The translations under genes and the position numbers were made by a program. A DNA stretch of 64,000 nt from Octopus sinensis. Lineage: Eukaryota. Below the pieces are notes generated by a model. It saw only the letters and a list, made by a program, of their open reading frames with translations. It did no database searches and had not been told where the DNA came from. Within the stretch, counting starts at the first letter, position 1, and each line of letters starts with the position of its first letter. Location of the stretch: positions 14,570,001 to 14,634,000 of the forward strand of contig NC_042997.1 in NCBI RefSeq assembly GCF_006345805.1, in the 5' to 3' direction. Of the stretch, positions 1-64,000 are shown in pieces.

Positions 1-25871: not shown

Positions 25872-27479
25872 GGCGCAGGAGTGGCTGTTTGCTAACCAAC
25901 CACATGGTTCCGGGTTCAGTCCCACTGCGTGGCATCTTGGGCAAGTGTCTTCTGCTATAGCCTCGGGCCGACCAATGCCTTGTGAGTGGATTTGGCAGAC
26001 GGAAACTGAAAGAAGCCTGTCGTATATATGTATATATATATAAGTGTGTGTGAATATGTTTGTGTGTCTGTGTTTATTCCCCTAGCATTGCTTGACAACC
26101 GATGCTGGTGTGTTTACGTCCCCGTCACTTAGCGGTTCGGCAAAAGAGACCGATAGAATAAGTACTGGGCTTACAAAGAATAAGTCCCGGGGTCGATGAT
26201 TTGCTCGACTAAAGGCGGTGCTCCAGCATGGCCGCAGTCAAATGACTGAAACAAGTAAAAAGAGTAAAAAGAGTATATAGTACTCCACATTTTGTAACAC
26301 TTGTAATAGGCATTTTTAGAGAAAAAAGTGCGTACTTCCATTTCTCTATTTTAATTTTCACGTTTTAAAATTCAGACAGGTTAAAAAAAAAAAAGAAAAA
26401 AAACGAGAAATTCCGATTGCTCGTTTTCGATAGCTTTTTTCCAAAATTATTTTCTGTAAAAAGATAAGTGTTTCAAAATGTGGAATACCAAAACAATAAC
26501 AAAACAAAATAACAATAATTAAAAAAAAAAAAAAAAGTTGTGGTTTGTATTCCGAAGGTACGATAAGAGGGATGGGTAGACGTTTTAAAAAGCATGGATT
26601 AAAAAGTTACTTAGGAAAAGTCTGCTCGCCGATGTTATGAAAAGGAGAAAAACCTCGAAAGAAAAAAAAAAAAAAAAAAAGCAAGTAATTCCGAAAGCTC
26701 GTCAAATATAAATTGCCTTTTTTTTTTTTAATTCGTAATGATATGAGTTTCTAAAACATCACAGATTTGAAAAAAAAAATTATGGAAAACACAGAAAAAA
26801 AAACAGGCTGGTTAAATGGTGAGCTCCTGTCCGAATAATTGGTGGAGTATCGTAAGCACAATACTCCACCAACAAATAACAATTTGTAATTATGATAATT
26901 GTTACTTTAATCTATGAACGAACCTGTTGAGTCAGTCCTATAATTTAAAACAAATGTACGAAGACAAATTTTGATTTACATTCATAAATGCGTTAAAATA
27001 ATTGTATAATTCTTTACTTAAAACAAAAGTCAAAATACCAAATTATGGAAGATATGAAGAATTTCTTACCTATACACTAAAACTACATGTTCAAGAGAAC
27101 AGCCGAGTGAAATACGCGGAAATCAAAATTGTCATTGTTAAAAAAAAAAAAGTGATTTGTTCAGGTTAAGTAATCCCCCCTCTCTCTCTCTGTATAGATA
27201 TAGATATACGTTCTTTCATTTTATTGTTGAACTTGTTCTTGTCGTTATTGTCGTTGTTTTTGTTTAGTGTCATGTTTTCGTCTTTCTAAGGAATTCCTTA
27301 GGGAATTTTATAACTGGTTTCGTTAGTAAACATTTGGGTTTTTTTTTTATTTATTATTTTTGTTCACTGTTCTTGCTTGAAGTTAGTTTTTCTTTAAAAA
27401 AAAAAAACATTTTCCGATCGATTTAAAAACATTTTAAAAACTTGATTATACCACTGAAAAATAATGGGGGCGGGCGGGC

Positions 27480-27598
27480 ATTATCATCCATCTGTCTCTT
27501 TTGGCCACCTCATTATCACCCCATTTTTCCTCAACGTCCTGCACCCGATCTTTCCACTGTGCCCAGAGGAACAGTACCGCCCACTTTGGGAACCACTG
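27480..27598 (-). mobile_element. hAT-type terminus (CAGTGGTTCCCAAAGTGGGCGGTAC)
   Basis: Charlie-like TIR followed by gtctaacc, resembling the NTCTAGAN 8 bp target preference. The matching left end was not found. Confidence 0.55.
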
Positions 27599-27606
27599 GT
27601 CTAACC

Positions 27607-27828
27607 TATTTCTTTATTACCCACAAGGGGCTAAACACAGAGGGGACAAACAAGGACAGACATAGGTATTAAGTCGATTACATCGACCCCAGTGCGTAAC
27701 TGGTACTTAATTTATCGACCCCGAAAGGATGAAAGGCAAAGTCGACCTCGGCGTAATTTGAACTCACAACGTAACGCAGACGAAATACCGCTAAGCATTT
27801 CGTCCGGCGTGCTAACGTTTCTGCCAGC
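27607..27828 (-). mobile_element. tRNA-derived SINE family 2 (agctggcagaa head) with 20 bp TSD
   Basis: tgggaaccactggtctaacc at 27587-27606 and 27829-27848. Other copies/fragments at approx. 870-1050, 2108-2240, 2868-3080, 3140-3285, 19560-19900, 31900-32070, 37715-37925, 46580-46945, 48221-48465, 52645-52893, 55070-55290, 56040-56190, 60635-60850, 62230-62380. Confidence 0.88.
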
Positions 27829-28087
27829 TGGGAACCACTGGTCTAACCGTTCCTCCGTATTTCAACCATTTACGAAGTTTGTACATGGTTACTAAATGTG
27901 TTTGAAATAGCGACTTAATATCCTTAGAATTACACCTTACTTTCTTAAAAAAAGGAAGAACACACAGTATAATGAATTCTTAGTTCCATTTTACCTTAAG
28001 AATGAATTCATGATCAAGGCTTGAACACATTTTACGGAGACTGTGCTGGAATTAAGCAGCAACACGTCACTACTTTGAGAAACAATA

Positions 28088-29708
28088 CCAGGTTGAATCA
28101 AAAGTTTTTTTGGATTTTCACCGATGATTTTTGGCAACTTGTATCTTCATGTTATATTATTAATTTTATACAACTTATTGTCTAATCATTACTGAATTGT
28201 TTATTCTTTATTTCCATGTATAACATATAAATATTAATAGTTAACTCTTATCGTAATGAGTGGTGGAAAAATTGCAATTAGAGCCATCAAAGTAGCTAGA
28301 AAAGAAATCAATGATCTGGATGACCTAGGAACTGTCCATGAATGTGTGGTACAAAACTGGTTTAGACGTTTTAAGAAAGGTAACACCTGCCTCAGACTAA
28401 CCCCAGTCAAGAACTTGTGCAGTGAATGACAGCCAAGCACAAGCACTCATACATTATCGGTAGAACTTGCTCATTCACAAAGTACTATACATCAACACCT
28501 CCACAAGCTCAGCTTGCAAACAGACATTGTTGAGAAGCTCCTCTTGAACTAAACAATGACCAGGCTCAACAATTTGTGAAAATTTACAAAAATTGCTGGC
28601 AAATCTTTGAGAAGCTTGTTTTTGGAGTTGTTTGTAACTGGGTTTCAAAAATGGATCTATTTTTGTAATCCTAATAAGAAAAATCAGTGACTGTACTTCA
28701 GAACCTGTGGTCCAACAAGGCAGTTTGTACAGATGGTTGTATGTGTTTGGTAGAATTTTGAGAGGTTGCTGCACTTTAGCTTGTCTCAGATGGTTATACT
28801 GTGAACACTAACCTTTAAGCTAAACAAATACAGCAAGCACATGATGCTTTGAAGACCCTCTACCCAGCATTGGTCAGTAGAAGATGTGTACTCCTACAGC
28901 ATGACAGTGGCCCAACTATTTCTGCCAATATGACCAAGTGCAAACTCAAGTTACTTGAGGAGCTGGAAGTGCTACTCCACCCTGCCGACAGTCCAGACGT
29001 TGTACCATCAGATTACCACCTTTTCCAAGCCATGGCTCATTTTCTGCACTGACAGAGGTTCAACAATGTGGATGAGGTTGGAAAAGGGTGCAGGAAGTCT
29101 TTGCCTCTAAACCAGCCAAATGATATAAGCTTGGAATTGAGCTTCTTGCACAACAATGGCAACAGACAATAGAATAAGATGGGATATATTTTGATGAACA
29201 TATGGTGCCTACTCTGGCACCTGTGCTGGTGGCATGTAAAAAGCACCATCCGTATGTGGCCGATGCCAGCGCCGCCTTGACTGGCTTCCATGTCGGTGGC
29301 ACGTAAAAACCACCAACCAATCGTGGCCGCTGCCAGCCTCCCCTGGCACGTAAAAAGCACCCACTACACTCACGGAGAGCGCCGCCTTGACTGGCTTCCA
29401 TGTCGGTGGCACGTAAAAACCACCAACCGATCGTGGCCGTTGCCAGCCTCCCCTGGCACGTAAAAAGCACCCACTACACTCACGGAGTGGTTGGTGTTAG
29501 GAAGGGCTTCCAGCTGTAGAAACACTTCCAGATCAGACTGGAGCTTGGTGCAGCCTCCTGGCTTCCCAGACCCCGGCTGAACTGTCCAACCCATGCTAGC
29601 ATGGAAAACGGACGTTAAACGATGATGATGATGATGATGATATGTTTTTCATATATAAATTGATTGAACTATTAATTAAAGATATGAAAAACTTTTTACT
29701 CAAGCTGG
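28088..29708 (+). mobile_element. Near full-length degenerate mariner with an RTE 3' fragment inserted at ~29200-29640
   Basis: TA-ccaggttgaatcaaaagtttt ... aaaactttttactcaagctgg-TA; transposase pieces VQNWFRRFKKG, LLQHDSGP, HPADSPDVVPSDYHLF. Confidence 0.85.
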
Positions 29709-32289
29709 TAGTACTGTAGAATTAACAAATGTTCTGTTCGCTTGTAATGCTGAGTCTAATCCTTTAATTAACATATTTCTGTTGAAATGCACAACATTGG
29801 TTTCAATTAGTTTTAAAGATGATGTAGAATTTAGTAAAATTGTAGTAAAATTAATTGTTGTGGAGGCACATGGCTTAGTGGTTAGGGTGTCAGCATCATG
29901 ATCGTAAGATTGTGGTTTCGATTCCTGGACCGGGCGACACGTTGTGTTCTTGAGCAAAACACTTCATTTCACGTTGCTCCAGTCCACTCAGCTGGCAAAA
30001 ATGAGTAACGCTGTGATGGACTGGGGAACACATACACCATAGAAACTGGGGAACACATACACAATAGAAACTGGGAAACCAGGCCCATGAGCCTGGCTAG
30101 GCTTTAAAAGGATGCATTTATTTATTTTTTAAAATTAATTGTTAGTGACTGAAGCAGTATTAGTACCAAAAGGTAATCTTTATATCCAACGTAATGTGGA
30201 TGGTTTGTTAGAACACTGAATACAGTGTCATTAATTTTGGAAGATTCTTTCGTATAGGCTCTTGGCTCATAAAAGCACACATAAATCATAGCAGATAACC
30301 ACTGTCTGTCATGGGAGTTCTGGTGCCACTAACAGACAATTCTCATCTTTTATGACCTGTTTGTCTGCTTTTATGCACCAAATGCCTAAATGGGAGGATC
30401 TCTCAATGCTAATAACACAGTGTTTGGTGTCCTAAAAAGACATCCATGTTAAGCTGGATCATCATCATCATCACTGCTTAAAGTCTGCTTTCCATGCTGG
30501 CATGGGTTGGACAGTTTGACTGAGGACTGGCAAGCCAGGAGGCTGTACCAGGCTCCAATCTGATCTGGCAAGGTTTCTACAGCTGGATGCTCTTCCTAAT
30601 GTCAACCACTACAAGAGTGCAGTGGGTGCTTTTTATGTGCCACTGGCATGGGGGCTAGTTAGGTGGTACTAGCATCGACTAAACTTGAATGATGCTTTTT
30701 ACATGCCACTAGCACAGGAGCCAGTCAGGCGGCACTGGCATTGACCACACTTGAATGGTGCTTTTTATGTCAGTGGTATGGTACTTTTTACATGTACTTC
30801 TACATGTACAGTGGTACTTTTTACATGCTACCGGCACAGGTGCCAGTCAAGCAGCACTGGCATTGACCACAACTACGATTTCACTTGACTCAACAGGTCC
30901 TCTCAAGCACAGCATATTGCCCGATGATTGAAGGGTGCTTTTAAATGGGCTGGTTATGCAACACTAGCGTTGGCCACAGCAACGTGGATATAATAGTAAA
31001 ATAATTTTGTCGTTATTAAACTGGTGTTTAATTCATAAATTAACATGGTTCCGGGTTCAGTCCCACTGTGTGGAACTTTGGGCAAGTGTCTTCTACAATA
31101 GCCTTGGACCGACCAAAGTCTTGTGAGTGGATTTGGTAGACGGAAACTGAAAGAAGCCTGTCGTATATATATATATATGTGTGTGTGTATGTGTGTTTGT
31201 CCCCCAACATTGCTTGACAACCGATGCTGGTGTGTTTGCATCCCAGTAACTTAGCGGATTGGCAAAGAGACCGAGAGAATAAGTACTAGGCCCACAAAGA
31301 ATAAGTCCTGGGGTTGATTTGCTCGACTAAAGGCGGTGCTCCTGCATGGCTGCAGTCAAATGACTGAAACGAGTAAAAGAGTATGAAATTTAAAAGGGAA
31401 GTTTTAATTAAATCACTTTAAAATAGAATCAGAAGTAGTTTTGGGTGGGTTGGTGTCAAAAGGGTGAGATAAGATAGAAGAACTGATATTGCTGCTATGT
31501 TTGAATTTTATAGCCAATCTATCAAGAAAATAGATACAACATGACTGAATAAAGGTTTAATGATAAAACATGTGAACAGAGTACTTGTCTCATGACTCCT
31601 TATGTACTACAGTCCCCCCAAACAATGTATTCTGTACTTCAGTGAACTGTATTTTTGTAGGTCTACCTACTTATCTTTGAAATCTTGCGATCCGATTCTA
31701 ATCTGTGATAGACTTTATTCTTGTCTAAGGGATGACAATGTGTTTAGATTGTTTAATACTGCAAAAATAAGGGAGAGGGATGGAGAGGTTATGTTGTTAC
31801 CTTTGGAATAGACACATATCAAAATAAATTAGGTTTTAGAGATTTCCAAGGGAACATTGTTAGATGGTTCTTGAAAACTAAATATTTTAATGAAATATTT
31901 GATATTGGCTTCAAGTTTTAGCAAACAGCCAGCATTTTCGGGAATTGGGACTTATCAGTTACATCAATCACAATGCTCAACTAGCATTTTTTTCGCAACC
32001 CCAAAAGAATAAAAGGCAAGGTCAAGCCCAGCGGTATTTGAACTCAGAATGTAGAATCAGAAGAAATGCCACTCTTTCTCTTTTACTTGTTTCAGTCATT
32101 TGACTGTGGTCATGCTGGAGCACCGCCTTTAGTGGAGCAAATCGCCCCCAGGACTTATTCTTTGTAAGCCTAGTACTTATTCTATCAGTCTCTTTTGCCA
32201 AACTGCTAAGTTACAGGGACATAAACACACCAGCATCGGTTGTCAAGCGATGTTGGGGGGGGGGGACAAACACAGACACACATACATAT

Positions 32290-32321
<32 letters not shown>

Positions 32322-32326
32322 TTTTT

Positions 32327-32443
32327 TTTATTATATAGAAGGAGCTTCTACAGGACTAGAACTGTTTCATTCAAGAGAAATCATGATGATTTCTCTTGAA
32401 TGAAACAGTTCTAGTCCTGTAGAAGCTCCTTCTATATAATAAA
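32327..32443. repeat. Perfect 117 bp palindrome (58 bp arms, 1 nt centre at 32385)
   Basis: Position x pairs with 64770-x throughout; inserted in the internal (TA)n of a family-1 SINE with a unique tail to ~32510. Confidence 0.95.
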
Positions 32444-32510
32444 TTAATTTTACTCTGCTATGTATTGAGTACCTTATTTACTGTGGTTAACCCCGAATCA
32501 ACCCGGGACC

Positions 32511-32547
<37 letters not shown>

Positions 32548-33596
32548 GACGGGCTTCTTTCAGTTTCAGTCTACCAAATCCACTCACTAGGCTTTGGTCG
32601 GCCCGAGGCTATAGTAGAAGACACTTGCCCAAGGTGCCACGCAGTGGGACTGAACCTGGAATCATGTGGTTGGTAAGTAAGCTACTTACCACACAGCCAT
32701 TTTTTTCTGACTTTATGGCATGATAATGATTCTACCAGCTCACCACCTTTTGAAATGCTTAATATTAATCATTTGATAATATTAATAATTTAATAATGAA
32801 AATGTTCTTCGTTGTTTAGTCAATAACTATTTTCCAAATAACTCACCAAAGAAACCAAAATAAGGGTTAAAGGCATTTCATTAAAGGAACTACTGTATAG
32901 CCAAACAGCAGGATTTGAACTGAAAGATTACAGTACCAAATAAGATATCGTACAGTTACATCACCAGCAATCTACAAATTGTGATTAATCCCTCCTCCCA
33001 TGTTTAAAGGTGTTTAGTTGTGTTGCATTGAACACATAATCCTTCGATTAGTAGTAGTTCAGTAGGTTAACTACTCACCTCCAACATCCAATCACAAATT
33101 AAAAATTTCTCTCCATCAATTCCACACTTTCTAGTGAAAATCCAATTATATTTTTTTAATTTTACTACTTCTCTCACCTTCACTTTTTTTGCCTTTTCTC
33201 CTCTCTTTTTTGTTCAATTTCTTCCTTTTATCTGCATCTCTTTTCTTCGCTCACACCACCACCACCTTAATCCCTTCCTCTCATTTCTTCTTCCCACCCC
33301 GTCCGTTATTTTCTTCACTCTCTTAAATAATTTTTCAATTTCCCAATCCTCCACGTTATTTCTCTGCCTTGTCTCTCTTTCTCATTAACATTATCATAAA
33401 GGAGACCTCAGTTAATTCTTTCCAAATCACTTCACACTGATCAATAAGTTGAAATGAAAGATTGTCCAATTAACCACTTAATAAGGTAACCTTGATAATA
33501 TTTCCCACTTTAAGTCATTTAAGGCACAGTATTTTAGTGGTTAATGTATTCTACTGAAAGCTAATTCTTTCCTGAATCACAAGAATCCATAGAACC

Positions 33597-34640
33597 AGCA
33601 TTCATCCTCAGTTGTTATAGCATTAAGCAAATGAGAGTCTAAACCTCAAGCTTGGCTCAGCATTCATCCTCAGTTGTTATAGCATTAAGCAAATGAGAGT
33701 CTAAACCTCAAGCTTGGCTCAGCATTCATCCTCACTTGTTATAGCATTAAGCAAATGAGTCTAAACCTCAAGCTTGGCTCAGCATTCATCCTCAGTTGTT
33801 ATAGCATTAAGCAAATGAGTCTAAACCTCAAGCTTGGCTCAGCATTCATCCTCAGTTGTTATAGCATTAAGCAAATGAGAGTCTAAACCTCAAGCTTGGC
33901 TCAGCATTCATCCTCAGTTGTTATAGCATTAAGCAAATGAGAGTCTAAACCTCAAGCTTGGCTCAGCATTCATCCTCAGTTGTTATAGCATTAAGCAATG
34001 AGAGTCTAAACCTCAAGCTTGGCTCAGCATTCATCCTCAGTTGTTATAGCATTAAGCAAATGAGAGTCTAAACCTCAAGCTTGGCTCAGCATTCATCCTC
34101 AGTTGTTATAGCATTAAGCAAATGAGAGTCTAAACCTCAAGCTTGGCTCAGCATTCATCCTCAGTTGTTATAGCATTAAGCAAATGAGAGTCTAAACCTC
34201 AAGCTTGGCTCAGCATTCATCCTCAGTTGTTATAGCATTAAGCAATGAGAGTCTAAACCTCAAGCTTGGCTCAGCATTCATCCTCAGTTGTTATAGCATT
34301 AAGCAAATGAGAGTCTAAACCTCAAGCTTGGCTCAGCATTCATCCTCAGTTGTTATAGCATTAAGCAAATGAGTCTAACCTCAAGCTTGGCTCAGCATTC
34401 ATCCTCAGTTGTTATAGCATTAAGCAAATGAGAGTCTAAACCTCAAGCTTGGCTCAGCATTCATCCTCAGTTGTTATAGCATTAAGCAAATGAGAGTCTA
34501 AACCTCAAGCTTGGCTCAGCATTCATCCTCAGTTGTTATAGCATTAAGCAAATGAGAGTCTAAACCTCAAGCTTGGCTCAGCATTCATCCTCAGTTGTTA
34601 TAGCATTAAGCAAATGAGAGTCTAAACCTCAAGCTTGGCT
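33597..34640. repeat. 62 bp minisatellite, 17 copies
   Basis: Unit AGCATTCATCCTCAGTTGTTATAGCATTAAGCAAATGAGAGTCTAAACCTCAAGCTTGGCTC; variants are 59-61 bp microdeletions and one G>C. Confidence 0.97.
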
Positions 34641-34973
34641 GAGATGCTGATCCATACTAGGTCACTTTTCATGGTGGAATAATTCTGCCTGCCTAGCACT
34701 GCATACCAACAAACTATCAATCATCACAATGCTGTCACCACTTACAGCAATAAATTATTCCACCTTGCTGGACCTACTTAACAGTTAAGTGGACTTTACC
34801 AGGGAAAATTAAGCAATTCAAATACCATGCAACATAGATTCTTTATTTATCAAAATTATCTCTTCCTTTAGAGGAACTGTTATGATAACTGAATGACAAA
34901 GAAGACCAATTCCATATGAGAAGGTGAGATAATCTCTAGAATCAAGATTTCTCTAAAGTTGACATGCCGTTAA

Positions 34974-35194
34974 CCCTTTCGTTACCAACCCAGCCAAAAC
35001 CGGCTCTGGCTCTGTAGTATAAAAGCCTTGTTTTCATAAGTTTTGCATTGAAATCTTCCACCAAACCTTAGTCGCAATTTATATACCTAACACTAGTTGA
35101 ATGATAACTGAGTTATTTTACTAAATTCTTTGTTATATTTAAAATAATTGAAAGAAACACAGAGCATCTCAAAATAAATACAGTAACGAAAGGG
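34974..35194. mobile_element. piggyBac-type MITE, 221 bp
   Basis: TTAA-CCCTTTCGTTAC...GTAACGAAAGGG-TTAA. Confidence 0.9.
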
Positions 35195-36399
35195 TTAAGG
35201 AAAATGATGAGATTGTCTGAAGATAAGAGGACAGTCATGGGTACATATTTCTGACTCGATAGCTATCATCAACTTGACAACAGTCCAATATTATCTCCAG
35301 CAACCAAAAGAGTAGAATATATTTATGGCATATCATCATCATCATCATTTAACATCCGCTTTCCATGCTAGCATGGGTTGGACGATTTGACTGAGGGCTG
35401 GCAACCAGATGGCTGCACCAGACTCCAATCTTGATCTGGCAGAGTTTCTACAGCTGGATGCCCTTCCTAATGCCAACCACTCCGAGAGTGTAGTGCCAAC
35501 CACCCTGAGAGTGTAGTCATATGTAAGTTGCAAAATTTAATCTTGATTACTGATATGATCCAGCATTTGCAAGAGAGACAACAAGAATGAGAAACCCTTC
35601 CTATATAAGCTAAATTTTTCCTATGCTCAAATTTGAAACCTTGCTCTAATATTATCTCTAAGAACTTGTATGAAAAAAAAATGGTCTATGCCTTAAGAGT
35701 AAAATTACAAGTTAATTAATCCAAGCTGAATATGTATGAATAAGTAAAATTAAAGATCCTTTATTTTTCTCAGCACTGATGCACATTCACAACCTCTAGT
35801 GTACACAAACCCCATATTTGGCTGTCCTGTACCTTACACACTCAGTTAGTGTTTGATACTCACCAACCATGTGATTGTGTTAGTAGATCACATTAAAATT
35901 CCTTTACAAAAACTCAGAAACTTTAGCATTTACAGCAGACTATCTTACTTTAAACTTTTATTTTCAAGAGAATTTCTGCAGTCCAGAACATGTAAAGTGT
36001 AACATGCTCATTTATTATTTAGACTTCATACTAACTTGTTACATCGGTATGTTGGATTGGTGCAATTGTATGAGATGCTTAGATGATATTTTACAGAGCT
36101 GGTTGACAATATTCCAGAGACAGTAACTTAACTATTTCTGCTGTTGTTGGGCACCTTTCTACTCATGGATACACCATGAAGCAAAGAAAAGTCAGTATGT
36201 TCATTGCATTCATGGAGCCACAGGGATGTCAGATACTGGTCAAGTATAACTGCACATATCTGCCTTAGGATCCCTCCCTCTGGATTTTCTGAGGGTGTTT
36301 TACATTATTTTCAATGGATGTTCAAAATGATGCAAAAAAACATATATATTATAGCTATCTAGTGTCATGATCTAAGAGATATGGTAGTTTAACTCTTGA

Positions 36400-37050
36400 A
36401 AACAAATTGTATTGGGATTTACTGTGATGTTCACATTCCAAAGCCAACTCTCAATGTACAAGAAGATATGGACAGCAGGTCATGGGAGTGGAAGAGACAA
36501 TGGATGCTTTTTATAGTGTAAGCAAGGAGTAACAAATGGGAAAAGGTGGGAGTGGAGCTGAATGTAGTAAGTGACAGACAAGGGTTGAGGTGCAGTTGAA
36601 TCAGTATGGTGAGGGATAAGGTGAGAGATCTAGGAGTGGTTCAGGATGGGGAATGGATCAGAAAGTTACAGAATGAGATGCAAGATCCAGGAGCAGTGGA
36701 GAGGGAGTTATAGTAAGTGGGACAAGTTGGTAGAAATGAGATCGCATTGAAGACTATGGCAGATAAAAGGGGTGTTAAGAACAGTGTGCATAGAGAAGAG
36801 GTCTCAATGGATGAAGGCACAAAAAGGAGGTGATTGATGGGAATAGAGTGGACAATGATGATAAGGAGGAATGGAAGTGCTTCCAAGGAGGAGGAGAGGA
36901 GGGGTAGAGGTAACCAGAAAGAGGAGAATGTTATATGCACCAATTCTGCTTTCAGGTGGTTACACCAGACAATTGGTACAATAGATAGGGGATTGATAGG
37001 TATTAGGGAATGAGAATTGGGGGAAATACTTGATGGGGGAGAAAGGGGCA
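36400..37050 (-). mobile_element. Possible highly degenerate LINE apurinic-type endonuclease fragment
   Basis: Pyrimidine-rich minus strand; across frames gives ...YLYPSSPPP...LSSLSTLFPSI... and PTYYNSLSTAP-LDLA...DLS-HP-like remnants. Weak. Confidence 0.3.
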
Positions 37051-38506
37051 AGGACCCAAGTGGTTTTAGGATATCCTTTTTGCAGTGATGGATGGGGGTC
37101 TTCTCAAGCACAGCAAATTGCCAATCATCTCAATCTTCTGTCATCTTTTCATAAGGTCCAGCATCTTGCAATCAACCTTCAATACTTCATCCCATGTCTT
37201 CTTGGGTCTCCCCTTTTCACAAGTTCCATCTACTTTAAAAGGTTAGCACTTCTTTATGCAACTGTCCTTGTCTAAACACCTCACATAACCATACCAACAC
37301 AGTCTTCTCTCTTGCACACTATATCTGATTCCTCTTGTGTCTAACATTTCTCTTAATATATTAGCACTTTGTTGTACATGCACACTGACATTGCACATTC
37401 AATGGAGCATACTAGCTTTGGTGCCTCCCACTGATGACGTCCAGTTGACTGAAATTTTGTGATATGGGGGTTCCAGTGCTCATAACAGGCGAATCTCATC
37501 TGCTACAATATAATCATGTACTTTTATGCACCAAGTGCTTATATGAGAGGATCTTTCATCAAGGATAATAGCACAGTATTCGCTGTTTTAACAAGACATT
37601 CATGTTAAGTTGGATATAAAGATTGTCTTTTGGTACTAACATTAATTCCATCACTAATAATTTATACATATATTTACACATACACACTTTATATATATAT
37701 ATATATATATATAAGGTGAGCTAGAAGAAACGTTAGCATGCCAGGCGAAATGCTTAGCAATATTTCGTCTGTTTTTATGTTCTGAGTTGAAATCCCATCG
37801 AAGTCAACTTTACCGTTCATCCTTTTGGGGTCAATAAATTAAGTACCAGTTGTGTATTGAGATTGATCTAATCAACTAGCCTCTTACCCGAAAATTCCGG
37901 GCCTTGTGCCTAAAGTAGAAAAGAATGTGTGTGTGTGTGTATACATACATATGCACACATGTATTTTACATATATTTTACACATGTGTGTTTGTGTAATC
38001 AGTGTATTAGTCAAGCACTTTCAGTACAACTGTACTAGAATTTTGTAAGACATATAAATGAACTTTCATCTAATATATTTATATAATTACAATTGTCTGA
38101 GGTTTTTTTTTATCCTTTTGAATTTTGTGACAAAACAAAAATAAAAAACAAACCTTGACCTCTTGAGCTAACTTTACATTGCCATATCATTCTATGATTT
38201 TATAATACAGTTTTGTACTTATTTTCAAAGATACAGGTGAACTTATCAGAGAGATATGTGCTTATTGACACAATGCACTCTACAATTAACTATTACAGGA
38301 TAACCAACTAAATCATCAGACAGTACTTAAATCAACCAATGCAATTTCAATTCCAGTTGACACCTCTCAACTCTACCATCAGAGTCAACACAGATCTGGT
38401 CTGAAACTGATAGAAGGAACACTGCTTCTTCACCATAAGAAAATAACATAAAAGATAACAGTAACCAGAAAACACGTTTTCTAACCAAAAACGTAAACAT
38501 TAAGAA

Positions 38507-38849
38507 ATGAACAAACAAATCTTGATAATAATCTTTTTGGTAATTATACCAACGATACATGCTTCTCTAAAGTATCCCCCACACTACTTACAACTATGGC
38601 GTATCTTAGCAAATAGCAAGAATTTATCTAGTTCACCATATCATGATGCTGAAGGCTATAATTATCTGGACAAACTGTCTACAAATAAATATCTTCATAA
38701 CAACAAGCATGAAATTGAGAAAGCTAAGAGTTTGATTTTTGATGATATTTGTGTGAAAATTTCTTCCCTTAATGTATCAAAAAAATGTTGTGAAGATACC
38801 AAAACATTTCTTGGATCCCTTGTTCACAGGTACCCATGGGCACTACAAA
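38507..38849 (+). CDS. nrf-6-like: Gene B exon 1: signal peptide and start of NRF domain, NRF-6/OACYL-like
   Basis: aagaaATG; MNKQILIIIFLVIIPTIHA signal-like segment; ...VSKKCCEDTKTFLGSLVHRYPWALQ + A|gtaagt (phase 1). Confidence 0.88.
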
Positions 38850-39579
38850 GTAAGTTTTATTTTTATATTACTAAATTTTCGTCAGTGTTTATCAAATCCT
38901 CACCTCTTTCCATATGTAGCAATGTTTATAAGACATCTATACCCATGTTTAGTTGTATAGCTGGTGCAGGAGGTAATTGGGATGATTTGCCTAGAGCAAT
39001 GCTTTTATAAGGGCAGCACTTTTGGGTTATAATCCTGTATAAATGGCAGCAAGGGGCTGGGGACCAGGAGCAGCAGATTCAATTACTCTTTGGACAGCAC
39101 ACACCCTAGCTGCACCACTGCCTACTTTCAAAAGTATATGACAGATATGAATGGTCCAAAGAAACTGTAAGGGATCTGATACCACTATGAGACTAAATAA
39201 ATGTATCATACTGTACTGTCATCGTAAGTAAAAGGCTTACTTTTTGTAGAGTGGTACTTTTTATCCAACAAATTTTAGTTTCTACTTCAATACCATAACA
39301 TTGGATATGATACCATAACATTAGATAATGTTTCCAATCTTGATGATACAACGTGTCTGTTCTCTTGACAGAACTGCAATACTCTTTCACTTGTTTCAGT
39401 CATTTGACTGGAGCACTGCCTTTAGTCAAATCAAATCGACCCCAGGACTTATTCTTTGTAAGCCTAGTACTTATTCTAACGGTCTCTTTTGCTGAACTGC
39501 TAAGTTACGGGGATATAAACACACCAGCATCGATTGTCAAGCAATGTTGGTGGGAGAGGGGACAAACACAGATACACAA

Positions 39580-39610
<31 letters not shown>

Positions 39611-40275
39611 CATATATATGATGGGCTTCTTTCAGTTTCCGTCTACCAAATCCACATACAAGGCTTTGGTCAGCCCGAGGCTATAGTAGAAGACACTTGC
39701 CCAAGGTGTCCCGCTGTGGGACTGAACCCAGAACCATGAGGCTGGTAAGCAAGCTACATACCACACAGCCAATCCTGCACCTATAACTTACCACACAGCC
39801 TTTAATTTCTAATCATTTGCTCTCTTTAACTTCAATTTTATATATTCATTTACATGGTGGTGCTCCAGCATGACCACAGCTGCATGGCTGAAATGAGTAA
39901 AAGAGTATGTACATCAATAGGTGCAGGTGTGGTTGTGTGGTTAAATAGCTTGCTTCCTAATCTTGTAGTCTCATGTTCAATCCTGCTACATAGCATCTTG
40001 GACAAGTGTCTTCTACTATAGCCCAAAGCCAAATAAAGGTTTTGTGAATGGATTATGAGAATGAAAGCCCATCATGTACATATTCATATACATGCACACA
40101 TACCCACATATGTGTATGTGTGTACATACATACATTCTCTCTCTCTCTCAGAGAGAGAGCAATAAGAAAATGGAAGGGATCAATAGGTGGCATTCAACTT
40201 TTAGACATTATTTTATGTCAATTTATTTATTTACTAAAAGGACAACTTTAACAATATACATATATGTATAACATA

Positions 40276-40668
40276 CTAGCAGTATCGCCTGGCGTTGCTC
40301 GGGTTTGTTTCGACCCTTTAGAATTGGAATTTTTGAAAAGTAAAAATTTCGGATTATGTAGCTTGTTATTCTCTTTAAGTGAACATTTTTCTGGTTGAAA
40401 TACACCGAAAAATGGCAACACAGCAGTCAAAAAATCGTAAAAAAATAGGTATTTTCATAGAAAAAAAGCAACTTTTTGATGTAAATAATTTTTGGTGTTA
40501 ACATTGTCCGATTTGAAATTTTTCTTCTACGGTAGGAAGAGCAAGCCTTCTTCTATCATACTCTCAATTTTGGTCAACTTGCGCCGCAGGGTCTCGGAGG
40601 AGATAGTGTTAGTTGAAGGCTACCAAACCTGCCATACACAGACAACTTCAGCTTTATATATAGAGAGA
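40276..40668 (-). mobile_element. Non-autonomous Helitron, 393 bp
   Basis: Minus strand A|TCTCTCTATATATAAAGCTG...CCCGAGCAACGCCAGGCGATACTGCTAG|T. Confidence 0.85.
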
Positions 40669-41312
40669 TTATGCTTTACATATATAATATATAAAATATA
40701 AAAATATCAGTAATTATTAGAATATATAACTTATAGCAATAGAAATTGGGATAATATCATACAGTTGTTTCACCCAGAGACAAAAATATCTCATTCTACT
40801 TTTATCCTTCCAGTGGACTGAAGTAATTAGTAGATGAAATTGAGGTACTTGGGTGTTTCTCTAGGCTTCGTCAGAGATTTTAGAAAGTACATAAGGTTAA
40901 GTTATAAATATAAATACACACACATATACATACTTTTACATCTTCATAAATATACATAAATACATATACCTACATTTAAATGTACATCCATACGTGCATG
41001 TATATGCATACAAATGAATTAGTTATTATTATTATTAGATGCATTATATTATTCATATTAGATAAAATATAAACAGAGGTATGAGAAAATTATAAGAGGA
41101 CTAATATTGTAATTTTCAATAAATAGTCAACAGGAAGGAGTACATTTAGCCGGCTATCTAATAAACACTACACATGTTTCGATACAATATAGATCCACAT
41201 ATATACAGGATTTAAATTAAGCAACAGTTTACCTGTATAATGAGATCTAGTTGTATCTTCTCAGGTGATATATAATTGCTGTACCCATAAGGAAATCTTT
41301 GACTTGATGCCA

Positions 41313-41361
<49 letters not shown>

Positions 41362-42045
41362 ATGTATATATATATATATAGCGTTGGCCAAAAGTTACCC
41401 GACAGTAAATCAAAATTCCTTAAATACTTAATATTCAATTTTATTTATTCATTGCAATTATGAATGTTTAATAATTGAATGTTGTGAGTTAAAATTCACC
41501 GGTTTTTTTTTTGGTTTTTTTTCAACATTTGTCTATTTATTAGCAAACTTTCATATAAAATAATTTTTTGTTTTAATCTTGGAATTAAGCATAGTTTACA
41601 ACTTCTTAAAAAGAACATTTAAAAAAACGTAAGTTCTGGATATAATCATCATCATCATCATCATTTAATATCCATTTTCCATGCTGGTTTAGGTTGGGCA
41701 GTTTGACATGACATGATTCAAGAAGCTGCAGAGCTGCATCAGGCCCAAATCTCAGCTTTGGTATAGTTTCTATGACTGGATCCTTCCTAACACCCACCAC
41801 TTTACTGTGTGTACTGAGTGCTTTTTACATGACACCAGCACTAGTAAGGTCTCCAAATAAGCTGCAAAACAAAGGAAAAAGGAAACAAATTCCCCTCTAT
41901 CAAGTAGGAGTGTATTTGAAAGAAAGAGAGATGGCTTTACATCAGGTTTTAAAAGCTTAAGTATGATAGACATATAAGCGAGCACAGGTGTCTTGCTAGA
42001 GGAGATACATGGCTGGACAGGAAGTTCATAGCTGGAGTACTTTTA

Positions 42046-42430
42046 GAGAGGAAGTACTCCGTCGGTTACGACGACGAGGGTTCCGGTTGATCCGATCAAC
42101 GGAACAGCCTGCTCATGAAATTAACGTGTAAGTGGCTGAGCACTCCACAGACACGTGTACCCTTAACGTAGTTCTCGGGGATATTCAGCGTGACACAGAG
42201 AGTGACAAGGCCGGCCCTTTGAAATACAGGTACAACAGAAACAGGAAGTAAGAGTGAGAGAAAGTTGTGGTGAAAGAGTACAGCAGAGATCACCACCATC
42301 CCTGTCGGAGCCTCGTGGAGCTTTAGGTGTTTTCGCTCAATAAACACTCACAACGCCTGGTCTGGGAATCAAAACCGCGATCCTACGACCGAGAGTCCGC
42401 TGCCCTAACCACTGGGCCATTGCGCCTCCA
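42046..42430 (-). mobile_element. tRNA-derived SINE family 3 (tggaggcgcaatggcccagtggttag head) with 14 bp TSD
   Basis: ctggagtactttta at 42032-42045 and 42431-42444. Near-full copy at 56211-56593(+); partial or related copies at ~29860-30120, 45400-45700, 55489-55800. Confidence 0.88.
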
Positions 42431-42783
42431 CTGGAGTACTTTTATCATGAGACTGTCTACAATCAGAGCTGACTAATTTTAATGGGTTTTTTCTTTCTTT
42501 CTTTTTTTTTTTTACTGAAAATTAATAATAATCAGAAAGATCCCCAGGTTTATACCAGAGGTAAAGAGAATAGGAGATTAGGACATTTATGCCTTTCTCA
42601 AGAATATTAGCATTTCAGGAAATAATATTGTTAGCTTTTACCTTTGCTAAAATATTAACTTTTGTACATGTGATTTAAAATTATGATTGAGTATGAAGAA
42701 TATTTGGAGTAAGTTGTAATATTTCAGTTTTTTTAACAAGGTATAAACATTTCAGAGAATAAATGTATGTATCTTTTCACAAA

Positions 42784-42861
42784 CAGGGTGGGCCAAAAGC
42801 CACACCATCATTTAAAGTATAAATATGTATTAAATGATAGTGTGACTTTTGACCCACTTTG
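42784..42861. mobile_element. Tiny Tc1-like MITE, 78 bp
   Basis: 32 bp imperfect TIRs cagggtgggccaaaagccacaccatcatttaa / ttaaatgatagtgtgacttttgacccactttg; TA on the right side only. Confidence 0.65.
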
Positions 42862-44495
42862 TACATGTGTCATATATATGAGGCCTCATGGAACTGTTAT
42901 TATAAATATAAATGAAGTAGGGTTTCTTCAGAGGAACTCCATTTTGGTCACTTGTATTTACAATCATAGATCATAGTGATCAAAAGGGTATGATCATGAG
43001 TATCAGGAACCAAAATAGGATTCCTCACTCAATGGAGTGCATAGCTCAGAAATCAGAGAGTTGCTCCTTGTTGAGGTATTTCTCCCATTGAAAGTTTACA
43101 GCTCTGGTACCACAGGTTGTCTGAGGAAAGAATCACAGGGCAGATTTTTATGAATGAGGCCAACTGGTAGGAGACCGAGGGGAAAATCACAAGTGAGATG
43201 GCTGAATAATATTCATAACCTTGGTTGGTTCCAGTTGGGAATCATGTTGGAACATTTATTAATCATTGCTTCTGACAGACTCTGAATGACTTATCAAAGG
43301 ACACTGCTCTGATGACACTCACAGGAATAATGGGATATGAAGATGGATAGATGAATAGTTGAATGAATGGATGGATAGATAAATGAAGTGAAATTACTTT
43401 AAGAACTAAAGCATGATCATTGACTTGGTACAGCAGTAGCTTAAATCTCTAATGTAGCACTTATCATTAGATTGACACAAATATCGATCACCCTTAATTA
43501 AACACAAGATCACTTTGTCAAGGATGGTTACAGTTATTGAATTTATCCTTGTATCATTGTCATCATCATCATTTTTGTGCTTCATGCCGATTGCTAGTAA
43601 AGAGGTTGAATAGAAAAATTATGAACAACAAAATGGGGAAGACTGGATAATTGGAGGTAGAAAGGGTGATGGAAGAATGAGTACTGGAAATAAGAGAAAA
43701 TTATGGGAAAGGAAGTATGATTTGGCTGGAAGAGAGAGAGATAGAGAGAGATTTGATGGTGTTTTATGACTGATTGCATTTCCTGAAGCCAACCCTTTTA
43801 GATGCCTCTTACAAAGTTAAGAACATGCTAAACCTATTCTAAAAATCAGAATGCACAGGCACAGGAGTGGCTGTGTGGTAAGTAGCTTACTTACCAACCA
43901 CATGGTTTCGGGTTCAGTCCCACTGCATGGCACCTTGGGCAAGTGTCTTCTACTATAGCCTCGGGTCGACCAAAGCCTTGTGAGAGAATTTGGTAGATGG
44001 AAACTGAAAGAAGCCTATCGTATATATGTATATATATATATATATATGTATGTATGTGTGTGTATATGTTGTGTATCTGTGTTTGTCCCCCCCAACATCG
44101 CTTGAAAACCGATGCTGGTGTGTTTACGTCCCTATAACTTAGCAGTTCGGCAAAAGAAACTAATAAAATAAGTACTAGGCTTACAAAGAATAAGTCCTGG
44201 TGGCGATTTGATTCAACTAAAGGCGGTGCTCCAGCATGGTCGCAGTCAAATGACTGAAGCAAGTAAAAGAATAAATAATATTTTATTAGCATTTCTGTTA
44301 TTTATTCCAAGGGAATGACTAGCTACTTTGAATATGGTGGGATTTGAACTTAGGACAAAAGAAGATCAAATTAAATGCTTTAATACATTTACTATATCAC
44401 CCTGTTATCTGAAATTTATTTTTGCTCTTTCATCTAAAAAATATTTTCAAAATAATTGTTAAAGATTTTTACATTTTGACATTTTTCTTTTACAG

Positions 44496-44689
44496 TGCTT
44501 GATTCTTATGGGAAGCCACCAAGTGGGATTCTTGAAGGAGACTTCACATTTCCTGGTTCTTTTGATGAATGTAACTCTGCAAAAGTAGCTATTCCTGCCA
44601 ACTCAACAGAATTTATGCTTCAGCCTTTCAAACCAAAATACTGCCAAGTCATCTTTCCAATCAAAGCACTCACAAGTATGAATGATATG
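44496..44689 (+). CDS. nrf-6-like: Gene B exon 2 (NRF domain core)
   Basis: cttttacag acceptor; A+TG restores Met, giving WALQMLDSYGKPPSGILEGDFTFPGSFDEC (NRF-domain signature) ...YCQVIFP...SMNDM|gtatgt, phase 0. Confidence 0.93.
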
Positions 44690-45133
44690 GTATGTAGTCA
44701 TCAAGTTAAAATAATCTATACTCTTTTACTTGTTTCAGTCATTTGACTGTGGCCATGCTAGAGCACTGCCTTTAGTCGAGCAAATCGACCCCAGGACTTA
44801 TTCTTTGTAAGTGTAAGCCTAGTACTTATTCTATCGGTCTCATTTGCTGAACCGCTAAGTTACGGGGATGTAAACACACCAGCATCGGTTGTCAAGCGAT
44901 GTTGGGGGGGACGAACACAGACACACAAATGTATACACACACATACACATATATAAATATATATGATGGGCTTCTTTCAGTTTCCGTCTACCAAATCTAC
45001 TCTCAAAGCTTTGGTCAGCCTGAGGCTATAGTAGGAGATACATGCCCAAGGTGCCACGCAGTGGGACTGAACCCGGAACCATGTGGTTCATAAGCAAGCT
45101 ACTTACCCACACAGCCACTCCAATTTTCATTAA

Positions 45134-45353
45134 CCCTTTAACATATAAACCAGCCACATCCAACCCAAATGTTCTACCTGTTTTATGCTCAGACCGACCA
45201 GATCCAGCTTCTCACACCTACCCTGTAATGTCATTCTAAAAATATTCAATCACATCACTGAAATCTCTAAGCTACAAGATAATGCATGATGCATTCAAAG
45301 TAATGTGAATGTAAAAGCATCACATTTGATTGAGAAATCTGAATGCTAAAGGA
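45134..45353. mobile_element. Degenerate piggyBac-type MITE
   Basis: TTAA-ccctttaacat ... atgctaaagga-ttta. Confidence 0.55.
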
Positions 45354-46730
45354 TTTATGAATCTTTATTATATTATTTGCTTTTCTATATTTCTGTGTGT
45401 GGAGGTGCAATGGCCCAGTGGTTAAGGAAACGGGCTCGCGGTCGTAGGATCGCGGTCTCGATTCCCAGACCGGCCGTTGTGAGTGTTTATTGAGCGAAAA
45501 CACCTAAAAGCTCCACGAGGCTCCGACAGGGGGTGGTGATCCCTTCTGTACTCTTTCTCACACTCTTTCCTCTGTTGGCCTGCTCGCTTAGCCAGCGGGG
45601 TAGCGTCATTCGAAGGCTAAAACAATGCGAACGCATTGTGACCAGCGGTGTGTAACTACATCTGATGGACTGGTCGGTCACATGATGGGTCACGTGATAT
45701 TTCTATGTATTTACTTTAAGAACTGGAAGGATTGAATCATCATCATCCTTTCTATTTTTTTTCTTTACATCTACATTTACCATGCTGGTGGCACATAAAA
45801 AGCACCATAGAGCGTAGTTGATGCCAGTGCCGCCTGACTGGCTCCCGTGCTGGTGGCATGTAAAAAGCACCATGCAAACGTGGTCGATGCCAGTGCCACC
45901 TGACTGGCACCCATGGTGGTGGCATGTAATATGTACCATTTGAACATGGTTGATGCCTATGCCGCCTGACGGGCTCCTGTGCCAGTGGTCAGTGGTCAAT
46001 GCCAGTGCTCTATGGATGGATGAGGAGAGATGTGTGAAGAAGTGACACTCCCAAACAGTTGAAGGAATCCGAAGTAGAGGTAGGCCCAGGAAGAAATGAG
46101 ATGGGGTGGTGAAGCATGACCTTCGAACGCTGGGCGTCACAGAGGCATTGACGAAAGACCGAGACCTCTGGAGATATGCTGTGACTGCAAAGACGGGCAA
46201 ATAAAGTGAGTTCACAGCTGTATCCTACACCAGTTTTGCATAACCACCCCCAGCCCATTCAAAAGTACCTTGGATCATAGAGCAACCTGCTGTGCTTGAG
46301 AAGACCTATAGAGTCAAGTACATCAACATCAAAATGAAAATCAAGTGGAAATTGTAGTTGTGATACTTGTGCCGATGGCACGTAAAAAGCACCATCTGAA
46401 TGTGACCAATACCAGCACCGCCTTGACTGGCTTCCATGCTGGTGGCATATAAAAAGCCATTGCCAGCCTCCTCTGGCCCCTGTGCTGGTGGCACATAAAG
46501 AGCACCAACTACACTCATGGAGTTCTTGGCATTAGGAAGGGCATCCAGCTATAGAAACACTGCCAGATCAGACTGGATCCTGGTGTTCAGCTGGTATTTA
46601 TTTCACCAACCCCAAAAGGATGAAAGGCAAAGTCCACCTTGGTGGAATTTGAACTCAGAACATAATGGCAGACAAAATACTGCTGAGCATTTTGCCTGGT
46701 GTGCTAACTATTCTGCCAGCTTGCCACTTG

Positions 46731-46769
<39 letters not shown>

Positions 46770-47306
46770 GATGATCCTCCTCCTCTTCCTCCATCAACCC
46801 CAGTACTGAGCTGGTACTTATTTTATTGACCCCGAAAGGATGAAAGGCAAAGTCGACCTTGCCAGAGTTTGAACTCAAGACGTAGAAATGGATGAAATAT
46901 CACTAAGCATTTTTCCTGGTGTGCTAACAAGTCTGCCAGCTCGGTGCCTTAATAATAATAATAATAATAATAACAACAACAACAACAACAACAACAATAG
47001 TAATAAAAAAAAGATTATCGGAAGGGTTTTGAGCTCTTGAACGATTACTGAAATCTTGTGGTTATCTAAGGTTACAAGAAGTAACCTGCTACCCACATAA
47101 ATTCTACCAGGAATAAGACCATATATGAGTTGAGTCAAATAATAATAATATGTTGATGATTGTTGTTGTTTTTTAAGATAATAAGAAAAAAATATAGGAA
47201 TTATAAGAGAGAGATAAATGAAATCATAAGTGATATGTACTCTACTTAAGTAGAGTCAACATCGATCAAAAGGTTAATTTGAGAAATTTTAGTTTAATTA
47301 TATATA

Positions 47307-47762
47307 CTAGCTATTTTGACCCCGTGCTTCATTCGGGTTTTGGTGGTGGTGTTGTTTTGTGCGTGTTGTCTCCTTTCCCCTTTCTTCTTTTGTTTGTCTT
47401 CTTTGTCTGGTTCCTTTTATTGCCCTCTTCTTAACCCCGCTTTCCAAAATCCCCCAAATTTTTACACCCACAATTAAAGATAACCACCTCTAGCCCCTGC
47501 AACAACACAAAAAGCCACCATTATTCAAACAGCGCAACCTGTCTATCCCATAAGACTCAATTTTTCCCATATTCTTCACCATGGCAACCAAGCGGTAGCC
47601 CCGAGTGACTTGCAACCCTTCTCACACCATTGCCCACCCCAGTGTAAATTTTCACGCCAATCCAACCCCATCTACAGATCCTTAAACCGTTCCCATCCCA
47701 AAATGAGACAAATAACCAAGAAATCAAACAACTTTTTCGCATTTCAGCTTTATAGATATTGA
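47307..47762 (-). mobile_element. Non-autonomous Helitron, divergent subfamily
   Basis: Minus strand A|TCAATATCTATAAAGCTGAAATG...cccg/cggg hairpin...CTAG|T. Confidence 0.7.
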
Positions 47763-48220
47763 TGGGAGTGAGCTTCTGCTTCTTTAGTTGAAGTTTCAAT
47801 GTAGCTTTCACAAGGTGGTGATCTGCTCCTACATTGGTTCCTTAACAGGTTTGAACATCGATGCTTCCAATGAGCATTAATGCTAACAACATTAGTTTCA
47901 TAGTAGGTGTTCCCATCAGATGATCACCATGTCTATTTATATAGATTGTTTTGTGTAGGAAATAGATGTAGCTGGCGAAAAAGTTGTTTATGTTACAGAA
48001 CAATATCAGGCATTCTTCAATTTCACTGCTTTCTTTATTTGATTCAACAATCAGTTCAATGTCATTTTCTGCTGATCTTCATATTGATGTCACAAATAAG
48101 TATCCTGACATGAAGGCATGCGGCCAAGTGGTTACAGTATTCAACTCACAATAATAAGGCTGTGAGTTCCATTCCCAGCAGCATGCTGTATCCTTGAGCA
48201 AGACTTTTTATTTCACATTA

Positions 48221-50002
48221 TGGGCTTCTTTCAGTTTCTTATTTCTTTACTGCCTACAAGGGGCTACACACAGAGGGGACAAACAAGGACAGACAAATGG
48301 ATTAAGTTGATTATATCGACCCCAGTGCATAAATGGTACTTATTTAATCGACCCCGAAAGGATGAAAGGTAAAGTCGACCTTGGTGGTATTTGAACTCAG
48401 AACGTAATGGCAAACGAAATACCGCTAAGCATTTCACCCGGCGTGCTAACGTTTCTGCCAGCTCGCTGCCTTTCAGTTTCTTTCAGTCTCTGTCAACCAA
48501 ATCCACTTTGGTTGGCCGAGGCTATAGTAGAAGATACTTGCCCAAGGTGCCATGCAGTGGGACTGAACCCGGAACCATGTGGTTGGTAAGCAGGCTACTT
48601 ACCACACAGCCACTCCTACACCTATATGTGTATATATATTATGAATTTCATATTGGTTGGACATAAGCGTTCACCTAACAGCTTATTCAACCAAAGGTTG
48701 GTTGAATAAGTCATTATGCGAAACATTTAAGTCCAGTCAACATGAATTTTATTATAAAACTAGCAGTATCGCCTAGCGTTGCTCAGGTTTGTAAGGGAAA
48801 TAACTATAAAGCATTTTTAGAGAGTTATAGCCAAAAAATAGCAAAAAAATGGAAAAAAAATGATGGTAAATTTTTTTTGAGAGTTAAAAAAGGTGGAGTT
48901 GCGTCCCCTAGACGGTCTGTGGTTTGGGTTTCTGATTCTCGACCCCATGTCAAATTTATCGATTTTTTTCAGAACTGGGGGAACTTTTCACAATTTTCGC
49001 TGCGTTAGTTTTGAATTATGACATTGGGCTATGTGTGTGTCAAGTTTCATCAGAATCGGTTGAAAGCCGTGGTCAGAGTGAGGGTACGAGAAAACAGACA
49101 CACAGAAAACGCACCGACAAACTGCCGTTTATATAGAGAGAGATCTGATTCTACTTTCAGTTTTGAGTCACATATTACCTTACATGAGAACACGCAAGGG
49201 TTTGATGCAGGAAGGACATCTACCTGTAGAAAAATCTATCTCAACATATTCTGTCTGGTTCACGTAAACATGGGAAAGTAGACGTTAAAATTATGATGAT
49301 ACACATACACTCACACACACACATACACACACACACACATACTGACACGCACACACACACACATGCACATACACATGTATATGTATGTGTGTGTTGTTTT
49401 TTAATTTGTAAATTAAATTAGATCACATGAATAAACTAATTTGGTTGAATTGGCCTTTTGGTCTGTTGGTTTTTGGTTCGTTAGCACCCGAGAGTAATCC
49501 TTATCATCACGTTTCATTTTCATTATCTTTCTACCTATCTTTCTCCTCCTCTTCTTCATTATCAATTTAAAACTTCGCAGTATTTTCAGATGTGTGTGTG
49601 TGTGTGTGTGTGTAGTATGAAGTTCAACAAGTAACACTTGATCATTTAAGATAGTATGGATATTATTAAAATAATACTGTTAAAAAGCCTTTAGAAATAC
49701 AGCTAGCCTGGGTTTCCTGGTTGAAATATTAATTCATTTTGCCATTTGTCAGGCTGGCATAAACAAGAAAATTTAGTAAATGTGTTTGAAATAACTGAGC
49801 TTTGATTTTGTATGTACATTTAGAAATGTACAGTGCAGGAGTGGCTGTGTGGTAAGTAGCTTGCTAAACAACCACATGGTTCCAGGTTCAGTCCCACTGC
49901 GTGGCATCTTGGGCAAGTGTCTTCTGCTATAGCCCCGGGCCGACCAATGCCTTGTGAGTGGATTTGGTAGACGGAAACTGAAAGAAGCCTGTCGTATATA
50001 TG

Positions 50003-50035
<33 letters not shown>

Positions 50036-51416
50036 TTGTGTGTCTGTGTTTGTCCCCCTAGCATTGCTTGACAACCGATCCTGGTGTGTTTACATCTCCG
50101 TCACTTAGCGGTTCGGCAAAAAGAGACTGATAGAATAAGTACTGGGCTTACAAAGAATAAGTCCTGGGGTCGATTTGCTCGACTAAAGGCGGTGCTCCAG
50201 CATGGCCGCAGTCAAATGACTGAAACAATTAAAAGAGTAAAGAGTAAAGAGTAATATCACAGAGCGATCCAGAGGGGATAATTAACTGCACAGGAAATAT
50301 AAGCTGTGTTTTACAAGAATAAAAGGTTAGATAAACCAACACTAGAATGGGCTATGGTGTGTTTGGTGGGTAATCCTTAATTACTGCTATGATGAATTTT
50401 GTAAAATATGAACATGAAGCAGGAGTGGCTGTGTGGTAAGTAGCTTGCTTACCAACCACAGAGTTCCAGGTTCAGTCCCACTGCGTGGCAACTTGGGCAA
50501 GTGTCTTCTACTATAACCTCAGGCAATCAAAGCCTTGTGAGTAGATTTGGTAGACGGAAACTAAAAGAAGCCCGTCATGTATATGTATATGTGTGTGTGT
50601 TTGTCCCCCCAACATCGCTTGACAACCAATGCTGGTGTGCTAAGGTCCCCGTAACTTAGCGGTTTGGCAAAAGAGACCGATAGAATAAGTACTAGGCTTA
50701 CAAAGAATAAGTCCTAGGGTCGATTTGCTTGACTAAGCCTAGTACTTATTCTATCGGTCTCTTTTGCCAAACCGCTAAGTTACGGGGACCTAAACACACC
50801 AGCATTGGTTGTCAAACGATGTTGGGAGGACAAACACAAACACACACACATATACATATATGTATATATGACGGGCTTCTTTTAGTTTCCGTCTACCAAA
50901 TCCACTCACAAGGCTTTGATTGCCTGAGGTTATAGTAGAAGACACTTGTCCAAGTTGCCATGCAGTGGGACTGAACCTGGAACTCTGTGGTTGGTAAGCA
51001 AGCTACTTACCACACAGCCACTCCTGCTTCATGTTCATATTTTACAAAATTCATCATAGCAGTAATTAAGGATTACCCACCAAACACACCATGGCCCATT
51101 CTAGTGTTGGTTTATCTAACCTTTTATTCTTGTAAAACACAGCTTAAATTTCCTGTGCAGTTAATTATCCCCTCTGGATCGCTCTGTGATATTACTCTTT
51201 ACTCTTTTACTTGTTTCAGTCATTTGACTGCGGCAAGCTGGAGCACCGCCTTTAGTCGAGCAAATCGACCCCGGGACTTATTCTTTGTAAGCCCAGTACT
51301 TATTCTATCGGTCTCTTTTTGCCGAACCGCTAAGTGACGGAGATGTAAACACACCAGGATCGGTTGTCAAGCAATGCTAGGGGGACAAACACAGACACAC
51401 AAACACACACACATAC

Positions 51417-51493
<77 letters not shown>

Positions 51494-52893
51494 TATGACA
51501 GGCTTCTTTCAGTTTCCGTCTACCAAATCCACTCACAAGGCATTGGTCGGCCCGGGGCTATAGCAGAAGATACTTGCCCAAGATGCCACGCAGTGGGACT
51601 GAACCCGGAACCATGTGGTTGTTTAGCAAGCTACTTACCACACAGCCACTCCTGCACTGTACATTTCTAAATGTACATACAAAATCAAAGCTCAGTTATT
51701 TCGAACACATTTACTAAATTTTCTTGTTTATGCCAGCTTGACAAATGGCAAAATAAATTAATATTTCAACCAGGAAACCCAGGCTAGCTGTATTTCTAAA
51801 GGCTTTTTAGCAGTATTATTTTATTAATATCCTTACTATCTTAAATGATCAAGTGTTATTTGTTGAACTTCATACTACACACACACACACATACACATCT
51901 GAAAACACTGCGAAGTTTTAAATTGATAATGAAGAAGAGGAGGAGAAAGATAGGTAGAAAGATAATGAAAATGAAACGTGATGATAAGGATTACTCTCGG
52001 GTGCTAACGAACCAAAAACCAACAGACCAAAAGGCCAATTCAACCAAATTAGTTTATTCATGTGATCTAATTTAATTTACAAATTAAAAAACAACACACA
52101 CACACATATACATGTGTATGTGCATGTAAGTGTGCATGTGTGTGTGTGTCAGTATGCGTGTGTGTGTCAGTGTGTGTATGTGTGTGAGTGTATGTGTATC
52201 ATCGTAATTTTAACGTCTACTTTCCCATGTTTACGTGAACCAGACAGAATATGTTGAGATAGATTTTTCTACAGGTAGATGTCCTTCCTGCATCAAACCC
52301 TTGCGTGTTCTCATGTAAGGTAATATGTGACTCAAAACTGAAAGTAGAATCAGATTTTATAATAAAATTCATGTTGACTGGACTTAAATGTTTCACATAA
52401 TGACTTATTCAACCAACCTTTGGTTGAATAAGCTGTTAGGTGAACGCTTATGTCCAACCAATATGAAATTCATAATATATATACACATATAGGCGTAGGA
52501 GTGGCTGTGTGGTAAGTAGCCTGCTTACCAACCACATGGTTCCGGGTTCAGTCCCACTGCATGGCACCTTGGGCAAGTATCTTCTACTATAGCCTCGGCC
52601 AACCAAAGTGGATTTGGTTGACAGAGACTGAAAGAAACTGAAAGGCAGCGAGCTGGCAGAAACGTTAGCACGCCGGGTGAAATGCTTAGCGGTATTTCGT
52701 TTGCCATTACGTTCTGAGTTCAAATACCACCGAGGTCGACTTTACCTTTCATCCTTTCGGGGTCGATTAAATAAGTACCATTTATGCACTGGGGTCGATA
52801 TAATCAACTTAATCCATTTGTCTGTCCTTGTTTGTCCCCTCTGTGTGTAGCCCCTTGTAGGCAGTAAAGAAATAAGAAACTGAAAGAAGCCCA
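48221..52893. repeat. 4,673 bp fold-back inverted duplication (arms 48221-50700 and 50734-52893, 33 bp spacer)
   Basis: Unique (non-repeat) sequence is mirrored, e.g. ORF pairs 48391-48666(+)/52448-52723(-) and 49413-49637(-)/51845-52075(+); scattered substitutions and microsatellite length differences. Confidence 0.95.
48760..49143 (-). mobile_element. Non-autonomous Helitron, 384 bp, present in the left arm only
   Basis: Minus strand A|TCTCTCTCTATATAAACGGCAG...CCTGAGCAACGCTAGGCGATACTGCTAG|T; empty site gaatcaga|ttttataat near 52354; no TSD. Confidence 0.92.
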
Positions 52894-54022
52894 GCGTATA
52901 TATATATATATATATATATCATCATCATCATCATCGATTAACGTCCGTTCTCCATGCTAGCATGGGTTGGACGGTTCGACCGGGGATCTGGGAAGCCAGA
53001 TGGCTGCACCAGGCTCCAGTCTTATCTGGCAATGTTTCTACAGCTGGATGCCCTTCCTAATGCCAACCACTCCGTGAGTGTAGTGGGTGCTTTTTACGTG
53101 CCACCCGCACAGGTGCCAGGCGAGGCTGGCAACGGCCACGGTCGGATTGGTGCATTTTATGTGCCACCGGAACGGAAGCCAGTCGAGGCGGCGCTGGCAT
53201 ATATATATATATATATATGGATGGATGGATGAAAGAAAGACTGTGAAAATACAGAGCTTGTATCTCCCAACAATGGGGAGAGGATAAGAGTTGAACAGAC
53301 TCAAAAAATACAAGCTATTTGGTGAAGGAAGATGTAACACGTTATTAAGATGACCTACAATGAACCACAGACCAGATATGTAGTTGTTGCAAGGTTCCAA
53401 CAAATGGAAAGTGACTTAATGATTCAATAATTTAGTAAATAAAGCAATAGAAGCTAAAAAGCTGACTTGGATGTGATAAGTGAAAAACAAAACTGAAAAT
53501 AACAGGAAAAAAGCAGATGCAAAAGACTATATCATCATCATCATCGTTTAACGTCTGCTTTCCATGGGTTGGACGGTTCAACTGGAGTCTGGGAAGCCCG
53601 AAGGCTGCACCAGGCCAGTCAGATCTGGCAGTGTTTCTCCAGCTGGATGCCCTTCCTAACGCCAACCACTCCGTGAGTGTAGTGGGTGCTTTTTATGTGC
53701 CACCGACACAGGTGCCAATGAGGCTGGCGAACAGCCACGCTCAGATGGTGTTTTTTTTTTTGTGCCAACGGCCACGCTCGGATGGTGTTTTTTACGTGCC
53801 ACCGGCACGGAGGCCAGTGAGGCTGGCACGGCCACGATCGGATGGTGTTTGTAACGTGCCCACAGCACGGAGGCCAGTCGATGCGGTACTGGCTATGGCC
53901 ACGTTTGGATGGTTTTCTTATGTGCCACCGGCACTGGTACCACAAAAATACAAATTCCATTGATGTTCATCGATTTTGATACTCGAAGTATACTATATTT
54001 TTCTTACTTCTAGGTTCCTTAA

Positions 54023-54233
54023 CCCATTAAAAGCTATAGTTCAGTTATGAATATTTATAAGTTTTTCATATTTTGATAATATTTCTTCTGTTATATTGCA
54101 TATTTTAGTTGTATACTTGAAGAATACGGTAAATATGAAGTTTATAACAAAAGAGACATAAGAGACTATAAAGTCTTATTTATATTAGTTTTAAAATCTT
54201 TATCCCCCAAATGGGACATTGGCCATTAATGGG
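54023..54233. mobile_element. piggyBac-type MITE, 211 bp
   Basis: TTAA-CCCATTAA...TTAATGGG-TTAA. Confidence 0.7.
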
Positions 54234-54520
54234 TTAACTTATCACCTGTCATCATATTATATAACTTTCTAATAATGTGTGTGTGTTCATATGTAAACTA
54301 AACAGCCTTACATATTTTTTTTTAGTTTGTTTTCTTTTGTTTGTGGGTCATATATATATGACTAAATATATATATATATCAGATGCTACATCTTCTAAGA
54401 CACGAGTGTATTGTACATTTGTTTGGTTTGTACCACAAGAAAAACAAGTCATTCACACTTCTTAGATAAGAGTGTATTGCACATTTATGAGTTTTGTACC
54501 CCAAAATAAATAAAATTAGC

Positions 54521-54561
<41 letters not shown>

Positions 54562-56754
54562 AATGTGTGTGTATATATATATATATATGAGAGAGCAAGA
54601 AATGGTACGTGATGATAAGTACTATACTTAAGTAATCAGCCAAAAGGCCAGTTCATAAGTTCACTTATGTAATCTTGTGTAATTCGTGTGTTATAAGTTT
54701 ATCTGCATGTGTGCATGCATGTATGTGCATGTGCATCTATGCATATCAGGTTATTCACATGCATGCATTACAGCTGATATGCAGTTTGGTACAACCTGCT
54801 GCATGTTCAGGTTGTTTGTCAACTAAACTGAGTCTTATCTAGGCTTATCTGGGGAGGAAGGGTTGCTAGAAACGCAGTAAATCAAAAGATAATATTTGTC
54901 AAAAGAATGTATGAACTCAACATCAGATCTATGATTATAAAAAAATTGTGTGGGCACATAGAAATACTCTTGCTGGTGAATGAGTCCACTACAGGACCAC
55001 TCAAATATGTAGAACCAGCTTCTTATTCAGCTTCTTATTGTCCAAGTCAATGCTGAACCCCAGCATGGCTGCGAGCTGGCAGAATCGTTAGCACGCTGGA
55101 CGAAAATGCTTAGCTGTATTTCATCTGCTGTTACGTTCTGAGTTTAAATTCTGCCGAGGTCGACTTTGCCTTTCATCCGTTCGGGGTCGATTAAATAAGT
55201 ACCAGTTACGCACTGGGGTCGATGTAATCGACTTAAACCCCTTGTTTGTCCTCTCTATCTTTAGCCCCCTGTGGGCAATAAAGAAATAAATGCTGAACCC
55301 CCAGAAAGAAAGAGGCTCTGTCTAAAATGTGAGTGGTGTTCTGTCAATGGTTTACTTACTGTAATGAATTTCACACCTAGGAATTCCTTAGGAAACAACT
55401 CTAGAAAAAAACAAAATCTTGCAGCAACAGGGATAGTGGAACATAGAGGTTTACCTTGCTGGAAATATATGATGACAAACTTACACATGTGGAGATGCAA
55501 TGGCCCAGTGGTTAGAGCAGAGGACTCGCAGTCAGAAGATCGTGGTTTTGATTCCCAGACTGGGCGTTGTGTGTATTTATTGCGCAAAAACACCTAAAGC
55601 TCCATGATGCTCCGGCAGGGGGTGGTAGTGACCCCTGTTGTACTCTTTCGCCCCAACTTTCTCTCACTCTCTCTTCCTGTTCTTTGAGTAACACTGTGAT
55701 GGACCGGCGTCCCGTCCAGCTGGGGGAAAAACATACACCACAGAAACCGGGAAACTGGGCTCATGACCCTGGCTAGGCTTGAAAAAGGTGTGTAAATAAA
55801 TAAAAAAAACTTACACATGGGTGGCTTGGAATATGGATCGCTTCTTTCCCAAATTACAATGATGGAATTGGTTCAGCAGCATCTCAGGTAACTGAGTAAT
55901 TGTTTGCAGGGACAGCACTGCTCACCTGCAAGGATATAGAACAGGTAATCATAACAAAATTTGCTTAATTCTGGAACTGGCCAGCAATTCCACAGCTGGT
56001 AGTTGTCCTCTCTTTGTGTGTTTCCACAATAATATCATTCTGTATTCAACTGGTACTTATTTTATTGACTTCGAAAGGATGAAGGGCAAAGTTGACCCTG
56101 GAGGAATTTCAACTCAGAATGTAAAGTAAAAAAAAAAAAAATGTTGCTAAGCAATTTTCTTAACACAGTAAAAATTCTGCCAGTTTGCCGCCTTGGTTAC
56201 CATATTTATGTGGAGGTGCAATGGCCCAGTGGTTAGGGCAGCGGACTCGCGGTCGTAGGATCGCGGTTTCAATTCCCAGACCGGGTGTTGTGAGTGTTTA
56301 TTGAGCGAAAACACCTAAAAGCTCCACGAGGCTCCGGCAGGGGATGGTGGTGATCCCTGCTGTACTCTTTCACCACAACTTTCTCTCACTCTTACTTCCT
56401 GTTTCTGTTGTACCTGTATTTCAAAGGGCCGGCCTTGTCACTCTCTGTGCCATGCTGAATATCCCCGAGAATTACATTAAGGGTACACGTGTCCGTGGAG
56501 AGCTCAGCCACTTACAAGTTAAATTCACTAGCAGGCTGTTCCGTTGATCGGATCAACCGGAATCGTCGTCGTCGTAACCAACAGAGTGCTTCCATCCATC
56601 CACCATATTTATATTAATCACATTTATACCACATTGTTATTTCTTTCATGGTTATGCAACAACTCAGTGACTGGAACCAATAAGAGAGTAAAAGACAAGA
56701 GATATGTCTTTGCTAATTCTATTTTTCTTTTTCTTTTTTTTTTTGAATTTTCAG

Positions 56755-56845
56755 TTGGTTGGTGGATCAATAGGTGGTCTCCATATGGGTGCATGCTTTC
56801 CAGACAGTTGTCAGGCAAAAGACATTCAAAATCTTATTCAATATG
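56755..56845 (+). CDS. nrf-6-like: Gene B exon 3 (end of NRF domain)
   Basis: Long T tract then tttcag; LVGGSIGGLHMGACFPDSCQAKDIQNLIQY-G|gtaagt (G.C.P.SC...D motif); phase 0 in matches exon 2. No further exon recognised in the window. Confidence 0.9.
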
Positions 56846-58545
56846 GTAAGTCTGTTCTTTTATTGCTTCTCTTTTATTTGTTTCAAAGAACTGAGGCCAT
56901 GCTGGGGCACCAACTTGAAGGGTTTGGTCAAACAAATTGACCTGCTGGTCTCTTTTGCTAAACTGCTAAGTTATAGGGATGTAAACAAACCAATACTAGT
57001 TGTCAAGTAGGAGGGGAAGGTTAACACACACACATGTATAAAATTAACAACCACATAGTTTCATTCTTCCAAATCCACTCACAAGGCATTGGTTGACCAA
57101 GAGCTACAGTGGAAGACACTTGTCCAATGTGCCATGCAGTGGGACTGGACTCAAAACGTGTGCAAAGCATGTTTGCATCTATTAAGTAAATAAATGTCAT
57201 TTGTTCTTGTGTATGTCACCAATAATTGTCAATTATAATGTTTTAAGATAATTTTTAATTATTGTATTTTTAAATTAATATAAACATTCAAGCGAGGTCA
57301 TTACCAGTGCTGCTGGACTGGCTCCTGTGCAGGTGGCACATAAAAAACACCATTTGAGCATGGCCATTGCCAGTACCGCCTGACTGGCCCCTGTGCCAAT
57401 GGCACATAAAAGCACCCACTACACTCTCGGAGTAGTTGGCGTTAGGAATGGCATCCAGCTGTAGAAACTCTCCCAGATCAGATTGGAGCCTGGTGCAGCC
57501 ATCTGGTTCGCCAGTCCTCAGTCAAATCGTTCAACACATGGTAGCCTGGAAAGCAGATGTTAAATGATGATGATGAAATTAATAAAATAATTCAACTGTT
57601 TGAAACTCGCCCCTACATGTAGATAAGCTTGCACAATTTTTGACAATAGGCCCAAGCATGATTGTGTGGTTAAGAAGCCTGCTTCCCACCCATGTGGACT
57701 AGGGTTCTGGTTCAGTCCCACTGTGCAGCACCTTGGGCTGAGGGTAGAAGCTGAAGGAATGTACGGGAGAATGAGAGCTGGTTAGGGATGGAGAATGCAT
57801 GAGGGATGAATATAATGTAGTAAAGGTGTTGAGGGTAATAAGTAAGGGAGGTAGGGAAGAGTAGGTGACAGCCATGGAAACTGGGTAAATCATCATCATC
57901 ATCATTTAGCATCCGCTTTCCATGCTAGCATGGGTTGGATGGTTCAACTGGGGTCTGTGAAGCCAGAAGGCTGCATCAGGCCCAGTCTGATCTGGCAGTG
58001 TTTCTACGGCTGGATGCCCTTCCTAACGCCAACCACTCCGTGAGTGTAGTGGGTGCTTTTTACGTGCCACCCGCACAGGTGCCAGACGGAGCTGGCAAAC
58101 GGCCACGAACGGATGGTGCTTTTACGTGCCACCGCCACGATAATTGTAATAACAACACAAACAAGCAATCAGGGAGTGCAAACCTTTGCCAAGGCAACAT
58201 CAACCTCCTCTCAACGATTAACTGGAGATGATTTTTAAAACGAGAATAACTGAAATAAAATCGACTACCCTCACAAACGAGAATATTAAAAATGAACCTG
58301 ATTGCTCTCAAACAGAAAAATAATCCGTATACCTTGTCCAGTACCTGATCAATCCCAATGGAAGTCATGGAATGTGCAAGTGGGTGTGCAGGCCATGTTT
58401 GTAATGCTGTGTGTGTGTTGTCTGGGTAAGGAAAATATTTGCATGACTTGAGTGCTCATATGTCAATAAGTCTTTGGGAGTCACTATGTAAAAGTTTTGG
58501 AAACACTGGTTGAAATGCAACAGGAACTTTGGTAGAGAAACGTAA

Positions 58546-58941
58546 TCTTTATATATAAAAGTCAAGTTGTGTGTCTGTCTCCTACGATTTAGATTCCTAA
58601 CTACTCCCACATTTTGCGGTGCAGTTTAACCAAAACCGGGTATCTTATAGTCGTGATTCATATCGAGCCCTTCTGGGTATTAGCGCGCGTCTACGATGAG
58701 TCTACAATTTAAAAAAAAAATTACCATCATTTTTTCCATTTTAATGCATTTTTTCGCTATTATATAAGGGAAGTAACTCTCTAAAAATGTCTACGATGAG
58801 TCAACGATTTAAAAAAAAAATTACCATCATTTTTTTTCCATTTTTATGCATTTTTTTGCTATCTTTTGGCTATAACTCTCTAAAAATGCTTATATAGTTA
58901 TTTCCCTTACAAACCCGAGCAACGCCGGGCGATACTGCTAG
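58546..58941 (+). mobile_element. Non-autonomous Helitron, 396 bp, with internal ~100 bp tandem duplication
   Basis: A|TCTTTATATATAAAAG...CCCGAGCAACGCCGGGCGATACTGCTAG|T. Confidence 0.88.
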
Positions 58942-59119
58942 TTGAACATAAAAATTGTAATTGTAATGAAACGTATACTGTATCATGGTCTTAAATTCCA
59001 GTCTTCCTTTAGTAACCCTGTTGTTTTAGATCGATGTATAGAATTATGTATTTATGTAAATATACTGTAGTTTTAAAGTGTATGTATAATCTCTTAATAT
59101 AATGAGCAGTGTCTTTTAT

Positions 59120-59630
59120 ATATTTGTATATATATATATATATATGTTTATAGATATATATATATATATGTATGTATATATATTTATAGATATATATGTA
59201 TATATATTTATAGATATATATGTATATATATTTGTAGATATATATATATGTATATATTTGTAGATATATATATATATATATATGTGTGTGTATATTTGTA
59301 GATATATATATATGTATATTTGTAGATATATATATATGTATATTTGTATATATATATATTATATTATATTTGTATATATATATATATTTATATTTGTATA
59401 TATATATATATATTTATATTTGTATATATATATATATATTTATATTTGTATATATATATATATTATATTTGTATATATATATATAATATATATATATTTG
59501 TATATATATATATATATGTATATTTGTATATATATATATATATGTATATTTGTATATATATATATATATATGTATATATTTGTATATATATATATATATA
59601 TGTATATTTGTATATATATATATATATATA
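59120..59630. repeat. (TA)n-TTTG satellite-like array
   Basis: Units tatttgtatatatata of variable length. Confidence 0.95.
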
Positions 59631-59931
59631 TCATCATCATCATCGTTTAATGTCTGCTTTCCATGCTAGCATGGGTTGGACAGTTCAACTGGGGTCTGGG
59701 AAGCCCGAAGGCTGCACCAGGCCAGTCAGATCTGGCAGTGTTTCTACAGCTGGATGCCCTTCCTAACGCCAACCACTCCGTGAGTGTAGTGGGTGCTTTT
59801 TATGTGCCACCGACACAGGTGCCAGACGAGGCTGGCAAACGGCCACGCTCGGATGGTGTTTTTTATGTGCCACCGACACAGGTGACAGACGAGGCTGGTG
59901 AATGGCCACGCTCGGATGGTGCTTTTTTTTG

Positions 59932-59972
<41 letters not shown>

Positions 59973-60989
59973 ATGTGTATGTGTGTATGTATGTATGCAT
60001 AAAATAGAGCCAGAGTGAGAAGTGAAGGTGGAGAAGATAAATGGCACAGCGAGCATTGTATGAATGAGAAAGGAAGGGGTGATAGATGAATAATGAAGGA
60101 AAGAGTGAAAAAGCCAATGAACGGCATTTGAAGTGTGAGTAGATTTGTTTGTAAAAGCAAGCTATGTTTGCGTGCATGTGTGTGTGTACAATGGAAATGG
60201 GATGATAATGTTCAACGCTGAAAATGTGTGTGTGTATGTGTGTGCATGTACAAGAGAACTAAGTGAAACTTTACCCACACATGTAAAAGTAAAGAAACAG
60301 GAAAAAATGATCCAGAATCTTTGTCCAGTATCTAATCAATCCCAAAATCTAATCAGTTTGTGCCAGTCGTGAGGCCGAACATCCCTGAAAGTTTTATCCG
60401 AATCCATCGAGCAGTTCTTGAGATATCTTGTCCACAGAAAAACAAACAAACAAACAAAGACAACTGAAAACAATACCTCCACCTGAAGGCAGAGGTAATA
60501 ACAGTGAGAATAAAAATAGGAATAGAATAACTAACATGGAAAATAATGTGTAAAATAGTTGTAGTACTGACTATAATTTTTGAAACAATGGTAAAAAACA
60601 ATAACAACAAGATGATGATAATAATAATAATAATAATCCTTTCTACTAATGGTACAAGGCCTGAAATTTGTGGGGAAGGGACTAGTCAATTATATCAACC
60701 TTAGTGTTTCACTAGTACTTAATTTATCAACCCCATAACAATGAAAAGCAAAATTGACCCCGGTGGCATTTGAACTCAGAACATAAAGATGGAAGAAATA
60801 CTGTTAAGCAGTTTTTCTAGAGCAGTAATGGTTCTGCCTCCTCGCTGCCTTTTTCTGGAGGTTATGAGGAAACAAAGTCCGGGGGTGGGGGTGCACACTT
60901 TTGTAGGTATGACCCAAAAATATGTACTGGAGTCAATTTGATCAACAAAACCTTTCAAAGAGGTGCCCAAGCGTGTTTCCAGTCCAATT

Positions 60990-61513
60990 GCCCTGATGCA
61001 GTACCAGGCAGTAGTTCTCATGGCTTCTGATCTTAACTGACTGGAAGTGTTATCATGTACATTGTTTTGTCTTTATATAAAAGATGGGCTACAGCAAATA
61101 TTCTGCTCAATACCACAGATTTGCTTGTCAGTTGTTTGATCATAACCAGTTGAGTACGTCCCTTAGTGGCTGACAATATGTGCATCTCTAATCACGAGCA
61201 GAAGTAGTGGGGGAGTATCATAGCCATGTGTTGAGAGGGATTCTTTGGGGTTTGGATAATTCACCTCAGGAAACATCCTTAAACAACTTTTATTCAGGGA
61301 CCTTTTGAGCAGGATGGGCTACTCAACCTGAAGAAAACTCTAACTGGGCCCCACCTGCTAGGTCATGTACTATTTATCTTGATATGAGATCGCCATGTCG
61401 CACACATATGGTTGTGATGCATATGCCTGGTGTACCCTTATCAGATGGGTATACTGGGCTTTGTATATTTTACCCTGGTGTCACTTTGATGGCATGCACC
61501 ACTCTCTCACTCA
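60990..61513 (+). mobile_element. ~550 bp (AAT)n-tailed element, copy 3
   Basis: Reverse complement of 2281-2835 with small internal deletions; followed by aataataataat. Confidence 0.7.
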
Positions 61514-63443
61514 ATAATAATAATGATGATGAGCAAATCGAAATCAAATTTGATGACTGGCATCCGTGCTAGCAGGGCGCAAAGAGCACCATACAAGCAT
61601 GATCATTGACAGAGCAGCTAACTGGCTTCTGTGCTAGTGGCACATAAAAGGCACCATTTGAGTGTGATCGTTACCAGCATCACCTTACTGGCACTTGTGC
61701 CCCGTGCTAGTGGGGTGCTAAGAGTACCATCCAAGCATGATTATTGCCAGAGCAGCTAACTGGCTTCCATACCAGTGGCACTTAAAGGCACCATTCGAGC
61801 GTGATCGTTACCAGCATCGCCTCACTGGCACATGAAAAAATATTTGAGCGAGATCATTGCCAGTACCACCTGACTGGCCCCCATGCTGGTGGCACGTAAA
61901 AGCACCCACTACACTCTCAGAATGGTTGACGTTAGGAAGGGCATCAAGCTGTAGAAACTCAGCTAGATCAAGATTGGAGCCTGGTGCAGCTATCTGGTTC
62001 ACCAATCCTCAGTCAAATCGTCCAACCCATGCCAGCATGGAAAGCGGACGTTAAACAATGATGATGATGATGATGATGATGATGGACTTTCTGAAGATGA
62101 CATATGAGAGTTCAGATTTTGCTAATTGACCTGCACAAATGAATTGTTGATAGTGATCAAATGTTTGTATTGTACATTAGCTCACTCTCTCAATCAAATC
62201 AAGTTATTCAATTACATTGATCAAACATACTCAACTAGCTACTTTATTTCACTGACCCGGAAAGGATGAATGGCAAAGATGACCTCGGTGGAATTTGAAC
62301 TCAGAACATTATGGACTGAAAGAAATACTTTAGAAGCATTTTATTCAACACTCTATCAATTCTGCTAAGTAAAATGGAGAAATAATGAATGATAATAGGC
62401 ATAGGAGTGGCTGTGTGGTAAGTAGCTTGCTTACGAACGACATGGTTCTGGGTTCAGTCACTCTGCATAGCACCTTGGGCAAGTGTCTTCTACTATAGCC
62501 TTGGGCTGACCAAAGCCTTGTGAGTGGATTTGGTAGACAGAAACTGAAAGAAGCCTGTTGTGTGTGTGTGTGTCTGTGTTTGTCCCCACCAACATCGCTT
62601 GACAACCAATGCTGGTGTGTTTACGTCCCCGTAACTTAGCGGTTTGGCAAAAGAGACCGATGGAATAAGTACTATGCTTACAAAGAATAAGTCCTGGGGC
62701 CGATTTGCTTGACTAAAAGGCAGTGCTCCAGCATGGCCACAGTCAAATGACTGAAACAAGTAAAAGAGCAGAAGATAGGGTTAACAAAAAAAAAAAAAAA
62801 CGATGACAATTAAAGGATATGAAATTTGGAGAGAGTTTAGAAAAGTACGTGACTAGGTCAGCTATTGACTATGGTCTGCGGGATGAGCAAGAATAGAAGA
62901 GAGATGAGGAAGGATTTTCAAATAAGATATATGAAACTGAATATAAATTAAGAATGGGGTACAAAAAAATTTGGGGAAGGCAGAGTATTAGTTAAGGATA
63001 GGCATTTCATTAAAAGTTAGCCAATTGATTACTTATAATGATAATGATGATAGAAATATATACATCGTGGTATTGATAACAAAGTACCACCATTGCACTT
63101 TACCTTCGCCACTGCAGTCAGACAACAATGGGGATACAAATAAAGATACCGATCAAATTGATAACGGTGTTTACATTACAGAAGTACAAGGTCAAAGCAA
63201 ATGGTAGCATCAACTGCAATATTTGACTTCGAATAGTACTAATGGAAATAATGGTAATCATAAAAGTAACAATAAAACTGATAATAGTAAAGATATAAGT
63301 ATTAGTTTAAAAGTATTAATTTAGAAGTATTAATTTAGGATATGATAATAATAATAATAATGATAATGAGTTTATTGAATACAATATCACGATGCACTAC
63401 AACTTGTTGGAAAGAAAGGTAAAAAGCAGTAATTAAGTGAAGT

Positions 63444-63548
63444 GTTTGTTTGTTTGTTTGTTTGTTTGTATGTATGTATGTATGTATGTATGTATGTATG
63501 TATGTATGTATGTATGTATGTATGTATGTATGTATGTATGTATGTATG

Positions 63549-63579
<31 letters not shown>

Positions 63580-64000
63580 CGTATGTATGTATGTAACGTA
63601 CGTATGTAACGTACGTACGTATGTAACGTACGTACGTATGTAACGTACGTACGTATGTAACGTACGTACGTATGTAACGTACGTACGTATGTAACGTACG
63701 TACGTATGTAACGTACGTGCGTATGTAACGTACGTGCGTATGTAATGTACGTACGTATGTAACGTACGTATGTATGTAACGTACGTAATATACGTAACGT
63801 ACGTATATGCATATGTATGTATATATCCATATGTATGTATATATACATACGTATGTATATATACATACGTATGTATGTATACATATGTATGTATGTATGT
63901 ACATACGTATGTATGTATGTACATATGTATGTATGTACATATGTATGTATGTACATACGTATGTATGTATGTACATACGTATGTATGTATGTACATACGT
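63444..64000. repeat. Compound microsatellite (TTTG)n to (TATG)n to 12-20 bp ACGT-containing units
   Basis: Direct reading; runs off the window end. Confidence 0.95.

What the first reader, a model, noticed from the sequence alone, without database searches (positions are those of the whole stretch)
48221..52893. 4.7 kb intronic fold-back palindrome: potential ~2 kb dsRNA hairpin in gene B pre-mRNA
Seen: two ~2.1 kb arms, including unique sequence, are reverse complements separated by only 33 bp inside intron 2 of the NRF-6-like gene. They differ by scattered substitutions, microsatellite lengths and a one-sided Helitron insertion. Established: long near-spacerless palindromes are usually unstable, and coleoid cephalopods have very active ADAR A-to-I editing concentrated in dsRNA repeats. 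Inference: this is an old, tolerated palindrome that could be a hyper-editing or endo-siRNA substrate, or affect splicing of the 12 kb intron.
Basis: partly seen in the sequence, partly recalled or inferred. Interest (0 to 1): 0.8.

Follow-up and report, generated by a model that had tools for sequence, protein, structure and literature searches.

The report
Intronic 4.7 kb inverted duplication
A 2.1 kb piece of an intron was copied backwards next to itself a few million years ago, leaving a real hairpin-forming palindrome that is most likely a neutral by-product of DNA repair, of a kind already known to be common in octopus genomes.

Summary
The left arm is 48221-50700, the loop is 33 nt (50701-50733) and the right arm is 50734-52893. 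The arms align colinearly with 2047 matches and 39 mismatches (1.87%; 32 transitions, 7 transversions) and 8 indels. One indel is a 384-nt Helitron-like insertion found only in the left arm. About 0.9 kb of each arm occurs nowhere else in the window, so this is a segmental inverted duplication, not a chance pair of SINEs.

It lies in the 12,065-nt intron 2 of a + strand NRF-domain gene. Exons 1-3 have GT-AG splice sites and give Pfam NRF at E=2.5e-23.

Both breakpoints are visible. The centre cuts a SINE copy at ...gac|TAA, with 3-nt microhomology and a 33-nt loop. The outer breakpoint sits at the edge of a (TA)n tract. This matches a fold-back or template-switch repair event, roughly 2-3 My old.

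Changes are split evenly between the arms (7:7). Transitions that keep or break RNA pairing are also even (16:16), so the locus looks neutral. The transcribed intron would fold into a ~2.07 kb duplex (MFE -3984 kcal/mol), a plausible ADAR substrate. Editing, siRNAs and read support could not be tested. It is a new member of a known kind, of low to moderate interest.

The parts
48221..50700 (.). Left arm, the inverted copy (2480 nt, or 2096 nt without the Helitron-like insertion). It is a mosaic of SINE family A (48239-48473), SINE-B cores (48478-48642, 49833-50261, 50419-50700), a small MITE-like self-complementary element (about 48637-48756), microsatellites and window-unique sequence.
48760..49143 (-). 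384-nt non-autonomous Helitron-like insertion, present only in the left arm. Read on the minus strand it starts TCTCTCTCTATATA, ends GATACTGCTAG, sits between A and T with no target-site duplication, and has a short hairpin about 12 nt before its 3' end. The empty site in the right arm is at 52355/52356.
   Evidence: Two more family copies with matching 3' ends lie at 40267-40660 (-) and ending at 58942 (+); the TC... start after A is seen only in the 40267-40660 copy.
50701..50733 (.). 33-nt unpaired loop or spacer (caaagaataagtcctagggtcgatttgcttgac). It continues the SINE-B consensus from the left arm, so it is ancestral sequence rather than filler.
50734..52893 (.). Right arm (2160 nt). Its outer end runs on naturally into the SINE-B 3' tail and (TA)n tract, so it is the ancestral copy on that side.
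50731..50736 (.). Central breakpoint J2 (50733|50734). Ten other SINE-B copies in the window read ...gacTAAAGGCGG; here the sequence reads ...gacTAAgcctag. This gives 3 nt (TAA/TTA) of microhomology for a fold-back.
48219..48222 (.). Outer breakpoint J1 (48220|48221). The left flank, which is unique in the window, is joined to the position that in the right arm lies just before the (TA)n tail. There is no microhomology and no target-site duplication.
44690..56754 (+). Intron 2 (12,065 nt) of gene B, which hosts the palindrome.
38507..38849 (+). Gene B exon 1 (signal peptide and start of the NRF domain); splice donor GTAAGT.
44496..44689 (+). Gene B exon 2 (NRF domain: LDSYGKPPSGILEG...).
56755..56844 (+). 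Gene B exon 3 (end of the NRF domain).

Best explanation
This is a genuine germline inverted segmental duplication (a fold-back, DUP-INV type event) inside intron 2 of an NRF-domain, NRF-6-like gene.

Origin (inferred from the two junctions). A break or stalled fork arose inside a SINE copy. The exposed 3' end (...gacTAA) snapped back onto a TTA 33 nt upstream, or switched to the complementary template. It then copied about 2.1 kb in reverse. The copy ended at the edge of a (TA)n tract and was joined to the left flank without homology, with loss of some ancestral sequence.

History since (shown by the sequence). Both arms have drifted independently and neutrally to 1.9% divergence. Microsatellites changed length, and a 384-nt Helitron-like element landed in one arm.

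Effect (inferred). When the host gene is transcribed, the intron folds co-transcriptionally into a near-perfect RNA duplex of about 2.07 kb, with a 33-nt loop and a 384-nt bulge. Its most likely fate is promiscuous A-to-I hyper-editing by ADAR followed by ordinary intron turnover. It would be one of many such substrates, with no dedicated function.
For: Structure:
- The arms are colinear and include sequence unique in the window.

Natural mutation spectrum rather than read error:
- 32 transitions against 7 transversions, and the only large indels are a transposon and microsatellites.
- Polarising against the SINE consensus gives 7 derived changes in the left arm and 7 in the right.

Breakpoints:
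- At the centre, ten other SINE-B copies read gacTAAAGGCGG where this locus reads gacTAAgcctag.
- The right arm's outer end continues the SINE tail, while the left junction is novel.
- The 33-nt loop with a very short stem matches the large-loop ssDNA hairpins that mediate fold-back inversions in MRE11/SAE2-proficient yeast, where the median loop is about 36 nt and stems can be as short as 4 bp (PMC7467729).

Helitron-like insertion:
- It starts TC, ends CTAG, sits at an A|T target, has a 3' hairpin, and has two further copies in the window. It therefore post-dates the duplication.

Gene context:
- The three exons splice GT-AG into a complete Pfam NRF domain, E=2.5e-23.

RNA fold:
- MFE is -3984 kcal/mol against about -1188 for shuffles. 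There are 2067 arm-to-arm pairs, and the longest uninterrupted helix is 399 bp.

Neutrality:
- Of the 32 transitions, 16 leave a G:U pair in the + strand RNA and 16 give A.C mismatches.
- No Pfam domain is found in any frame of the arm.

Context:
- Octopus has the strongest hyper-editing signal among the metazoans surveyed, and 4.4e-3 of loci lie in long near-perfect dsRNA (PMC5625713).
- Most octopus editing is in introns and 3'UTRs (PMC9699675).
Against: - No independent sequence supports either junction. Arm and junction ORFs are not in the contig collection, and the junction and unique-arm patterns are absent from metagenome contigs.
- No reads, RNA-seq or small-RNA data were available, so transcription of the gene, editing and dicing are all untested.
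- A substitution divergence of 1.9% plus an insertion polymorphism could in principle also be allelic.
- The outer 539 nt are less diverged than the rest: 0.56% against 2.3%, p=0.008, or p=0.036 without microsatellites. A single-age neutral model does not predict this.
- The stem microhomology is 3 nt, one less than the shortest stems reported in yeast.
- The organism was not identified directly.
Confidence: 0.72

Rival explanations
1. Assembly artefact. Either a fold-back chimeric long read, or two haplotypes of one 2.1 kb segment, were joined head to head, so that the real genome carries a single copy.
For: - Palindromic chimeras are a known long-read artefact (own knowledge).
- The arm differences (about 1.9% substitutions, microsatellite lengths, presence or absence of a transposon) are of the kind also seen between alleles.
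- Nothing independent confirms the junctions.
Against: - A fold-back read would stay palindromic out into the right flank. Instead the left arm stops at 48221 against a non-palindromic flank that is unique in the window. Two separate false joins within 2.5 kb would therefore be needed.
- The arms are not identical, as the two strands of one molecule would be.
- The differences are dominated by transitions (32:7) and split 7:7 between the arms, so they are not read noise.
- There are no N gaps and the locus is not near a contig end.
Confidence: 0.12
2. A selected hairpin-RNA locus. The palindrome would be kept because its dsRNA yields endo-siRNAs (against SINEs, Helitrons or a target gene), or because it tunes splicing or expression of the NRF-6-like gene. 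Arm-to-arm gene conversion might keep part of it nearly identical.
For: - The duplex is very long, with perfect runs of up to 399 bp.
- The outer 539 nt are 99.4% identical, less diverged than the rest, as gene conversion would produce.
- hpRNA loci of this geometry make functional siRNAs in Drosophila (PMC10317233, listed).
- The palindrome has survived about 2-3 My with a short spacer.
Against: - Pairing-preserving and pairing-breaking transitions are equal, 16:16.
- A 384-nt insertion and several indels are tolerated in the stem.
- No gene-derived sequence is detectable in the arms, whereas hpRNAs derive from their target genes.
- There is no promoter of its own; it is an intron passenger.
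- In the octopus small-RNA study consulted, 'siRNA' and 'Dicer' occur nowhere in the text. The paper search for cephalopod endo-siRNA or hpRNA work listed none, judging by titles and abstracts only.
- The identity contrast is marginal once microsatellites are excluded (p=0.036).
Confidence: 0.06
3. A mobile element with very long terminal inverted repeats (a Foldback-like transposon), or two copies of a composite element inserted head to head.
For: The shape fits: two long inverted arms with a tiny middle, and arms rich in repeats.
Against: - There is no target-site duplication (flanks ...cacatta and gcgtata...).
- The inner arm ends fall in the middle of a SINE copy, and the left arm reads 33 nt further into that SINE.
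- The outer end falls inside a SINE tail that continues into the flank. The arm ends are therefore breakpoints, not element termini.
- The arms are not built of tandem subrepeats.
- The non-SINE parts have no other copy in the 64 kb window.
Confidence: 0.03

Closest known systems
Fold-back inversions or inverted duplications formed by ssDNA-hairpin priming or template switching (yeast GCR fold-backs, PMC7467729; human DUP-INV/MMBIR-type rearrangements; cancer fold-back inversions)
   Same: An inverted copy lies directly beside its template. The loop is short and asymmetric, 33 nt against a median of about 36 nt in repair-proficient yeast. There is microhomology at the turn-around point. A second junction was needed to resolve the event.
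   Different: - It is small (2.1 kb), interstitial and fixed in a germline assembly, rather than a chromosome-scale rearrangement followed by breakage-fusion-bridge cycles.
- The stem is only 3 nt.
- The second junction has no homology, whereas yeast events are mostly resolved by homologous recombination.
Inverted SINE pairs (such as IR-Alu) as intramolecular dsRNA and ADAR hyper-editing substrates; octopus hyper-edited loci (PMC5625713, PMC9699675)
   Same: It is intronic, rich in SINEs, and forms an intramolecular duplex in a pre-mRNA. The expected fate is promiscuous A-to-I editing.
   Different: - The arms are about 5 times longer than the longest SINE pair in this window, at 98% rather than 74-92% identity.
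- They include non-repeat sequence.
- The loop is 33 nt rather than hundreds to thousands of nt.
- Editing itself was not observed here.
Drosophila hpRNA loci (endo-siRNA hairpins)
   Same: A long inverted repeat with a short loop that could feed Dicer.
   Different: hpRNAs are their own transcription units and are inverted duplicates of the genes they silence. Here the arms hold only intronic, SINE and microsatellite sequence with no protein domain. No small-RNA data are available.
Large sex-chromosome palindromes (human Y P1-P8) kept similar by arm-to-arm gene conversion
   Same: The arm structure is palindromic, and one part (the outer 539 nt) is more similar than the rest.
   Different: It is orders of magnitude smaller, has no genes in the arms, and shows 98.1% rather than over 99.9% identity. 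Evidence for conversion is marginal.
Non-autonomous Helitrons (applies to the 384-nt one-sided insertion only)
   Same: 5' TC, 3' CTAG, a subterminal hairpin, insertion between A and T without a target-site duplication, and several copies.
   Different: There is no Rep/helicase ORF, and the family was seen only as three copies in this window.

Membership tests
Fold-back / template-switch inverted duplication | The inverted copy is adjacent to its template and colinear through non-repeat sequence. | tested here: met
Fold-back / template-switch inverted duplication | A short asymmetric spacer that is ancestral sequence, with microhomology at the turn-around junction. | tested here: met
   The 33-nt spacer continues the SINE consensus. 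TAA is shared by the consensus continuation and the inverted arm. The microhomology is only 3 nt.
Fold-back / template-switch inverted duplication | One arm remains in its ancestral context, and a second novel junction closes the event. | tested here: met
   The right arm plus flank follows the SINE-B tail consensus. The junction at 48220|48221 is novel. No outgroup was available to confirm the ancestral state.
Foldback-type transposon / long-TIR element | Target-site duplication, and defined element termini shared by other copies. | tested here: not met
   There is no TSD. The arm ends lie inside SINE copies. The unique parts have no other copy in the window. Genome-wide copy number could not be tested.
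Foldback-type transposon / long-TIR element | Arms built of tandem subrepeats. | tested here: not met
   Tandem Repeats Finder finds only microsatellites.
ADAR hyper-editing substrate (editing-enriched intramolecular dsRNA) | A long, stable intramolecular duplex on the transcribed strand of an expressed gene. | tested here: inconclusive
   The duplex is predicted: MFE -3984 kcal/mol, 2067 arm-to-arm pairs. The locus lies on the sense strand of an intact-looking gene start. Expression is unknown.
ADAR hyper-editing substrate (editing-enriched intramolecular dsRNA) | Clusters of A>G mismatches in RNA-seq that are absent from DNA. | not testable with these tools
   No RNA-seq access.
hpRNA / endo-siRNA locus | 21-22 nt small RNAs from both arms with the Dicer overhang signature. 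| not testable with these tools
   No small-RNA data.
hpRNA / endo-siRNA locus | Arms derived from a target gene. | tested here: not met
   No Pfam domain in six frames of the arm. The arm content is SINE, microsatellite and unique intronic sequence. A very short or diverged gene fragment cannot be excluded.
Helitron (the 384-nt insertion) | 5'-TC, 3'-CTRR, subterminal 3' hairpin, and insertion at A|T without a TSD. | tested here: met
   The hairpin stem shows a T-A to C-G paired change between copies.
Helitron (the 384-nt insertion) | Rep/helicase protein (for autonomous elements). | tested here: not met
   At 384 nt it is too short, so it would be a non-autonomous derivative.
Assembly fold-back artefact | Palindromy continues into the flank or to a contig end, the arms are near-identical, and a gap or N run is nearby. 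| tested here: not met
   Read-level support could not be tested.
NRF-6-like gene (host gene B) | N-terminal NRF domain (PF20146). | tested here: met
   E=2.5e-23, covering the full profile 1-121.
NRF-6-like gene (host gene B) | C-terminal acyltransferase-3 membrane domain. | not tested
   The downstream exons lie beyond exon 3 or outside the window. The neighbouring gene A does match that region of the cephalopod homologues.

The most novel reading that the evidence does not exclude
The palindrome is a young, actively maintained hairpin-RNA locus. Arm-to-arm gene conversion would keep the outer 0.5 kb nearly identical. Its intronic dsRNA would be diced into endo-siRNAs that act on the SINE or Helitron families it contains, or its editing-dependent unwinding would set the splicing rate of the NRF-6-like gene. 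That would make it a first documented hpRNA-type locus in a cephalopod.
Probability: 0.05. Interest if true: 0.7.

Novelty: new member of a known kind. Interest (0 to 1): 0.27.

Why it matters
- It is a clean natural example of a fold-back inverted duplication. Both breakpoints are readable to the base, and three markers date it: the age of the SINEs, the arm divergence and a later Helitron hit. Such events are mostly known from yeast assays, cancer genomes and human disease alleles.
- It shows that a 2.1-kb-arm palindrome with a 33-nt spacer can persist for an estimated couple of million years in an animal germline.
- It offers a well-defined, very long dsRNA test substrate for cephalopod ADAR and Dicer studies.
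- It does not by itself reveal a new mechanism or function.

Tried and rejected
- Independent confirmation of the junctions. Exact-product look-ups of ORFs across the centre (50729-50935), in the arms (50987-51337, 48391-48666) and of exon 1 found nothing. Exact DNA patterns for the central junction and for a unique arm segment found nothing in metagenome contigs. No eukaryotic genome collection was available.
- Identifying the organism or an orthologue. Word-indexed protein searches with exon 1 and with gene A exons found nothing. The full HMMER search gave only paralogue-level hits, the best being cephalopod at 36-47%. The orthologous intron in another species could therefore not be examined.
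- Known RNA families. There is nothing at gathering thresholds in the window. Sub-threshold hits in the palindrome all lie in microsatellites. ARAGORN calls no tRNAs.
- Transposon with long TIRs. Rejected: no TSD, and the arm ends lie inside SINE copies.
- Chance SINE-SINE pairing. Rejected: the arms are colinear through about 0.9 kb of window-unique sequence.
- Higher divergence towards the centre, as a sign of palindrome 'centre revision'. Not significant once microsatellites are excluded (p=0.12).
- Selection for RNA pairing. Rejected by the 16:16 split of transitions.
Full report
**Observation.** The palindrome is real and sits at the stated coordinates. The repeat finder and a BLAST of the left half against the reverse complement of the right half give three colinear blocks:

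- 48221-48759 = rc(52355-52893): 539 nt, 99.4% identical, no gaps.
- 49143-50025 = rc(51465-52355): 96.6% identical.
- 49995-50700 = rc(50734-51443): 95% identical.

The two arms are 33 nt apart (50701-50733). A global alignment of the arms has 2047 matches, 39 mismatches (1.87%; JC 0.019) and eight indel events. These are a 384-nt insertion in the left arm only, 52 extra nt of (TA)n in the right arm, and indels of 12, 7, 6, 4, 2 and 1 nt, most of them in or beside simple repeats. The window has no N runs.

**What the arms are made of.** With the palindrome masked, BLAST against the rest of the window shows each arm to be a mosaic. It contains interspersed repeats and microsatellites. The repeats are a family here called SINE-A at 48239-48473, and three copies or part-copies of a tRNA-like family here called SINE-B at 48478-48642, 49833-50261 and 50419-50700. 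It also contains four stretches with no other copy in the window: 48643-48749, 48879-49302 (partly the insertion), 49374-49832 and 50262-50418. The arms are colinear through all of these. This is therefore a segmental inverted duplication and not a lucky juxtaposition of inverted SINEs.

For scale, the window holds 30 other inverted pairs of at least 80 nt within 6 kb. All are SINE-SINE pairs of at most 431 nt and 74-92% identity.

**Gene context.** On the + strand, three exons join in frame with canonical GT-AG sites: 38507-38849, 44496-44689 and 56755-56844. They give a 209-aa N-terminus with a signal-peptide-like start and a complete Pfam NRF domain (PF20146, E=2.5e-23, profile positions 1-121 of 121). 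The alignment to the closest full-length relative is continuous across the exon 2-3 join, so no exon is missing between them. Intron 2 is 44690-56754 (12,065 nt), and the palindrome lies inside it on the sense strand.

The closest proteins in a 1.8-billion-protein HMMER search include several from cephalopods:

- Octopus sinensis XP_029656584.2 and O. vulgaris CAI9744290.1.
- Argonauta hians.
- Sepia pharaonis.

Identity is only 36-47% for gene B and 57-63% for the 3' exons of an upstream paralogue, gene A. A cephalopod origin is therefore likely but not proven here. Two word-indexed protein searches found nothing.

**The one-sided insertion.** The left-only 384 nt (48760-49143), read on the minus strand, begin TCTCTCTCTATATA and end GATACTGCTAG. 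They sit between an A and a T with no target-site duplication. The empty site is intact in the right arm (GAATCAGA|TTTTATAAT). Two further copies occur in the window. The copy at 40267-40660 (-) has both ends: TC... after an A, and ...CTGCTAG before a T. The copy ending at 58942 (+) shows only the 3' end...CTGCTAG before a T; its 5' end was not located. A short hairpin about 12 nt before the 3' end carries a paired T-A to C-G change between two of the copies. The element inserted after the duplication.

**The breakpoints.**

- *Centre.* Ten other SINE-B copies in the window read ...gatttgct(c/t)gacTAAAGGCGGTGCTCC at this point. At the centre of the palindrome the sequence reads ...gatttgcttgacTAAgcctagtactt, which is the reverse complement of the left arm. 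The left arm and the 33-nt spacer are therefore one uninterrupted SINE. The switch to the opposite strand happens right after gac, with TAA shared by both templates (3-nt microhomology with the TTA at 50698-50700).
- *Outer ends.* The right arm runs on into the normal SINE-B tail (gaaactgaaagaagccca|gcgtatatat; other copies read ...gaagccca|tcatatatat). The left arm abuts unrelated sequence that is unique in the window (...tttcacatta|tgggcttc), with no microhomology and no target-site duplication.

Taking these together, the left arm plus spacer is the inverted copy. The event needed two joins. The outer one lies at the edge of a (TA)n tract.

This is the pattern expected from a 3' end folding back on itself, or a polymerase switching to the complementary template, copying about 2.1 kb and then being rejoined. 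In yeast, fold-back inversions arise from ssDNA hairpins. In MRE11/SAE2-proficient cells these have loops with a median of about 36 nt and stems as short as 4 bp (PMC7467729). The 33-nt loop fits that class; the 3-nt stem is slightly shorter. The mechanism is inferred, not shown.

**Real or artefact?**

- A single fold-back chimeric read would remain palindromic into the right flank. Here the left arm ends against a non-palindromic flank, so two independent false joins within 2.5 kb would be needed.
- The arm differences have a biological spectrum: 32 transitions against 7 transversions.
- Polarising the SINE-borne differences against the family consensus gives 7 derived changes in the left arm and 7 in the right. 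Two copies evolving independently would give this.
- These features do not exclude two alleles joined in inversion, and no read data or independent assembly could be reached.

I put the artefact at about 0.12.

**Age.** A recent Octopus vulgaris repeat study equates JC distances of 0.065, 0.09, 0.12 and 0.2 with 18, 25, 33 and 56 My, which is about 0.0036 per site per My (PMC13282606). If that clock applies, a JC distance of 0.019 between the arms means about 2.6 My. This is younger than the SINEs inside, which show about 10% divergence between copies, and older than the Helitron hit.

The outer 539 nt are less diverged (3 mismatches, 0.56%) than the rest (2.3%). Fisher's test gives p=0.008, or p=0.036 without microsatellite sites. 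This could be arm-to-arm gene conversion or chance, and I leave it unexplained. Divergence is not significantly higher next to the centre once microsatellites are excluded (p=0.12).

**What it does.** On the + strand RNA the 4673-nt region folds to -3984 kcal/mol, against about -1188 for three shuffles. There are 2067 arm-to-arm pairs and uninterrupted helices of up to 399 bp. With a 33-nt loop the duplex should form as soon as the right arm is transcribed.

By analogy with inverted SINE pairs in other animals, the likely fate is nuclear ADAR hyper-editing and intron decay. Two octopus reports fit this:

- Octopus has the strongest hyper-editing signal among the metazoans surveyed, and an exceptionally high fraction of loci (4.4e-3) in long near-perfect dsRNA (PMC5625713).
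- Most octopus editing is in introns and 3'UTRs, and editing very rarely alters splice sites (PMC9699675).

There is no sign of selection on the structure. Of the 32 transitions between the arms, 16 leave a G:U pair and 16 create an A.C mismatch in the sense RNA. A 384-nt bulge and several indels are tolerated. No frame of the arm has a protein domain, whereas Drosophila hpRNAs derive from their target genes. No exon lies in the loop, so this pair alone should not drive back-splicing. Editing, dicing and any splicing effect remain untested.

**On stability.** The literature agrees that longer arms, higher identity and shorter spacers make palindromes more fragile. Inverted Alus with a 12-bp spacer stall forks in eukaryotic cells, whereas a 52-bp spacer largely does not (PMC7999016). 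A 33-nt spacer falls between these two cases. The 384-nt heterology and the 1.9% divergence were gained later. Persistence is notable but not paradoxical.

**Verdict.** The locus is a well-resolved new example of two known things: a fold-back inverted duplication and an intronic long-dsRNA locus. Interest is low to moderate.

Noticed in passing
window 43864-44285 and 44707-45121: An inverted SINE pair (431 nt aligned, 84% identity) brackets exon 2 of gene B (44496-44689), with only 422 nt between the arms. This is the classic geometry for back-splicing (circRNA) or exon skipping.
   Followed up: no
window 40267-40660 (-) and about 58560-58942 (+): Two further copies of the ~385-395 nt Helitron-like element. 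Both end GATACTGCTAG before a T, and the first starts TCTCTCTATATA after an A. The 3' hairpin shows a paired T-A to C-G change between copies. The 5' end of the second copy was not located.
   Followed up: partly
window 3449-3580, 7181-7369, 8492-8638, 13241-13348 (+): The last exons of a second NRF-6-like gene (gene A), upstream of gene B on the same strand. They are 47-63% identical to Octopus vulgaris, Sepia pharaonis and Argonauta hians homologues, so the two genes form a tandem pair.
   Followed up: partly
window 48221-48759 versus 49143-50700: The outer 539 nt of the arms are markedly less diverged (0.56%) than the inner 1.55 kb (2.3%): p=0.008, or p=0.036 excluding microsatellites. This could be arm-to-arm gene conversion or chance.
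   Followed up: partly
window 48637-48756 (mirror 52358-52477): A self-complementary, MITE-like element of about 120 nt inside each arm (ATGAATTTCATATTGGTTGGAC ... GTCCAGTCAACATGAATTTTAT). The Helitron-like element inserted right at its edge.
   Followed up: no
window ~13400-18100: A block of more than 4 kb of very AT-rich TA/TATG-type simple repeat, GC 20-22%, between gene A and gene B.
   Followed up: no
window 10426-11242 (+): A fragment of a LINE-type reverse transcriptase (Pfam RVT_1, E=1.7e-8) in the last intron of gene A (between the exons at 8492-8638 and 13241-13348), split over two reading frames.
   Followed up: no
window 52901-53100 and at least 15 other sites (e.g. 59611-59806, 29457-29657, 22351-22532): An abundant repeat family that begins catcatcatc...gattaacgtccgttctccatgctagcatgggttggacggttcgacc and is usually preceded by (TA)n. 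One copy directly flanks the right arm.
   Followed up: no
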